Below, piece after piece: positions 1-58,680 of a stretch of DNA of 58,680 bases; positions within the stretch are counted from its first letter, which is position 1, and each line of letters starts with the position of its first letter. This DNA comes from an uncultured Bacilli bacterium (GTDB taxonomy: Bacteria; Bacillota_I; Bacilli_A; RF39; UBA660). The position numbers were made by a program, and so were the translations under genes. The notes below the pieces were generated by a model. That model did not search any database. It was not told the DNA's origin and saw only the letters and a program-made list of their open reading frames with translations. The stretch is taken from assembly GCA_934096535.1 (NCBI GenBank), contig CAKOMC010000002.1, forward strand, positions 1 to 58,680, read 5' to 3'.

Positions 1-408
1 AAAAGACTAGGTAGCCTAGGAGAAACAAAGGTAAGTAAAAAAGATAATAAATTTATTAAAACAGTAGAAATAGATGAGGATTACAATAAGCGTAATATTA
101 CTTTAACTAATGAAGAAGATAGATTAGTAATTAGTGGTAAGTTTAAAAAAGGAGAAAATGTTAGTTTTATCTTAAGAAAAGGTTTTACTAATAATTATTA
201 TGATCAAATAATAAGCAAGAAACCTTATACGGCCTTATGTGTAGATATCTTTACAGAAGAAGAAACTAATGAAGGTATTAATATTACGAGATATATTAAT
301 AAAGAGGGTTTAAGTGGTAAATATAGTATTTATATTAAGATAAATGATAAAATATATAAGACTAACAATTATATAGAAATTAGTGATTTAAAAGAGGCTT
401 TAGTGTAA
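1..408 (+). CDS. 3' end of an ORF entering from the left edge (136 codons, product unknown)
   Basis: Frame 1 is open from base 1 to TAA at 406-408 (...KINDKIYKTNNYIEISDLKEALV*) and is followed directly by a hairpin plus T-run. It is absent from the ORF track because it has no start codon in the window. No motif recognised. Confidence 0.45.
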   Translation, partial: KRLGSLGETKVSKKDNKFIKTVEIDEDYNKRNITLTNEEDRLVISGKFKKGENVSFILRKGFTNNYYDQIISKKPYTALCVDIFTEEETNEGINITRYINKEGLSGKYSIYIKINDKIYKTNNYIEISDLKEALV

Positions 409-436
409 TTTTGTTATTACTAAACCTCTTTTTTAT
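392..436 (+). terminator. Rho-independent terminator of the left-edge ORF
   Basis: aagagg(c)tttagt at 392-404 pairs with actaaa-cctctt at 419-430 (12 bp, one bulge, 14-nt loop). A T-run at 429-435 follows. Confidence 0.6.
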
Positions 437-505
437 TTCACTGACAATACAGTTTCTGGATTTATAGATAACTATATTTGGTACTTGATTAAATTACAAA
501 ATTTA

Positions 506-581
506 CAAAAGTGTGATAAAAAGGCTAAAAAAATCTGCAAAAGTGTGATAAAAATGGCTAAAATGCCTGCAAAAGTGTGAT
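506..581. repeat. Three tandem direct repeats with a 32-nt period (core CAAAAGTGTGAT)
   Basis: CAAAAGTGTGAT starts at 506, 538 and 570. Units 1 and 2 are 32 nt and share CAAAAGTGTGATAAAAA(T)GGCTAAAA. Unit 3 is truncated after the core. Confidence 0.85.
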
Positions 582-742
582 TTTAATAGAAATATGTCTT
601 TTTTAAGTCAAATATTTGTTACAAATAAATAATTATATGGTAAAGTATAAGTAATGAGTTTTAATTGATAAAATCGTGGTTATGTATAAATTTTAAATTT
701 GTGTTTGATGTGAATAATTAGTTGAAGTAGGAGAAAAATAAG

Positions 743-1642
743 ATGGATAATACTGTGTTTTATGGATTTAGAGGTAACATGCTTTTTCCAAAACAAATTT
801 CAATGTATAATATTGAATTGGAAAATACCTCCGAATGTAAGAATAAAGTTTTTAATGATTTTTTTACAAAATTAGAAAAAGAAAAAAAGTTGACATCAAA
901 ATATCAAAATCGTGTTTATTATATGATATTTAAGAATAAATATGAAAATATTTTGCATTGTCAGTTAGCTAGAAGACGAAAGTTTTATAAAAGAGAATTA
1001 AAAGATAACGATATAATTGAATTGATTGATGATGATTATCCATATGTTAATATTTTTATAAAATTGGATTCACAAATGTTTTTTATAGAATCTAAGACAG
1101 CAGTCTATCAAAATTATAATACATGCAGTAATGTAATCTCAAACATCATAAACAATAACTTAAATATAGATGGAATAACGATTATTTTGGAAAATATAAG
1201 CAACGAACAAGACTTTTGGAAATATTTTGATGGTGAAACGAAGGTTTATAAATTGGAGTTTAATTTAGTTTATCCAAATATTTTTAAAGCAGCCGATGCT
1301 GCCAGTAATGTTGTAAGGGAAGCACAAGAGGCAACTGGAGCAGATAGCCTTGAAATTGTGTTTCATAACTCAAAAGGTGATTTAAATCCTAATAAGGAAA
1401 AGGAAGGAATTAATTCATTTGTTAAGTATGCTAGTGCTGGTGGCGGTAAGTGGAGTATGCTCATTAAGGGTAAAAATAATAAAAAAGTAAAGATTACCAG
1501 TAGCCAAAATAGTGTTAAGGGCAGTTTAAATATTTCTAATAAACACTTAAACGAAAATGCATTAACATCAGAACAAGTAATTTCATTAAAATACTTGTTT
1601 GATGAAATAGAAACAATCGAAAGATTTAAAAAACATGATTAA
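743..1642 (+). CDS. Hypothetical soluble protein, 299 aa (first gene of the RT-associated module)
   Basis: Long ORF preceded by GGAG at 730-733. Its stop overlaps the start of the next ORF by 8 nt. No catalytic motif recognised. There is a G/S/K-rich stretch (YASAGGGKWSMLIKGKNNKK). Confidence 0.7.
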   Translation: MDNTVFYGFRGNMLFPKQISMYNIELENTSECKNKVFNDFFTKLEKEKKLTSKYQNRVYYMIFKNKYENILHCQLARRRKFYKRELKDNDIIELIDDDYPYVNIFIKLDSQMFFIESKTAVYQNYNTCSNVISNIINNNLNIDGITIILENISNEQDFWKYFDGETKVYKLEFNLVYPNIFKAADAASNVVREAQEATGADSLEIVFHNSKGDLNPNKEKEGINSFVKYASAGGGKWSMLIKGKNNKKVKITSSQNSVKGSLNISNKHLNENALTSEQVISLKYLFDEIETIERFKKHD

Positions 1643-2150
1643 AAATTTTATAATTAAATATAAATCGATTATTATAGAAGTGCTTTGTGCGTTACTTGCA
1701 CTATTGGCAGTCATTAATAAAAATGAAGAAATATTTCTTCTTGATTCAAAAAATTTAATAAATATATTGTTAACTTTACTCGGCTTGTGTTTTACTAGCT
1801 TTGGCTTTATAGAATCATCAATTAATAGTATATTAAACAAAGGCATAGATGGTAGAAAGAGAATATTATTAAACAAAAAAATCAAAAAATTAGTAGAAGA
1901 AATTCGCTCTAATATTGTTTTTATTTTTAAAACAATTATTATATTAATTGTAATAAATACAGTTAAAAATCTAGATTTTCCTTTTTTATGTGATATTTGT
2001 GACTTAAATCTTAAAATATATACCGTACATTCGCTTAAACATTTTATTATGAATTTTATTTCGACTTTTTTCTTTAATTTATCTGTTGGATGTTTATATG
2101 ATTTGCTTGATGCAATGTTTATAATTTTAAAAGAACATTATAATTTTTAA
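1635..2150 (+). CDS. Small multi-pass membrane protein, 171 aa
   Basis: ATG at 1635 overlaps the upstream ORF's end, suggesting translational coupling. Hydrophobic segments include IIIEVLCALLALLAVI, LINILLTLLGLCFTSFGFI, IVFIFKTIIILIVINTV and FISTFFFNLSVGCLY. Confidence 0.65.
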   Translation: MIKNFIIKYKSIIIEVLCALLALLAVINKNEEIFLLDSKNLINILLTLLGLCFTSFGFIESSINSILNKGIDGRKRILLNKKIKKLVEEIRSNIVFIFKTIIILIVINTVKNLDFPFLCDICDLNLKIYTVHSLKHFIMNFISTFFFNLSVGCLYDLLDAMFIILKEHYNF

Positions 2151-2185
2151 AATTTAAGGGATACTTTAAATAATGGCAAATTACC

Positions 2186-2215
2186 TTGCGTCAATTAGAA
2201 ACATAGTGTTATAAT
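2186..2215 (+). promoter_or_regulatory. Sigma-A type promoter with an extended -10, upstream of the RT leader
   Basis: TTGCGT at 2186-2191, an 18-nt spacer containing TG at 2207-2208, then TATAAT at 2210-2215. Confidence 0.6.
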
Positions 2216-2221
2216 GTAGTT

Positions 2222-2508
2222 GCTATTGTTGTAGGACAATAGGTTAATTTTAGTAATTGTCAATATTAAATTGATAATTTCTATTATATTAATGATATAT
2301 TTGAAGATATTCGTTGATATTTCACCTCCTTCAATGTGAATTGAAATCGTGAAGATTAATCTCACTATCTTTGATATTATTATATCATTATCTTTAAAAA
2401 TATTTGTAGCAATAAAAAGTGGGCGGTAGACCAGTAATGAAGATTAAATGGTTGAGGTTCGTTGTCAAAATACACCTGTATGGGGCGCTACACCTAGGTG
2501 TGTTTTTT
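2222..2508 (+). ncRNA. Candidate structured non-coding RNA / leader co-transcribed with the reverse transcriptase
   Basis: About 290 nt lie between the promoter and the RT ribosome-binding site with no credible ORF. Hairpins: 2223-2229/2236-2242, with a mutually exclusive alternative at 2235-2240/2256-2261. Long-range pairing 2291-2298/2382-2389 and 2304-2309/2366-2371 encloses the hairpin ttcaat-gtga-attgaa at 2330-2345. The 3' element is a duplicated TACACCT (2471-2477 and 2489-2495) plus AGGTGT (2496-2501) plus T6 (2503-2508). Confidence 0.45.
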
Positions 2509-2522
2509 CATGTGGAGGATAA

Positions 2523-3863
2523 ATGAGCGAAAGAAAAATTTTTAAAAACAAATATTATAAACACATTGATAAAGTTCCTAATATTTCTGATGTTATACCA
2601 AAGATAACTAACAGAGAATATATAGAAAGACATAGCTTTTATCCGTTTATAGGTACACAAATTAAATATAAAAAATATATAAAAGAAGTTTCTGAAATAA
2701 CAAAGAAACATTGGCACCCTAAAATAAGAGAAATTAAATATGCAGCTCATTTAGATAGCTTGATTTATCAGTGGTATTCACATCTTTTAAATGAAAATTA
2801 TAATAAGTACAGTACTGATAATGGCTTTAGCCGTTGTTCTGTTGCTTATAGAACTTGCTTTTCTGGAAAGAGCAGTATAAATTTTGCCAAAGAATTTATT
2901 GATGCTATTAAAAAATGTGATGAATGCTATATAATAGTAAGTGATTTTCATCAGTTTTTTGATAAAATTGACCATAAAATTTTAAAAAGTAATATTAGTA
3001 AGGTAATGGGCTTTTCTAAAATGCCAGATGATTGGTATAAAGTGTATAAAAGCATGACTAGGTATTGCTATATTTCTAAGGAGAGCATAGAAGAAAAGTT
3101 AATAAAAGAAAAATTTGAAACAAAGAAAAGTTTAAAATCGCTAATGTGTTATTTTCAAAATATATCATGGAAAGATGCTAAAAGTTATTTTATTGAAGAA
3201 ATCAAAAGGAATATAAATAAAAATGATTATGGAATTCCGCAAGGTTCTCCTTTAAGTGGAATATTTTCAAATGTATTTATGATTGATTTTGACAAAAAAA
3301 TGAATGACTATGTAAAAATTCGTAATGGCTTTTATATGAGGTATTGTGATGATATTGCTATTGTTATTCCAACTTATGCAGTTTCTAATATTGAACAAAT
3401 ATGGGATGAAGTCATCAAATATAAATCTGAACTTGATGGACTTGAGATTAACGAACAGAAAACATGTTGTTATATTTTTAAAAATAATAAAATAGAATCA
3501 TTACATAACGAACTTGAATTATTTAAAAAATCACCTGATTGGGTATCATATTTAGGATTTACATTTGACGGCAAATATGTAAAGTTTAGAGATAAAACTA
3601 TAACTAAATATTATTATAAATTTTATCACAAAATTGATAGAATGAAAAAACATGAAATAATTAGATTAAATAGAGGAAAACATAGAAAATCTTTGATTGA
3701 TAAGCATATGATACTAAAAGAGTTAAAAATAACTGGAAAATCTAGGAGATTTTCCGATTATTTAAGTAGAGCTAAAAATATATTTTATGGAGAATTTTAT
3801 ATCCAAAATTTTAATAAAAATACAAAAAATAAGTTACTTAATAGATTTAATAAAAACAAATAA
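2523..3863 (+). CDS. Stand-alone reverse transcriptase (RNA-directed DNA polymerase), 446 aa, non-intron type
   Basis: GGAGG at 2514-2518 precedes the ATG. RT motifs in order: KIREIKYAAHLDSLIY, VAYRTCFSGKSSINFA, IIVSDFHQFFDKIDH, GIPQGSPLSGIFSN, FYMRYCDDIAIV (YxDD), GLEINEQKT, YLGFTF. There is no maturase X, endonuclease, nitrilase or primase extension. Confidence 0.9.
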   Translation: MSERKIFKNKYYKHIDKVPNISDVIPKITNREYIERHSFYPFIGTQIKYKKYIKEVSEITKKHWHPKIREIKYAAHLDSLIYQWYSHLLNENYNKYSTDNGFSRCSVAYRTCFSGKSSINFAKEFIDAIKKCDECYIIVSDFHQFFDKIDHKILKSNISKVMGFSKMPDDWYKVYKSMTRYCYISKESIEEKLIKEKFETKKSLKSLMCYFQNISWKDAKSYFIEEIKRNINKNDYGIPQGSPLSGIFSNVFMIDFDKKMNDYVKIRNGFYMRYCDDIAIVIPTYAVSNIEQIWDEVIKYKSELDGLEINEQKTCCYIFKNNKIESLHNELELFKKSPDWVSYLGFTFDGKYVKFRDKTITKYYYKFYHKIDRMKKHEIIRLNRGKHRKSLIDKHMILKELKITGKSRRFSDYLSRAKNIFYGEFYIQNFNKNTKNKLLNRFNKNK

Positions 3864-4082
3864 AAGATATGATGATTTTTATAAACATTTACTTATAAAC
3901 TTTTAAAGGTAAAGAATCATAGCACATTGTATTGAAATATTTAGGTTTTAATCTTTTTTCTTAGCGGTAAGAGTGTGTAATGATTGATTTGATAATTTAA
4001 TGATTGCTATTATGAATATATAGTATATTTTTATTGAAAAACAAAATTAATTAAAGTTAATTCTCATTTTAAAATATAAAAA

Positions 4083-4123
4083 AATAACGCTTAAGTCTGA
4101 TACGACTTTGCGTTATTTTTTAT
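4083..4123. terminator. Bidirectional terminator between the RT module and the sugar transferase gene
   Basis: aataacgc (4083-4090) pairs with gcgttatt (4110-4117), with an inner aagtc/gactt pair. An A-run lies upstream and a T-run downstream. It overlaps the stop of the minus-strand gene. Confidence 0.65.
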
Positions 4124-4785
4124 TTAGCTCCAGTTTTAAATACTACAGCCTTAATAGTTCTAAATACACACTTAATATCTAGAAGAATACTACAATGTTT
4201 TACATAGTAATATTCAAGTTCTAATCTTTTTTCATAAGTAGTAGCAGATCTACCATTAGCGGCCCACCAGCCAGTAATACCTGGTTTAACAGCCTCATAA
4301 ATCTCATGGTTACCATTATGAGCATCAAGTTCACCTTCAACTAAAGGACGAGGTCCAATTAAACTTAAATCGCCTTTTAAAACATTAATAAACTGTGGTA
4401 CTTCATCTAGTGAAGTTTTTCTAAGAATTTTCCCCATTTTTGTAATTCTAGGATCATTTTCAAACTTTTGATTTTCATCCCATTCTTTTTTATACTTAGG
4501 ATCTTTTAATAATTCTTTTAATACTTCATCAGCATTAACTACCATACTTCTAAATTTATAAATATATATAAATTTACCATTTTTACCAATTCTTTTTTGT
4601 TTATAGAAGATAGTTTTTGTATCACCACTTAATAAGTAAGATATCTTTACTATAAGGGCTATAGGTAATAAGAATACGCATCCTATTAAAGAACAAATTA
4701 TATCAAATAATCTTTTAATTATAAAATATAATGTCTTTCTAATAGAAAAAGAATTAGTACTTTCTAATGTTGCTTCACCATTCAT
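4120..4785 (-). CDS. Bacterial sugar transferase (undecaprenyl-phosphate sugar-1-phosphate priming transferase, small WbaP/EpsL type)
   Basis: One N-terminal TM segment followed by KQKRIGKNGKFIYIYKFRSM...DPRITKMGKILRKTSLDEVPQFINVLKGDLSLIGPRP. I moved the start to ATG 4785, which has GGGGAG 7 nt upstream. The track ORF begins at TTG 4800. Confidence 0.9.
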   Translation of the reverse strand: MNGEATLESTNSFSIRKTLYFIIKRLFDIICSLIGCVFLLPIALIVKISYLLSGDTKTIFYKQKRIGKNGKFIYIYKFRSMVVNADEVLKELLKDPKYKKEWDENQKFENDPRITKMGKILRKTSLDEVPQFINVLKGDLSLIGPRPLVEGELDAHNGNHEIYEAVKPGITGWWAANGRSATTYEKRLELEYYYVKHCSILLDIKCVFRTIKAVVFKTGAK

Positions 4786-4938
4786 AATAACACTCCCCAA
4801 ACTACAATTAATTAACTTAAAGCAAAGTTATTGTATCATATAAATTAATATTGTGGTATAGGTTTTTTATGGAAAGTAGAATTTTTTTGACTTAATGATA
4901 TAGAAATAATATAATACCTCTTAAGAAAGGCTTTTATA

Positions 4939-5517
4939 ATGGGTAAAGTAGTAATAGAAAAAGTGGAATTATTTAAAGAAGTAGTAGGTGAATTAAATAA
5001 GAAGTTTATTGCTTTTGATACGGAAACAACTGGGTTTAGTCCTTATAAAGATAGAATAATAGAACTAGGTGCAGTTTTATTTATAAATAATAGAGAAACT
5101 GAGTATTTTAATTCTTTAGTTAAAACTGATGTTAAAAATTCTTATCAGGCTTATAAAGTTAATAAGATAAGTGAAGAAATGTTAGAAAATGCTCCTTTAG
5201 AAATAGATATTTATCCTAAGTTAGTAGAATTTTTAGAAGAAGTCTTAAAAGGAAATATTATCTTAGTAGCGCATAATGCTATTTTTGATATGCGTTTTTT
5301 AAAAAATACCTTAGAAAGATTGGGTTATAGTGGTCATATAAGATATTTAGATACATTAAAGATATCTCATATGTTTCCTACTATAGATCATCATCAAAGT
5401 ACTATAGCAGAGTATTTAGGGATTAGAAATGAAGAAGTGCATAGAGCATATACTGATGCCTTAACTTGTGGTAAGATATTAAATAAAGTTTTAAAAATTA
5501 GTGGTGATTATTTATGA
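4939..5517 (+). CDS. DEDDh 3'-5' exonuclease (DnaQ/epsilon-like)
   Basis: Exo I FIAFDTETTG, Exo II LVAHNAIFDMRFL, Exo III HRAYTDA. Confidence 0.85.
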   Translation: MGKVVIEKVELFKEVVGELNKKFIAFDTETTGFSPYKDRIIELGAVLFINNRETEYFNSLVKTDVKNSYQAYKVNKISEEMLENAPLEIDIYPKLVEFLEEVLKGNIILVAHNAIFDMRFLKNTLERLGYSGHIRYLDTLKISHMFPTIDHHQSTIAEYLGIRNEEVHRAYTDALTCGKILNKVLKISGDYL

Positions 5518-6128
5518 AAAAATGTGTAAATATATTACTAACTTATCCAGATGGTAATATTTATGTTGTTAGAAAAGTAAAATATGATGAGATTAAAAAG
5601 CATAATATAAAAAATATCATAGAATTAGAAAATTATTGTAATAAAAAAAATCTACTTGAGGATAATGGTGCAAATAATTTTTCGTATGATAGAGAAGTTG
5701 AAAAAGATATTATTGCTTATTTAGGATGTCAAAACGGTAAAATAAATTGGAATCCTAATTATAATGAGTTTGAAATTGAAAAAATATTTAATTTTCAAAA
5801 TAAAACTGAATTTGTTGTTAGGGCATATCCTGGTATTGGTTCTTTCAAACATGAACTTATTATCGGAATAATAGTAAACGCAGTATATGATGTATTAAAG
5901 TTCATTTTTTGTAATATGTTTAGATTAAGTACAGCACTTTCTTATAAAATAATGGCAAAGAAGGTTTATAAAGACGCTGATTTTATTAATAGTGTTATCT
6001 CAAAAAATAATAAATGGTCAGTTGGTTTCATAAATGAAGATAAGTTTTTTATGCTCAAATTTTGTGAAAAACATATTATGAAGAATAATGGTTATAAAAA
6101 AATAGATAATTTTTGGATAAAAGCGTAG
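5514..6128 (+). CDS. Hypothetical protein, 204 aa, translationally coupled to the exonuclease
   Basis: ATGA start/stop overlap at 5514-5517. One hydrophobic segment (ELIIGIIVNAVYDVLKFIF). No motif recognised. Confidence 0.55.
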   Translation: MKKCVNILLTYPDGNIYVVRKVKYDEIKKHNIKNIIELENYCNKKNLLEDNGANNFSYDREVEKDIIAYLGCQNGKINWNPNYNEFEIEKIFNFQNKTEFVVRAYPGIGSFKHELIIGIIVNAVYDVLKFIFCNMFRLSTALSYKIMAKKVYKDADFINSVISKNNKWSVGFINEDKFFMLKFCEKHIMKNNGYKKIDNFWIKA

Positions 6129-6270
6129 TCATGATAAAATTTAAAAATATTAAAGGTGGTAATAACCTTAAATAGTTAAACATTTTTTATAGAAACAATT
6201 TACTATATGTGGTAATATAGTAATAGTTATAAGAAATGTTTCTTTTTTTAACTAATTATTTATTTTTTCT

Positions 6271-6299
6271 TTGACTTTGAATAAATAGTTAGTATAATA
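6271..6299 (+). promoter_or_regulatory. Consensus sigma-A promoter of the EPS operon
   Basis: TTGACT at 6271-6276, a 17-nt spacer, then TATAAT at 6294-6299. It lies about 55 nt upstream of the first glycosyltransferase gene. Confidence 0.7.
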
Positions 6300-6352
6300 T
6301 TAAAAGATTTATTTATTAATTTATATGTTGTGAAGTAAAGGAAGTAGATGTA

Positions 6353-7489
6353 ATGGAAACCAATGAGCCTATAAAAATTTTTCAGCTGGTGGGAAGCTAT
6401 AAGGGTGGCGGTGTTGAGGCTGTTGTAATGAATTTTTATCGAAATATTGATAGAAATAAGATACAATTTACATTTGTATGTGATGAAGACTCAACTGATA
6501 TTCCCTATGAAGAAATAGAAAAACTTGGCGGCAAAATTATTATTGTGCCACCATATAGCAAGCCTTTTAAATACCATAGTGCTTTAAAAAAAGCTCTTAA
6601 AGAAGATGATTACAAAATAATCCATTCTCATATAAGTACGATGTCTGTATTTAGTTTATTTGCGGCTAAATGTGCTGGAGTTCCCGTAAGAATTGCACAT
6701 AGTCATAGTACAACTAATAAAAAAGAAAAAAAGAAAAACTTAATGAAACAAATATTAAGACCTTTTAGTAAAGTATTTGCAACTGATTATATGTGTTGTT
6801 CAGAACTTGCGGGAAGATGGTTATTTGGTAATAAAGAATATGATAAAGGTAATGTTTATTTACTAAATAATGCTATTGATTTAGATAAGTTTAAATATAA
6901 TGAATCTTTAAGAAAAAAGAAAAGAAAAGAACTTGGTATTAAAGATGATACCTTAGTAATTGGACATATTGGGAGATTTGTTGCTCAAAAGAATCATGAT
7001 TTTTTAATAGATATATTTAATGAAATTTATAAGAAGAACAATAATTCTATTTTATTACTTGCGGGACAAGGTCCTTTAATGGAAGATATTAAAAATAAAG
7101 TTAAAGAATTAAATTTAGATGATAATGTTAAATTCTTAGGGCAAAGAAGTGATGCTAATGAATTATATCAAGCCTTTGATGTATTCTTACTTCCTTCTTT
7201 ATATGAAGGGTTACCAGTAGTAGGAGTAGAGGCTCAAGCATCAGGATTATTGTGTTATTTATCTGATGATATGACTAAAGAAACTAAGGTATTAGATATA
7301 ACTAAATTTATGTCATTAAATAATACACCAAAAGAGTGGGCAGATAATATCTTAGATGATGTAAAAAAATATAAAAGAATAGATACTTCTAAAGAAATGA
7401 CGGCTAAAAACTTTAATATTAAAGAAGAAGCAAAGAAATTAGAAGAATATTACTTAAATCTATATAATAATGGTGGTGAAAAGAAATGA
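6353..7489 (+). CDS. Glycosyltransferase, GT4 (GT-B fold)
   Basis: EX7E motif YEGLPVVGVEAQASG and the typical GRFVAQKNHDFLI segment. Confidence 0.9.
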   Translation: METNEPIKIFQLVGSYKGGGVEAVVMNFYRNIDRNKIQFTFVCDEDSTDIPYEEIEKLGGKIIIVPPYSKPFKYHSALKKALKEDDYKIIHSHISTMSVFSLFAAKCAGVPVRIAHSHSTTNKKEKKKNLMKQILRPFSKVFATDYMCCSELAGRWLFGNKEYDKGNVYLLNNAIDLDKFKYNESLRKKKRKELGIKDDTLVIGHIGRFVAQKNHDFLIDIFNEIYKKNNNSILLLAGQGPLMEDIKNKVKELNLDDNVKFLGQRSDANELYQAFDVFLLPSLYEGLPVVGVEAQASGLLCYLSDDMTKETKVLDITKFMSLNNTPKEWADNILDDVKKYKRIDTSKEMTAKNFNIKEEAKKLEEYYLNLYNNGGEKK

Positions 7490-8454
7490 AAAAAGTTGCG
7501 ATTATTGTTTGCTGGATTGGAAAAATACCTGATTATTTTGATTTCTGGGAGTTTTCTTGCTCAAAGAATCCAAAATACGATTTTCTTGTTTTTACTAATA
7601 ATCATAGAAATAATAAGTATGATAATGTTAAATATATTGATTTTTCTTTAAAAAAATTTAATGAATTAGCTTCAGAAAAATTAAAGATTAAAATTAATAT
7701 AGATAAGCCATATAAATTATGTGACTTTAGACCAGCTTACGGTGTTATTTTTGAAGATTATTTAGAAAGTTATGATTTCTGGGGACATTGTGATATAGAT
7801 CAAATTTTCGGAAACTTAGAAAAATTTATAACTGACGATGTGCTAGAAAAGTATAGTAAAATTAATAAAAATGGTCATTTAACTTTGTATAGAAATACTA
7901 AAAAAGTTAATACATTATTCAAAGAAAATGGTAGTTTATTCAATTATAAAGAAGTTTTTCAATCAAATCAAAATTTTGCATTTGATGAATATACTGGAAT
8001 TAATATGATTGCCGAAAAACAAAATGTAAAATGTTTTTATATTAATAATTTTGCTGACATTGATAAAAGATTTAGAAGATACATTTGTAAAAATCATAGG
8101 AATTATAAATATCAATTTTATGAATACAATAATGGAAAAATAATCAAAATTTATTATGATGGTAGCTTAAAATACGAAGAAATGATGTATTTACATTTCC
8201 AAAAGAAAAAATTGAATATAAAATTTAATACATTTGAAGAGTGTATTGCAATCGGATATAAGGAATGCTCAAATATAAATGGCGCTATAACGAAAGAAAT
8301 AATTGAGAAAATCAATGGACATGATAATAGAATTTTATGTTTTTTTGAAAAAATTGGTTATTATACACATAAAATAAAAGAATTCTTTTTTTCTACAAGA
8401 GAAAAAAAGAAAATTTGGCTTAAACAAAAAAAATCTATGGAGGAATATAAATGA
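7486..8454 (+). CDS. Putative capsule-locus glycosyltransferase of an uncharacterised family
   Basis: ATGA overlap with the upstream gene. WGHCDIDQIFGNL is a possible DxD-type motif. The call rests mainly on operon context. Confidence 0.5.
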   Translation: MKKVAIIVCWIGKIPDYFDFWEFSCSKNPKYDFLVFTNNHRNNKYDNVKYIDFSLKKFNELASEKLKIKINIDKPYKLCDFRPAYGVIFEDYLESYDFWGHCDIDQIFGNLEKFITDDVLEKYSKINKNGHLTLYRNTKKVNTLFKENGSLFNYKEVFQSNQNFAFDEYTGINMIAEKQNVKCFYINNFADIDKRFRRYICKNHRNYKYQFYEYNNGKIIKIYYDGSLKYEEMMYLHFQKKKLNIKFNTFEECIAIGYKECSNINGAITKEIIEKINGHDNRILCFFEKIGYYTHKIKEFFFSTREKKKIWLKQKKSMEEYK

Positions 8455-9599
8455 ATAAAAAACAAGGAATTTTAACTTTTCATGCAGCCTATAATTATGG
8501 ATCATGTTTACAAGCATATGCATTGCAAACGTTTTTAAATAAAAATAACAATTCATTTGAAATAATAAATTATCGACCTCATAATCAGTATGGAATGTAC
8601 AGTTTGATTAACTTAAGTTATTTTAACAAAGGAGTGTTAACAAAAAATATATATAATCTCTTCCATTTTAAATCGATAAAAGGTCGTAATAAAAAGTTTA
8701 ATGATTTTATTCATAAATATTATAAATTAAATAGTAAAAATTTTTTAAATGATCAGGAACTAGCTGAAATTATTAATGATTACGATGTAATAGTTTGCGG
8801 AAGTGATCAAATATGGAATTTATCTGATTCAACATATGATCGCAGCTTGGCATATTACTTGGAATTAGATAAAAAATTTGATGGTACTGCCATTGCTTAT
8901 GCACCATCTTTTGGGGATACAGTGGACAATATTATAAAAAATCCCATGTTTGACATTAAGTATCTTAATAACTTTAAGTATCTTTCTTTTAGAGAGAGCG
9001 ATGTAGTGAATGTGATGAAAAAGATGGGATTTGATTCCACCCTCGTTTTAGACCCAACATTATTGTTAAAAAAAGAAGAATGGGAGGAATTGATAGGACC
9101 TCCAATAATTACTAAGCCATATATATTTTATTATTCTTTAAATTGCAAAAATTATTCATTTGAATTTGTCAAGAAGATAAGTGAAGAATACAAATTGCCA
9201 ATAATCACCTCTTTTTTGCATCCAAGAGAAAGTTTTAAAAAAATTAAGATTTATGGTAATTCTGGGCCTATAGAATTTCTTAATTTACTTTATTACTCAA
9301 CTCTTGTTTGTTCTAATTCTTTTCATGGAACTGTGTTTTCAATTATTTTTCAAAAAGATTTTTATGCTATATTTGATGAGGATTCAAGTAAAAAAATAAT
9401 TCGTGAAAATAGAAAGGCTTCTTTGCTAGAGCAACTTGGTTTAGAAAATCATATTTCATCAATTTCAAATTATGTTAATTTAAGCGAGATAAAAAAAACA
9501 AATTTTAATATGGTTGAAGACAAGTTAAAAAAACTTCAAAAAATTTCAAGTGATTATATACTAAATGCAATAAAAGGAGAAAAATATGATAAATTTTGA
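8451..9599 (+). CDS. Polysaccharide pyruvyl transferase
   Basis: N-terminal GILTFHAAYNYGSCLQAYALQ, plus VCGSDQIWN and a C-terminal NSFHGTVFSI-type segment. Confidence 0.8.
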   Translation: MNKKQGILTFHAAYNYGSCLQAYALQTFLNKNNNSFEIINYRPHNQYGMYSLINLSYFNKGVLTKNIYNLFHFKSIKGRNKKFNDFIHKYYKLNSKNFLNDQELAEIINDYDVIVCGSDQIWNLSDSTYDRSLAYYLELDKKFDGTAIAYAPSFGDTVDNIIKNPMFDIKYLNNFKYLSFRESDVVNVMKKMGFDSTLVLDPTLLLKKEEWEELIGPPIITKPYIFYYSLNCKNYSFEFVKKISEEYKLPIITSFLHPRESFKKIKIYGNSGPIEFLNLLYYSTLVCSNSFHGTVFSIIFQKDFYAIFDEDSSKKIIRENRKASLLEQLGLENHISSISNYVNLSEIKKTNFNMVEDKLKKLQKISSDYILNAIKGEKYDKF

Positions 9600-10749
9600 T
9601 TTTAAAAGAAATTGCTATGGCTGTGGACTATGCAAAAATATTTGCCCCAAAAACGCAATTGAAATGAAAGAAAATGAAGATGGCTTTTTAAATCCTGTAA
9701 TTGATTCCAAAAAATGTATCAACTGTGGCCTGTGTGAAAAAAAGTGTTTGTATTTAAATGAAAAAGAGTCAAATAAAATTAACCGTAAGTCTAAATCACT
9801 TGCTGTTCAGATAAAAGATAAGAAAAATTTAAAAAATAGTTCTTCCGGTGGCTTTTTCTATGAATTAGCTAAGAAATTTATTGAGAGTGGTGGATATGTT
9901 GCAGGATGTGTTTGGAATGATGATATGCAACCGGTTCATATGCTTTCAAATAAATTAGAAGATATAAAAAAAATGCAGGGCTCTAAATATGTACAAAGTG
10001 ACATCTCTAATATTTTTAAAGAAATTAAACATTTAATCAATGATAAGAAAATTTTGTTTGTTGGCACACCATGTCAAGTAATGGCAATTAAGACATATGT
10101 AAATAATGAAAATTTATATACTGTGTCACTAATTTGTGAGGGTGTACCATCTAGAAAAGTTTGGAAAATGTATAAAGAGTCTTTGGAGAATATTCAAAAG
10201 TCTAAACTTATAAAAGTTAATTTTAGAAATAAGGATAATTGTGGCTGGAAAATGCCTGACTCGGTTTATTATTTTGAGAATTCAAAGGAAATAAAGAATC
10301 TTTCATTTAATTTAGATTATTATGTGTCATCATTCATTGAAGGAATACTTATGAATCAAAAATGTTATAATTGTGGATTTAAAGGTAATAATAATCTTGG
10401 CGATATAATAATCGGCGACTTTTGGCAAATTCCGGATAATATTTTCAGCTCTGAAACAAAAAATGGTGTTTCGGCAATAATTGTAAAAACAGAAAAAGGC
10501 GAAAAACTCTTAAACATTATGCAAGATATAGAAATAAAAAATGTTGATATTAGTTTAATTATTAAAGGTAATCCTAATTTGGAAAATTCTATCAATAAAC
10601 CAGCAGAACGTGATAACTTTTTTGAAAATCTTGATAATTTAAGTATTAATGATAATTTTAAACAATGTAATAAAAAGCTAACATCTAGCAAGAAAAAAAT
10701 ACTTAAATTTCTATTTAATTCTAGGCTGTTAAAATATCTAAAAAAATAA
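9586..10749 (+). CDS. 4Fe-4S protein resembling the coenzyme F420 hydrogenase/dehydrogenase beta subunit (usual partner of pyruvyl transferases)
   Basis: Two ferredoxin-type Cys clusters, CYGCGLCKNICP and CINCGLCEKKC. It overlaps the pyruvyl transferase gene. Confidence 0.75.
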   Translation: MINFDFKRNCYGCGLCKNICPKNAIEMKENEDGFLNPVIDSKKCINCGLCEKKCLYLNEKESNKINRKSKSLAVQIKDKKNLKNSSSGGFFYELAKKFIESGGYVAGCVWNDDMQPVHMLSNKLEDIKKMQGSKYVQSDISNIFKEIKHLINDKKILFVGTPCQVMAIKTYVNNENLYTVSLICEGVPSRKVWKMYKESLENIQKSKLIKVNFRNKDNCGWKMPDSVYYFENSKEIKNLSFNLDYYVSSFIEGILMNQKCYNCGFKGNNNLGDIIIGDFWQIPDNIFSSETKNGVSAIIVKTEKGEKLLNIMQDIEIKNVDISLIIKGNPNLENSINKPAERDNFFENLDNLSINDNFKQCNKKLTSSKKKILKFLFNSRLLKYLKK

Positions 10750-10762
10750 GAAGATTAGTAAG

Positions 10763-11800
10763 GTGTTTATGATGAAAAAAATTATGTTTGTTATGCCTAA
10801 TAAAGGTTTTTCTGGTGCTGAAAAGGTAGTTATTCAAATTATAAATGGAATTAAAGATAAATATGATTGTTATTATATTTCGGAATCAGGAAGCATAGAT
10901 TTATATTTAAAAGAAAATAATATAAAACATGTAATTACATATAAAAAATTAGATAGACATGAGTTAAAATCAATATTTAATAAAGAAAAACCAGATATAG
11001 TAATTGCAACAGATTACAGAGCAAGCGTTGTTGTGGCATCTATTAAGGGAAATTATAAATTAATTTCTCATTTACATAACAATCCACTTTGGATAAAAAA
11101 AGTAAATATTAATAGCATATCATTTGCTGCGGCTTCTTTAAGATTTGATAAAATTTTTATAGTATCAGAATCAATAATAAGTGAATTTATTTTTAAAAAG
11201 ATAATCAAAAATAAAACCGTTTTAGTTTCTAATCCATTATCCAGAAATGACATTTTAGAGCAAGATAAAAATATCTATAAAAAAATGTACGATATTGCTT
11301 TTATTGGGAGATTTTGTGAACAAAAAGATCCGGAAAAATTTATAAAAATTGTAGAAAAACTTAAATTTAATAATATGCCAATAAGAGCATTAATGATGGG
11401 AGATGGGTCTTGGAAAACCAATGTCATTGAGTGGATTAATAAGTATAATGTTGAAGATTGTATAGAATTAAGAAGCTTTGAAAAAAATCCATTTCCTTAT
11501 TTTAAAAAAAGTAAAATAGTAGTCATGCCATCAAAATTTGAAGGTTTTGGTTTAGTAGCATATGAGGCTATGTGCTTGGGGGTGCCAGTTCTTGCTTGTC
11601 CTGTTGGAGGATTGGTTAATATAATAGATGATAATTGCGGATATTTTTGCAATGATGTTGATGATTTTGTTAACAAAATAACATTGTTATTGACTAATAA
11701 AGATGAATATAATAAAAAAGTCAAACTATCTTTAGAAAAGAGCATATCATTAGATAACTATAAAGATTACATCGAAAATATAGAAAAAAATCTATTGTAG
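10763..11800 (+). CDS. Glycosyltransferase, GT4
   Basis: EX7E motif FEGFGLVAYEAMCLGVPV. The track start is GTG 10763. ATG 10769 or 10772 after AAGGTG (10760-10765) is more likely. Confidence 0.85.
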   Translation: MFMMKKIMFVMPNKGFSGAEKVVIQIINGIKDKYDCYYISESGSIDLYLKENNIKHVITYKKLDRHELKSIFNKEKPDIVIATDYRASVVVASIKGNYKLISHLHNNPLWIKKVNINSISFAAASLRFDKIFIVSESIISEFIFKKIIKNKTVLVSNPLSRNDILEQDKNIYKKMYDIAFIGRFCEQKDPEKFIKIVEKLKFNNMPIRALMMGDGSWKTNVIEWINKYNVEDCIELRSFEKNPFPYFKKSKIVVMPSKFEGFGLVAYEAMCLGVPVLACPVGGLVNIIDDNCGYFCNDVDDFVNKITLLLTNKDEYNKKVKLSLEKSISLDNYKDYIENIEKNLL

Positions 11801-11809
11801 GAGAAGAAA

Positions 11810-12862
11810 ATGAAAAAAAATTCATTCGATATAAAAACAGTAATAATATTTATTTGCGTACTGTTAAAATATTTAATTGAATATAAAATAAACAGCTATA
11901 TATTATATTCAGCTGTATTAGTTATATTGTTTTTTCAATTATTGAGAACAATTAAAAGCATGAAAGGCAGAAAAAAAATTGTTAAAGCTTTTATTTTTTG
12001 CATTCTTTCTATAATAAGTGTTCTAATTTATAAAGATGTAAATTTATTAATAACATTTGTATTGGCATTGAATTTATTGAATTGTGATATAAGAGAATTT
12101 ATTAAAAAATTTATGATATCATCTTCCATCATGTACATCACTACGATATTTCTTTATTTTTTAGGAATATTAAAAGATAATTATTTGATAAGAATAGCAA
12201 CAAATGGCTATATTTTAAGGCATAGTTTAGGGTTTACTCATCCAAATAGTGTATTTATGTTTTACATTCCAATTGTTTTATGTGCATATTTACTTGATAA
12301 TAATAAAAAACGATTCTATTTAATCTTTATGATTTTTTCTTTAATTTTATATAAATTGTCATTATCACGTACCGGAATATATTGTATAGTTTTTCTATTA
12401 ATTTTGGACTTTTTTAAAGATAAATTTAATTATAAAAAAATAATCGGTTGGTTACCACTATTGTTTTTTGGAGCCTCTTATTTTGTCGCTATAAAATTTG
12501 GAATATCTAAAAATAATAACATAAATATTTTATTAAGCAATAGACCATACTTATGGAATCGTATAATTCAAAATGTTAATATGTTTACATTATTTGGCAG
12601 CAATGCGCTATCTGACTTATACTTAGATAATTTTTATTTGGCAATGGTTTATCGATGTGGCATGTATTTAACTATATTATATTATTTTATGTTAATATTT
12701 GGAGTTAGCAAAATTAATAATTCCAAAATCCATATTGCTATATTGATTTTCATGGTTTATGGATTAGCAGAATCTAATACATTAATTGGCAGCATAAATT
12801 TTACATTAGCATTTTTATTATATTCCATAATTAATGGAAATTTTGATTTGGAGGAATGTTAA
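11810..12862 (+). CDS. wzy: O-antigen/EPS polymerase (Wzy-like polytopic membrane protein)
   Basis: About 10 predicted TM segments and no soluble domain. It sits in the operon between the GTs and the flippase. Confidence 0.65.
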   Translation: MKKNSFDIKTVIIFICVLLKYLIEYKINSYILYSAVLVILFFQLLRTIKSMKGRKKIVKAFIFCILSIISVLIYKDVNLLITFVLALNLLNCDIREFIKKFMISSSIMYITTIFLYFLGILKDNYLIRIATNGYILRHSLGFTHPNSVFMFYIPIVLCAYLLDNNKKRFYLIFMIFSLILYKLSLSRTGIYCIVFLLILDFFKDKFNYKKIIGWLPLLFFGASYFVAIKFGISKNNNINILLSNRPYLWNRIIQNVNMFTLFGSNALSDLYLDNFYLAMVYRCGMYLTILYYFMLIFGVSKINNSKIHIAILIFMVYGLAESNTLIGSINFTLAFLLYSIINGNFDLEEC

Positions 12863-13456
12863 ATGATAAAAAATAAAAATGATTATTTATATTATATAAA
12901 ATGTGATAGAGAAGCGCGTGGATTCAATAAAAAAAAGCTCTTTGGCATAAGAGGTGAAATACCTGTTTATAAATTTCAATTATTAATGCGCAAAGTTGAG
13001 TATTATAACAATTGTAAAACAGATTTTATTTCCAAGCTGTATTTATTAATTCTAAAGTATAGATATAAAAAGCAACAAATAAAATATGGTTTTAGTATTC
13101 CAATTAATACTTTTGGTCCAGGATTATATATACAGCATAGAGGTACAATCTGCGTAAATGGGAGTGCTAGAATAGGAAGTAATTGTAGAATTAATGTTGA
13201 TGTTAATATCGGAACAAATATGGAAAAAGAGGAAGAAGCCCCAGTAATAGGTGATAATTGTTTTATCGGACCTGGAGCTAAATTGTTTGGAAAAATAATA
13301 ATAGGAAATAATGTTGCTATCGGCGCCAATGCTGTTGTAAATAAATCATTCGGTGATAATGTTACAATAGCAGGTGTACCAGCAAAAATAGTAAACACTA
13401 CTGGGACAAAAAATAGAATGAGATATTATATAAAAGGAAAAGATTATGAAAAATAA
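12863..13456 (+). CDS. Hexapeptide-repeat O-acetyltransferase (serine acetyltransferase-like)
   Basis: Left-handed beta-helix repeats: IGSNCRINVDVNIG, IGDNCFIGPGAKLFGKIIIGNNVAIGANAVV. Confidence 0.85.
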   Translation: MIKNKNDYLYYIKCDREARGFNKKKLFGIRGEIPVYKFQLLMRKVEYYNNCKTDFISKLYLLILKYRYKKQQIKYGFSIPINTFGPGLYIQHRGTICVNGSARIGSNCRINVDVNIGTNMEKEEEAPVIGDNCFIGPGAKLFGKIIIGNNVAIGANAVVNKSFGDNVTIAGVPAKIVNTTGTKNRMRYYIKGKDYEK

Positions 13457-14873
13457 TAGAGAAAAGAATCTTGTGAAAAACACCATAATAATTTTTCTAA
13501 GTAAATTTTGTACTCAGTTTCTTTCGTTTTTCTTATTGCCTTTGTTTACAGCGCTATTAAGCACTGAAGAATATGGATATTTCGATTTATATTCAACTTA
13601 TGCATGGTTAATTGCTATATTTTTGACATTACAATTAGAAAATGCAATGTTTCGATTCTTGATTGACAAGCGCGAAAATCAAGATGGTATAAAAAACATT
13701 ATTTCAAATGGAAGTATTGTAATATTTATTCAATTTTTTCTCTTTGCGATACTTTTTTTTATAGGTCTAAAATTATTTAACATAAAAAATATTGAATATA
13801 TATTTATAATGACAATTGCCACATCATTATTAAATTTAATGCTACAAATAGCAAGGGGATTTGGCAAAAATATTGATTATAGTATTGCAAGCATCATCTC
13901 TGGTGTCTTAAATGTTATATGTTGTATACTATTTTTAAAAATATTAAATTTAAAATTATTAGGTATTGTTTTATCTTATGTTATTTCAAATTTGGTCGCA
14001 GCTTTATATTTAATATTTAAACTTAGGATTTATAGATATATAAATTTTAAATTATTATCAAAAACAAAAATAAAAGAATTACTTGCATATTCTTTTCCGT
14101 TAATTCCTAACAGTCTTTCTTCTTGGATTATGAGCATTTCAGATAAAGTTATGATTTCGATGCTTTTAGGAGTTTCCTTAAATGGTATCTATTCTGTTTC
14201 AACCAAATTTTCAATATTATTATCACATATTTTTACAGTATTTAGTCTGTCATGGACTGAATCTGCTTCGATGAGTACAAGTGACTCGGATAGAGGTGCT
14301 TTTTTTTCAAAAGTAATTAATAATATTTTTTTTATTGGAGCGTTTATATGTATAATAATGCTTACATCTATGCCGGTATTATTTAAAATATTAATTGAAG
14401 AATCTTATTTAAGTGCTTATAACTATATTCCTATTTTAATTTTTGCATCTTTTTTCGAATTGTTTAGTACATTAATCGGTGGTATTTTTATTGCTTTAAA
14501 AAAGCCAAAAGAAATAGCAATTACTACAATTATTGGAGGAATTATAAACATAACAATAAATTTTTTGCTTTTAAAAAAATATGGAATTATTATTGCATGT
14601 GTTTCAACATTAGCGTCTTATATCTATATATCGATAGCCAGATATATTAAAATATCTAAGCATATAAGAATTAAATTGGATTATAAGAAATATGTATTTT
14701 TATTTATAGTATATTTAGCTTGCACATATATGTATAAATATAATTCAGTAATAGTTAGTGTTATAAGTGTGCCTATCATATGTTTATTATTTATTATTAT
14801 TGATTATAAATATATATTGAGAATAGCAGAGCAAGTACTGCATAAATTAAAACCTGCTAATAAAAATCAATAG
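13446..14873 (+). CDS. wzx: Polysaccharide flippase (Wzx, MOP superfamily)
   Basis: 475 aa, about 12-14 TM segments. The N-terminal NLVKNTIIIFLSKFCTQFLSFFLLPLFT is typical of the family. Confidence 0.8.
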   Translation: MKNNREKNLVKNTIIIFLSKFCTQFLSFFLLPLFTALLSTEEYGYFDLYSTYAWLIAIFLTLQLENAMFRFLIDKRENQDGIKNIISNGSIVIFIQFFLFAILFFIGLKLFNIKNIEYIFIMTIATSLLNLMLQIARGFGKNIDYSIASIISGVLNVICCILFLKILNLKLLGIVLSYVISNLVAALYLIFKLRIYRYINFKLLSKTKIKELLAYSFPLIPNSLSSWIMSISDKVMISMLLGVSLNGIYSVSTKFSILLSHIFTVFSLSWTESASMSTSDSDRGAFFSKVINNIFFIGAFICIIMLTSMPVLFKILIEESYLSAYNYIPILIFASFFELFSTLIGGIFIALKKPKEIAITTIIGGIINITINFLLLKKYGIIIACVSTLASYIYISIARYIKISKHIRIKLDYKKYVFLFIVYLACTYMYKYNSVIVSVISVPIICLLFIIIDYKYILRIAEQVLHKLKPANKNQ

Positions 14874-14946
14874 ATTTAGAAAGAAATTTAGAATCTAGAC
14901 AATTTATTGGAAAGTTTTTTATTAAGAGTTCAAAATTTTACTGGAG

Positions 14947-14976
14947 AGATGACTTGGGAAAAGTTGTCTTTTTTTG
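14947..14976 (+). terminator. Terminator of the EPS operon
   Basis: agatgactt (14947-14955) pairs with aagttgtct (14961-14969), 9 bp including two G-U pairs. A T-run follows. Confidence 0.6.
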
Positions 14977-15020
14977 AATTGTATTATAAATAGCATTATA
15001 ATATTTTTGAGGTGGTAGCG

Positions 15021-15380
15021 ATGGCTGTATGTTATTTTAATAAAGATTATGAAAAAATTTTTAATTGTGAATATGAGAAGAAAAATGGTGATATTGAAGT
15101 AACAGTTGAATATGCAATTGATGATGAAATGGAACCAGATGAAAATGGTGCAATAACAATTGGTTCTAATACTCAGTATAAAAAAAGAGATATTTTAATA
15201 GTTGATTCTAATTCTAAAATGAATTATCTTTTAAAGGATGCAAGTTACTCTGGAGATAAAGAATTATATGGATCACCAGATGGTAATGTTACGACTAAAT
15301 TTTTTAGTAGTTGTTATTTTTATCATGAAGGTTATAATAAATTGCAAGAGTTATTAGAAACACCAAAAGTAAAAAAATAA
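15021..15380 (+). CDS. N-terminal fragment of a split HEPN-domain gene
   Basis: ATG 15021 follows GAGGTGG. The frame ends at TAA 15378-15380, immediately after an A7 run at 15371-15377. Confidence 0.55.
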   Translation: MAVCYFNKDYEKIFNCEYEKKNGDIEVTVEYAIDDEMEPDENGAITIGSNTQYKKRDILIVDSNSKMNYLLKDASYSGDKELYGSPDGNVTTKFFSSCYFYHEGYNKLQELLETPKVKK

Positions 15381-15601
15381 GAATATATAGTAATATCGTT
15401 AATGAATTTATTGGCAGTTCTAGCGTATCTAGGGAAAAACTTGAAAAAGAGTATGTTATTAGACTTCAAAAAGAACCAGAAAGAAAAACAGTAAAAATAA
15501 ATTATAACAATGTTAAATCTTTAACAATAACAGATACCTGGAAATGTAATTTAATTAGCAACGAAATAATAATTAAACTAGATGGTTATATTGAAATAGA
15601 A

Positions 15602-16300
15602 ATGAGTCGAAAAGTAAAATATAATGAAATAGATAAATATATATATGAACTCATGACTTACATTCAATTATTAAGACCTGATAAATTAAGAATAAATAAA
15701 ATTACTGTATGTGCAGATGAGGTATATTATGGGTTTATTTCGCCATTGAAGGAAAATAAATATAAAAGTTCAAGTATAGAAAATAGTGTTTCTGATGATA
15801 TTTTAGTTTTCCTTTCAAAGTGTTATAAATTAATCCCCTATAGAAATAGTAAAAGTGAGATTAGGAATATTCTCTATGTTATTTTTGATTATTCCAGAAA
15901 CATAGAAGATACTTTTTTAATGTTATATAAAACGATAGAGTGCTATTATAAAAAGCAAAATATAAAAGGAATTACCAGTAAATTTATTAATTATAGTATT
16001 CATAATAATTATAGTAATGGTAAGAATATGACAGAAGATAAAATAGAAGATTTATCTAGACAAATTATATGTTTAAGAAATAGATATGTGCATTATGGTT
16101 ATTATATTAAGAATAATAGTTTAAAGATAACATTTAAAGATTTAGATGAAAAAACATCTAAACTTAAGAATTATACTTTAAACAATGTTGATATTAAATG
16201 GATATATGAAGATACAAAAATATTATATACAATTGTTATTGATATCATTTTTAAAAATATGTTGGAATATGAAAAATATAAATTTGGAAGAATTTTTTAG
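15602..16300 (+). CDS. C-terminal HEPN-domain fragment (Rx4H); its frame is open upstream from 15341
   Basis: LRNRYVH is encoded at 16073-16093 (R 16076-16078, H 16091-16093). I translated this frame by hand and found no stop from 15341 to 16300, so it overlaps the end of the previous ORF. Confidence 0.6.
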   Translation: MSRKVKYNEIDKYIYELMTYIQLLRPDKLRINKITVCADEVYYGFISPLKENKYKSSSIENSVSDDILVFLSKCYKLIPYRNSKSEIRNILYVIFDYSRNIEDTFLMLYKTIECYYKKQNIKGITSKFINYSIHNNYSNGKNMTEDKIEDLSRQIICLRNRYVHYGYYIKNNSLKITFKDLDEKTSKLKNYTLNNVDIKWIYEDTKILYTIVIDIIFKNMLEYEKYKFGRIF

Positions 16301-16473
16301 GAAATAATGATATAATAAAGATGTTTTTCAATGAATTAATGAAAAAAGATATCTATTGCATGGCTGTAATAAAAAAATATGATTTATACTAAAATAGCCA
16401 TATTAGATAATAAAAAAAATAAGTTGAAGGGAATCAAACAAAAAAATAATAGTGTTTGATTATTAGTAGCAGT

Positions 16474-18180
16474 ATGAAAATAAAATCCTTTTCTGTTTCA
16501 AATTATAGAAGTATTACTCGAGCACATAAAATAAAACTTCACGATTTAACCATTTTAGTTGGGAAAAATAACGAAGGAAAATCAAATATAATTAAGGCTT
16601 TATCGTTGAGTATGAAAATCTTGAATTCAAATGCTATGCTTGCAAAAAAGTATCGCCTTCCTTTTACAATAACTTCTAGATTTCTTGATAGTTATGATTA
16701 TAAATGGGTAAGAGATTTTCCAGTAGAAAGTCAGCAAAAAGAAGGCGGTAATAAAAGTACTAAATTTGAGTTGGAATTTGAATTAAATGATGATGAACGA
16801 AAAAAATTTAATAAAGAAGTAGGAACAACATTAACTACCTCTAATTTTGATGTAACAATTGAAATTGGCAACAATAATCATGCCGTAATAAAGGTAATGA
16901 AAAAAGGTTCAGCTAAAATAAAAGATAAGAGCATTAGTGTTTGTGAATTTGTAGCTGAAAATTTAGTTTTTAATTATATTCCTGCTATTAGAACCGAGAC
17001 TCAGGCTATTCGTTTAATTGAAGATACGATATCATCTGAATTAAAAACGGTTGAAGATAAAGAAGAGTATAAAAAGGCCATAGCTACTATTTCTAGATTG
17101 CAAAAGGAACCACTTGATAAAATTGCTACTAAGGTTAAAAAAACACTATCAGATTTTATACCATCAATTGAAGATGTTAAAATCGAAATTGAAGAAAATA
17201 TACGAAGGTATTCTTTAAGGAGAGATGTTGGTGTATTTATTAATGATGGAGTAATGACAAATATTGAATATAAAGGTGATGGTATTAAAAGTTTAGCTAC
17301 TTTAGCTATGTTAACAGACAGATATAATGTTGAACAGTCATCGATAATAGCGATAGACGAACCAGAGGCCCATTTGCATCCTGGATCTATTAGACAACTT
17401 AATACTGTTTTACAAGGACTTGTAAAAAATAATCAAGTAATTATATCAACTCATAATCCTTTATTTATAAATAAAAGCGATATATCATCTAATGTTATTG
17501 TTTCTTCTGGTAAAGCAACTCCAGCCAAGAGTATTAAAGATATTAGAGCTACCTTAGGTGTTGAGTTGTCTGATAATTTAATTTCATGTAATTTTATAGT
17601 ATTTGTAGAAGGTTTATCTGATAAGCGTATTATTGAAAGTTTATTGTGCTGTGATAAAGATATAAAAAGAGCAATAGATAATTCTTTACTTTCTGTTGAT
17701 GCTTTACATGGCACTGGTAATTTAGTTACAAAATTGTATGAAAGTCATAATACAATGTTTGATTATTATGCGTTTTTAGATGGAGATAGTGCGGGTAAAA
17801 GTGCATATAAGGAAGCCTTAGATAAAAAACTGATAAATTTATCACAAATATCTTTTACTTCCCGCAAGGGAAAAAAAGAATCTGAATTAGAAGATTTGAT
17901 TAATCCTGATATTTATCTCGAAAAAATAAATAGTGAATGTAGCATTAATATTACTAATGATGACCTTAAATCTATGAAAAAATGGTCTGAACAAATAAAA
18001 CAACTTTTCTTAGAAAAAGGCAAACCTTGGGATAAAAACATCGAAGATGAATTAAAAACTATCGTAGCCGACACAGTATGTGAAAAGATAAAAGAAGGCA
18101 ATGATGTATTATTAGATTTTGGCAAAGAATGTATTGAAACATTTATAGAAAATATTAAAAGATTTATTTCTAAGAATTAA
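16474..18180 (+). CDS. OLD-family ATP-dependent nuclease (ABC-type ATPase plus Toprim)
   Basis: Walker A GKNNEGKS, Walker B IIAIDEPEAHLHP, Toprim FVEGLSDKRII and FLDGDSAGK. I moved the start to ATG 16474 (MKIKSFSVSNYRSI). The track ORF starts at TTG 16456. Confidence 0.88.
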   Translation: MKIKSFSVSNYRSITRAHKIKLHDLTILVGKNNEGKSNIIKALSLSMKILNSNAMLAKKYRLPFTITSRFLDSYDYKWVRDFPVESQQKEGGNKSTKFELEFELNDDERKKFNKEVGTTLTTSNFDVTIEIGNNNHAVIKVMKKGSAKIKDKSISVCEFVAENLVFNYIPAIRTETQAIRLIEDTISSELKTVEDKEEYKKAIATISRLQKEPLDKIATKVKKTLSDFIPSIEDVKIEIEENIRRYSLRRDVGVFINDGVMTNIEYKGDGIKSLATLAMLTDRYNVEQSSIIAIDEPEAHLHPGSIRQLNTVLQGLVKNNQVIISTHNPLFINKSDISSNVIVSSGKATPAKSIKDIRATLGVELSDNLISCNFIVFVEGLSDKRIIESLLCCDKDIKRAIDNSLLSVDALHGTGNLVTKLYESHNTMFDYYAFLDGDSAGKSAYKEALDKKLINLSQISFTSRKGKKESELEDLINPDIYLEKINSECSINITNDDLKSMKKWSEQIKQLFLEKGKPWDKNIEDELKTIVADTVCEKIKEGNDVLLDFGKECIETFIENIKRFISKN

Positions 18181-18310
18181 TTAAATAGATAATATATTTT
18201 TGTCAGTATCACAAATAATAATTGGTAATAATAAAGCATTAATTAATAAATAATCCATATTTAAAAGGTTTGATTGTTTAGAAGTTATATAATACCAAAA
18301 TTAATTAGTA

Positions 18311-18340
18311 ATAAGATGTTAAGAAGCGTCTTATTTTTTT
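18311..18340 (+). terminator. Terminator after the OLD nuclease gene
   Basis: ataagatg (18311-18318) pairs with cgtcttat (18327-18334), followed by T7. Confidence 0.55.
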
Positions 18341-18416
18341 CTTAAGATAAAAATAAAGTTGAAATTTATGTTATAATCAAATAGAAATTATTGTTATTAG
18401 TTAGGAAGTGTTTAAT

Positions 18417-19997
18417 ATGTCTTATAGAAATTATTATAGGGTAGTAATATCTAATGATTTTTTAGGAGTTAGTAAAGAAATAAGTGCTCCAAATAGATAT
18501 GAGTTAGAAAGAAAAGTTGAAAACCAAAAAAGAATATGGCAAGAAAAAATGGACCGGGAAATAGTTAAACATAGTAAAGAACAAACAAAAAGACAGGCAG
18601 AGCGTTTAACCGAAAACGACCAAGAAATAATGAGTCAATATGAATCTATTATTAAAAATATTTGTAAAAAAAGTTCTAATGCATATTATGATTCATTATT
18701 AAAAAATGATAAATATAAACCATTTACTACCAAATTAATAGAGCCAGATTTAGAAAAAATTTATGCAGAGTTACAAGTTCCATATCCAAGTTTTTGGGAA
18801 AAAATATTTAAAAGTAAATTAGAAAAAAGATTAACCCAAGAAGAAAATGCTAAGGAATTATATAAAGCAAGAAAAGATTATTATGATAAAGAGTTAGAAA
18901 ATCAAAAAAGAATTTATGAAAATGAAAAAAATAAGTTTATAGAAGAACAAAATAATCATAATAAGACTATTTCTCAGAATAAAAATAAGTATCAGAATGG
19001 TGATATTCCAGAGATAGAAAAATATTTTTCATTTGTACTTGATAGTAGTATATATCCAGCAGAATTTATAAAAGACTTTGAATTGCAATATATTAAAGAA
19101 AATAAAATTTTAGTAGTATCATATTATTTGCCTAATGAAGACCTCGTTCCTAGAACAATTCAACATAAATATATTGCGACTAAAAATAAGATTGAAGAAA
19201 TTAAATTAAATGATAAAAAATTTGAAAAATTTTACAATGATGTTATATATATGTGCTCATTAAGAACAATTAAAGAATTATTTTCTTCAGACGATTTAAA
19301 TTATATAGATACGGTAGTTTATAATGGATGGTTAAAATATATTGATAAAAGCACAGGTAATAATGCTGAAAGCTGTATATTAACTGTTGAGGTAAATAAG
19401 AGTAGATTTGAGGAAATTAATTTAGATAATGTTGATTATAAGTCTTGTATTAAGGGATTAAAAGGTATTTTTGCTCCTAGTGCTTTAATGCTTACTCCTG
19501 TTGTTCCGTATTTGAATATAAATAGAAATGATAAAAGATTTATAGAGAGCAAAGAAGTTAATAATATAACAATGGACGGATTTAATTTGGCAACAATGCC
19601 TTGGGAAGATTTTGAATATTTTGTTAGAGAATTATTTGATAAAATGTTTAATGCCAATGGCGGTGAAGTAAAAGTAACTAGGGCCAGCCATGATGGAGGA
19701 GTTGATGCGATTGCCTTTGATGATTACCCAATAAGAGGTGGTAAGTTTGTTATTCAAGCCAAAAGATATAATAATGTTGTACCGGTTTCGGCAGTTAGAG
19801 ATTTATATGGAACAATGATTCATGAAGGGGCAACTAAGGGTATTTTAGTAACAACTAGCTTTTATGGAAAAGAATCTTATGATTTTGCCAAAGATAAGCC
19901 AATAACTTTAATAGACGGTCAAGCCTTACTAGGATTATTAAACAAATATGGATATTCAAATTTAACTATAAAAATTGATAAACATCAAGAAAATTAA
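18417..19997 (+). CDS. Coiled-coil protein with a C-terminal Mrr-type (PD-(D/E)xK) restriction endonuclease domain
   Basis: C-terminal WEDFEYFVRELF...SHDGGVDAIAF...FVIQAKRY...LYGTM...GILVTTS. The N-terminal ~200 aa are K/E-rich. ATG 18417 follows AGGAAG. The track starts at GTG 18408. Confidence 0.8.
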   Translation: MSYRNYYRVVISNDFLGVSKEISAPNRYELERKVENQKRIWQEKMDREIVKHSKEQTKRQAERLTENDQEIMSQYESIIKNICKKSSNAYYDSLLKNDKYKPFTTKLIEPDLEKIYAELQVPYPSFWEKIFKSKLEKRLTQEENAKELYKARKDYYDKELENQKRIYENEKNKFIEEQNNHNKTISQNKNKYQNGDIPEIEKYFSFVLDSSIYPAEFIKDFELQYIKENKILVVSYYLPNEDLVPRTIQHKYIATKNKIEEIKLNDKKFEKFYNDVIYMCSLRTIKELFSSDDLNYIDTVVYNGWLKYIDKSTGNNAESCILTVEVNKSRFEEINLDNVDYKSCIKGLKGIFAPSALMLTPVVPYLNINRNDKRFIESKEVNNITMDGFNLATMPWEDFEYFVRELFDKMFNANGGEVKVTRASHDGGVDAIAFDDYPIRGGKFVIQAKRYNNVVPVSAVRDLYGTMIHEGATKGILVTTSFYGKESYDFAKDKPITLIDGQALLGLLNKYGYSNLTIKIDKHQEN

Positions 19998-20087
19998 TAA
20001 CCGTTGTTATGAAGGGTATTTTAAAAAGATTAGAAAAATATGATAAAGAATTAGTAATAAAAACTAATGAATTAGAGGAACATTAAT

Positions 20088-20630
20088 ATGTCATTAGAAA
20101 AAGTAGAAAACTGTAATAAATGTAGTTTATGTCAAAATCAAAGACCTTTATTAGATAAAGAAAATAGATGTGATGTTATGTGGGTGGGTTTATCGGCTAA
20201 AAGAGTTGATGATCTAAATAAATCTATTCCTCTAAGTAATGATACTAATAGTGGTAAAATTATTGAATTAATTGAACATGAATTACCAGATTTAAAATTT
20301 TATAAAACTAATTTAGTTAAGTGTTTGCCATTAGATGAAAATAATAAGTTAAGATATCCAACTTCCAAAGAAATGCAAGCTTGTATAAATAATTTACTTA
20401 TAGAAATAGATATCTTAAATCCTAAAATAATTCTGGTTTTAGGAAAACTAACCTTTAATTTTATTGAAAAGTATTTTATAAAAAATAATATAGATAAAAG
20501 TAAACTTACTTTTGCTGAACATCCATCTTATATTTATGTTTATAAAAGAAAATATATAGATGATTATATTAATAAAATTGTTGATATATGTATTCATCAA
20601 TGCTGCCAAAAAGGAACACTTAATAAATAA
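20088..20630 (+). CDS. Uracil-DNA glycosylase superfamily protein (divergent, family 4/5-like)
   Basis: N-terminal CNKCSLC, VMWVGLSAK in place of the GE(A/G)PG or GLAPA motif, a conserved NLVKC region, and C-terminal EHPSYI (HPS motif). Confidence 0.65.
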   Translation: MSLEKVENCNKCSLCQNQRPLLDKENRCDVMWVGLSAKRVDDLNKSIPLSNDTNSGKIIELIEHELPDLKFYKTNLVKCLPLDENNKLRYPTSKEMQACINNLLIEIDILNPKIILVLGKLTFNFIEKYFIKNNIDKSKLTFAEHPSYIYVYKRKYIDDYINKIVDICIHQCCQKGTLNK

Positions 20631-20732
20631 TTGTGAATACTCGTCACATTTAACCATTTTACCTTTACAAACTAATTAAATATGCTATTATGAGATTGTT
20701 AGTTTAACTAATTAGAAGTAGGATTTATAATT

Positions 20733-21710
20733 ATGAAAAAGAGAGAAAAAATAATCAAAGGCTTAGTTTTTTTGAGTACTTTATTATTAAGTGTGAATGT
20801 TCAAATCGTAAATGCAACGGCAGGTAAATTAAGAAGTCGAAGTATCATAACCTGTAACGGTACTATGTATGGTAAACATGGAGATGGTCATTGGCACCAA
20901 GCGGTAAAACATAAAAGTGGATATTACCCAGTTGGCAGTCCTGTAACACCGCCCTGTTTAAATACTAATAATAGTAATAAAAATAATAACAGTATTAAAA
21001 GTAATAAAAAATCAAGTAGTAGCACTTCAGTTAACACAAAAACAGAAAAAAGGGCTAATCTGGATATTGAAAACATTAGAATAAATGATGAAAAAATAGA
21101 TACTATTAAAAATACTATGACTTACACAACTTATGCAGAAAATATTGATTTAGAAGTAATTCCCAAAGATTCGAAAGCTACTGTAAAAATTACTGGGAGT
21201 CTTGATAACTTAGAAGTAAATAAGCCAAGAAAAATAAATATAAGCATCACCAATTTAACAAAATCTAAAAATTATACTCTAAAAATTATTAGAAAAGTTA
21301 ATCTTGATACTGCTAAAATTAGTCTTAATAACAAAGAACTTGATTTAAGCAATGAAGATTTAAATATTACTGTAAAAGATAAAAAATTAAATTTTAATTT
21401 AGAAAATACTAAAGATATGGCATTAAAAATATATAAAAATGATAATGAGATAGTAGGAAATTCTGATACAATAGAGGAAACTGCAACTTATAAATTAGTT
21501 CTTAATACTACAGATAATCAAACTAAAAGTTTTAATTTAAAAGTTAATTATATAGAAGATAATACTAAAAAAATAACTGATTCTTCTAAAATAGATAATA
21601 ATAATTTAGAAAAAGAAAAGACTAATTCTAAAGAAGGTTTAGGAATAACTATTACTACCATATTAGCTATTACTTTTATTTATTGTTATTTAATAAAGAA
21701 TAAAAAATAA
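20733..21710 (+). CDS. Secreted, membrane-anchored surface protein with beta-sandwich repeats
   Basis: Signal peptide LVFLSTLLLSVNVQIVNA, an S/N-rich linker, repeated segments resembling cadherin-like beta-sandwich domains, and a C-terminal TM with a basic tail (ITITTILAITFIYCYLIKNKK). Confidence 0.6.
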   Translation: MKKREKIIKGLVFLSTLLLSVNVQIVNATAGKLRSRSIITCNGTMYGKHGDGHWHQAVKHKSGYYPVGSPVTPPCLNTNNSNKNNNSIKSNKKSSSSTSVNTKTEKRANLDIENIRINDEKIDTIKNTMTYTTYAENIDLEVIPKDSKATVKITGSLDNLEVNKPRKINISITNLTKSKNYTLKIIRKVNLDTAKISLNNKELDLSNEDLNITVKDKKLNFNLENTKDMALKIYKNDNEIVGNSDTIEETATYKLVLNTTDNQTKSFNLKVNYIEDNTKKITDSSKIDNNNLEKEKTNSKEGLGITITTILAITFIYCYLIKNKK

Positions 21711-21800
21711 AAATAGGAACATAATACTATAAATTGAAAGTTGATTATTAAAAAATTGATTTGTAGTTTAAATAAGACATAGAAATGGAGAATAAAATCT

Positions 21801-22238
21801 ATGACTAAATTAGATGAAAGAGAAAAACAATTAAAAGAAAATACGAAAAGGAATGAAAATTATCTAAAAATATTTGAAAAAAGCTTAGAAGAAAAACAGC
21901 TTACAGCTAAAACCATTAGAAAGCATGTATCTAACATTGATTTCTATTTAAACGATTATCTTACATATTATGATGAAATTATTAAAATGGAAGACGGCAC
22001 ACAGTATACCGGATCATTTCTAGGGGATTGGTTTATTAGAAAAGCTATGTGGGCTTCAAAGTCATCTATTAAAGAAATGGCTTCTTCTTTAAAAAAGTTC
22101 TATGAATATATGAGTGCATTGGGTTTCGTTAAAATAAGTGATTATCAAGAGATGTGTTATGAAATTAAAGATAACATGGATCTTTATCTTGAAAATTTAG
22201 AAGATTATGATAATGGTACTTTTGACTTTCTATTCTAA
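21801..22238 (+). CDS. Hypothetical cytoplasmic protein, 145 aa
   Basis: ORF preceded by GGAG. No motif confidently recognised. Confidence 0.5.
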   Translation: MTKLDEREKQLKENTKRNENYLKIFEKSLEEKQLTAKTIRKHVSNIDFYLNDYLTYYDEIIKMEDGTQYTGSFLGDWFIRKAMWASKSSIKEMASSLKKFYEYMSALGFVKISDYQEMCYEIKDNMDLYLENLEDYDNGTFDFLF

Positions 22239-22378
22239 AAAGACCAAAATAGGCCTTATAAATTTACCATATATAAACTTAAAGGCCATATTGACAAAAA
22301 ATATGTAAAAAATGCTGATAAAACTTGCAAAATAAAAAACTTAATAGTAAAATGAAAAAAGAAGAGAGGAAGATGAAT

Positions 22379-22915
22379 ATGGAAAATATGAAGAAGTTTT
22401 TATTCTTATTTGTAGCTGTATTACTTACAACAGTAAGTGTAAATGCTATGTCTAAGGATGAATTAAAAGACAAACTAACAAAATCTTACACAATTAACGG
22501 AGTAACTTACCAATTAAATAATGGTAATGCCAATACGGTAAAAAGTTATTTAGAACAAAACGAAGTTAGTGAATCAGATTGCGACTATATTTCTGCACAA
22601 GTTGATAAAGCTGTAGAAATTATTGAAAAAGCTAATGTATCTGATTTATCTAAATTAAGTACAAGCACTAAAAATGAATTAAAAGCATTAGTAAATAATG
22701 TTGGTGCTAACACTAAAGTTCCAGTAAGCATTAATAATGGAAAATTATTCGTTGGTTATGTAGATGAACCTACTAAAGCATTCTACAATGACAAAGTAAA
22801 TGTTAAAACAGATGTTAAGTATACTAATGGAAACTTAGTAATTACAATTGCTTCAGTAGTTGCTATTATCGGAATCGCAACAATTGCTGTAAAAGCAAAA
22901 AAACAAAATGCTTAA
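22379..22915 (+). CDS. Secreted protein with a C-terminal hydrophobic anchor and basic tail (possible sortase substrate)
   Basis: Signal peptide MENMKKFLFLFVAVLLTTVSVNA. C-terminus KYTNGNLVITIASVVAIIGIATIAVKAKKQNA. Start chosen after AGAGGA. The track ORF begins at TTG 22325. Confidence 0.6.
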   Translation: MENMKKFLFLFVAVLLTTVSVNAMSKDELKDKLTKSYTINGVTYQLNNGNANTVKSYLEQNEVSESDCDYISAQVDKAVEIIEKANVSDLSKLSTSTKNELKALVNNVGANTKVPVSINNGKLFVGYVDEPTKAFYNDKVNVKTDVKYTNGNLVITIASVVAIIGIATIAVKAKKQNA

Positions 22916-23561
22916 TTTACTGAAAAAAAGTGGGAAAGTGATTGTTAGAGAGTTAGCAATCGCTTTTTTCTTTGCTTCCCTCTTAGTCTTACTTGTTAAT
23001 TTTACCTTGAATGAGAAAATTGCTACCTATATCAATCTCTTTAATAAAGTAGCGGTAAGAGAGACTAAAAACACAACAAGTAGCGATTTATCCAATATTA
23101 AAATTGATTCCGAAACAAAAAGACTAAGTCCGATTCCCGCCTATGGCGAAACATTTGGTACTATAAATATTCCAGATATAGATAGAACTATTAAGCTATA
23201 TAATGGCGACTCCCTAAGTATTATTAAAAATGGGGCTGGGCGTTATATTGGGTCCTTTTTCCCAGGGGAAGGCTTACCAATTATCATTGCGGCTCATAAT
23301 AGTATGCGTGATTTTGGCCTTCTTCCTAAACTAGTAAATGGTTCCAAAATTTATATCGATACCTATTATGGTAAGTATACCTATGAAGTTTATGATTATG
23401 GAATTTATATTGATAAAGACCTTAATAAAAGATTTAATACCTTTTTAGAAGAAGATGGCGAAAGAATTTTATTATATACTTGCTATCCAATTAACGGTGT
23501 CGGGTATCGTTACCAAAGATATGTTGTGTTTGCTAAAAAAATAGAAGGGAAAGACCTATGA
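22908..23561 (+). CDS. Sortase family transpeptidase
   Basis: N-terminal TM. Catalytic His in IIIAAHNS, Cys in LLYTCYP, Arg in RYQRYVVFA. Confidence 0.8.
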   Translation: MLNLLKKSGKVIVRELAIAFFFASLLVLLVNFTLNEKIATYINLFNKVAVRETKNTTSSDLSNIKIDSETKRLSPIPAYGETFGTINIPDIDRTIKLYNGDSLSIIKNGAGRYIGSFFPGEGLPIIIAAHNSMRDFGLLPKLVNGSKIYIDTYYGKYTYEVYDYGIYIDKDLNKRFNTFLEEDGERILLYTCYPINGVGYRYQRYVVFAKKIEGKDL

Positions 23562-24838
23562 AAACATTTTTAAGTTATACTATGAAATTTATTCAAAGTA
23601 TTAGTTTTTTCCTTCTAAGTTTGGGTCTTATTCTTATCCTTACGGTCTTTAATGAAGATTATGTTCTTGATTTATTAGATAATCATAACTATTATCAAGA
23701 ATTATATGATAATACCTTAGAAGAAGTATCATATTATTTAGAACAGTCGGGTTTAAATGAAGAAGTTTTAAAAAATGTTATTACTGTTAAATCTTTAAAA
23801 ACAAGTATCATTACTACTATTGATAATCTATATAATAATAAGAAAATAACTGTTGATACGGAAGAATTTCAAAAGAACTTAACGACTAATATTAATAATT
23901 ATATTAAAGATAATAATATTCGGGTTGATGATAAAGATACGGTAAATCTTTTAACTAAAAAATTAGTCAATATTTATGAAGAAGAAATATCTTATAATAA
24001 TACTTTTGAAAAGGTAAGACCACTATTTAATAAGGCGTATAAATTAACCAAAATAGTCTTAGTAATAAGTTTAATTACTTCAATAATTACTTATTTAATA
24101 AATCGTTATTTCTTTAAAGATCGTAATATTATTGCCTCTTTATTTACTAACTTTGTTATTCTAATTGGTTTAGTATTATATGTTAGATATACCATTAGTA
24201 TAAGTGATATTTTCTTTTATAACACCTCAATTAGTAATGTCTTAAAAGAATTTATTAATAGTGTTTTAAAATGCATGACGGTAACGGGAGTAGTATCCTT
24301 TATCTTAGGACTTCTTATAGTCTTTATAACTACGGGTACTTTTAAAGCGTTAAGACAAAATAAAAAGATATTTCATACTATTTTAGTTATTATTTGGATG
24401 GTTATAATATTTAACTTTTCTAGTCAAAATGGCCCTAAATCTACTAAGACTAGTGATGTTGTAACAAGTATGGTTGTAAATGTTACTACTAGTGTTACAA
24501 ATAAAGATATTCCTAGGGAAGAAGTAAAGCAAAGAATAGAAGATAGTACCTTTATAGTGCGGAAGATGGCTCATTTTACAGAATACTTAATTCTTGGAAT
24601 TTTAGTATTACAATTATTAAGTGATTATACGAAAATAAATAAAAGAGTCTTAATTATTAGCTTTCTTATTTGCTATCTTTATGCCATTAGTGATGAAATC
24701 CATCAAATATTTATTCCAGGAAGAACGGCTAAAGTATTAGATACCTTTATAGATGGAACTGGCTCTTTAGTTGGTATCATCCTTTATAGTATTTATTTTA
24801 ATAAATGTCGAAAAATGTCGGAAATTGAGGTACGATAA
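23558..24838 (+). CDS. Membrane protein with a C-terminal VanZ-like domain
   Basis: RKMAHFTEYLILG...ISDEIHQIFIPGRTAKVLDTFIDGTGSLVG. ATGA overlap with the sortase gene. Confidence 0.75.
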   Translation: MKTFLSYTMKFIQSISFFLLSLGLILILTVFNEDYVLDLLDNHNYYQELYDNTLEEVSYYLEQSGLNEEVLKNVITVKSLKTSIITTIDNLYNNKKITVDTEEFQKNLTTNINNYIKDNNIRVDDKDTVNLLTKKLVNIYEEEISYNNTFEKVRPLFNKAYKLTKIVLVISLITSIITYLINRYFFKDRNIIASLFTNFVILIGLVLYVRYTISISDIFFYNTSISNVLKEFINSVLKCMTVTGVVSFILGLLIVFITTGTFKALRQNKKIFHTILVIIWMVIIFNFSSQNGPKSTKTSDVVTSMVVNVTTSVTNKDIPREEVKQRIEDSTFIVRKMAHFTEYLILGILVLQLLSDYTKINKRVLIISFLICYLYAISDEIHQIFIPGRTAKVLDTFIDGTGSLVGIILYSIYFNKCRKMSEIEVR

Positions 24839-24887
24839 TTAGTTATAAAAATGTTTGGGTTTGTTATAATAATTTTAAGGAGAGTAT

Positions 24888-25013
24888 ATGTTATTGATAA
24901 TATTAATAGGTCTAATCGTTTTCATGCTATGGTGCATGTTAAAATGTAGTGCCGAGGCCCAAAAATTAGAAGATAAAATGTTAAAAAACACAATAAAAAT
25001 CAAGAAAAACTAA
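24888..25013 (+). CDS. Possible small membrane peptide, 41 aa (not in the ORF track)
   Basis: AAGGAG 7 nt upstream of ATG 24888. Product MLLIILIGLIVFMLWCMLKCSAEAQKLEDKMLKNTIKIKKN. TTGTTATAAT lies upstream. Confidence 0.3.
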   Translation: MLLIILIGLIVFMLWCMLKCSAEAQKLEDKMLKNTIKIKKN

Positions 25014-25069
25014 ATAAGAAATAAAAGAAAACTTACTTACCATTCTTGATAAAATGTTGTGTTTTTTGC

Positions 25070-25098
25070 TTGCCATAAAGTATAACTTATTATATAAT
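25070..25098 (+). promoter_or_regulatory. Sigma-A promoter of the cpsCDB-like operon
   Basis: TTGCCA at 25070-25075, a 17-nt spacer, then TATAAT at 25093-25098. Confidence 0.6.
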
Positions 25099-25120
25099 AA
25101 TGGGAGTTAAGAGGGAATAT

Positions 25121-25825
25121 ATGGAAGAGATTAATTTAAAAGAATTGTTTGACTATTTTGTGAGTAAATGGTTTATAATTGCCATTACGAGCCTAGTTTT
25201 TGTTGTAGTAGGAGCATCTTACACCGTATTTTTAAAAAAACCAATGTATAATTCATATACAACAATGGTATTAACTACTAATAATGAAAATTCTAATACT
25301 AACCAATCAATTACTCAAAGTGATATTACTTTAAATAAAAACTTAATATCTAACTATCGAGTAATTATGAAATCACATAGTATTTTAAATCAAGTAATTA
25401 ATAACTTAGACTTAAACACATCAGCTGAACAATTAAAAAAGATGGTAAATGTTACCACCGAAGATGATACAGAGATTATTCGTATTTCTGTTAATAGCGA
25501 AAATGCTGAAAATGCTAGAGATGTTTCTAATGAAATAGCAAGAGTGTTTTCCAATGATGTAGCTAGATACTATAGCATTAAAAATGTGGCTATAGTTGAT
25601 TATGCCGAGGTAGCAAGTAATCCTTATAACATTAGTTTACTTAAGACTACGGTTTTAGCCTTGCTAGTGGGTGTTGTACTTGCCTGTGCAGTCATATTTA
25701 TTATGTTCTATTTCGATACAACTATTAAGAGTGTTGAAGAAATTGAAAGTAAGATTGGACTACCAACATTAGGAGTTGTTCCACTTAAATATGTACCAAA
25801 AGAGAAGAAAGGAAAAAGAAAATGA
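25121..25825 (+). CDS. cpsC: Chain-length determinant / tyrosine-kinase modulator (Wzz domain; CpsC/YwqC-like)
   Basis: Two TM segments flank a soluble loop. I moved the start to ATG 25121 after GAGGG, because the track start at 25100 sits next to the promoter -10. Confidence 0.85.
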   Translation: MEEINLKELFDYFVSKWFIIAITSLVFVVVGASYTVFLKKPMYNSYTTMVLTTNNENSNTNQSITQSDITLNKNLISNYRVIMKSHSILNQVINNLDLNTSAEQLKKMVNVTTEDDTEIIRISVNSENAENARDVSNEIARVFSNDVARYYSIKNVAIVDYAEVASNPYNISLLKTTVLALLVGVVLACAVIFIMFYFDTTIKSVEEIESKIGLPTLGVVPLKYVPKEKKGKRK

Positions 25826-26490
25826 ATAATGAACTTATAGTAGCTAATAATCCTAAAAGTGGTGTAGCTGAGGCTATTAAAACTATTCGTACCAACCTTT
25901 TGTTCTCTTCAATTGATGAACCCGTAAAATCAATATTGATGACGAGTTCAATGAGTGGTGAGGGCAAATCATTCGTTAGTGCGAATCTGGCTGTTGCTTT
26001 TGCTCAAACCGGCGTTAAAGTATTAATTGTTGATTGCGACCTACGCCGTGGTAGACAACATAAAATCTTTAATATTGATAATGAACAAGGCTTATCAAAT
26101 CTACTTTTAGATGATGTAGATAAAAATTATAAAAAATATATTAAGAAAACTAGATATGAAAATATTTATGTTTTACCAATGGGTATTGTGCCACCAAATC
26201 CAAGCGAACTTTTAGCATCAGCTAAAAATAAACAATTAGCTAAGACATTAAAGCAAAAGTTTGACTTAGTTATTTATGATGGTGTACCAGTTGGGGGCTT
26301 AACAGATTCTGTTATTATGGCTGACTTAGTTGATAAGATAGTTATCGTATCAGCATATAAAGTAACACCAGTAGAATTCTTAGCCAATACCAATAAAGCT
26401 TTAGAAAAATTTAAGGATAAAATAGCGGGAGTAATTTTAAATAAGTTCCCATCTTCAAAAGATCATTACTATAGTAAATATTATAGTTAA
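25822..26490 (+). CDS. cpsD: BY-kinase (CpsD/CapB/YwqD-type protein tyrosine kinase)
   Basis: Walker A SSMSGEGKS, A' VLIVDCDLRR, Walker B DLVIYDGVP, and a C-terminal Tyr cluster DHYYSKYYS. Confidence 0.92.
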   Translation: MNNELIVANNPKSGVAEAIKTIRTNLLFSSIDEPVKSILMTSSMSGEGKSFVSANLAVAFAQTGVKVLIVDCDLRRGRQHKIFNIDNEQGLSNLLLDDVDKNYKKYIKKTRYENIYVLPMGIVPPNPSELLASAKNKQLAKTLKQKFDLVIYDGVPVGGLTDSVIMADLVDKIVIVSAYKVTPVEFLANTNKALEKFKDKIAGVILNKFPSSKDHYYSKYYS

Positions 26491-26513
26491 GACTAGTTAG
26501 GAGTAGTAGAAAT

Positions 26514-27287
26514 ATGATTGATTTACATAGTCATATCCTACCTAATATTGATGATGGCTCTAAATCCTTAGAAGAATCAATTGCTATAATTAAACAAGCC
26601 GTTTCTAATGGAGTAACTGATATCATTGTTACTCCTCATTTCATATTAGGCAGTAGTTATAATAAAGAAAAAAACGCTAATAAAACGCTATTAGCTGATT
26701 TAAAAACAAGAGTAGAAGCTGAAAGTTTAAGTATCAATTTACATCTTGGCAATGAAATATTTGTTGATATTGAGATGGTAAGTTTACTTAAGAAAAAGAA
26801 AATAGCGTCCTTAAATGATAGCAGGTATGTACTCTTTGAATTACCTATGAATAATGAATATAAAAATATTATAAAGACGCTGTTTGATTTACAAAGTGCT
26901 GGGTATATTCCTATTATTGCTCATCCTGAACGCTACCGAATTGTTAAAGAAAATCCACAAGTAATAGAAAAGTGGCAGGAGGCGGGAGCTGTATTTCAAA
27001 GTAATATTGGTTCTTTATTTGGACGGTATGGTAAAGAAGCAAAGAGCACTCTTATAACTTTACTTAAACATGCGGCCATCAGCTTCATAGCTAGTGATAT
27101 TCATCATAGTCGTGATACTTTCTATGAGGATATTCCTAAATTAAAGAAAATGCTAAAAAAAATAGTTAAAGAAGACTATATCGAAGAATTATTTGAACTT
27201 AATGGGAAAAAAGTTTTAAATAACGAAAAAATAGAGGTAAGAGAAATAATACCTTTCAAAAAAAATATATTCGGACAATATAAATAA
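26514..27287 (+). CDS. cpsB: PHP-family protein tyrosine phosphatase (CpsB/YwqE-like)
   Basis: MIDLHSHILPNIDDGS, plus PHF and AHPERY motifs. Confidence 0.9.
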   Translation: MIDLHSHILPNIDDGSKSLEESIAIIKQAVSNGVTDIIVTPHFILGSSYNKEKNANKTLLADLKTRVEAESLSINLHLGNEIFVDIEMVSLLKKKKIASLNDSRYVLFELPMNNEYKNIIKTLFDLQSAGYIPIIAHPERYRIVKENPQVIEKWQEAGAVFQSNIGSLFGRYGKEAKSTLITLLKHAAISFIASDIHHSRDTFYEDIPKLKKMLKKIVKEDYIEELFELNGKKVLNNEKIEVREIIPFKKNIFGQYK

Positions 27288-27331
27288 GCCTCAATCGGGG
27301 CTTATTTAAAACTACAGAAAGACTGATAATA

Positions 27332-28276
27332 ATGAACTCGAAAATAAATGCTTGTGTATTAGGTTTTGCTATTGGTGAAGCCTTTGGCTTACCCCTTAAT
27401 TATATAGCAAAAGAACAGTTGATAAATAAACCTGTAACTAAAATGCTAAAATGTGAAAATTACGATGTTCCCATTGGCACTTGGAGTAGTGGTACTTCTA
27501 ATTTGTTAGCAACTATGGATTCTATAATTACTAAAACCAGAATTGATTATAATTCCATTGCTGATAATTTGCTTCTTTGGTATAAAACGGCTAAATATAC
27601 TGCCACCGCCAGTGTTTTAGATATTGATTTTACTAGTAAGCATGCTTTAAATAAATATTTTGAAGAAAAAACCGATGCTACCAAATTAGGCGGTACTGGG
27701 TACAGCGATTGTGGTAATGAATTTTTACCCCGTTTGTTACCAATTGCTTTTTATCTTTATTGTACTAAAGCTCGTGATTATACTATTCATTCGGTAGTAA
27801 AAAATGTAACCTTTATAACTCATCGTAGTGAAATTCCTGCTATGGCGGCTTATATTTTTACTAAGTACATTATTTTCTTACTTAGAGGAACAGATAAATT
27901 AGCAAGCTTTAGCATGTTAAAGAATCTTGATTATACGATGTATTTTAAATCCGAAACAATAAAAGAATTTGAACATCTTCTAAAAGATAATGTTTATAAC
28001 TTACCACTTGAAATGATTAATTCCAATAATTATGTTATTGATACTTTAGAAGCCTTCTTTTATTGCTTTATAAATTCTAATTCCTTTAGTCAAGCTCTAA
28101 TTGGTTCTGTAAATCTAGGCGGACAAGCTTCGATGCTTGGTGGGCTATGTTCAAGTGTAGCGGCAATCTATTATGGTTATGAAACTATTCCGACTAATTT
28201 AATTGAAAACTTAAATAAAAAAGAATACTTAATGAAAATGATAAGCGACTATGAAGATATTTTAAATATTATTTAA
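27332..28276 (+). CDS. ADP-ribosylglycohydrolase family protein
   Basis: N-terminal GFAIGEAFGLPLNY matches the G-x-x-x-G-D/E-A-x-G-x-P pattern. The C-terminal GGQASMLGGLCSSVAAIYYG segment is typical of the family. Confidence 0.7.
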   Translation: MNSKINACVLGFAIGEAFGLPLNYIAKEQLINKPVTKMLKCENYDVPIGTWSSGTSNLLATMDSIITKTRIDYNSIADNLLLWYKTAKYTATASVLDIDFTSKHALNKYFEEKTDATKLGGTGYSDCGNEFLPRLLPIAFYLYCTKARDYTIHSVVKNVTFITHRSEIPAMAAYIFTKYIIFLLRGTDKLASFSMLKNLDYTMYFKSETIKEFEHLLKDNVYNLPLEMINSNNYVIDTLEAFFYCFINSNSFSQALIGSVNLGGQASMLGGLCSSVAAIYYGYETIPTNLIENLNKKEYLMKMISDYEDILNII

Positions 28277-28330
28277 TATCCAAGAAATAATAGGCTTAAA
28301 AAATATTTTGCAAAAATTTTAAAAAAGCAC

Positions 28331-28359
28331 TTTACAAATAGTAAAAAGAATGGTATGAT
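28331..28359 (+). promoter_or_regulatory. Promoter of an orphan ~290-nt transcription unit
   Basis: TTTACA at 28331-28336, a 17-nt spacer ending in TG(G), then TATGAT at 28354-28359. Confidence 0.45.
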
Positions 28360-28365
28360 TAAATC

Positions 28366-28658
28366 ACTTAATAGTAGAGAAAGTACTGCTGTTATTAGTA
28401 AGAAAGATTCTTACTTTATTAATAATAAATGTTATATTTATTTAATGATTTTTTTAAAACCCTTTGATGGTTTAACAGTACTAAACTCGTTTATCAATCT
28501 ATTAAGTATATGCTGCATATGTGGAATATTGATAAAAATATATGACTTTTATCTGTCAATATGAGTTATATATTAGGAAATCCACAACAAAGTTAATATG
28601 TTTGACAGACATGTTACTTTCCTAAAAAACTATTAGAGTAAAATCTAATGGTTTTTTT
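28366..28658 (+). other. Orphan promoter-to-terminator unit (candidate sRNA, cis-regulatory leader or small hydrophobic peptide gene)
   Basis: Hairpin agtaag/cttact at 28408-28426. Interleaved 8-nt complements tctgtcaa (28552-28559)/ttgacaga (28602-28609) and ttaggaaa (28573-28580)/tttcctaa (28618-28625). Terminator hairpin 28630-28637/28644-28651 plus T7 at 28652-28658. Confidence 0.35.
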
Positions 28659-28722
28659 CTTTCCTTTTTAACCTTATCATGCTACAATACTTAAAGACAA
28701 CAATGGTTAGGGATGTAGTAGT

Positions 28723-29523
28723 ATGCAGAGTAAAAGCTTTTTAGATTATCTTTCTAAAATAAAAGATGATGACATTTTAAAATATATAAATAGTAAAGTT
28801 AAGTATTATCAAAACTTTTATAAACTAAATAAGTCTTTAGGACTCCTAACTCCTACTAAATATTCCTTACCATATTATGGCTTTATTACTAGTAATATTA
28901 AAATAAGATATAACTTAGAAAATGATTACTATAAAATAAGAAATACCAATTATCTTTATGAATTTCTTAAATATTTACAAGAAAATAAAATATATAATAA
29001 TAACGAGGCTATATTAGCTATTCCTTTGTTTTTAGAAAACTATTTTGGGAGGAAAACTAGTAGATTAAAAAGAAGAGAAGATATTTTAAAAATAGAAAGT
29101 GATAGTAGAATTTATTTAAGGGATATTGAAAATCTAAAAAATGCTAATGTAGCAACTTCTTTAGAATATAGTTTGTTTGCACAAAATATCTTAACATTCT
29201 TAGGATATGATGCTATTTTATTGATAGGTTCTTTTAAAAGAAAAAGTATTAACGATTTTTATAGTTTTAACATCATTATGATTGATAATAATTATTACTT
29301 ATTTGATTTTTATAATCCAGTTAATGTTTATGATAAGAACGGTGAAGTTATAAATAAGCAGCCTTTTCAAGTAAAAATAAATAACTCGGATATTGATCTT
29401 TTCTTACAAGGGTTAAAACCTTTAGTTTTAAAAGAGTATAAAAGAATAATGACTAATCATTTGTATCAACAAGTAAGTATTGATACTAACCGTACGTATA
29501 ATTTAAATGAAATTTATGAATGA
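28723..29523 (+). CDS. Hypothetical protein, 266 aa
   Basis: It has its own extended -10 (TGCTACAAT at 28680-28688). The segment ATSLEYSLFAQNILTFLGYDAILLIGSF...FNIIMIDNNYYLFDFYNP loosely resembles a transglutaminase-like core but lacks the catalytic Cys and His. This is pattern recall only. Confidence 0.5.
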   Translation: MQSKSFLDYLSKIKDDDILKYINSKVKYYQNFYKLNKSLGLLTPTKYSLPYYGFITSNIKIRYNLENDYYKIRNTNYLYEFLKYLQENKIYNNNEAILAIPLFLENYFGRKTSRLKRREDILKIESDSRIYLRDIENLKNANVATSLEYSLFAQNILTFLGYDAILLIGSFKRKSINDFYSFNIIMIDNNYYLFDFYNPVNVYDKNGEVINKQPFQVKINNSDIDLFLQGLKPLVLKEYKRIMTNHLYQQVSIDTNRTYNLNEIYE

Positions 29524-29631
29524 TCAACTAATAATCATTTAAGAATAGACTAAATGTAAGTTTTTTACTTAAATTAAGGATAATTAGTTGTTTTTTTTGC
29601 ATTCTTTTCCTATAATGAGTATGGTGATTAT

Positions 29632-30561
29632 GTGAAAGATTTATGCGTTGTATTCATGGGAACTCCTGATTTTGCGGTTCCTGTTTTAGAAAAATTAATA
29701 GAAAAGACGAAGGTGTGTTTAGTTGTAACCCAACCTGATAAAGAGATTGGCCGTCATAAAATACTTACGCCCACGCCAATAAAAAAAGTCGCTTTAGAAA
29801 ATAATATTCCCGTTTTTCAACCAAGCAAAATAAGAAATGATTATGAACCTATTGTTGCGATTAAACCAGATATTATTATAACCTGTGCTTATGGTCAGAT
29901 AATTCCTAAAGTCCTTTTAGACTTACCAAGATTAGGATGTATTAATGTCCATGCTTCTTTACTTCCTTACCTTAGAGGGGGAGCTCCTTTGCATCATGCG
30001 ATAATTGATGGTTATAAAAAAACAGGTGTTACTATTATGTATATGGATGAAGCTATGGATACGGGGGATATTATTAGTAACGCTACTTATGAAATTAAAG
30101 ATACAGATAATGTTGGTATTATTCATGATAATTTAAGCAAAATGGGAGCTCTTCTTTTAATGCAGACCCTACCAAGTATTATTGATGGCACTAATAAGAG
30201 AATAAAACAAGATAATGCTAAAGCAACATATGCATATAATATATCAAGAAGCGATGAACACCTAGACTTTACCCAAGAAGGAATAATAATTGACCGTAAG
30301 GTGCGAGGTCTAAATCCTTGGCCTCTTGCAAATACATGTTTTGATGATGAGGAAATTAAAATAATCAGTGGTTACTTTGTGGAAGGTAAAAGTAAACCTA
30401 ATACCATTAATATTGTAACTAAAGATTCTTTAGGAATTGGGTGTCGTAATGGTATATATTATGTAACTTCAATTAAACCAAGTGGTAAAAAAATAATGGA
30501 TATTAAATCATATTTAAACGGAATCGATAAAGATAAGCTATTAGCAAAGAAAATTAGCTAG
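29632..30561 (+). CDS. fmt: Methionyl-tRNA formyltransferase
   Basis: VVFMGTPDFAVPVLEKL, HASLLPYLRGGAPLHHAI, and a C-terminal Fmt domain. GTG start. Confidence 0.92.
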   Translation: MKDLCVVFMGTPDFAVPVLEKLIEKTKVCLVVTQPDKEIGRHKILTPTPIKKVALENNIPVFQPSKIRNDYEPIVAIKPDIIITCAYGQIIPKVLLDLPRLGCINVHASLLPYLRGGAPLHHAIIDGYKKTGVTIMYMDEAMDTGDIISNATYEIKDTDNVGIIHDNLSKMGALLLMQTLPSIIDGTNKRIKQDNAKATYAYNISRSDEHLDFTQEGIIIDRKVRGLNPWPLANTCFDDEEIKIISGYFVEGKSKPNTINIVTKDSLGIGCRNGIYYVTSIKPSGKKIMDIKSYLNGIDKDKLLAKKIS

Positions 30562-30643
30562 TAAAAATATAATCTCAAAAGACAAAATAAAGTGTTTTTA
30601 AGGTTATAAAAGTTATAATAAATTAAAATGGGTGGTTTGGGAA

Positions 30644-31438
30644 ATGTTTAAAAAGAAAATTGAAGATAATAAAGAAAAAATAAATCTTGATGATAAGTTA
30701 CAAAAGAAAATTTTGGTGAACATGATAACCTCTTTAAGAGGAGTAGGTGGTATTTTATTGGTACCCATCTTTACTATTTATGGTAGTATTCCGGCTTCTA
30801 TCTGGTTTGTTTTATTTATGGCAACCGATTGGATAGATGGTTATCTTGCTCGTAAATATGAAGTGTCTAGTTTCTTTGGGGCTTTACTTGATGGTATGTT
30901 TGATAAATTATTTGGCATTATATCCTTTTTACTCTTAGCAAGCATTAGTCCTAGCTATACGATACCTTTGTTATTTGAAGCCGGAATCTTGAGTTATGGC
31001 CTTTATAGTGCTTCTAAGGGTAACAATATTAAATCAAGTTTAATTGGTAAAACTAAAATGTGGTTTTTAGCAGCTTCTGCTTTTCTTGGATTTTTAAATA
31101 CTGATTATTTAGCTTTAGAAAATTTTTTAACAACTCTTAACCTAACCGCTGTACCCTTAGATAATCTTGTAAAATTAGAAAAGGTTACCAGTACAGCTTT
31201 AGTAGGCATGGAAGCATTAAGTCTAACTAGTTATGTGGTTAAAGATAAACTTCAGGATAATATTAAATCCGTTAAAGTACCGCTTAAAGTTAAAGATATT
31301 AAAGATGTAATTATAAGTAGAGATGAAGAAACTAAAAACGAAGTAAAAATGCGTCTTTTTGATACCAATTATTATGAAGAAAATAAGAATAAACCATTAA
31401 GTTTACTTCTTAATTTAAAAAAACACGAAAATATCTAA
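30644..31438 (+). CDS. CDP-alcohol phosphatidyltransferase family membrane protein
   Basis: DWIDGYLARKYEVSSFFGALLDGMFDKL matches D-x2-DG-x2-AR-x8-G-x3-D-x3-D. ATG 30644 follows GGGTGG. Confidence 0.85.
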   Translation: MFKKKIEDNKEKINLDDKLQKKILVNMITSLRGVGGILLVPIFTIYGSIPASIWFVLFMATDWIDGYLARKYEVSSFFGALLDGMFDKLFGIISFLLLASISPSYTIPLLFEAGILSYGLYSASKGNNIKSSLIGKTKMWFLAASAFLGFLNTDYLALENFLTTLNLTAVPLDNLVKLEKVTSTALVGMEALSLTSYVVKDKLQDNIKSVKVPLKVKDIKDVIISRDEETKNEVKMRLFDTNYYEENKNKPLSLLLNLKKHENI

Positions 31439-31490
31439 AAAATAAAATGAATTATAAATAATTAAGATATAAAGACAAGGAATTAAAATT

Positions 31491-32336
31491 ATGATAGGAA
31501 TGGTAATAGTAAATTATAACGATTATAGGACAACTAAAAGACTACTTGATAATGTTAAAAATTATAAAATATTAAAAGAGATTGTCGTTGTTGATAATAA
31601 AAGTACGGATGATTCATTAGAAAACTTGCAAAAATTAAAAAACAAAAAAATAACTATTATTGATAGTGGAGAAAATAAGGGCTATAGCTATGCTTTAAAT
31701 GTGGGTTGTAAATACTTAATTGCTAAATATAAAGAGTTAAATATTGTAATTTCTAATAGTGATATCCTTATAGATAGTGAGACTGATATAAAAGACTTAA
31801 ATAGTTATATCAGTACTAAAAATGTTATAGTAGGTCCCACTATAATTCAAGGTAATGATTTAAATAGAGGCTTTAAAATACCAACCCCATGGCAAGATAT
31901 TAAACAAAATATTGTCTTTTTTGGTAAAAAAGTTTTAACTAAGGAGCTTAATTATCCTGATAACTATTACTATAAAGATATTAGTAAAGTTGATACTGTA
32001 TCTGGTTGTTTCTTTATGATAGCCAGTAAACATTTAGAAGAAATGGGTTATTTTGATGAAAATGTGTTTTTATATTATGAAGAAAATATAATGGGAGTAA
32101 AGACTAAAAAATTAAAGAAAAATATTATTGTTTGTAATAATGTGGATGTTATTCATGATCATTCAGTTTCTATTGATAAGAGTTTAAAAAGAATTAAGAA
32201 ATATGATATCTTAAAAACTAGTCAGGAATACTTTGAAAAAACTTATAATCATGCTAATAAACTAGAATTATTCTTTTTAAAAGTTTTTAGATATTTAACT
32301 AGAGTATTATTGTTAATTAAATATATGATTGATTAG
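31491..32336 (+). CDS. Glycosyltransferase family 2
   Basis: VIVNYNDY...VVVDNKSTDDS and a GCFFMI segment. Confidence 0.85.
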   Translation: MIGMVIVNYNDYRTTKRLLDNVKNYKILKEIVVVDNKSTDDSLENLQKLKNKKITIIDSGENKGYSYALNVGCKYLIAKYKELNIVISNSDILIDSETDIKDLNSYISTKNVIVGPTIIQGNDLNRGFKIPTPWQDIKQNIVFFGKKVLTKELNYPDNYYYKDISKVDTVSGCFFMIASKHLEEMGYFDENVFLYYEENIMGVKTKKLKKNIIVCNNVDVIHDHSVSIDKSLKRIKKYDILKTSQEYFEKTYNHANKLELFFLKVFRYLTRVLLLIKYMID

Positions 32337-32358
32337 GATTAGAAGTTCTAATCTTTTT
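32337..32358 (+). terminator. Terminator after the GT2 gene
   Basis: gattagaa (32337-32344) pairs with ttctaatc (32346-32353), followed by T5. Confidence 0.5.
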
Positions 32359-32454
32359 ACTATGGGTAAACATAAAGAATACTTTGCGCTATTCAATAAA
32401 TTTTAATTTGTATAAGGATATTGTGTTATAATATGAACTGAGGTGAGGATATTT

Positions 32455-33867
32455 ATGAATTTAGCCATAGTTATTGGAATATCAAAATATAATAATCAGC
32501 GAAATTTGCCAGCTTGTAAAAATGATGCTGATTACTTTTTTAATATACTAAATTTATCCCAAAAATATAGTGATATTTTATATATATACGAAAATACAGA
32601 TTCTGATTCTATAATGAATAAAATAGAGGAGTACATAAAAAAGTATTCAAGTGAAAAAATAAACGAGGTATTATTATATTTTTCTGGGCATGGATATTAT
32701 AATGAAGAGGAATTTTATTTTTGTACTTCAAATATTGATGTTTCAATGATTAATTCTACAAGCATTATTAACAGCCAGATTGATATGCTGATAAGAGGAT
32801 TGTCCCCAGAAGTGTATGTTAAAATAATTGATGCCTGTGAATCTGGAAGCTCATATATCAAAAATATTAATGATAGGAAAAATATTTTTGAAAAGAATAA
32901 AAATGAATTTAAAACATGTTATTTTCTTTCTTCATCAGAATGTAATCAAAGTTCTTATGCTAATGAATTTATTAGCAATTTTACTAAATCAGTTCTTGAA
33001 ATTATAAAGAAATATATAACTATTGATGGAATAGACGATGTTAAGTATAGGCACATTTTAAATGCGTTATCTGACGAATATGAATTTAATGATAGCCAAA
33101 AACCATTTTTTGTTATGCAAGGCAATTTATCTGATATTTTTGTCAGCAAAAATGATGAATTAAATAGCTTTTTACAAAATATGGATTTTTCAAATCATAA
33201 TGAAATTGATGCTTGTGATTCTATGGAAAATGATGTTGAGGCTATGGATAAGTTGATTCCTACTCAATCTGCTGCTATTAATGTAAAAGATGAATTAGTA
33301 GCAAAAATATTAAGTAACTTAAAAGAAAATGCAAGTGAAATATTAGAAAAATATGCTTATAATGAAGAAATTATTAACATAACAGCTGATAATATTTTTA
33401 ACAAAGCAAAAATTGGAGAATGGTTGTCAGAAAATAAAAATAAATACTTTGTTTTCGCTGAGGAAAGGTATTCTAAAAAATATAATAACCCTTTTGATAG
33501 TTTAAACGAAATTTTTAATCAAAGTAAAATTGAATATCAGGTATCGGGTTTCAAATTAAATGTTGATGAAAAAAATTCTGCTTATCAATTGGAGCTTAAA
33601 TCCCTGAATCATTTGCCCAAATATTGCTGTCAATTAGTAGTGATATATTCATTAACAAAAATTTATTTATTTTATTATTTTAACTATTCATATCCCCAAA
33701 ATTGGCAAGATTATTTGGATTATGTCGTGTCTGATAAAATTAATATAGCGACAGTCATTATAAATGACAAGCAAAGTCTAGATTCTGCTGTTAACGATGT
33801 ATATAAAAGCTTTCAATCGTATTGTGAAGAAAATCTAAAAAAGTATTTAGATATTTTATTAAAATAA
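32455..33867 (+). CDS. Caspase-like (peptidase C14) protease with an uncharacterised ~300-aa C-terminal region
   Basis: His-Cys dyad in LLYFSGHGYY and KIIDACESGS. N-terminal LAIVIGISKY...LPACKNDA. ATG 32455 follows GAGGTGAGGA, and an extended -10 TGTTATAAT lies at 32424-32432. Confidence 0.8.
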   Translation: MNLAIVIGISKYNNQRNLPACKNDADYFFNILNLSQKYSDILYIYENTDSDSIMNKIEEYIKKYSSEKINEVLLYFSGHGYYNEEEFYFCTSNIDVSMINSTSIINSQIDMLIRGLSPEVYVKIIDACESGSSYIKNINDRKNIFEKNKNEFKTCYFLSSSECNQSSYANEFISNFTKSVLEIIKKYITIDGIDDVKYRHILNALSDEYEFNDSQKPFFVMQGNLSDIFVSKNDELNSFLQNMDFSNHNEIDACDSMENDVEAMDKLIPTQSAAINVKDELVAKILSNLKENASEILEKYAYNEEIINITADNIFNKAKIGEWLSENKNKYFVFAEERYSKKYNNPFDSLNEIFNQSKIEYQVSGFKLNVDEKNSAYQLELKSLNHLPKYCCQLVVIYSLTKIYLFYYFNYSYPQNWQDYLDYVVSDKINIATVIINDKQSLDSAVNDVYKSFQSYCEENLKKYLDILLK

Positions 33868-34108
33868 TCTAAAAGATTAAAAAATCCGTTTTTTAATTAT
33901 AAAGTTTTTAATTAAAGATTAGGAGGCTTTAGTCTTTTTTGAATTTTACAAATAGTGAAGTGTAAAAATAATTAGATGATTTTAATTTAATTTTTCTTAA
34001 ATAAAGGTTTTTTAAATGGAAAATATATGGTAACATAGTAGATGGATACCAAAGGTAGCAAGTATTTAATATTACCAATTTGGTATAATAATTATAAGGA
34101 TGATGATA

Positions 34109-34852
34109 ATGAAAAATAAAAAGAATGATATAGCAATTGATGTTAATCATGTTACTAAGACTTTTAAGTTATATTCTGATAAGCCGCAAACCTTAAAAGA
34201 AAGGTTAGTAAGAGGTTGGAAGAATAAAACTGAGGAAAGAACAGTCTTAAAAGATATTAATATTGAAATTAATAAAGGAGAAACTGTTGCTTTAATTGGA
34301 GTTAATGGGAGTGGTAAATCAACCTTACTTAAATTAATGACTAAAATAATTTATCCTAATAAAGGAACTTTAAAAACTTATGGAAAATTAACTAGTCTTT
34401 TAGAGTTAGGAGCAGGTTTTCATCCGGATTTTACGGGTAGAGAAAATATTTATTTTAATGCGGCTATCTTTGGACTTACGAAAAAAGAAATAGATGATAG
34501 ATTAGAAAGTATTATTGAATTTAGTGAATTAGGGGACTTTATTGATAGTCCGGTACGCACTTATTCATCAGGGATGTATATGCGTCTAGCCTTTAGTGTG
34601 GCTATTAATGTTGATGCGGAGATTTTACTTATTGATGAGATTTTAGCCGTAGGAGACCAGCATTTTCAAGATAAATGCTTTGCTAAGTTAGAAGAACTAG
34701 CCAAGAGTAATATGACCATTGTTATCGTTAGTCATAGCTTAGATTCTATTAAAAAGTTATGTAACAGAGCTATCTGGATTAATAATGGTGAAGTTGCTAA
34801 AGATGGCAAGTGTCAAGATGTCATTAGTGAATATTTGAAAGTTTGCGGGTAG
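34109..34852 (+). CDS. ABC transporter ATP-binding protein (glycopolymer export, TagH/Wzt type)
   Basis: Walker A GVNGSGKST, signature YSSGMYMRLAF, Walker B ILLIDE. Confidence 0.9.
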   Translation: MKNKKNDIAIDVNHVTKTFKLYSDKPQTLKERLVRGWKNKTEERTVLKDINIEINKGETVALIGVNGSGKSTLLKLMTKIIYPNKGTLKTYGKLTSLLELGAGFHPDFTGRENIYFNAAIFGLTKKEIDDRLESIIEFSELGDFIDSPVRTYSSGMYMRLAFSVAINVDAEILLIDEILAVGDQHFQDKCFAKLEELAKSNMTIVIVSHSLDSIKKLCNRAIWINNGEVAKDGKCQDVISEYLKVCG

Positions 34853-34861
34853 GTGAAGAAT

Positions 34862-35638
34862 ATGAGTGTATTTAAAGAATTATATCAGTATCGAGAATTA
34901 TTAAAAACTAATGTTAAAAAAGATATAAGAGGTAAATATAAGGCATCATTTTTAGGAGTCTTGTGGTCATTTATAAATCCGTTATTACAAGTACTTGTAT
35001 ATGCTATTGTATTTCCTTATATTATGAAAGTACAAACAGAAAATTATTTAGTTTTCTTAATATGTGGGATTATTCCTTGGACTTGGTTTACTAGTAGTAT
35101 AGCTGGTGGTGCTGGTTGCATAACAAATAATTCAAATTTAATAAAAAAGGTATATTTTCCAAGAGAAATTTTACCTATTTCAGTCGTAACTTCTGGTATG
35201 ATTAACTTTTTAATTAGTTGTATCATTATTGCTATATTTGTTATTGGCGGAGGTTTAGATTTATCTTGGCATCTTATCTTTTTACCTTTGGTAGTATTAG
35301 TTCAGTATATAATTTCATTAGCTTTTGCTTTTATTGTATCAGCAGTAAATGTATATATAAGAGATACAGAATATGCAGTTGCATTTATTTTAAATTTAGC
35401 TTTCTATGCAACACCAGTGCTATACAGTTATGAAATATTTAATGGTTCGGCTTTGATTTGGTTGTTTAAATTAAATCCAATGGCTCATTTAATAAATGCT
35501 TACCGAGATATATTTTATGTTCATCAAATTCCAAATATCACTAACTTGTTTATTTGGCTTTTAATAGGAGTGATATTATTAACAATAAGTTATAAAATAT
35601 TTAAAAAACTAGAAAAAAGATTCGCTGAGGAAATGTAA
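34862..35638 (+). CDS. ABC-2 type permease (TagG/Wzm type)
   Basis: Six TM segments and an N-terminal DIRGKYKASFLGVLWSFINPLL motif. ATG 34862 follows AGGTGA. Confidence 0.88.
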   Translation: MSVFKELYQYRELLKTNVKKDIRGKYKASFLGVLWSFINPLLQVLVYAIVFPYIMKVQTENYLVFLICGIIPWTWFTSSIAGGAGCITNNSNLIKKVYFPREILPISVVTSGMINFLISCIIIAIFVIGGGLDLSWHLIFLPLVVLVQYIISLAFAFIVSAVNVYIRDTEYAVAFILNLAFYATPVLYSYEIFNGSALIWLFKLNPMAHLINAYRDIFYVHQIPNITNLFIWLLIGVILLTISYKIFKKLEKRFAEEM

Positions 35639-35656
35639 TTGAAGGAGTGTGTAGTT

Positions 35657-37867
35657 ATGAAAAAATGCGATATAATAATACCAATCTATAATGCTTATGG
35701 TTGTTTAGCCCCTTGTATAGATTCTGTTATAAAAAATACAGATTTAGAAAATAATAGATTGATTTTAATTGATGATAAAAGTCCTGACAAAAAAGTATTA
35801 CCATTATTAAAGAAGTATGCTAACGGTAAAAATATTATTTTGTTGACTAATTCTGTTAACAAAGGATTTGTTGGTACTGTAAATAAGGGAATGGAATATT
35901 CAAAAGAAAATGATGTTTTATTACTTAATTCTGATACTGAGGTTACAAAAAATTGGTTAGAAAAAATAAAAAAATGTGCTTATAGTAGTGAACACATTGC
36001 TACAGTAACACCATTATCTAATAATGCAACTTTTGCATCAGTACCATATTGTTTTGAGGCTAATGATATTCCTAATGGATTGACATTAGATGAAATGGCT
36101 GATAAAGTTGAAAAATCTGCTATGAATTTAAATATGGAAACGCCAACTGGTCATGGTTTTTGTTTATACATTAAAAGAAGTGTTCTAAATGAAATTGGTT
36201 TATTTGATGCAGAAACCTATGGTAGAGGTTATGGAGAGGAAAATGATTTTTGCTTTAGAGCAATAGATGCTGGTTATCAAAATGTTATTTGTGATAACAC
36301 ATATATATTGCATAAAGAATCACAGTCATTTTCTGATGCAAAAACTGAATTAATAAAGCAAGGTTTAGAGGCTTTATCAAAGAGATATCCTAATTATAGG
36401 AATCGTTTAGATTTATGGTGTCAAACAAGAAAAGTATCGGTAATAGGAAATAATTTGTGCTACGAATTTGGGAAAAATCAAGATAAACCTAATGTTTTAT
36501 TTGTTATTCATGACTTTGCAGATATTAAGAATAATATTGGTGGAACTTCACTTCATGTTTTTGATATTATAAGGAATTTAAGAAAATATTTTAATTTTCA
36601 TATTTTAACTCCTGAAAATAATCATTTTAAGTTATATTCATACTGGGCAAACAGTGAAGGCTACTCTACGATTGTTTATCCTAAGGTAACTCAAATAAGT
36701 GAGTATCCATTCTTTAATTCTGATTATAGAAAAATGATAAATGAGATAATTGATAAATTTAATATAAATATAGCTCATATCCATCATTTAATTGGCAATT
36801 ATTTTGATTTATTTGATGTTTTAAAAGAAAGAAAAATTTATACAATAATAACATTACATGATTATTATTCAATTTGTTTAAGAATAAATAAGTTATATAA
36901 AAATAAGGAATATTGTAATAATCCTGATATTGAAACATGTACTGAATGTATGGAAAACAGAGAAGTTAGCTGTGAAAGAACTTTAAATCTTATAAAAAAA
37001 TGGCAATTTTATTGGCATAAATATTTAAAACAGTGTGATTATGTAATTTGCCCTTCTGAAGCCGCTAAACTCGAGATAAATAGAGTATACCAAGATATTA
37101 ATATAAATGTAATTGAACATGGAATTGACATTAAAAAGAAAATCGGTAATTTAGATATTAAAGATAATGATAATAATGTAGCTTTTGTTGGCGCCATAGG
37201 CATTCATAAGGGAAGCAATATTTTAAGGGAGTTAGTTAGAACTAGAAAATCTAATTTCTTTAATATTCATTTGTTTGGTAAAATTGATATTCCAATGAAT
37301 TCACGCAAAAACTTTGTTAATCATGGAAGGTATGTGAGAGAGGAATTACCAAGTTTGTTAAAGAAAAACAACATAAAAATTGTTTGCTTGTTTTCTACAT
37401 GGCCAGAAACTTATTCTTATACATTGACAGAAGCTGTTGCTAGTGGTGTTCCAGTAATAGCATTTGATTTTGGAGCTATTGCTGAACGAATAAAAAAATA
37501 TAATTTGGGATGGGTTATTCCAATTAATGCTGGAGTTGACGAAATAATTGAAAAAATAGGAAATATATTTGCTAACCCTGATGAGTATTCAGAGATTATA
37601 AAATCAATTAATAGTTATAAAATTAAAACTACGAAGGCCATGGCTTTAGAATATAAAGAAATGTATGAAGCAAATTTGAAGATGTCAAAAGATGCAAAAA
37701 TAGATGAAAAATATATTAAAGAAAAGATAAAAGATAGTAATATTGAATATGGCAGTGTTAGTTATGCTAATTATGCTTGGGTATTTGATACATTAAAGTG
37801 GAAAATAATTTCTAAATTTAAATTTCCAAAATTCGTAAAGAAAATGATGGGGCGAGAAAATGATTAA
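35657..37867 (+). CDS. Bifunctional glycosyltransferase (N-terminal GT2, C-terminal GT4-like)
   Basis: IIIPIYNAY...LIDDKSPD...NSDTEV marks the GT2 part. ETYSYTLTEAVASGVPVIA (EX7E) marks the GT4 part. ATG 35657 follows GAAGGAG. Confidence 0.85.
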   Translation: MKKCDIIIPIYNAYGCLAPCIDSVIKNTDLENNRLILIDDKSPDKKVLPLLKKYANGKNIILLTNSVNKGFVGTVNKGMEYSKENDVLLLNSDTEVTKNWLEKIKKCAYSSEHIATVTPLSNNATFASVPYCFEANDIPNGLTLDEMADKVEKSAMNLNMETPTGHGFCLYIKRSVLNEIGLFDAETYGRGYGEENDFCFRAIDAGYQNVICDNTYILHKESQSFSDAKTELIKQGLEALSKRYPNYRNRLDLWCQTRKVSVIGNNLCYEFGKNQDKPNVLFVIHDFADIKNNIGGTSLHVFDIIRNLRKYFNFHILTPENNHFKLYSYWANSEGYSTIVYPKVTQISEYPFFNSDYRKMINEIIDKFNINIAHIHHLIGNYFDLFDVLKERKIYTIITLHDYYSICLRINKLYKNKEYCNNPDIETCTECMENREVSCERTLNLIKKWQFYWHKYLKQCDYVICPSEAAKLEINRVYQDININVIEHGIDIKKKIGNLDIKDNDNNVAFVGAIGIHKGSNILRELVRTRKSNFFNIHLFGKIDIPMNSRKNFVNHGRYVREELPSLLKKNNIKIVCLFSTWPETYSYTLTEAVASGVPVIAFDFGAIAERIKKYNLGWVIPINAGVDEIIEKIGNIFANPDEYSEIIKSINSYKIKTTKAMALEYKEMYEANLKMSKDAKIDEKYIKEKIKDSNIEYGSVSYANYAWVFDTLKWKIISKFKFPKFVKKMMGREND

Positions 37868-38708
37868 GTTAGCAGCAACAGTTACTTTCTATAACCCATC
37901 TAAAGAAAATGTTGAGAATATTAATTCTTATATTGATTTTGTTGACAAGGTATATGTTGTAGATAATAGTTCTAAAAATAATAAAAAAATGTTAACAGAT
38001 AATTGTAAAATAGTTTATATTCCAAATTTAGAAAATTTGGGTGTAGCTACTGCACTTAATATTGCGGCCAAACAGGCTTTAAAAGATAAATTTGATTGGC
38101 TATTGACGATGGATCAAGATAGCAAATTTGAAGGTGATAATTTAGAAAAAATGATAACTTATATCACAAATAATGATTGCAGAAAAGTTGGGCTGGTAAG
38201 CCCTTGGCATAATATTAAGACTGGGGTTAAAAAGCCAGAAAAAAATATTGAGGATGTTGTTGAAGTGATGACATCCGGAAATATTATTAATTTGACAGCA
38301 TACAAAAAAATAGGTGGTTATAAAGATTGGCTTTTTATTGATGGCATCGATTTTGACTACTGTATGAATCTAAATGTTAATGGATATAAAGTTAGAAGAT
38401 TAAATTACTGTGAGTTAGAACATGAACTAGGGGATATAAAAATTATTCATCTTTTGAGCCGTGATTTTGTTTGTAGTAATCACAATTATATAAGAAGATA
38501 TTATATGACTAGAAATAATCATTACATTTATGATATGTACCATGAGGCATTTCCAGACTATTGCGAAATGATATTAAATGGTCTTGATGGACAGTTTCGA
38601 AATATTCTTGCTTTTGAAAAAGATAAGTATAGAAAATTAAGAAATATGCTCAGAGGTTACAGAGATTATAAGAAAGGAATAAAAGGGAAGTACCCTTATA
38701 ATAATTAA
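37860..38708 (+). CDS. Glycosyltransferase family 2 (rhamnosyltransferase-like)
   Basis: TVTFYNPS...VVDNSS...TMDQDS. Confidence 0.8.
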   Translation: MIKLAATVTFYNPSKENVENINSYIDFVDKVYVVDNSSKNNKKMLTDNCKIVYIPNLENLGVATALNIAAKQALKDKFDWLLTMDQDSKFEGDNLEKMITYITNNDCRKVGLVSPWHNIKTGVKKPEKNIEDVVEVMTSGNIINLTAYKKIGGYKDWLFIDGIDFDYCMNLNVNGYKVRRLNYCELEHELGDIKIIHLLSRDFVCSNHNYIRRYYMTRNNHYIYDMYHEAFPDYCEMILNGLDGQFRNILAFEKDKYRKLRNMLRGYRDYKKGIKGKYPYNN

Positions 38709-38711
38709 ATT

Positions 38712-40070
38712 ATGAAATCTAAAGACATTAAAAAAAATTCTAATTATTTTGAAAAAGTATTAAAAAATCCGTATTTACCATTTATAGCAATATTTATCAT
38801 TATGTTAGTTACACATTCTTTTACTAATTTTTTTAGAGATGATTTATATTTTTCGACGCAACTAGTAAATACTAATTTATTTGATTATATTAAAATGCGT
38901 TATTTGACATGGTCTTCGAGGATAATAACGGAAATTTATTTTGTGTTTTTTACAAATCATCGTACTTTATGGATTTTTATTGATTCACTTGCATATAGTT
39001 TTATTGCGTATTTGTTAAGTAAATTATTTAACAAAGAAAATGATACTAAATTAAATTGGATAATTGCAATTATAATGTTAATCTATCCATTTACTGATAT
39101 GTCATCAGCAGGATATATAACCACTACAATATTTTATATTTGGCCTCTTTTATCTTTCTTATATATTATGTATATTTTAAAATGGAAAATGGATAATAAG
39201 AACATTTCTAAATGGCAAGTTATTTTACTAGTAATTGCTATTATTAATGCAGTTACATCTGAACAAGCATGTCTTTTAACTGCTGGCTTTACATTTTTGG
39301 CAATATTGAAAAAGATATTTGATAAGAATTTTAAAATAAAGGAAAATAAGACCTTGTTGGCTATTTTGGGTAGTTGTGTTTTATATTTAATTTTTATAGC
39401 TACTTGTCCAGGTAATCATATGCGTACAATAAGTGAAACCGCAACATGGTATCCTGATTATGCTAATTTTAGTATATTACCAAAGATATACTTAGGAGTT
39501 ATTCCGACATTTAGTGTGATTATGAATAACGGTGTAATAATAACATTAACTACATTATTATTATGTTCATTTACTTTAAAAAATAACAAGAAAAATTATA
39601 ATAAAATATTTTCAATTATTGTATTTGCATTTTTTTCTTTAACAACAATTTTTAAAAGTAATTTACTTAATATATTTCCTAACTTTAATCATTTTTATGA
39701 AATTTTGTCATTGGAGAGCTTGCCGACCTTAAATTTGTTAAACATTCTACCTTTTGCTCTATGTTGTGCTTCATTGATTGGAGTAATCTATCTTTTATAT
39801 ATTAATTTTAAAGATAATCTTTTATTACCAATTATATTTCTCGCAGGATTTTGTTCAAGATTTATAATGGGGTTTTCTCCAACTGTATTTGCTTCTCATG
39901 AGCGAACTTCTATATTTTTTTACTTTAGTATGTTAATAATTGACATAATAATTTATTCAAAACTTCAAAAGAATAAAAATATTTTCTTAGTGGATACTTT
40001 ATTAATAATATTAATGTTATGTAGTGTATTGAGTACAATGGTAAGTCTATTAAGTATAATTTATTCATAA
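38712..40070 (+). CDS. Polytopic membrane protein of the glycopolymer cluster (possible GT-C-type transferase)
   Basis: 452 aa and more than 10 TM segments, sitting between a GT2 and a GtrB-like gene. The function is inferred from context only. Confidence 0.5.
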   Translation: MKSKDIKKNSNYFEKVLKNPYLPFIAIFIIMLVTHSFTNFFRDDLYFSTQLVNTNLFDYIKMRYLTWSSRIITEIYFVFFTNHRTLWIFIDSLAYSFIAYLLSKLFNKENDTKLNWIIAIIMLIYPFTDMSSAGYITTTIFYIWPLLSFLYIMYILKWKMDNKNISKWQVILLVIAIINAVTSEQACLLTAGFTFLAILKKIFDKNFKIKENKTLLAILGSCVLYLIFIATCPGNHMRTISETATWYPDYANFSILPKIYLGVIPTFSVIMNNGVIITLTTLLLCSFTLKNNKKNYNKIFSIIVFAFFSLTTIFKSNLLNIFPNFNHFYEILSLESLPTLNLLNILPFALCCASLIGVIYLLYINFKDNLLLPIIFLAGFCSRFIMGFSPTVFASHERTSIFFYFSMLIIDIIIYSKLQKNKNIFLVDTLLIILMLCSVLSTMVSLLSIIYS

Positions 40071-40151
40071 TTAATTAAATAATTTTGCAATTTATTCTTT
40101 TAAATGTTACAATTAGATTGTAAGGATAAAGGGTAGAATGAGGAGAACAAA

Positions 40152-41117
40152 ATGAAAAAATGTGATGTACTTTATATGGTAATACCTTGTTATAATGAAG
40201 AAGAAGTTTTACCAGAAACAACGAAAAGATTAGAAAAAAAATTGGGAGATTTAATAAAGAAAAAAGTTATCTCAGAGAAAAGTAAAGTTATGTATGTTAA
40301 TGATGGCTCGAAAGATAAGACTTGGGAACTAATAAAGAAAATTAACAAAGATAATTCAATGTTTACGGGTATTTGCTTATCAAGAAACAGAGGACACCAA
40401 AATGCTTTAGTAGCTGGTCTTTTAACGGCTAAAGAATATGCTGATGTTGTAATTTCAATGGATGCTGATTTACAGGATGATATAAATGCCATTGATGAAA
40501 TGTTAGAAAAATACTATGATGGGTGTGATATTGTCTATGGTGTTAGATCAGCTAGAAAAACTGATACTTTCTTTAAAAAAGTAACAGCCGAAGGCTTTTA
40601 TAAATTTATGCAAATGATGGGAGTGGATGTTGTTTATAATCATGCTGACTATCGTTTAACTTCGAAAAAAGTATTAAATAATTTTCAAAACTATAAAGAA
40701 GTAAATTTGTTTTTAAGAGGAATTTTTCCATTAATTGGTTATAAATCAGACAAAGTTTATTATGAAAGAGCCGAAAGGTTTGCTGGTGAATCTAAATATC
40801 CATTAAAGAAAATGTTAAACTTTGCATGGGACGGTATTACATCATTTTCAGTTAAACCATTAAGACTTATTTGTACTTTAGGATTTGTAATTTTGTTTAT
40901 TAGTATTATTATAATGATTTATTCATTGGTAAGAAAACTAACAGGCAATACGATTGATGGCTGGACATTCTTAAATATTTCTATTTGGTTTATTGGAGGT
41001 TTGCAAATGATTTCTCTTGGTGTAATTGGCGAGTATGTTGGAAAAATGTATAATGAAACAAAAGCTCGTCCAAGATTCATTATTGCTGAGAATTTAGAAG
41101 AAATTAATAAAAAATAA
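40152..41117 (+). CDS. GT2 polyprenyl-phosphate glycosyltransferase (GtrB/CsbB-like)
   Basis: MVIPCYNEEE...VNDGSKD...MDADLQDD, with two C-terminal TM helices. Confidence 0.88.
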   Translation: MKKCDVLYMVIPCYNEEEVLPETTKRLEKKLGDLIKKKVISEKSKVMYVNDGSKDKTWELIKKINKDNSMFTGICLSRNRGHQNALVAGLLTAKEYADVVISMDADLQDDINAIDEMLEKYYDGCDIVYGVRSARKTDTFFKKVTAEGFYKFMQMMGVDVVYNHADYRLTSKKVLNNFQNYKEVNLFLRGIFPLIGYKSDKVYYERAERFAGESKYPLKKMLNFAWDGITSFSVKPLRLICTLGFVILFISIIIMIYSLVRKLTGNTIDGWTFLNISIWFIGGLQMISLGVIGEYVGKMYNETKARPRFIIAENLEEINKK

Positions 41118-41129
41118 AACATTTAAAAT

Positions 41130-41166
41130 AAAGACGATTAACTTTGAGTGAGCTAATCGTCTTTTA
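41130..41166. terminator. Strong bidirectional terminator
   Basis: A perfect 11-bp stem, aaagacgatta (41130-41140) with taatcgtcttt (41154-41164), plus a T-run. Confidence 0.75.
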
Positions 41167-41183
41167 AAGCTTAATTAATTATT

Positions 41184-41603
41184 TTAATCTTTTCCTAAAA
41201 GTAAGTAAATACAGTAAGATATAATGCCAATAGTAAATGTCAGCAAAATCCATATACTAAAAGATACAATGAATTTAGTAGAACTTCCATATAATAATGT
41301 TATCTAATCTTTTAACTTCCAAATTTCATAAGCAAAAATATTATCATGAATTAAATATATCATAAATGTTGATGTTCCAATAAAATTAATGAATTTGTTG
41401 TTTGAAATTTTAATTCTTCTAAATAGTTCGTAAATTGCTGTAGCTAATATAACAGGAACAAATTGATTATTTCCATATAATGGAATAAATTGAGTAAAAG
41501 TATCTTTAAAACCAGAAGTATATTCTATAATGTTATTTGTTGTGTTTATGTAGAAGTTGCCGATTACAATAATAATGATTGTAATTATTACCCAAGATTT
41601 AAC
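41184..41603 (-). pseudogene. Remnant of an acyltransferase-3 (OatA-like) membrane acyltransferase, C-terminal part only
   Basis: My hand translation of the minus strand gives ...FIPLYGNNQFVPVILATAIYELFRRIKISNNKFINFIGTSTFMIYLIHDNIFAYEIWKLKD*ITLLYG...WILLTFTIGIISYCIYLLLGKD*. There is an in-frame TAG at 41304-41306 and a TAA at 41604-41606. The N-terminal half is absent. Confidence 0.55.
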
Positions 41604-41702
41604 TTAGTCAAATGGATTATATTTTTTTATGTATCTACCTATTGCACATAGTAAAAAATCAAAAAATATGATATAATGTTTTTACGATTGGATAGTGATA
41701 AT

Positions 41703-42065
41703 ATGCGTAAGAGAAATGGATATACATTTATTGATATATTAATAGTAATATTGAGTTTAGGACTTGTTACTTTATTTACTGTACCTAAACTTAGTCATGC
41801 CTTTGAAAATGATAAAAATGAATTATATAATGATTCCCTTGAACTTTATCTTAATCAAGCAACTAAGTATGGTAATACTATTAAAAGTGAAGTAAAAGAA
41901 AATAATTCTTATATTGTAAGTATTAAAGACTTAGTCGATAAAGGCTTTATTGGTAGTAGTGATGGTGAGGTTACAGACATAAGAGATGGTAGTTCCATGT
42001 TAAATATGAAAATTCATCTTATTTATGATGAAGAAAAAGATACAGTGTATGCTCAAGTAGTTTAA
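41703..42065 (+). CDS. Prepilin-type N-terminal domain protein (pseudopilin-like), orphan
   Basis: MRKRNG/YTFIDILIVILSLGLVTLF resembles the class III signal G/FTLIE, with Asp at +5. ATG 41703 chosen. The track starts at 41676. Confidence 0.55.
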   Translation: MRKRNGYTFIDILIVILSLGLVTLFTVPKLSHAFENDKNELYNDSLELYLNQATKYGNTIKSEVKENNSYIVSIKDLVDKGFIGSSDGEVTDIRDGSSMLNMKIHLIYDEEKDTVYAQVV

Positions 42066-42090
42066 GAAGTTTTAAAGACTTCTTTTTTTA
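42064..42090 (+). terminator. Terminator after the pseudopilin-like gene
   Basis: aagaagt (42064-42070) pairs with acttctt (42078-42084), followed by a T-run. Confidence 0.6.
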
Positions 42091-42195
42091 ATTTTAAAAG
42101 TTAAAAATATTAATATAAAATTTAAAAGTATTTTATGTAAGTTAACTTTAGAAATTGTAAGTAAGTATCTTGATAGGGGAATAATTATAATAGAT

Positions 42196-42435
42196 ATGAC
42201 TGATACTTATAAAAAAATAAGTGAAACTATTAAAAACGAAAATGATATTGAAATAACTGATAAAAGAGTAGTAATGCCTATAAGAAAAGCAATGATTGAT
42301 TATTTAACCTTAAAATATAAATTTAACAATGTGGCTTGCCCAAAATCAAGGATAACAAATGGCTCATTTAGCCCAAAATCAGGAACAGTAACAAAAAAGT
42401 GTCAAGAAAGTGTCAAATTTTTAGGAAAACTATGA
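42196..42435 (+). CDS. Hypothetical 79-aa ORF (doubtful)
   Basis: ORF only. The ribosome-binding site is weak and no motif was recognised. Confidence 0.25.
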   Translation: MTDTYKKISETIKNENDIEITDKRVVMPIRKAMIDYLTLKYKFNNVACPKSRITNGSFSPKSGTVTKKCQESVKFLGKL

Positions 42436-42484
42436 TAAAAAAATAAAAACATAGTATCATAATTCATGTAAGGAGTGATTAATT

Positions 42485-42682
42485 GTGTTATATCCATCTA
42501 TTGATAAACTATTAAATATCGTAGACTCAAAGTACAAATTAGTACACATTGCTTCTCGTCGTAGTAAGCAAATGATGGAAAACAAACATTTTCAAATGAA
42601 TGAAAATGAATACAAGAGTAAAAAAGAATTAGGTAGAGCCCTTGAAGAATTAGAACATGGTCTAATCAAGGTTGAAAACTAA
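42485..42682 (+). CDS. rpoZ: DNA-directed RNA polymerase omega subunit
   Basis: MLYPSIDKLLNIVDSKYKLVHIASRRSKQM is the typical Bacillota RpoZ N-terminus. GTG start after AGGAG. Confidence 0.85.
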   Translation: MLYPSIDKLLNIVDSKYKLVHIASRRSKQMMENKHFQMNENEYKSKKELGRALEELEHGLIKVEN

Positions 42683-42789
42683 TTCTTTTTTTAGTTTTAT
42701 CTGAAAAATTACCGTAAATAGCCAGTTTTTAAGTGTATAAGTGGGGGAAGCGTGTTATACTTATTAAGTAGAAGAAAGGATTAGATTTT

Positions 42790-45348
42790 ATGGAAAAAGT
42801 ATGTTTAGTAGATGGTAATAACTTAATGTTTAGGGCTTATTATGCAACCGCCTATAGTGGTAATATGATGAAAAATTCTAAAGGATTTCCTACCAATGCC
42901 TTATACGGATTTGTTAATATGATGCAAAAAATAATTGAGGAAGAAAAACCTAAATACATTATGGTAGCTTTTGATATAGGTAAAAACTTTCGCAAAGAAA
43001 AATATGAAACTTATAAAGCCGGAAGAAGTGAGACGCCAGAAGAATTAAAATCTCAAATGCCTGTTGCTAGAAAAATATTAGAAGCCATGGGAATTAAATA
43101 TTATGAGTTAGAACCATTTGAGGCTGATGATATTATTGGAACCTTTGCCGAAGCTTGTAACAATAATTGCGAATATGATGCCACCGTTATTTCTAGCGAT
43201 AAAGATTTACTTCAGCTAATTACGGATGAAGTCGAAGTAAAACTATTAAAAACCAAAGATTATATTAGATATAATCCGACTAATTTTAAAGAAGACTGGG
43301 GATTTACTCCCATTCATATGATCGATTATAAAGCTTTAGCAGGTGATTCATCTGATAACATTCCTGGAGTTAAAGGAATAGGCGATAAAACGGCGATTAA
43401 TCTTTTAAAAACTTATGAAGACTTAGATGATATATATAGTCATATTGATGATATAAAAGGAGCTGTTAAAACTAAATTAATAAATGCTAAAGAGATAGCC
43501 TATATTTCTAAAGAAATGGCTACTATTTATAAAAAAGTTCCTATTGATATTAACTTTGATAATATTAAATATAACGGTCCTAAATTAGAAGAATTAACTG
43601 ATATTTTTACGGAACTGGAATTCTTTTCTTTTTTAAAAAATACTAAACCTAAAACAATAACTAAAGAAATAAAATTTACAACTATTTTAGATCCTAAAGA
43701 AATAGAAGAAGCCGATACTTATGCTTACTATATTGAGTGTGATAAAGAAAATTATCATCAAGCAAATATTATTGGTATGAGTGTTGTTACTAAGAAAAAT
43801 AATTATTATGTTCCTAAATTGTTAATTAAAGATACCTTAGATTATTTAAAAAATAAAATTAAATATACTTATGATTTAAAGAAAAATATATGTCTTTTAA
43901 AAGATGAAAATATATTAGATAATACTATCTTTGATACGATGATTGCCTCTTACTTGTTAGAAGAAAATACTAAAGAAGATATTGCCTATCTTATGATACC
44001 TAAAGATTATAAAGTAGAATTTTATGATATATCCTTAAAAAAAGGATTTATACCTAAAGATATTGTTACTAAAGCCAGGTTTATCTTTGATACTCGGGAT
44101 GACTATTTAAAGAAAATAAAACTAGAAGATATGGAAAGCTTGTTTACTAATATAGAAATGCCTTTAATAAAAGTTTTAGCTAATATGGAATTAAATGGTA
44201 TCAAATGTGATAAAGAAGTTTTAAAAAGTATGTCTTTAGAAGTATCAAAAAGAATTAAAGATATTGAAGAAAGAATTTATTTTGAATGTGGAGAGGCCTT
44301 TAATATTGCATCCCCTAAACAATTAGGAGTAATCCTTTTTGAAAAATTAAATTTACCGTTTGCTAAGAAAAATAAATCAGGAGGTTATAAGACTGATGTT
44401 GATACTTTAAAAAAATTAGTTAATTATAGTCCGGTAATAGGTGATATCTTAGAATTTAGAAACTTAAATAAACTTTATACAACTTACCTAGAAGGTCTTA
44501 TTCCGTATATCTTTAATGATGGTAAAATTCATACTATTTATAAGCAAAATTTAACCCGTACAGGCAGGCTTTCATCAGTTGAACCAAATATGCAAAATAT
44601 TCCAGCTAAAGATAGTGAAGGAAGAAAGATAAAGAAAGCCTTTTATCCCGAATATGATTATCTTTTAAGCTGTGATTACTCTCAAATTGAGTTGCGCCTT
44701 TTAGCCCATATTAGTAAGTCTCAAGAACTAATTAATGCTTATTTAAATGATGAAGATATTCATACGAAAGTGGCAGCCGATATTCATGGTATTTCTCAAA
44801 GTGAAGTAACCCCTCTAATGCGTAAGACTGCTAAGGCTGTAATATTTGGAATAGTTTATGGTATTAGTGGATTTGGCTTAGGGGAAAACTTAGAAATACC
44901 TGCTAAAGACGCTAAAAAATTTATTGAAAAATATTATGAATTATACCCAGGGGTTAAAAAATACATGGACGAAATTATTAAAGAAGCTTACGAACGAGGT
45001 GAGGTTAGAACCTTATTTAATCGTAAACGCACCATTGACGAATTAAATAATAAAAATTATATGATAAGACAACAGGGCGAAAGAATTGCCTTAAATACCC
45101 CAATTCAAGGAACTTGTGCTGATATTATGAAAAAAGCCATGGTTGAAATTTATAAAGCTTTTAAAGAAAATAATATTCAAAGTAAGATGTTATTACAAGT
45201 CCATGATGAATTAATCTTTGATGTTAAAAAAGAAGAAAAAGACCAAGTAATAACCATTGTTAAAGATAAAATGGAAAATGCTATAAAACTAGATGTTCCT
45301 ATTAAAGTAAGTAGTGATATTGGAACTAATTGGTATGATACAAAATAG
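42790..45348 (+). CDS. polA: DNA polymerase I
   Basis: 5' nuclease domain (LVDGNNLMFRAYYA, GDSSDNIPGVKGIGDKTA). Pol motifs A DYSQIELRLLAH, B RKTAKAVIFGIVYG and C QVHDELIF. Confidence 0.97.
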   Translation: MEKVCLVDGNNLMFRAYYATAYSGNMMKNSKGFPTNALYGFVNMMQKIIEEEKPKYIMVAFDIGKNFRKEKYETYKAGRSETPEELKSQMPVARKILEAMGIKYYELEPFEADDIIGTFAEACNNNCEYDATVISSDKDLLQLITDEVEVKLLKTKDYIRYNPTNFKEDWGFTPIHMIDYKALAGDSSDNIPGVKGIGDKTAINLLKTYEDLDDIYSHIDDIKGAVKTKLINAKEIAYISKEMATIYKKVPIDINFDNIKYNGPKLEELTDIFTELEFFSFLKNTKPKTITKEIKFTTILDPKEIEEADTYAYYIECDKENYHQANIIGMSVVTKKNNYYVPKLLIKDTLDYLKNKIKYTYDLKKNICLLKDENILDNTIFDTMIASYLLEENTKEDIAYLMIPKDYKVEFYDISLKKGFIPKDIVTKARFIFDTRDDYLKKIKLEDMESLFTNIEMPLIKVLANMELNGIKCDKEVLKSMSLEVSKRIKDIEERIYFECGEAFNIASPKQLGVILFEKLNLPFAKKNKSGGYKTDVDTLKKLVNYSPVIGDILEFRNLNKLYTTYLEGLIPYIFNDGKIHTIYKQNLTRTGRLSSVEPNMQNIPAKDSEGRKIKKAFYPEYDYLLSCDYSQIELRLLAHISKSQELINAYLNDEDIHTKVAADIHGISQSEVTPLMRKTAKAVIFGIVYGISGFGLGENLEIPAKDAKKFIEKYYELYPGVKKYMDEIIKEAYERGEVRTLFNRKRTIDELNNKNYMIRQQGERIALNTPIQGTCADIMKKAMVEIYKAFKENNIQSKMLLQVHDELIFDVKKEEKDQVITIVKDKMENAIKLDVPIKVSSDIGTNWYDTK

Positions 45349-45480
45349 TTAATAAAAAACTAACTAAAAAAAATAAATACTAAGATAAAAAAGTTGAAAG
45401 AAAATCAAAAAAATTAGTTTAAACTATTTACAATTAAATAAGAACAGACTAAAATTAAAAATCAAGAAAGAAGAAGTAAT

Positions 45481-46299
45481 ATGCCAGAAATAGCGGAAGT
45501 AGAAACTGTTAGAAATGTTTTAAAAAAAAGTGTTTTGCATAAAAGAATAATTGGCGTTGATATTTATTATGAGAAGATGATTGAACAAGATGTAAATGAG
45601 TTTAAGAATTGTCTTATTAATAATGAATTTATTGATATAAAAAGAATAGGTAAATGGTTAATTTTTGAACTTACAGATCATTATTTACTTAGTCATTTAC
45701 GCATGGAAGGTAAATATTTTATTAAGAATACTGAGGAAGAAAAAGCTAAACATGAACATGTTATAATTCATTTTGCTGATAATACCGATCTTAGATATCA
45801 TGATACTAGAAAGTTTGGCAGAATGAAAATTATACCTAAAGAGATGCTTTATGAGACGGAAGAAATAAAAAAACAAGGAAAAGAACCTGGAAGTAAAGAC
45901 TTAACAGCTACTTACTTAATAGAAAAATTTAAAACGAAGAAAGAACCTATTAAAACCGCCTTACTTGATCAAACAATTATAAGTGGTTTAGGTAATATTT
46001 ATGCTAATGAAGTTTTATTTGCAAGTAATATTAATCCTAAAAGACCAGCCAGTAGTATTACTTTAGAAGAAGCTAAAAAAATAGTTGATACCAGTGCAAG
46101 TATTATAAAAAAAGCCATGGAACTAGGAGGAACAACAATTAAAAGTTATACTTCTAGTCTAGGCGTAACTGGTCATTATCAAGATTATCTATGTGTTCAT
46201 AAAAGAGCAAATTGCCCTTGTAAAGTTTGTGGAGAAAAAATAATATGTATCAAAGTAGGAGGAAGAAGCACTTACTATTGTCCTAAGTGTCAAAAATAA
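45481..46299 (+). CDS. mutM: Formamidopyrimidine-DNA glycosylase
   Basis: MPEIAEVETV N-terminus, an H2TH region, and a C-terminal zinc finger CPCKVCG...YYCPKCQ. Confidence 0.93.
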   Translation: MPEIAEVETVRNVLKKSVLHKRIIGVDIYYEKMIEQDVNEFKNCLINNEFIDIKRIGKWLIFELTDHYLLSHLRMEGKYFIKNTEEEKAKHEHVIIHFADNTDLRYHDTRKFGRMKIIPKEMLYETEEIKKQGKEPGSKDLTATYLIEKFKTKKEPIKTALLDQTIISGLGNIYANEVLFASNINPKRPASSITLEEAKKIVDTSASIIKKAMELGGTTIKSYTSSLGVTGHYQDYLCVHKRANCPCKVCGEKIICIKVGGRSTYYCPKCQK

Positions 46300-46301
46300 T
46301 T

Positions 46302-47219
46302 ATGGAAACAGGAGAAGATAAAAGAACTATTGATAAAGTTGATTTTATAGAGATGAAAAATTTTAATAATTATTTACTTGATAGTGATCTTTATAAAGTA
46401 TTTGACTTTGGATTTAATTATGGCAATAAAAATATTAAAATTTTTAGGATAGTAGAAAGATATACGAGATATACAGTAGGAGCAGTGGAATTTTTATTAA
46501 CGCCAATGGGACTTGATATAAAAATAGGCTTAAATAGTGCTTATCGTTATAATGGAAATGGCACAAAATTATTAAAAATGATTATAAAATCATTTGGAGA
46601 ATCCCTAAACAATACAGAGTACTTTGTTGCTCATATTGCCCCAGACAATTTAGTATCCCAAAAATTATTTTCTAAATGTGGTTTTGCAAGTGATTTTGAT
46701 GAAATTGAGACGGAATTAGCAGAAGGATACTTAACATATAAAAAAAGAAACCCTAATTATGGTAAAAAAAATTACCAAAAAGATGAAGTTATATTTTGTC
46801 AAAGCGATGATGCTAATGCCTATTATAAATTGGAAATATTTAAAAGCGATGCGACTGGTAATATTTTAGAAAAACCAATAATAGCCAGAGTGGCGTTTAG
46901 AAGAATTTATGATGGCATGGAAATATTAACTGATTATCAGGATAATATCGAAGAATTAGTTAAAACTATTTTAGATATTGAAAGTTGTTTTGAAGTAGTG
47001 TTTTCAGATAGCAGGTATTTTACCTATGCCTTCCGCATAAGTAAAAATGCGAATAAAAGAAATTATATTGAGTTATTTAAAAAATATAACTTTACATTGG
47101 ATGAATATAGTAGCACTGATGATTGTTTAGTATTTAAGCGATTAAATAAACATTATGTTGAAGATTTAAACAAAATTTTGAAAAGAACAAGAACTAAAGG
47201 AGAAGAAAAATATGATTAA
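46302..47219 (+). CDS. GNAT-family acetyltransferase-like protein
   Basis: Motif A-like YRYNGNGTKLLKMII...NLVSQKLFSKCGF. ATG 46302 lies just after the mutM stop. The track starts at GTG 46287, inside mutM. Confidence 0.55.
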   Translation: METGEDKRTIDKVDFIEMKNFNNYLLDSDLYKVFDFGFNYGNKNIKIFRIVERYTRYTVGAVEFLLTPMGLDIKIGLNSAYRYNGNGTKLLKMIIKSFGESLNNTEYFVAHIAPDNLVSQKLFSKCGFASDFDEIETELAEGYLTYKKRNPNYGKKNYQKDEVIFCQSDDANAYYKLEIFKSDATGNILEKPIIARVAFRRIYDGMEILTDYQDNIEELVKTILDIESCFEVVFSDSRYFTYAFRISKNANKRNYIELFKKYNFTLDEYSSTDDCLVFKRLNKHYVEDLNKILKRTRTKGEEKYD

Positions 47220-48546
47220 ATTAAAAAATAGTAAAATATTTGTTTTAGGAATGGCCAGAAGTGGTTATGAAGTAAGTAAATATTTAAGTAAATATGATAA
47301 TGAAATAATAGTAACTGATGCTAAAGAGCAAGATGATGATAAAGTAAAAGAATTAGAAAGTTTAGGTGTTAAAGTCGTAATAACCGATAAACCTGAGGAA
47401 CTTTTAGATGGTACTTATGATGTAGTTATTAAAAATCCGGGAATTAAGTATACTAACCCTTTAATAGTTAAGGCTGATACTTTAAATATTCCGGTTATTA
47501 ACGAAGTAGAGGCCGCCTCTTACTTCTTTCCTGAGGGACTACAAGTAATTGGGGTAACTGGTTCAAATGGTAAAACTACTACTACCAATTTAATAAATGA
47601 AATGCTAAAAAAAGATGGTAAAAAAGTCATCATGGCTGGTAATATGGGAATCCCTGTTTGTAGCGTTTTAAATGATTTAACTAGTGATACTATTCTTTTA
47701 CTAGAAATATCTATTCAACAACTTTGTAATATGAATCATTTTAAAACTAATGTTAGTATTCTAACTAATCTTACTCCAACTCATATTGACTTTTTAGATA
47801 CTTATGAAAATTATATGAATACGAAGAAGAGAATATTTAATAATCATACGGATAAAGATATTGCTATTCTTAATTTAAATAATGAAGATGAGATAAATTT
47901 AACTAGGGATATAAAGTCTCATAAAATTTATTTTAGTAGTACTAAACCAACTGATATTTGTATTACCGATGATTATATTACATATTTTGGGGAAAAAATA
48001 ATAAAATTAGAAGATATTAAACTTCAAGGAACTCATAATTATGAAAATATTTGCTGTGCTATTGGAGCCGTTAAACATTATGGGGTAAAGAATGCCGCTA
48101 TCATTAAAGTTTTGGAAGATTTTGGGGGTGTTGAACATCGCCTAGAGTATGTAAGAACTCTAAATAATGTTATGTATTATAATGATTCTAAGGCAACTAA
48201 TACGGTTTCTACTACTATAGCCTTAAAAGCGTTCAATAAACCAACTATTTTAATTATGGGAGGCTTAGATAGAGGGCATTCCTTTGAACCATTAAATGAC
48301 TATATGAAAAATGTTAAATTAGTCGTTTGCTATGGTCAGACTAAAGAGCGAATTGAAAAATGGGCCGAAGGTTTAAAAATTCCAGTCAAAGTTTTTGATA
48401 ATTTACACGATGCTACCACTGCTGCTGCTAGGGAGGCTACTGCCGGTGATGTTGTCCTACTTTCTCCAGCTTGTGCTTCTTGGGACCAATATAAATGCTT
48501 TGAAGATAGAGGCACGGAATATAAAAAAATAGTTAATGGACTATAA
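47212..48546 (+). CDS. murD: UDP-N-acetylmuramoylalanine--D-glutamate ligase
   Basis: GVTGSNGKTTTT P-loop, GVEHRLEYV, NDSKATN, and SPACASWDQY at the C-terminus. Confidence 0.95.
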   Translation: MIKLKNSKIFVLGMARSGYEVSKYLSKYDNEIIVTDAKEQDDDKVKELESLGVKVVITDKPEELLDGTYDVVIKNPGIKYTNPLIVKADTLNIPVINEVEAASYFFPEGLQVIGVTGSNGKTTTTNLINEMLKKDGKKVIMAGNMGIPVCSVLNDLTSDTILLLEISIQQLCNMNHFKTNVSILTNLTPTHIDFLDTYENYMNTKKRIFNNHTDKDIAILNLNNEDEINLTRDIKSHKIYFSSTKPTDICITDDYITYFGEKIIKLEDIKLQGTHNYENICCAIGAVKHYGVKNAAIIKVLEDFGGVEHRLEYVRTLNNVMYYNDSKATNTVSTTIALKAFNKPTILIMGGLDRGHSFEPLNDYMKNVKLVVCYGQTKERIEKWAEGLKIPVKVFDNLHDATTAAAREATAGDVVLLSPACASWDQYKCFEDRGTEYKKIVNGL

Positions 48547-49183
48547 AATGCAGGTTGTATTAGATAATAAAGATATCGATGTTATAATCGAACATAAACA
48601 AAATAAAAACCTTTATATACGAGTTACGGATAATCTAGAACTGTTAGTAACTTGTAACAAAAGGGTATCAGAAAAAGAAATATTAGATATTATCGAAAAA
48701 AATAGTAAGTCTTTAATTAAGATGTATAACAAAAAACTAAAAGAACTAGATAATAACAGTGTCTTTTACTATTTGGGTAAACCTTATACAATTATATATA
48801 ATAAAGATGTCAAAAAATATTATATCGAAGAAGATTGTATTATTGTTAAAGATGAAAAAATGCTAAATAAGTTTTATGCTGAAGAGTGTGTGCGTATTTT
48901 TACTGAAGAAATAGAAAAATATAAACCTATGTTTAACTATTTACCTAAATTTAGCTTAAGGGTTAGAAAAATGAAAACTCGTTGGGGTGTATGTAATAGG
49001 GGTAATAATACCGTTACTTTAAATAGTGAACTTTTGAAAAAAGAGATTAGACTTATTGATTATGTTGTCGTTCATGAACTTAGTCACTTTAAAGAAGCTA
49101 ATCATAGTGATAAATTTTGGTATGAAGTATCTTTAAGATACCCCAATTACAAAGAAGCTAGAAAAGAATTAAATGAAGTTTAA
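48536..49183 (+). CDS. M48-family/DUF45-type metallopeptidase (YgjP-like)
   Basis: RWGVC...VVHELSHFKEANHSDKFW contains the HExxH motif. Confidence 0.8.
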   Translation: MDYKMQVVLDNKDIDVIIEHKQNKNLYIRVTDNLELLVTCNKRVSEKEILDIIEKNSKSLIKMYNKKLKELDNNSVFYYLGKPYTIIYNKDVKKYYIEEDCIIVKDEKMLNKFYAEECVRIFTEEIEKYKPMFNYLPKFSLRVRKMKTRWGVCNRGNNTVTLNSELLKKEIRLIDYVVVHELSHFKEANHSDKFWYEVSLRYPNYKEARKELNEV

Positions 49184-49237
49184 GATGCCTAAATGGGCGT
49201 CTTTTTCTATGAAAAAAAGTGCTATAAAAGTACTAAA

Positions 49238-49399
49238 TTAACCTTCATCATTACAGATAAAATCAATTATATTAACATTAGGAATACCATCAATATTTTT
49301 TTGAAAAGCAAAATCTAAAATAAATAAATATCTTGGATATAAGTCTTTAATTTCATAGAATGGTTTATATTCTCTTTCTTTAGTTTTATCATTAAGCAT
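49238..49399 (-). pseudogene. Possible 53-codon remnant of the C-terminal end of a DUF4143-type ATPase
   Basis: Minus-strand ORF MLNDKTKEREYKPFYEIKDLYPRYLFILDFAFQKNIDGIPNVNIIDFICNDEG. The pattern K-x-L/F-I-L-D...DGI...I-x-D-F-L resembles the tail of that family. This is recall only. Confidence 0.25.
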
Positions 49400-49469
49400 A
49401 CCAAATAATAAAAAAGGAAGGGTAACGATCGTTACGGGGATGGTGCTGTTTACTACATAAAAGTTTATT

Positions 49470-50549
49470 TTAACTCTTACTAATGTTTAAAATAATACCA
49501 ATAGAAGCAAAAGAAACTAATAAACTAGAGCCACCATAACTAAAGAAGGGTAAAGTCACGCCAGTGACCGGGATTAGCCCCACAACTACACATAGATTAA
49601 GTAAGGCTTGAATTAAAATTCCAAAAGATAAGCCAAAACTTAAGTACTTGGCGAATAAGTTTTTAGCTTGCATACTTATCTTAATCGAAAAATAAAATAA
49701 AAGCATAAAAATACTAGTAACCACTAAGACTCCTAAAAAGCCAAATTCTTCCGAAATAATAGAAAAGATAAAATCGGTTTGGGGTTCTGGTAAATAAAAA
49801 TGCTTTTGGATAGAGGAACCAAAGCCTAAACCTAAAAGACCACCGGGCCCAATCGCATATAAACTTTGAATTATTTGAAAACCACTACCTAAAGGATCAA
49901 CCCAAGGATTGACAAAGGAAATAATCCTAGCCAGACGATAAGGGGCTATTATAATAAGACCAATAATGCCCAGAAGACCTAGGATTCCACATTTAACAAA
50001 AAAAGAAATTTTGGCGCCTGATATAAAAATAATCATAATAAGCGTTAAAACAATCACCATACCTTGCCCAAAATCAGGTTCTAACATAATAAGACCAAAA
50101 AAGAGAAAAATAATACCTAAAATAGGAAAGATACCTTTAACAACATCTTTTACTGTGGAATCATTATTGGCTAGATATTTAGAAACAAAAATAATTAAAC
50201 CAATTTTAGCAAATTCTGAAGGCTGGATACCAAAGGAACCAATTCCAAACCAACTTCTAGCGCCGTTTCTTACTTTACCAATACCGGGAATTAAGACTAG
50301 TACTAATAAAATAAAACAAATAAATAAGATTTTATTAGCGTATTTATAATACTTTTTATAATCATAATTAGATAAAATTATCATAATAAAAATACCAATA
50401 ATAAAAAATAAAGTTTGGTGTTTAACATACTTTAAAGGATCATTAAATTTATATTCTGCCCAAATATTACTGGCCGAATATATCATAATAATTCCTAGAA
50501 TTCCGGCAATAATACTTAAGAAAAATAATTTATAATCTATTTTTTTCAA
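49470..50549 (-). CDS. SEDS-family peptidoglycan glycosyltransferase (FtsW/RodA/SpoVE)
   Basis: 10 TM segments. Motifs QPSEFAKI, EPDFG, PEPQTDFIFS and GVTLPFFSYGGSS. Confidence 0.93.
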   Translation of the reverse strand: MKKIDYKLFFLSIIAGILGIIMIYSASNIWAEYKFNDPLKYVKHQTLFFIIGIFIMIILSNYDYKKYYKYANKILFICFILLVLVLIPGIGKVRNGARSWFGIGSFGIQPSEFAKIGLIIFVSKYLANNDSTVKDVVKGIFPILGIIFLFFGLIMLEPDFGQGMVIVLTLIMIIFISGAKISFFVKCGILGLLGIIGLIIIAPYRLARIISFVNPWVDPLGSGFQIIQSLYAIGPGGLLGLGFGSSIQKHFYLPEPQTDFIFSIISEEFGFLGVLVVTSIFMLLFYFSIKISMQAKNLFAKYLSFGLSFGILIQALLNLCVVVGLIPVTGVTLPFFSYGGSSLLVSFASIGIILNISKS

Positions 50550-50657
50550 AAAGAACCACCTATATAAATATATGTTTTAATTTTTAAATATATGGTTAAA
50601 CAAATAAAAACTTTAAGAATTGGGCCTTAAAGTTTAAAATATTATTTATAGTTAATT

Positions 50658-51038
50658 TTATTTATGTTTAACAGTTTCAGTTTCTTGGTCTTTCGTATTA
50701 CCGAATGCTTTTTTCATAGCTGTTAATATTTCTCTTTTTTTCTCTTTATCAGAGATAACTAGAAGGCAAGCATCAAGTCTTTCCTTTAAAATATTAAGAG
50801 CTTCTGAAATATCTTCTCCGAGGTCTTGCATTACCAGTATAGTATTTAAAGTTTCTAATTGTTGAGTAGCTATTTCTATTACATCATTTTGACTAAGAGC
50901 AGATAACTTTTCTAAATATGACTCTTCCTTCTCATTATTTTCAGAATCATTATCACTCTTTTCTGTTTTTCTTTCAATATTTTCAATATTATCTTCTGTT
51001 GGTTCTAATAAACCTTCTATGTTTTCAAAGTAATTCAT
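50658..51038 (-). CDS. Acidic hypothetical protein, 126 aa
   Basis: ATG 51038 follows GGAGG (reverse complement of 51044-51048). The track ORF extends to 51083. Confidence 0.55.
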   Translation of the reverse strand: MNYFENIEGLLEPTEDNIENIERKTEKSDNDSENNEKEESYLEKLSALSQNDVIEIATQQLETLNTILVMQDLGEDISEALNILKERLDACLLVISDKEKKREILTAMKKAFGNTKDQETETVKHK

Positions 51039-51110
51039 TTTTTCCTCCATAAAAATTATATAATTATTAATAATATTTAGCAATGATTTATGATGAAGAT
51101 AAAAGTTATC

Positions 51111-51839
51111 TTATAAATTATTGGTATTGTTATTTTGCCTTTTTACTAAACGAATCTTTTTTATTTCTTGTACCATTTTATCTGGTAATACTTCATCATT
51201 TAACCTAATTGAATTGATATACAATTTTAAAAGATCTTCATTAGCAATTAATAATAGCTCTTCCGAGTAGTCGGGCTTAATAATAGATTCTTCATAACGC
51301 CCTAAAAAATTGCCATATCGTAGCTGAAAATTATCAATTGTTTCTAAAAAAGTAAACGAACTATCACTGATACCAATTGAGATAGCGGGATTTAGAGGGT
51401 GTACTAATATATTGGAAAATAAAAGCCCGTTTTTACTGGTGTAATCCTTAATACTTTTTATTAATACTTCTAACCTGAAATAGGTATCATAACCAAATAA
51501 TTGTATTAATTTATCTTTTTTACCATCATCATCTACAGCCATAATACCAAGGCTTTTATTATTATAAAAATCAAGATAAAAATTACTGGGAAAATTGCTA
51601 CTTCTAATAAGCTCACCAGCACTTATTAATTTAACTTTAGAAGGAAAAAGAGCTTGCATTTCAATAGATTTTTCAAATAAAAAATTATCATATGCTTTCT
51701 GGATTTTTTCTAAATATTTAGAAAATTCAAAACCACTTACTTGATCATTCTTAAAATATTTCTTATTTTGTTTAATTAAAGCTTCTAATAAAGCTCTTTG
51801 TTCTAATAATTTATTTTTATATTCTATTTTGTTTTTCAT
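51111..51839 (-). CDS. Hypothetical protein, 242 aa
   Basis: Long ORF. No motif recognised. Confidence 0.6.
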   Translation of the reverse strand: MKNKIEYKNKLLEQRALLEALIKQNKKYFKNDQVSGFEFSKYLEKIQKAYDNFLFEKSIEMQALFPSKVKLISAGELIRSSNFPSNFYLDFYNNKSLGIMAVDDDGKKDKLIQLFGYDTYFRLEVLIKSIKDYTSKNGLLFSNILVHPLNPAISIGISDSSFTFLETIDNFQLRYGNFLGRYEESIIKPDYSEELLLIANEDLLKLYINSIRLNDEVLPDKMVQEIKKIRLVKRQNNNTNNL

Positions 51840-52097
51840 ATAATCATCTACCTTTTTAAATATTTTAATTTTATCTAGAGTGATTTTTGCTCAGGGGATA
51901 AATATATTATCATGTTTTAAACTAAATTACTAGATAGTTAGTCTTTAAAAGTAATCAAGTAAAAGTAATTAAGAAAACATATGAATATTTTTTTCTTTAG
52001 AAGTTTAATTTTCCTAACTATTTGGGGACAAATATTTAACATTAATACTTATAGTCTAGTATTTATGTAAGTAATAGCTAGAAGCAACAAAAAATAA

Positions 52098-52733
52098 TTA
52101 AAATGAATAAAGGAGGGTAATAACTCGGCCTTTAACGCTAATAAAGCCTTCTTCTTTTAAGTTTTTTAATTCTCTTGTCATTGCACATCTATCAATAGCT
52201 AAATAATCAGCTAAATCTTGCCAAGTACTTTTAAGATAAATTATTTTTGAACGATTTTTTAAAGCTTCAATCCGAAAATATTCCAGTAATTTATTACGAA
52301 TCGTTTTTTGTGTTAATATCTCGATTCTTTCATTTTTTAAAGTGTTTTTTTCTAGGGCAATCATCAGTAAATTTTTAATAAATTGATTATAATAACTATA
52401 CTTGGTATCATTGATTCCTAAAATAACTTTATAATCTAACCATAATATTTTAGTATCTTCTCTTGTAATAATTTCATAATCATTACTAAGTAAACTAGTG
52501 AGAGAAGTACCAAGTATTTCATCTTCATAAATGGTTTCAATAATAGTCCTAGTTCCATTATAATCAATTCTTATAATATCAAGACTACCATCTATCACTA
52601 AGCCAATACTTTCCTTGTCTTTAAAAAGATAAGCTATGTTGACACCTTTTTGATATGTAAAGTTAGAAGTTTCTAAAAGTTTTAATAGTTTGCTTTTATT
52701 ATCAGGGGTTATATCTTTAAAAAGAGAAATCAT
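52098..52733 (-). CDS. Crp/Fnr-family transcriptional regulator
   Basis: N-terminal cNMP-binding-like beta-roll and a C-terminal HTH (WQDLADYLAIDRCAMTRELKNLKEEGFI). Confidence 0.85.
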   Translation of the reverse strand: MISLFKDITPDNKSKLLKLLETSNFTYQKGVNIAYLFKDKESIGLVIDGSLDIIRIDYNGTRTIIETIYEDEILGTSLTSLLSNDYEIITREDTKILWLDYKVILGINDTKYSYYNQFIKNLLMIALEKNTLKNERIEILTQKTIRNKLLEYFRIEALKNRSKIIYLKSTWQDLADYLAIDRCAMTRELKNLKEEGFISVKGRVITLLYSF

Positions 52734-52845
52734 GTTTACACCTCTTACTTAAAAATATAGCAAAAAGTTTAAAATGTTGCAAGTGCAACAAAATAATTTT
52801 TGCGATTATGTTATAGTGGGTATGTTACGAAAGGATATTAGATGT

Positions 52846-54999
52846 ATGAAAGTAATAAAAAGAGATGGACATATGGTAGATTGGTGTCCCGAAAAAGTAG
52901 AAGCAGCCATTATAAAGGCTAACAACGAGGTAGAAGATGAAGATCAAGCCTCGGGTACACAAATTAAAAATATAATTAAGTATATTGAAAGACTAGGAAA
53001 GAAAAGAATTCTAGTTGAAGATATTCAAGATATAATTGAAATGAAGTTAATGAGTATTGGCAAGTATGAACTGGCTAAGAAATATATAACTTATCGCTAT
53101 ACGAGGGAATTAGTAAGAAGAAGTAATACGACGGATCTTGCTATCAAAGAATTAATTGATGGGGAATCTGAATATTGGAATACCGAAAATTCTAATAAAA
53201 ATGCGAAGATAGTAACAACGCAAAGAGATTATTTAGCCGGTATTACAAGTACGGATATTACTAGAAGATTTTTACTTCCTGAGGATATTGTGGCTGCTCA
53301 TGATGCCGGGATTATTCATTTTCATGATGCTGATTATTTTGCTCAGAATGCTCTTCACAATTGTGATTTAATTAATTTAGAAGATATGTTGCAAAATGGG
53401 ACAAGTATTAATGGTGTTATGATAGAAAAACCTCATCGTTTCTTAACTGCGATGACGATTGCTACCCAAATTATTACAGCTGTTAATTCTAGCCAATATG
53501 GAGGATGTACAGTAACTCTTACTCATTTGGCCCCTTTTATTCGTTCTAGTCGTGAGTATTATGAAAAAAAATATAAAGAGCGTAAACTTACTAAGGCGCA
53601 AATTACTAAGTTTGTAGAAGAAGATTTAAGAAAAGAAATTACGGATGGAGTTCAGACTTTCCAATACCAAATCAATTCCATGACAACTACTAATGGGCAG
53701 GCTCCCTTCTTATCCGTATGTATGTATTTAGGGGAAACTACGGAATATAAAGAAGAACTTGCCATGTTAATTGAAGAAGTATTGCGTCAAAGAATTCAAG
53801 GAATGAAAAATGAAAAAGGTGTTTATATAACTCCGGCTTTTCCTAAACTTTTATATGTTTTAGAAGAAGATAATATTCACCCAACTAGTAAGTATTATTA
53901 TTTAACTAAGTTAGCAGCAGAGTGTACGGCTAAACGCATGGTTCCTGATTATATTTCTGAGAAAATTATGAAAGAAACTAAGATTGATAAAAATGGTAAT
54001 GGTAACTGCTATCCATGTATGGGTTGTCGTTCTTTCTTAACTCCATATGTTGATGCTAATGGTAAACCTAAATATTATGGTCGTTTCAATCAAGGGGTTG
54101 TTACTATTAACTTAGTAGATGTGGCTTTATCAAGCGATAAAGATATGGATACTTTCTGGCGTCTATTCGAAGAAAGATTAGAACTGTGTCATAGAGCTTT
54201 ACAAATTAGACATAAAAGACTTTCTAAAGTTACTTCTGATGTTGCACCAATTTTGTGGCAACATGGCGCTCTTGCTAGACTTAAGAAGGGTGAATCTATT
54301 CATGATTTATTACATCATGGTTATTCCACAATTTCTTTAGGATATGCTGGTCTTTATGAGTGCGTTAAATACATGACAGGTAAGAGTCATACTGATGGGG
54401 CCGAAGGTAAAGAATTTGGTTTATCAGTAATGCAAAAAATGGTTGATAAATGTAACGAATGGAAAAAGGCTGAGGATATTGATTACTCGGTATATGGTAC
54501 GCCAATTGAATCAACAACTTATAAATTTTCTAAATGCTTAAAGGAAAGATTTGGGGTTATTAAAGGTATTACTGACCGTAACTACATTACTAATTCTTAT
54601 CATGTTCCGGTATTTGAAGAAATTGATGCCTTTACGAAATTAAAACTTGAAAGTGAATTCCAAAAACTTAGTCCAGGAGGAGCCATTAGTTACATTGAAA
54701 CTCCTAACTTATCTAATAACCTTGATATTGTTTTACAAGTAATGGATTTCATTTATAATAATATTATGTATGCAGAATTAAATACGAAGAGTGATTATTG
54801 TCATGAATGTGGCTATACAGGGGAAATTTTAATTGATGATAACTTGGAATGGTATTGTCCAAACTGTGGTAATCGTGATCATGATAAATTAAATGTAGCT
54901 CGTCGTACTTGTGGCTATATTGGAACTAATTTCTGGAATAAAGGTCGTACGCAAGAAATTAAAGAGCGTGTAACCCATATTGATAATAAGGATGCATAA
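52846..54999 (+). CDS. nrdD: Anaerobic ribonucleoside-triphosphate reductase
   Basis: ATP-cone VIKRDGHMVDW, a Zn site CHECGY...CPNCG, and the glycyl-radical motif RRTCGYIG. ATG 52846 follows AAGGA. The track starts at 52774. Confidence 0.96.
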   Translation: MKVIKRDGHMVDWCPEKVEAAIIKANNEVEDEDQASGTQIKNIIKYIERLGKKRILVEDIQDIIEMKLMSIGKYELAKKYITYRYTRELVRRSNTTDLAIKELIDGESEYWNTENSNKNAKIVTTQRDYLAGITSTDITRRFLLPEDIVAAHDAGIIHFHDADYFAQNALHNCDLINLEDMLQNGTSINGVMIEKPHRFLTAMTIATQIITAVNSSQYGGCTVTLTHLAPFIRSSREYYEKKYKERKLTKAQITKFVEEDLRKEITDGVQTFQYQINSMTTTNGQAPFLSVCMYLGETTEYKEELAMLIEEVLRQRIQGMKNEKGVYITPAFPKLLYVLEEDNIHPTSKYYYLTKLAAECTAKRMVPDYISEKIMKETKIDKNGNGNCYPCMGCRSFLTPYVDANGKPKYYGRFNQGVVTINLVDVALSSDKDMDTFWRLFEERLELCHRALQIRHKRLSKVTSDVAPILWQHGALARLKKGESIHDLLHHGYSTISLGYAGLYECVKYMTGKSHTDGAEGKEFGLSVMQKMVDKCNEWKKAEDIDYSVYGTPIESTTYKFSKCLKERFGVIKGITDRNYITNSYHVPVFEEIDAFTKLKLESEFQKLSPGGAISYIETPNLSNNLDIVLQVMDFIYNNIMYAELNTKSDYCHECGYTGEILIDDNLEWYCPNCGNRDHDKLNVARRTCGYIGTNFWNKGRTQEIKERVTHIDNKDA

Positions 55000-55000
55000 A

Positions 55001-55501
55001 ATGGCTAGATTTAATAAAATTCGTAAAATGGATATTTCCAACGGTCCTGGGGTAAGAGTTTCTATCTTCTTTCAGGGCTGTCCCTTTCATTGTAAGGGGT
55101 GTTTCAATAGTGAAACTTGGGATTTTACTTTAGGTTCAGAGTTTAATGAGGAAACTATTAATAAGGTTTTGGAAGTAGCAAGTCCTGATTATATTAAAGG
55201 TTTATCTATTTTAGGAGGAGAACCTTTATATAAAGATACTATTGATGCAACTATTAAATTATGTAAGGCTTTTAAAGAAAGATATCCAGATAAAAATATA
55301 TGGCTTTGGACAGGATTTACTTGGGAGACTATTGAAAATAAAGAAATATTAGAATATTTAGATGTTTTAGTAGATGGTCAGTTTAAAGAAGCTTTACATG
55401 ATCCTCGTCTTAAGTGGTGTGGTTCCAGTAACCAAAGGGTTATTGATGTTCAAAGAAGTTTAAAAGAAGAAAAAATTGTGTTATATGAAAGTGAGAATTA
55501 A
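55001..55501 (+). CDS. nrdG: Anaerobic ribonucleotide reductase activating protein (radical SAM)
   Basis: GPGVRVSIFFQGCPFHCKGCFN and LGGEPL. ATG 55001 lies just after the nrdD stop. Confidence 0.93.
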   Translation: MARFNKIRKMDISNGPGVRVSIFFQGCPFHCKGCFNSETWDFTLGSEFNEETINKVLEVASPDYIKGLSILGGEPLYKDTIDATIKLCKAFKERYPDKNIWLWTGFTWETIENKEILEYLDVLVDGQFKEALHDPRLKWCGSSNQRVIDVQRSLKEEKIVLYESEN

Positions 55502-55503
55502 GA

Positions 55504-55962
55504 ATGCAAGGCAGAGGATTTGAAATTGCAAAAGGATATGAAGATAAAAATATTCATATACCAGTAAGAAAGACAGCTAATTCAGCCGGTTATGATATTG
55601 AGGCTGCTAGTGATATGGTAATACCTCCATATAAGCCGGGAATGAAACCTAGTCTTATTTCGACGGGACTTAAAGCGTATTGTGAGCCTGATGAATTCTT
55701 TATGTTAGTAAACAGAAGTAGTGGACCGAAAAAAGGTTTTATGATGAGTAATTCCATTGGAATTGTTGATGCTGATTATTATGGTAATGAAACTAATGAT
55801 GGTCATTTCTATTTTCAATTTTGGAATTTTGGCGAAAATGATTTAGTTATTCATAAAGGCGATGTTATTGGACAAGTAATATTTCAAAAATATTTAATGA
55901 CTAATGATGATAAGGCAGTTGGTACTCGTACAGGTGGCTTTGGCTCAACTGATAAAAAATAA
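55504..55962 (+). CDS. dut: dUTP diphosphatase
   Basis: AGYDI, NRSSG, GIVDADYYGN and a C-terminal RTGGFGSTDK. Confidence 0.9.
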   Translation: MQGRGFEIAKGYEDKNIHIPVRKTANSAGYDIEAASDMVIPPYKPGMKPSLISTGLKAYCEPDEFFMLVNRSSGPKKGFMMSNSIGIVDADYYGNETNDGHFYFQFWNFGENDLVIHKGDVIGQVIFQKYLMTNDDKAVGTRTGGFGSTDKK

Positions 55963-55980
55963 TTAATATTAATTTAATAG

Positions 55981-56008
55981 AGAGATAACTTAGTAAGTTG
56001 TCTCTTTT
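55981..56008 (+). terminator. Terminator after dut
   Basis: agagataactt (55981-55991) pairs with aagttgtctct (55995-56005), 11 bp with one G-U pair. A T-run follows. Confidence 0.65.
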
Positions 56009-56020
56009 ATAAAATGTGCT

Positions 56021-56045
56021 AAAAAAAGAGGCCATGAAACCTCTT
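56021..56045 (-). terminator. Terminator of the minus-strand 120-aa gene
   Basis: aagagg (56026-56031) pairs with cctctt (56040-56045). T7 lies on the minus strand. Confidence 0.55.
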
Positions 56046-56080
56046 AAAATTTTACTCTTCTTAGATTATTGAGAGTATTT

Positions 56081-56443
56081 TTAGTCTTTTGCTAAAAAGT
56101 CTTTAATATATAAGGCTTCTTTAAAAGTGAAATTAGTTTCAGTCACTATATTTTCAGGTTCCAGACCTTCCGGAAAAAGCTCTACTATATGACAGATAAT
56201 TTCTAATAGTTCTTCTTTGTCGGGATGTATCGGACTATAAAGACAATCTACTAAAAGATAAATTTTTTCGATTAACTTATTATGGAATGCATTTGAGCCT
56301 TGATATTTAGCAATATCAGCCATATTTTTTCCAAAACCTTCCTTTATCATACGATAAGCTTCATTAGGAAGTACTAACAAGAAGTCTTGGAAGACCAAAG
56401 GGATTTCCATCATGAACAATTCTGGTCTTAATATATTTATCAT
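56081..56443 (-). CDS. Hypothetical protein, up to 120 aa (start uncertain)
   Basis: The AAAGGAG site (reverse complement of 56460-56466) is better spaced for an out-of-frame ATG at 56450 (a 28-codon ORF) than for ATG 56443. Internal Met codons are also possible starts. Confidence 0.45.
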   Translation of the reverse strand: MINILRPELFMMEIPLVFQDFLLVLPNEAYRMIKEGFGKNMADIAKYQGSNAFHNKLIEKIYLLVDCLYSPIHPDKEELLEIICHIVELFPEGLEPENIVTETNFTFKEALYIKDFLAKD

Positions 56444-56644
56444 TTTGCATGAATTTTTTCTCCTTTCTAAGATGGACTATTGATAGTTCTAATTTAGTCC
56501 TTCCATATATACTTATTACCGTCTAAATGTCAATTTCCTTCTTTTTTTAACAAATTTTTTCAAAAAAGTGTATTTTTTTTAATTTTCTTTACTCTAGGTA
56601 AAATAAGTGCTGCTCTTAGTAAATTTTAAGAGTTTTAAGATTAT

Positions 56645-56669
56645 AAAAAAATAAGTCGGTTTAGACTTA
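56645..56669 (-). terminator. Terminator after the XRE gene
   Basis: taagtc (56652-56657) pairs with gactta (56664-56669). A T-run lies on the minus strand (A-run 56645-56651 on plus). Confidence 0.55.
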
Positions 56670-56681
56670 CTTAAAATTATA

Positions 56682-57122
56682 TTAATTAATTTTTTCTTTT
56701 CCACATGATTCATCTATGGATAAGTGGTATTTTTTAGCTATCTCAATAGCAAAAGCAGTTAACAGAAGAGTTTTGCCAGTTTCATACGCTGAGATAGTAG
56801 AAGAGGTTGTATTTAAGATTCTTGCTAAGTCTCTTAAAGTTAAGTTATTATTACTTCTTAATTTTTTAATATTATTGCCGATTATTTTCTTATCTAACTC
56901 ATTTAATTTCTTATATTTTATTTTCTTATTTGTAAGACCTAAGATGTAATCCATACTAATATTATAATAGTTAGAAAGGCTATTTAAGTGTTTTAAGGGT
57001 ATTATTTTTAAATTAGTTTCCCAAGTAGAGTAGGTTGATCTATCAATATTTAAAATTTGGGCTATATCTTTTTGAAGTAGAAAGTTATATTCTCTTAGTT
57101 CTAATAATCTTGTATTATTCAT
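56682..57122 (-). CDS. XRE-family regulator with two tandem HTH domains
   Basis: LRELREYNFLLQKDIAQILNIDRSTYSTWE and IKKLRSNNNLTLRDLARILNTTSSTISAYE. Confidence 0.85.
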   Translation of the reverse strand: MNNTRLLELREYNFLLQKDIAQILNIDRSTYSTWETNLKIIPLKHLNSLSNYYNISMDYILGLTNKKIKYKKLNELDKKIIGNNIKKLRSNNNLTLRDLARILNTTSSTISAYETGKTLLLTAFAIEIAKKYHLSIDESCGKEKIN

Positions 57123-57125
57123 GGA

Positions 57126-57971
57126 TTAATTATTGTAACTTTCATATTCTTTTTCTTGTTTTATAATTTTTCTTACAAATTTATATGGTTTAACAACCTC
57201 ACCATTTTGCATACAAATTTCATAAATACTATCATTTAAAACATTACCGAAATTATATATAGTCTTTTGATGTTCAATAGAAGCATTACAATCTGTAATA
57301 ATTCCATCACAATTAACAGCAACCATACTTCCAATTTTGCAAATGCCATTATCAATGTCTTCTAGATAAAAATCACCAATAATTTTTTTGCCGACATGGG
57401 TAATAATTGGGTAAAAAATCCTTAAGGGAACAGTTATATTTTTATCTAATTTTTCAGCGTTACCTTCTCTAAATAATTTCAATCTTGGGTCTAAATAAAG
57501 AAATCCACCATAATATTTAGAACTTCTATAAAATTCTAAATTATTTAAAAATTGAGCTTCAAGTTTTAATCTTTTTAGTTCATTTTGATGGTAAATATCT
57601 CTAGAAATTAAAAATGATGATTTTTCGAGACGGCTTGGAAGTGTTTTTTCTATATATTGTTCAATCATTTCTAAGCACTCAAGAAATTTGCCTGAATATA
57701 TTGTACCGTTAATTACCACAGTAACACGCCCAACTATAATTCCTTTTTCCATAATATAATTAAATATTTTTTCTATGACATCAACAGCTAATGTCGGCTC
57801 ACCACCACAAATTCCTAAATTGTGAATGGCTATAACTTGGCCTAAAGTGGCTTCAATTACTTCATTACTCATAGAATTATCGCATTTTTGTCCGCGCATA
57901 CAATGACAACAATCTAGATTACATTTATTGGTAACAATCATTTCTAAATTCATAATAACTACTTTTCGCAT
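57126..57971 (-). CDS. Radical SAM enzyme with a SPASM/twitch-like C-terminal Cys motif
   Basis: TNKCNLDCCHCMRG is a Cx3Cx2C motif. Also ICGGEPTL and C-terminal CKIGSMVAVNCDGIITDC. AAGGA lies 8 nt before ATG 57971. Confidence 0.8.
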   Translation of the reverse strand: MRKVVIMNLEMIVTNKCNLDCCHCMRGQKCDNSMSNEVIEATLGQVIAIHNLGICGGEPTLAVDVIEKIFNYIMEKGIIVGRVTVVINGTIYSGKFLECLEMIEQYIEKTLPSRLEKSSFLISRDIYHQNELKRLKLEAQFLNNLEFYRSSKYYGGFLYLDPRLKLFREGNAEKLDKNITVPLRIFYPIITHVGKKIIGDFYLEDIDNGICKIGSMVAVNCDGIITDCNASIEHQKTIYNFGNVLNDSIYEICMQNGEVVKPYKFVRKIIKQEKEYESYNN

Positions 57972-58135
57972 AAAAACCGTCCTTTTTTAATTAAGGGCTA
58001 TTCTAACATATATTATTAATGTAAGCAAAAAAATTTTATTATTTAACTATAAATATTGCAAAAAATTATGACAACCTTTGTCGAATCAAGTGTAAAAATG
58101 CTAAGAAAATGCTATGATTAGTTAAGGTGATTAGT

Positions 58136-58240
58136 ATGAATTTAATGAATAATAACGCTTTATTTAATAAGCTTATTAAAGAAGTAGACGATTTAAGACT
58201 TGCAGTGTGTCTTGACAAGGTAAAGAAAAATAATATATAA
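58136..58240 (+). CDS. Possible 34-aa ORF upstream of gpsB (doubtful)
   Basis: AAGGTGA lies 6 nt before ATG 58136. Product MNLMNNNALFNKLIKEVDDLRLAVCLDKVKKNNI. Confidence 0.25.
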   Translation: MNLMNNNALFNKLIKEVDDLRLAVCLDKVKKNNI

Positions 58241-58264
58241 TTAATCTTGTAGGAAGGGATAATT

Positions 58265-58597
58265 ATGAATAACAGTAAAATAGTTCTAACTACTCAGGAT
58301 ATAGTTAATAAGGAATTTACTATCGAACCAAAAGGTTTTAAACCACAAGAAGTAGATGGCTTTTTAGATATTGTTATTAAAGACTATGTAGCCTTTGATA
58401 AAGAAATAAAAAAATTACGCAAGGAACTTGCTAGTTTAAATGAAGAAAATAGTCGTCTTCGCAGTGAGGTTAGAAGATTAAAAGACTTAGAGACAATTCA
58501 TGATGAAGACAGTAGGACCCCAACTCCTGTTAATAATGTTGACCTTCTAAGAAGAATTAGTCAATTAGAGAAAATTGTTTACGGAAAAAGTGAATAA
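58265..58597 (+). CDS. gpsB: Cell-cycle protein GpsB (DivIVA-domain)
   Basis: LTTQDIVNKEFTIEPKGFKPQEVDGFLDIVIKDY followed by a coiled coil. Confidence 0.9.
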   Translation: MNNSKIVLTTQDIVNKEFTIEPKGFKPQEVDGFLDIVIKDYVAFDKEIKKLRKELASLNEENSRLRSEVRRLKDLETIHDEDSRTPTPVNNVDLLRRISQLEKIVYGKSE

Positions 58598-58611
58598 TTA
58601 AGAAATAAAAA

Positions 58612-58680
58612 ATAACTTAGAAAGACAAATGCTGGTATATTTATTATACTTGAGGAAAGTCCGTGCTTACATAGACCTGA
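58612..58680 (+). ncRNA. rnpB: RNase P RNA, 5' portion (truncated by the window end; 5' boundary approximate)
   Basis: The universally conserved P4 strand GAGGAAAGTCCGTGC lies at 58652-58666, preceded by a short hairpin gtata-tttat-tatac (P3-like). The same gpsB-rnpB adjacency is, as I recall it, found in Bacillus subtilis. Confidence 0.8.

Follow-up and report, generated by a model that had tools for sequence, protein, structure and literature searches.

The region between positions 437 and 4082 of contig CAKOMC010000002.1 raises the question of whether a stand-alone reverse transcriptase (RT), a non-coding leader and two upstream open reading frames form one anti-phage system of a new kind. 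The window, i.e. the whole 58,680-nucleotide stretch analysed here, comes from an uncultured Bacilli bacterium, and the initial annotation had described the region as a single coupled RT module and a candidate for a new RT-based defence architecture. All of the features that it named were recovered, with the same or closely similar coordinates, and the region is 100% identical across six independent gut-metagenome assemblies, which excludes an assembly artefact. It comprises two unrelated modules and not one system: an open-reading-frame pair (Module A, 743–2150) and the RT with its ncRNA (Module B, about 2186–3886), the latter being a copy of DRT2, an anti-phage system known from earlier work, and no novel system type. 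Because the RT falls within a DRT type that is already well described and the upstream frames have no conserved linkage to it, neither the coupling nor the new architecture could be retained.

The RT (446 aa; 2523–3863, plus strand) follows a ribosome-binding site (GGAGG, 2514–2518) and, as previously noted, carries a YCDD motif, encoded at 3342–3353. It matches the PADLOC Drt2 model with 394 bits (E = 2e-118), compared with 78 bits (E = 2e-22) for the next-best PADLOC family; the NCBIfam Drt2 score of 330 bits lies under the curated cut-off of 390. The alignment to the solved K. pneumoniae DRT2 structures (PDB codes 9c0i and 9lje; E ~1e-50; residues 7–424) is full-length, and one homologue carries the NCBI name Drt2. 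Profile HMM classification thus favours DRT2 (UG2) by far and, on sequence grounds, the RT is a member of this family; the PADLOC score, the structural match and a leader with a putative hidden neo gene overturn the earlier view that it maps onto no described type. Its reading as a non-mobile, defence-type enzyme with an adjacent promoter-driven ncRNA as template is upheld, as is its separation from retron RTs and group II intron proteins. For retron models the E values are no better than 1e-12 to 1e-15, while Drt2 reaches 1e-118; retrons resemble the locus in that their RT is non-mobile, has its ncRNA template upstream and sits among defence genes, but the window RT has no conserved effector partner and its predicted product is a protein-encoding concatemer rather than msDNA. 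A group II intron RT was also rejected: the palm/fingers fold is common to both (RVT_1 match), whereas the TIGR04416 score is 72 bits (cut-off 300), the maturase/endonuclease domain is absent and Rfam detects no group II intron RNA. A search for a partner gene found no neighbouring protein family in more than nine of 51 RT loci.

The promoter of the ncRNA/RT transcript lies at 2186–2215 on the plus strand and consists of TTGCGT (2186–2191), an 18-nt spacer and TGtTATAAT (2207–2215). Its earlier description as near-consensus applies to the extended −10, which is perfect, but not to the −35, which matches at three of six positions only and for that reason was missing from the consensus-scan list; the −10 is invariant in ten related loci. 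The ncRNA itself spans ∼289 nt (2222–2510, plus strand), with its 5′ end inferred from the −10 box and its 3′ end from the terminal hairpin and U-run. Alignments and blastn searches of homologous loci indicate that the leader is co-inherited with the RT, since it is kept with it in L001 and L004. In L001, the nearest RT relative (89% identity), similarity starts at 2194 (88% nucleotide identity over 2194–3886) and the upstream genes are different, while in the sister strain L194 the leader is identical despite 32 mismatches elsewhere in the locus. Rfam returned no family match for the leader. The sense strand is free of open reading frames, as had been claimed, but a stop-free frame of 82 codons (2443..2198), with a 56-aa ORF inside it, runs along the antisense strand.

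Near the 5′ end of the ncRNA, an 8-bp hairpin with a GUAG loop (2223–2242, plus strand) is the positional counterpart of the `5′ handle' of Klebsiella pneumoniae DRT2, and an 8-bp hairpin with differing stem sequences occurs at the equivalent position in six relatives. The predicted 3′ scaffold (2393–2510, plus strand) is built from two helices (2419–2423/2458–2462 and 2429–2433/2449–2453), a terminal hairpin (2469–2477/2496–2504) with a U-run after it, and a pseudoknot in which 2406–2410 (GUAGC) pairs with 2487–2491 (GCUAC) in the terminal loop. Covariation supports this pseudoknotted arrangement: 98.1% of cells are paired, compared with ∼40% in slid controls, and 12 of 24 pairs differ at both positions, including three of the five in the pseudoknot. 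Proteobacterial DRT2 loci lay beyond the reach of a covariance model built on the scaffold, and no basal stem that would convincingly close the template was found.

The leader RNA appears to hide a repeat gene that would exist only after reverse transcription. Candidate templates in the window were ranked solely by junction-promoter score and microhomology, and the best-ranked one, a single neo repeat unit at 2249–2392 (144 nt, minus strand; DNDIIISKIVRLIFTISIHIEGGEISTNIFKYIINIIEIINLILTITK), scores 12/12 for the promoter and has one open frame. Its antisense concatemer contains a single stop-free frame of exactly 48 codons, in whose product I, L, V and F make up half of the residues (GRAVY 0.92). 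The tetranucleotide TTTA forms the first template bases (2249–2252, plus strand) and recurs directly 3′ of the template (2393–2396, plus strand), these copies being the counterparts of ACA-1 and ACA-2, respectively; this flanking repeat could guide template jumping. The −35 box TTGACA (2258–2263) and the −10 box TATAAT (2379–2384), both on the minus strand, are split from each other and would function only once two repeats join. The junction, TTGACA-ATTACTAAAGATAATGA-TATAAT (17-nt spacer, TGn extension), then builds what is predicted to be a perfect extended σ70 promoter. Each unit also carries a strong putative Shine–Dalgarno (SD) sequence (core GGAGG at 2325–2329, minus strand, within AAGGAGGTG), and 10 nt after it the neo start position is occupied by ACG (2312–2314, minus strand); the neo frame of the window copy contains no ATG.

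Of 84 related Bacillota loci, 66 have a repeat length divisible by three together with an open frame, compared with four of 84 in the sense-strand control. Insertions and deletions among close relatives leave the repeat length a multiple of three (144, 147, 153 and 138 nt). The plus-strand complements of the signals are also maintained, ATTATA (neo −10) being invariant in ten loci and CACCTC (neo SD) conserved in ten of ten close loci, and an SD followed by ATG is present in 34–38 of 59 distinct repeats. The junction microhomology differs in sequence by clade (TATTTGA in L004, AATGT(TA) in the L010 group) and keeps its position at both template ends. The positive control, a Photobacterium plasmid with a Drt2 annotated by PGAP, gave the same signature with a 111-nt repeat, a length that has been reported (PMC12039810). 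The open frame, the triplet lengths and the SD/ATG motifs are the basis on which neo is proposed to be coding.

In K. pneumoniae DRT2, the RT uses rolling-circle reverse transcription of the ncRNA to make the neo gene (Tang et al. 2024, PMC11100668; Wilkinson et al. 2024, PMC12039810). The two systems share a stand-alone RT of ∼430–450 aa with YCDD, a ∼280–290-nt ncRNA directly upstream on the same strand with a promoter common to the RT, a 5′ hairpin, a template start at about nt 28 here (inferred) and nt 29 there, and a terminal hairpin loop of the 3′ scaffold engaged in a pseudoknot. Both antisense concatemers have a single stop-free frame with a length divisible by three, −35/−10 boxes split over the junction and spaced by 17 bp, an SD in each repeat and a hydrophobic repeat protein (here predicted). 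They differ in that the window RT is distant (as seen from the PDB E value and the NCBIfam score under cut-off), it comes from a low-GC gut member of the Bacillota, each repeat measures 144 nt (48 aa) rather than 120 nt, and the SD lies ∼49 nt after the −10 instead of 13 nt. The conserved ACA trinucleotides of K. pneumoniae are absent from the window ncRNA, which has the TTTA junction (lineage-specific in relatives) in their place, ACG stands where K. pneumoniae has AUG and the window ncRNA terminates in a terminator-like hairpin and U-run.

The start codon bears on the alternative that survives best, although we regard it as rather unlikely: that the locus is DRT2 by identity but is decaying, with neo ATG changed to ACG, little or no Neo made and the RT drifting towards a pseudogene. 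ACG occupies a position at which L001, the L010 group and most relatives have ATG, and in K. pneumoniae only GUG partly substituted for AUG, other start mutants having lost defence (PMC11100668). The base is identical in seven independent assemblies. In addition, strain L194 has TGA in place of TGG at RT codon 294, in a genome that uses TGA as stop; taken together, these two changes suggest that this copy may be weakened or decaying. Against this, the window retains the RT frame, catalytic motif, both promoters, SD, open neo frame and RNA helices intact; the six assemblies show no change at the locus, and all of the differences in L194 fall outside the leader. ATA (as in L004) or ATC also stands at the SD-spaced position in several lineages with otherwise perfect signatures, so near-cognate initiation may be tolerated.

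It is far less probable that the antisense frame and split promoter reflect chance or base composition and that the RT makes non-coding DNA, like DRT9, the product of which is a homopolymer, or DRT10, which produces short tandem repeats (DRT10: PMC12632851). Of the shuffles of the AT-rich leader, 2.6% do contain an antisense open run that reaches 82 codons or more, a canonical start codon is lacking and close relatives show no synonymous excess that would indicate protein-level selection in the neo frame (13 synonymous versus 74 non-synonymous substitutions). The full signature, however, appeared in none of 150 leader shuffles; the excess over sense-strand controls among relatives, the persistence of triplet lengths and the recurrent SD–ATG arrangement also argue for a gene, and neither Drt9 nor any other UG model comes near the RT's score against Drt2.

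The predicted DRT2 system accounts for the 3′ part of the region only. Module A consists of a gene for a soluble 299-aa protein (743–1642, plus strand), which lies outside the RT system, and one for a 171-aa protein with three or four membrane-spanning segments (1635–2150, plus strand), in agreement with the initial annotation; hydrophobic 19-mers number three to four in the second product and none in the first. The genes overlap by 8 nt and the second is translationally coupled to the first. The 299-aa protein has 56 homologue clusters and no match in Pfam, PADLOC, NCBIfam or PHROG; its AlphaFold2 model (pLDDT 81) has a fold common only to uncharacterised phage proteins (TM 0.63), with a weak match to RdgC. 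The 171-aa protein matches no family, SLATT included. In 11 of 11 loci a homologue of the second gene lies directly 3′ of a homologue of the first, and none of these 11 contains an RT; conversely, tblastn found homologues of neither frame in 87 RT-relative loci, contrary to the claim that the two are RT partners. Module A is a conserved, separate, mobile soluble/membrane protein pair present on RT-free mobile elements.

A four-part system, in which this pair would serve as sensor/effector partners of the RT and RNA, might be suggested by the adjoining genes on one strand with a terminator on either side, by an arrangement fixed in at least 24 contigs of the lineage and by the membrane effectors of some DRTs, such as DRT10, in which an RT, an ncRNA and a SLATT membrane protein carry out telomerase-like tandem-repeat synthesis (PMC12632851; bioRxiv 10.64898/2026.06.29.735271). 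The likeness to DRT10 extends to the ncRNA template adjoining the RT for (here predicted) tandem-repeat DNA and to the small membrane protein gene nearby; the window RT is DRT2-type, its 144-nt template has coding capacity and is no short repeat, and its membrane frame is linked to an RT in no relative. Such a system is highly improbable and already contradicted by the comparative data: the pair is missing from all 87 RT-relative loci, other genes occupy its position in the nearest one, it occurs in 11 loci that have no RT (one of them the same capsule locus, in L093), a separate promoter 3′ of both frames serves the ncRNA and the 24 contigs, being identical in sequence, are not independent evidence.

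The terminators do flank the region, at 390–438 and 4079–4121 (392–436 and 4083–4123 in the initial annotation). The first, a hairpin with a U-run on the plus strand (−14.7 kcal mol−1, z = −3.97), belongs to the upstream arylsulfotransferase gene (annotated PF05935 in identical contigs) and forms a left border outside both modules. The second acts in both directions (z = −5.8 on the plus strand, −5.0 on the minus strand) and is common to the RT side and a convergent sugar-transferase gene (4120–4800, minus strand; PF02397). The reported triple direct repeat was confirmed at 498–588 (plus strand), with three copies of CAAAAGTGTGAT (506–517, 538–549 and 570–581) at a 32-nt period and no further copy in the window. 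It is 84–90% conserved in L001 and L004, where both flanks are different, and is present in 89 metagenome contigs, none of which carries the RT or the frame pair; in 30 of 56 it lies 26–46 nt upstream of a gene for a 432–435-aa AAA_14/DUF4143 ATPase. The repeat, an element both widespread and independent, delimits a variable cargo slot on the left. We consider it very probable that the two modules are independent and adjacent by chance in the variable slot of a defence hot-spot, Module B being a DRT2 system; the hot-spot adjoins a locus for capsule or polysaccharide.

On the model of K. pneumoniae DRT2 (PMC11100668; PMC12039810), the ncRNA would be bound by the RT, primed from its own 3′ end and copied from 2392 down to 2249, whereupon the nascent TAAA end would re-anneal at the second TTTA and repeated rounds of synthesis would yield tandem 144-nt cDNA repeats. 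Upon phage infection, the cDNA would become double-stranded and the junction promoter would fire, giving a repetitive mRNA and, from it, an isoleucine-rich, hydrophobic never-ending protein (Neo) that may stop growth of the bacterium in an abortive-infection response.

The reverse transcriptase (RT) encoded at 2523-3863 on the forward strand (446 aa, with a YCDD motif) is matched by the PADLOC Drt2 model PDLC03757 with a score of 394 bits (E = 2e-118), against 78 bits for the runner-up family. The Drt2 equivalog NF041746 is its best NCBIfam match at 330 bits, yet lies under the cut-off of 390, and RT residues 7-424 align with two solved structures of K. pneumoniae DRT2, 9c0i and 9lje (E ~1e-50). 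These profile and structure matches lead us to assign the RT to the UG2/Drt2 clade. The initial annotation had found no described type for this enzyme and had proposed classification with profile HMMs; that classification, and a match to the full DRT2 structure, place it in a described type, Drt2. In DRT2 systems an ncRNA of ~280 nt, encoded upstream, is bound by the RT, and a template within it is copied over and over; the resulting tandem cDNA rebuilds a promoter together with a never-ending ORF (neo), and the neo product halts growth (PMC11100668, PMC12039810). The RT and its leader are best described as a DRT2 system; the Bacillota clade to which it belongs lies outside the ACA-type subclade characterised so far.

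Other RT types fit less well. A DRT10-like system of RT, ncRNA and SLATT protein would require the 171-aa membrane ORF upstream to fill the SLATT role; this ORF has no family match and is unlinked to the RT relatives in 87 loci. Retron RT models do match the enzyme, although only at E = 1e-12 to 1e-15, and a conserved effector partner is absent among its relatives. A group II intron, discounted from the outset, is dismissed by a TIGR04416 score of 72 bits against a cut-off of 300 and by an Rfam scan of 1-4400 (E <= 1) that found neither a group II intron RNA nor any other RNA family.

The region upstream of the RT gene contains a candidate template with the properties of a neo repeat. Within the 420 nt preceding the RT, every stretch 90-200 nt long with a direct repeat of at least 3 nt at its ends was considered. 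The ranking relied solely on the fit of a -35/-10 promoter at the point where two reverse-complemented units join, without reference to reading frames. The top-ranked template, 2249-2392 (minus strand), spans 144 nt or 48 codons, and exactly one frame is open in its concatemer. The bracketing repeat, TTTA, stands at both template ends (2249-2252 and 2393-2396, plus strand). The -35 box TTGACA (2263-2258, minus strand) and the -10 box (2384-2379, minus strand, within TGATATAAT) appear in the wrong order in the genome, and the promoter spacing of 17 nt to TGATATAAT arises only across the repeat junction. This junction reads TTGACA-ATTACTAAAGATAATGA-TATAAT; all 12 promoter positions match, the spacer is 17 nt long and a TGn extension is present. 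The leader had been taken to lack a credible ORF, which is true of its sense strand but not of the antisense strand, where a frame runs stop-free for 82 codons (2443..2198) in DNA of 26% G+C. The promoter of the ncRNA itself (2186-2215) lies where proposed and consists of TTGCGT, an 18-nt spacer and TGtTATAAT with a perfect extended -10; its -35 is weak, and for this reason it was not listed by a consensus promoter scan.

The same junction-promoter picture is obtained for 9/10 close loci, with repeat lengths of 144, 147, 153 and 138 nt. More widely, the top solution combines an open frame with a length that is a multiple of three in 66/84 relatives, compared with 4/84 in a sense-strand control and 0/150 dinucleotide shuffles of the window leader. 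As a positive control, a Photobacterium plasmid locus (L195) carrying a PGAP-annotated Drt2 gave a 111-nt repeat with the same signature, which is the length reported for the K. pneumoniae clade (PMC12039810). The bracketing repeats differ by clade (TTTA, TATTTGA or AATGT(TA)) and occupy the same alignment columns at both template ends; such clade-specific change of both repeats together is what would be predicted for a guide to template jumping. In the K. pneumoniae-like subclade, conserved ACA-1 and ACA-2 elements surround a template of 111-129 nt, whereas the window has TTTA and 144 nt, which places it in the DRT2 family outside that characterised subclade. In L014 (4712-4863) and six other relatives (L016, L018, L020, L021, L035 and L037) the repeat that forms the best promoter has a length not divisible by three (lengths of 152, 131, 115 and 182 nt were seen); an extra junction nucleotide (cf. 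119+1 in K. pneumoniae), mis-picked boundaries or decayed loci are possible explanations.

The leader is predicted to begin with an 8 bp hairpin (2223-2242), which recurs in six relatives with other stem sequences. The template is followed by a 3' scaffold (2393-2510) of two nested helices and a terminal hairpin, and then by a U-run; a pseudoknot pairs GUAGC (2406-2410) with GCUAC (2487-2491), the second half lying in the terminal loop. Over nine relatives, 98.1% of cells in the scaffold pairing are paired (~40% for control pairs with slid partners) and 12 of the 24 pairs change on both sides, including three of the five pseudoknot pairs. From an inferred start site at ~2222, the template would begin at about nucleotide 28 of the RNA; in K. 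pneumoniae DRT2 it begins at nucleotide 29. We regard the leader, which lies on the same strand as the RT and is co-inherited with it, as a putative structured DRT2 ncRNA. In the Photobacterium DRT2 leader, inspected by eye and by folding, a post-template GCGGC faces GCCGC in the loop of the terminal hairpin and U's follow, a topology common to both leaders. A covariance model of the scaffold (R1) found no loci outside its own clade other than L035 and L037; L195 and a second proteobacterial DRT2 locus, L196, were not convincingly reached (for L196, E = 0.28 on the wrong strand), so that homology to the proteobacterial RNAs rests on the shared topology. Rfam holds no curated DRT2 ncRNA family. 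A search of the leader for a stem closing the template, the counterpart of SL2 in K. pneumoniae, yielded only a 4-bp AU-rich possibility.

The leader contains two copies of the 10-mer TGAAGATTAA, one inside the template (2350-2359) and one in the loop of a scaffold hairpin (2438-2447), and in the L010 clade the two are altered together to GTGAAGAAT. Each copy is complementary to the 3' tail past the terminal hairpin (UUUUUC or UUCUUC, 2504-2509), and RNAalifold pairs the template copy with this tail. An alternative pairing, or some function in priming, is conceivable, though it is supported by one-sided changes only.

The predicted Neo repeat, DNDIIISKIVRLIFTISIHIEGGEISTNIFKYIINIIEIINLILTITK, in which I, L, V or F make up half of the residues, fits the hydrophobic bias reported for published Neo proteins. 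Both in those systems and here, residue conservation is confined to positions dictated by the promoter boxes and the Shine-Dalgarno (SD) sequence. The SD of neo (AAGGAGGTG) is strong, and the codon 10 nt on is ACG (2312-2314, minus strand); the closest RT relative (L001) and the majority of the others have ATG there, and the L004 lineage has ATA. No in-frame ATG is found in the window's neo repeat. An SD with ATG is present in 34-38 of 59 relatives, and in several further lineages the SD-spaced codon is ATA or ATC. The ACG base is fixed in seven independent assemblies; no match was obtained when metagenomes were scanned for leader variants with ATG or ACG, and an RT protein search found identical contigs instead. 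In the neo frame of close relatives, 13 synonymous and 74 non-synonymous substitutions were counted; there is no synonymous excess, and this codon-position test thus gives no support for purifying selection at the protein level.

A sister strain (L194, 98.6% identical over the region and identical in the leader) has a TGG to TGA change at RT codon 294 (L194 6237-6239, corresponding to window 3402-3404), which is a nonsense codon under code 11. Genetic code 4, in which TGA would encode Trp, was rejected on a count of 113 TGG against 10 in-frame TGA codons and on seven long ORFs that end in TGA. The nonsense codon suggests that the system may be decaying in this lineage. Together with the ACG codon and the lack of a synonymous excess, it weakens the case that the window copy is active, and this copy may be attenuated. 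The clade, which uses lineage-specific junction repeats in place of ACA, may instead tolerate near-cognate neo starts (ACG or ATA) as a safety throttle, a secondary reading that we offer only tentatively.

The initial annotation had put 437-4082 forward as a candidate for one new four-part defence architecture, and much of its description of the region stands. The ORFs are as described (743-1642, 299 aa; 1635-2150, 171 aa; both on the plus strand, as is the RT ORF), the 171-aa product having 3-4 hydrophobic segments and the 299-aa product none. Terminator hairpins fold at 390-438 and, on both strands, at 4079-4121. Since 437-4082 is 100% identical across six independent human-gut metagenome assemblies, the sequence is real. 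Between the RT stop codon and the second terminator lie ~215 nt of non-coding DNA (3864-4078), in which no ORF or RNA family was detected; similarity to L001 stops at 3886.

The grouping of these parts into a single system is contradicted by comparative evidence. Homologues of ORF743 (the 299-aa ORF) and ORF1635 (the 171-aa ORF) were found in none of 87 loci encoding relatives of the window RT. L001, with 89% RT protein identity, is 88% identical at the nucleotide level to 2194-3886, which comprises the -10 box, leader and RT, and has no counterpart of 589-2193. The leader (2222-2510) is kept with the RT in relatives while the genes upstream are exchanged, so that the suggested co-variation with the RT holds for the leader and fails for both ORFs. 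The commonest neighbouring protein family of the RT occurs in 9 of the 51 loci with enough flanking DNA, and the RT gene stands alone, without a conserved protein partner. Conversely, homologues of the 299-aa protein form 56 clusters, and in 11/11 loci examined one is directly followed by a homologue of the membrane protein, an RT being encoded in 0/11. These RT-free loci are of three kinds: islands with integrase, IS and Abi_C genes; Mob_Pre/resolvase elements that also carry a restriction-modification system; and a single copy of the same capsule locus, lacking DRT2. The adjacency of the ORF pair and the RT is fixed in at least 24 contigs, which are identical in sequence; the fixed adjacency is therefore clonal. 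Absence of the pair from RT loci and its presence without the RT divide the region into two independent modules, and on this distribution the upstream ORFs are an unrelated cassette, separate from the RT system.

Searches with ORF743 and ORF1635 against Pfam, NCBIfam, PADLOC, PHROGs, PDB sequence profiles and PDB folds returned nothing reliable. A confident predicted model of the 299-aa protein (pLDDT 81) has a fold common only to uncharacterised phage proteins (TM 0.63), and a Vibrio phage-element protein gave a weak tblastn match in the search with this module (24% identity, E = 6e-4). The match to RdgC is weak (only E = 2e-3, TM 0.25), and PF15931, precomputed for two homologues, was not reproduced in our own scan; a 174-aa ORF of L004 proved unrelated to the 171-aa ORF. 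The pair rides integrative or mobilisable elements beside Abi_C and restriction-modification genes. A role in defence or exclusion is plausible because of this mobile setting and because the corresponding cargo slot elsewhere holds AbiL-like genes. That the pair (743-2150) is an undescribed mobile two-gene anti-phage or exclusion cassette is possible, though less likely than not.

The triple direct repeat noted upstream of the pair was recovered as three copies of CAAAAGTGTGAT at 506-581 (element 498-588, plus strand) with a 32-nt period, and it occurs nowhere else in the window. The element, with 2-7 copies per locus, is present in 89 gut metagenome contigs (L099-L187), none of which contains the RT or the ORF pair, and it is a separate, widespread, stand-alone element. 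In 30/56 cases it lies 26-46 nt upstream of a gene for a 432-435-aa AAA_14/DUF4143 ATPase; in the window this gene is missing and the ORF743 cassette stands there instead. The repeat may serve as an operator, or it may be a recombination site bordering a cargo slot; the neighbouring ATPase would be the prime candidate for a protein that binds it. This slot (589-2193, from the triple repeat to the DRT2 promoter) has variable contents: the ORF743 pair in the window, an AAA_14/DUF4143 ATPase, a 233-aa gene and HATPase_c in L001 (2492-5671), and AAA_21, RloB (AbiL-like), 752/532-aa and 174-aa genes in L004-L007 (510-5716 in L004, the 61%-identical relative). The slot is a defence hot-spot adjoining a polysaccharide locus, as is again suggested by a second, unrelated 578-aa RT (RVT_1) just past the sugar-transferase gene in L006 (8309-10045).

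To the left, the ORF at 1-405, which runs off the window end, is the C-terminus of a 664-676-aa arylsulfotransferase (PF17425/PF05935), as seen in identical contigs. Downstream, 4120-8454 is a polysaccharide or capsule cluster with a Bac_transf sugar transferase (minus strand), an RNase_T-like exonuclease (4939-5517), a glycosyltransferase (6353-7489), an uncharacterised 204-aa gene and a DUF6625 protein. Two sister strains, L189 and L190, have the exonuclease gene called as two pieces, of 31 aa and 112 aa.

The value of these findings is confirmatory and practical. Standard defence-system profiles already call the RT Drt2, and no new RT-based architecture is shown. Two leads lie outside the RT system: the ORF743 pair, an uncharacterised mobile two-gene cassette, and the triple repeat, a widespread marker of the edge of a variable cargo slot. 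Neo was reported, for the published pipelines, to be harder to annotate in divergent clades; a search combining promoter and microhomology recovered it in such a clade. The signature of a gene made by reverse transcription consists of antisense concatemers that stay open, repeats of 108-189 nt in multiples of three and a promoter split between repeats. It is readable beyond Proteobacteria, in a distant, low-GC gut Bacillota clade and in 66/84 of its relatives, and the junction repeat need not be ACA. The ACG start and the RT nonsense codon of the sister strain offer a natural test case of whether near-cognate starts are tolerated or DRT2 loci are decaying.

Follow-up and report, generated by a model that had tools for sequence, protein, structure and literature searches.

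A Drt2-type reverse transcriptase and its upstream leader in a gut bacterium: a very probable two-part DRT2 (UG2) system

DRT2 (UG2) is a two-part anti-phage system that consists of a reverse transcriptase (RT) and an ncRNA, and its neo mechanism has been known since 2024 (Tang et al., 2024, 10.1101/2024.05.08.593200; Wilkinson et al., 2024, PMC12039810). The ncRNA of the Klebsiella (Kpn) system is 280 nt long (PMC12039810). The original authors found annotation of Neo difficult in divergent clades; what is new here is the predicted occurrence of the system in a divergent gut-bacterial lineage.

We analyzed a 58,680-nt stretch of DNA (the window) from an uncultured Bacilli bacterium, a small-genome, low-GC gut metagenome-assembled genome (MAG) of 1.39 Mb. 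An earlier note on the window had described a structured leader of about 290 bases upstream of an RT gene (2186-2526), which it read as either a template ncRNA or an attenuator controlling RT translation. We conclude that this leader is very probably the ncRNA gene of a DRT2 system. All the sequence features of a DRT2 ncRNA are present in the interval and, judged by these, the template-ncRNA reading is the right one. DRT2 function of the locus, including ncRNA expression, cDNA synthesis and defense, is inferred in silico by analogy with the characterized systems.

The reverse transcriptase and the conserved unit

The RT matched the PADLOC Drt2 models PDLC03757 (E-value 2.1e-118, 394 bits) and PDLC02173 (4.7e-82), with the next best family at 1e-22. 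Against the NCBIfam Drt2 model NF041746 it scored 330 bits, under the curated cut-off of 390 bits, and so was missed by NCBI's own Drt2 model. Retron models gave about 1e-12, Drt9 67 bits and UG17 64 bits. Pfam returned RVT_1 and no other domain. The catalytic motif is intact (MRYCDDIAIV), and the 80 columns invariant across 58 clade sequences (window RT included) take in its YCDD core.

A single RT protein query found no related loci; alignment-based searches recovered them. Among loci with RT identity of 46–89%, the interval can be aligned along its whole length between the -10 box and the start of the RT, and alignments across 11–26 loci indicate a structured ncRNA upstream of the RT on the same strand, with covariation in the 5' handle hairpin (SL1), the scaffold and a pseudoknot (Table 1). 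The neighboring genes vary from locus to locus, and the conserved unit is thus the ncRNA plus the RT; no partner or effector gene conserved with the RT was found across the compared loci. A pair of upstream ORFs was considered as an effector and rejected, being missing in the closest DRT2 loci, though it was found in one distant locus.

Folding and covariation had been proposed in the earlier note as checks on an RNA role, and both came out in its favor. A 310-nt stretch folds at -72.1 kcal/mol, compared with -59.7 ± 4.1 kcal/mol for shuffled sequences (z = -3.0; 0/100 shuffles as good), and homologous loci conserve the interval together with the covarying helices named above. A search of 2186-2526 against Rfam gave no match at E ≤ 10; elsewhere there were only chance snoRNA-like matches.

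Table 1. Features of the predicted DRT2 locus in window coordinates
Feature	Position	Strand	Details
ncRNA promoter	2186-2215	+	-35 TTGCGT 2186-2191; 18-nt spacer; extended -10 TGtTATAAT, TATAAT 2210-2215
Predicted DRT2 ncRNA, ~288 nt	2222-2509	+	Ends predicted from conservation
5' handle hairpin SL1, CUAUUGU/ACAAUAG	2223-2242 (arms 2223-2229/2236-2242)	+	Covariation
Template-jump repeat copy 1, TTTA	2249-2252	+	5' edge of template
Template, 144 nt	2250-2393	-	Reverse complement = predicted cDNA/neo repeat unit, 48 codons
Hairpin AUUGUCAAU/AUUGAUAAU	2255-2277	+	Contains neo -35 complement TGTCAA 2258-2263; conservation
Conserved neo start-codon position	2312-2314	-	Reads ACG; 8 nt past GGAGGTG
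Neo Shine-Dalgarno GGAGGTG (+ strand CACCTCC)	2323-2329	-	Conservation
Motif TGAAGATTAA, template copy	2350-2359	+	Core GAAGA (2351-2355) invariant; identical to 2438-2447
Neo -10 TATAAT (+ strand ATTATA)	2379-2384	-	Within invariant TTATTATA block
Template-jump repeat copy 2, TTTA	2393-2396	+	Just beyond template 3' edge
Pseudoknot 5' strand GUAGC	2406-2410	+	Pairs with GCUAC 2487-2491
Scaffold hairpin	2420-2461 (2420-2423/2458-2461 + 2429-2433/2449-2453)	+	Loop holds second TGAAGATTAA, 2438-2447
3' scaffold hairpin	2469-2504 (2469-2477/2496-2504, inner 2482-2484/2493-2495)	+	Loop bases 2487-2491 in pseudoknot
U-rich 3' tail UUUUUUC	2503-2509	+	UUUCUUC/U in relatives; conserved GTTT[TC]TT[CT]
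Drt2/UG2 RT, 446 aa	2523-3863	+	YCDD; Shine-Dalgarno GGAGG 2514-2518

The template and the predicted neo unit

By analogy with Klebsiella, the RT would bind the 5' hairpin and the 3' scaffold, extend the ncRNA's own 3' end and copy the template, beginning at 2393 and finishing at 2250. The end of the growing cDNA, synthesized on the first TTTA, could then re-anneal at the second, and copying would restart to yield 144-nt repeats joined head-to-tail. Phage-triggered second-strand synthesis would place TTGACA 17 bp from TATAAT at each junction. The antisense transcript would carry GGAGGTG and a stop-free frame of 48 codons running through every junction. The encoded Neo-like protein, hydrophobic and rich in isoleucine, would arrest the infected cell.

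What is informative is the opposite strand, on which the antisense of the template has a predicted coding frame. The two TTTA copies are identical and recur with a period of 144 nt. The predicted head-to-tail junction of the antisense template joins TTGACAATTACTAA to AGATAATGATATAAT, which in silico gives TTGACA, 8 nt, the junction, 9 nt and TATAAT, a spacer of 17 bp. In the genome the two neo hexamers stand in the wrong order, and promoter spacing arises only on head-to-tail joining. The 144-nt unit is divisible by 3 and has exactly one circular stop-free antisense frame; the minus-strand frame is open from 2195 to 2443 (82 codons). Runs this long occurred in 76/5000 shuffles and a circular stop-free frame in 152/5000 shuffled units, so the antisense frame, judged on this window alone, is only moderately unusual (p about 0.015–0.03).

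A rule for divergent clades takes the TTGACA and TATAAT complements as anchors and asks for a 17-bp junction spacer, microhomology at the flanks, whatever its sequence, and a unit length that is a multiple of 3. In the family as a whole, the length of 52/70 distinct template cores is in phase for a multiple of 3 at the 17-bp spacer, and a flanking repeat of at least 4 nt was found in 38/70 templates at this spacer, compared with 2–7 at the other spacers in the range 13–21. When circularized, 55/66 candidate templates are stop-free. The window and nine relatives combine the junction promoter, the Shine-Dalgarno sequence and a single circular stop-free frame. The sequence of the jump repeat differs by clade (AATGT, ATTTGA and ATTG in relatives), both copies changing together. 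CACCTC, the complement of the neo Shine-Dalgarno sequence, is nearly invariant in 22 loci and stands in frame context in every close locus. As a positive control, a PGAP-annotated drt2 locus yielded a 111-nt stop-free unit under identical rules. A second annotated drt2 control, from Psychrobacter (L181), lacks an ATTATA-type -10 complement and for that reason did not fit the anchor pattern.

One feature departs from this pattern. The conserved neo start position is ATG in 16/19 analyzable close loci (L081-83 and 13 others) and ACG in the window, where the 144-nt neo unit has no in-frame ATG. The finding of ACG, in place of ATG, behind the Shine-Dalgarno sequence lowers our confidence in activity and leaves the identity of the locus unaffected. 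The locus could thus be a DRT2 ncRNA whose allele is impaired or dead, in which case concatemeric cDNA, even if it formed, would yield hardly any Neo protein or none, and we take this to be possible, if unlikely. Even the relative with 89% RT identity has ATG, apart from the ACG the frame offers as possible starts only a GTG that lacks a Shine-Dalgarno sequence and the TTG of the -35, and in Klebsiella DRT2 all neo start-codon mutants except GTG lost defense. Against impairment, the RT, promoter, scaffold, jump repeat, junction promoter, Shine-Dalgarno sequence and stop-free frame are intact. A second lineage (L084-86) independently has ATA at the start position with all else intact, so near-cognate starts may be acceptable where the product is very toxic. 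The ACG may also be a consensus error of the MAG.

RNA ends, structure and competing readings

All motifs listed in the earlier note were found at their positions, including the RT Shine-Dalgarno sequence; their interpretations fared variously, and several of the listed pairings are confined to this sequence. The upstream promoter had been called consensus-like. Its -10 is perfect and invariant in 11/11 aligned loci, but its -35 matches the consensus at 3/6 positions, and a consensus scan missed the promoter because of this weak -35. In most of the 11 aligned loci TTGAC lies ~17 nt upstream of the -10. Nothing else resembling a promoter was found between 2216 and 2523. Conservation begins at an invariant TGC (2221-2223) and extends into the U-rich tail; the ncRNA is accordingly predicted to start ~7 nt past the -10 and to end within the tail. 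The RT is probably translated from read-through beyond the 3' hairpin.

Two mutually exclusive hairpins had been proposed at the 5' end. One of them, SL1, covaries, with compensatory two-sided changes at 6/6 predicted pairs in 22 loci. The other, gacaat/attgtc (2235-2240/2256-2261), is kept at only 3–5 of 6 pairs in relatives; its 3' arm coincides with the invariant complement of the neo -35, and that complement belongs to a separate hairpin. This separate hairpin retains 9 pairs in 22/22 loci with little variation, and its TGTCAA is invariant among aligned loci. For the 5' half, RNAalifold returned only these two hairpins, and the template interior gave no common structure because of indels between subclades.

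In the sequences recovered by the scaffold covariance model R1, which are the close clade and one further locus (L033), 98.5% of scaffold cells are paired, compared with 33–43% in slid controls, and 18 pairs show two-sided changes. The scaffold hairpin at 2420-2461 is 94–99% paired and the 3' scaffold hairpin at 2469-2504 is 99–100% paired, each with seven pairs showing two-sided changes. The pseudoknot helix was left out of the search model used to collect sequences; it is 100% paired in 23 distinct sequences, with four sequence variants and compensatory changes at 4/5 pairs. Either of two TACACCT copies had been suggested to pair with AGGTGT (2496-2501). The first copy (2471-2477) does so in a covarying stem, but the second (2489-2495) overlaps the pseudoknot strand and the inner stem. 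The 12-nt palindrome formed by the second copy does not extend to relatives beyond the pair formed by the window and L081.

These helices bear on the idea that the interval is a cis-regulatory leader or attenuator that acts on transcription or translation of the RT and does not serve as a template. Such an element would fit the strong hairpin and its T6, 5 nt upstream of the RT Shine-Dalgarno sequence, and the excess of structure over shuffles; we nonetheless regard it as very unlikely. The alternative pairings put forward are not kept in relatives. The supposed terminator stem is the 3' scaffold hairpin, itself part of the covarying pseudoknot; the T-run (2503-2508) is broken in most relatives, and the scan did not class the hairpin as terminator-like. 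The attenuator also leaves the antisense frame, length phase, junction promoter and flanking repeats unexplained, and it comes without an Rfam match. Of the earlier alternatives, the template ncRNA is therefore the one that stands, in agreement with the Drt2 RT and the DRT2 ncRNA features.

The center of the interval had been drawn as a long imperfect hairpin reminiscent of an msd stem, and a retron-type msr/msd RNA giving branched multicopy single-stranded DNA would likewise lie upstream of its RT. This is more improbable still. Of the helices listed there, only aatgatat/atatcatt (2291-2298/2382-2389) is partly kept, and this in the window's subclade only; aagata/tatctt (2304-2309/2366-2371) is not conserved, and ttcaat-gtga-attgaa is present in the window at 2330-2345. 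The RT reaches only about 1e-12 on retron models, compared with 2e-118 for Drt2, no accessory effector gene is conserved with it, and an antisense reading frame and a junction promoter are foreign to retrons. Least credible of all is a leader peptide of 29 aa (2437-2526) whose translation would be coupled to that of the RT: the ORF is present and its TGA overlaps the RT ATG, but its Shine-Dalgarno sequence is poor, it is missing in L081 (89% RT identity) and in 14 other close-clade loci checked, a few of which have unrelated short ORFs, and the constraint on this region is at the RNA level, in helices that show compensatory changes.

[quoted passage not shown] The tail is complementary to GAAGA, and RNAalifold pairs it with the template copy of TGAAGATTAA. 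GTGAAGA is invariant in 11 loci despite the variable template around it. Presence of TGAAGATTAA in both template and scaffold loop was matched in 4–10/200 shuffles, which taken singly is of modest significance. Variation in the tail/GAAGA pairing is of the G-C/G-U type, with two-sided covariation not found, and the pairing is thus hypothetical. The natural ACG and ATA start alleles (window and L084-86) suggest that weak translation is enough, and sister loci with 152-nt units, predicted to encode finite, translationally coupled peptides spanning the junction, suggest that the system might work without an endless frame. Taken jointly, these observations allow a doubtful and purely tentative proposal of an undescribed tail switch in this Bacillota clade, in which the tail would be parked on the scaffold GAAGA and then move to the template GAAGA for internal priming, weak translation would suffice and the endless frame would be dispensable. 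If this were true, the primer-binding site would be internal, unlike in Klebsiella, where it is at the template 3' end.

Comparison with known systems

With the reading preferred here, an unannotated RT with an odd leader becomes a complete, testable DRT2 system in a small-genome gut bacterium. The rule based on anchors, spacer, microhomology and length is simple and can be checked in divergent clades. It brings out natural variants relevant to the requirements of the mechanism, namely non-ACA repeats, ACG and ATA starts, and 152-nt units with finite ORFs.

The locus resembles Klebsiella DRT2 in having a single RT of ~430–450 aa with YCDD and an upstream ncRNA of ~280–290 nt on the same strand, in which a 5' hairpin and a pseudoknotted 3' scaffold enclose a central template with a short direct repeat at its flanks. 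Predicted here and shared with Klebsiella are TTGACA-17-TATAAT only across the repeat junction, a Shine-Dalgarno sequence, a unit length that is a multiple of 3, a single antisense frame without stops and a hydrophobic product. The differences are a unit of 144 nt, compared with 111–129 nt; a TTTA repeat (AATGT or ATTTGA in sister loci) in place of ACA (ACA-1/ACA-2), which was reported as conserved; a Shine-Dalgarno sequence ~40 nt downstream of the -10, compared with ~13 nt; ACG at the start position; a 10-nt motif common to the template and the scaffold loop; an RT under the NCBIfam Drt2 cut-off; and a small-genome, low-GC gut MAG as host.

In DRT9 (poly-dA; PMC12483538) and DRT10 (tandem repeats; PMC12632851), as in the window, an adjacent structured ncRNA is scaffold and template for repetitive DNA. 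Unlike the window RT, the DRT9 and DRT10 RTs are protein-primed and make homopolymers or short repeats, and DRT10 requires a SLATT effector. The window RT scores 394 bits on Drt2, compared with 67 bits on Drt9 and 64 bits on UG17, and has no conserved partner gene. Retron msr/msd RNAs are also structured, lie upstream of the RT and are reverse-transcribed for phage defense, as is predicted here, but retrons have an RT of a different clade, need an effector protein and have no rolling-circle concatemer, coding capacity or junction promoter. The predicted junction promoter recalls circularized IS elements, in which a -35 and a -10 reach functional spacing only once two ends join, an analogy drawn in both DRT2 papers (10.1101/2024.05.08.593200; PMC12039810); in the window the joining would occur by template jumping of the RT on RNA, not by DNA circularization by a transposase.

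The RT family and the predicted cDNA junction

The RT family, junction geometry and covarying structure of the interval at 2186–2526 give good support to its identity as the ncRNA gene of a predicted DRT2 (UG2 anti-phage RT) system from a divergent Bacillota clade, as which the template ncRNA suggested in the earlier note is upheld. The RT matches the PADLOC Drt2 models with E-values of 2.1e-118 and 4.7e-82, against 1e-22 or worse for the runner-up families and ~1e-12 for retron RTs, and contains RVT_1 as its sole Pfam domain. Its score against the NCBIfam Drt2 equivalog (330 bits) is below the 390-bit cut-off, which is why relatives are named "reverse transcriptase domain-containing protein" in databases. 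The source genome (metagenome-assembled, 1.39 Mb, 76% complete) contains a second, unrelated RT-domain ORF (G000:C9:23778–24011, 324 aa), probably of another RT class since its Drt2 model E-value is just 7.5e-13.

The Klebsiella DRT2 system, described in two 2024 papers, pairs a 280-nt ncRNA with a 425-aa RT. [quoted passage not shown] Each junction places TTGACA and TATAAT at 17-bp spacing, and the antisense transcript carries a frame free of stops (neo) together with a ribosome-binding site and an ATG; unit lengths are multiples of 3, and the Neo product leads to growth arrest (10.1101/2024.05.08.593200; PMC12039810).

Features of the DRT2 locus and its surroundings in the window
Feature	Position	Remarks
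Overlapping upstream ORF pair	743–2150	299 aa; 171-aa membrane protein
Open frame	2195–2443 (−)	82 codons
SL1 (5' handle hairpin)	2223–2229/2236–2242	
Promoter-like site	2236–2263 (−)	its TATTGT lies inside SL1
TTTA direct repeat	2249–2252, 2393–2396	exactly at 144-nt/17-bp geometry
Predicted template	2250–2393	repeat unit on minus strand
TTGACA complement	2258–2263 (+)	
TATAAT complement	2379–2384 (+)	
TGAAGATTAA, template copy	2350–2359	
TGAAGATTAA, scaffold-loop copy	2438–2447	
Pseudoknot	2406–2410/2487–2491	
RT ORF	2523–3863 (+)	446 aa; YCDD motif; PADLOC Drt2, Pfam RVT_1
Bac_transf (PF02397) gene	4120–4800 (−)	convergent

The two hexamer complements in the window lie 127 nt apart, which with a 17-bp spacer gives a 144-nt unit. 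Head-to-tail copies of the template's reverse complement produce a predicted junction of TTGACAATTACTAA with AGATAATGATATAAT, a Shine-Dalgarno GGAGGTG and a single 48-codon stop-free frame. Within this one sequence the minus-strand open frame is only moderately unusual (76/5000 shuffles match its open run), and 152/5000 shuffled units have a circular stop-free frame.

Protein searches returned 324 relatives, and scans and look-ups gave ~180 loci. A flanking direct repeat of at least 4 nt occurs at spacer 17 in 38 of 70 distinct template cores, compared with 2–7 at spacers 13–16 and 18–21. The repeat sequence depends on clade (TTTA, AATGT, ATTTGA, ATTG, CGTATT), both copies being identical in every case. 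Length phase gives a multiple of 3 at the 17-bp spacer in 52/70 cores, and 55/66 candidate templates are stop-free on circularisation. Under the same rules, a positive control, the PGAP-annotated drt2 of a Photobacterium plasmid, yielded a 111-nt stop-free unit.

The predicted, conserved neo start position, 8 nt past GGAGGTG, is ACG in the window, whose predicted frame has no in-frame ATG, and ATG in 16/19 analysable close loci. The related loci L084–86 form a second lineage lacking it, with ATA instead (L084:2784 region) and an ATG in frame 30 nt later; their RT and scaffold are intact, as is the 147-nt unit, which has no stop. Since L081 (ATG) is sister to the window in the RT tree and L084 falls outside this pair, the two losses look independent.

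Four DRT2 loci (three distinct sequences) have predicted units of 152 nt, not a multiple of 3 (L008:2213–2364, L091:908–1059, L090:915–1066, L179:716–867). Under the 17-bp rule their Shine-Dalgarno/ATG ORF spans one junction and ends at 50–51 codons, its stop overlapping the following ATG (TAATG or ATGA). The predicted product of the concatemer is thus a series of unit-length peptides, each spanning a junction and coupled in translation to the next, in place of an endless Neo.

RNA structure and alternative readings

A sequence check found all motifs listed in the earlier note at the coordinates given there. The 310-nt stretch folds at -72.1 kcal/mol against -59.7 ± 4.1 for shuffles (z = -3.0), and 0/100 shuffles fold as well. 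Rfam gave no match to the interval. Among loci with 46–89% RT identity the upstream regions can be aligned over the whole interval between the -10 box and the RT start, with invariant blocks at the promoter -10, TGTCAA, CACCTC, GTGAAGA, TTATTATA and the 3' hairpin. SL1 has compensatory changes in 6/6 predicted pairs. Searching with a covariance model built on the 3' domain recovered 26 loci, whose alignment has 98.5% of cells paired (33–43% in slid controls) and two-sided changes in 18/26 pairs. The pseudoknot, though absent from the model, is 100% paired across four variants (GUAGC/GCUAC, GCAGC/GCUGC, ACAGC/GCUGU, GCGGA/UCCGC).

The promoter called consensus-like is present, but its -35 box matches consensus at only 3/6 positions, and the consensus scan therefore missed it. 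In the central hairpin, conservation of the AATGATAT/ATATCATT helix does not extend beyond the window's subclade, and the AAGATA/TATCTT helix is unconserved. Of the alternative TACACCT/AGGTGT pairings, the first copy pairs, whereas the second overlaps a pseudoknot strand; the 12-nt palindrome is confined to the window and its closest relative. Because the 3' domain covaries and the pseudoknot is fully paired, we read the supposed terminator, uncalled by the consensus scan, as a scaffold hairpin. This assignment, with the lack of conservation of the competing, mutually exclusive 5' hairpin, argues against an attenuator controlling RT translation. The 29-codon ORF is missing even in the relative with 89% RT identity.

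TGAAGATTAA occurs in both template and scaffold loop; sister clades duplicate another motif, with a copy at the same scaffold position. In the genomic sequence the neo -35 TTGACA is followed 16 nt on by TATTGT; this site scores 10/12 in the scan and could drive weak antisense transcription leaving the ncRNA gene.

Genomic surroundings

Neighbours of DRT2 loci are variable and often other defence genes. Neither upstream ORF matched Pfam or PADLOC. L087 (RT 50% identical) has diverged homologues of both (43% and 37% identity), arranged alike and immediately 5' of its DRT2 ncRNA (L087:1–769), and none were found in the closest loci (L081, 89%, and L084, 61% RT identity) or ~170 others. The pair may be a separate co-travelling cassette, not a DRT2 component. 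Downstream, the Bac_transf sugar-transferase gene also adjoins the unit in L081 (4758–5423) and L084 (4383–5051), at only 61–89% RT identity, while the genes of the opposite flank vary. The pattern suggests a conserved hotspot for insertion on the border of the polysaccharide locus.

Comparison with the Klebsiella system

GAAGA is complementary to the U-rich 3' tail, with no two-sided covariation found between them; we hypothesise that this pairing may parallel the 3'-end rearrangement of the Klebsiella cryo-EM structures (PMC12039810). At the Klebsiella neo start, GTG alone gave partial replacement of ATG (10.1101/2024.05.08.593200). The template-flanking repeats differ, ACA in Klebsiella and TTTA in the window. 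The system type is already known, and to it the window's copy adds a putative member with ACG as candidate neo start.
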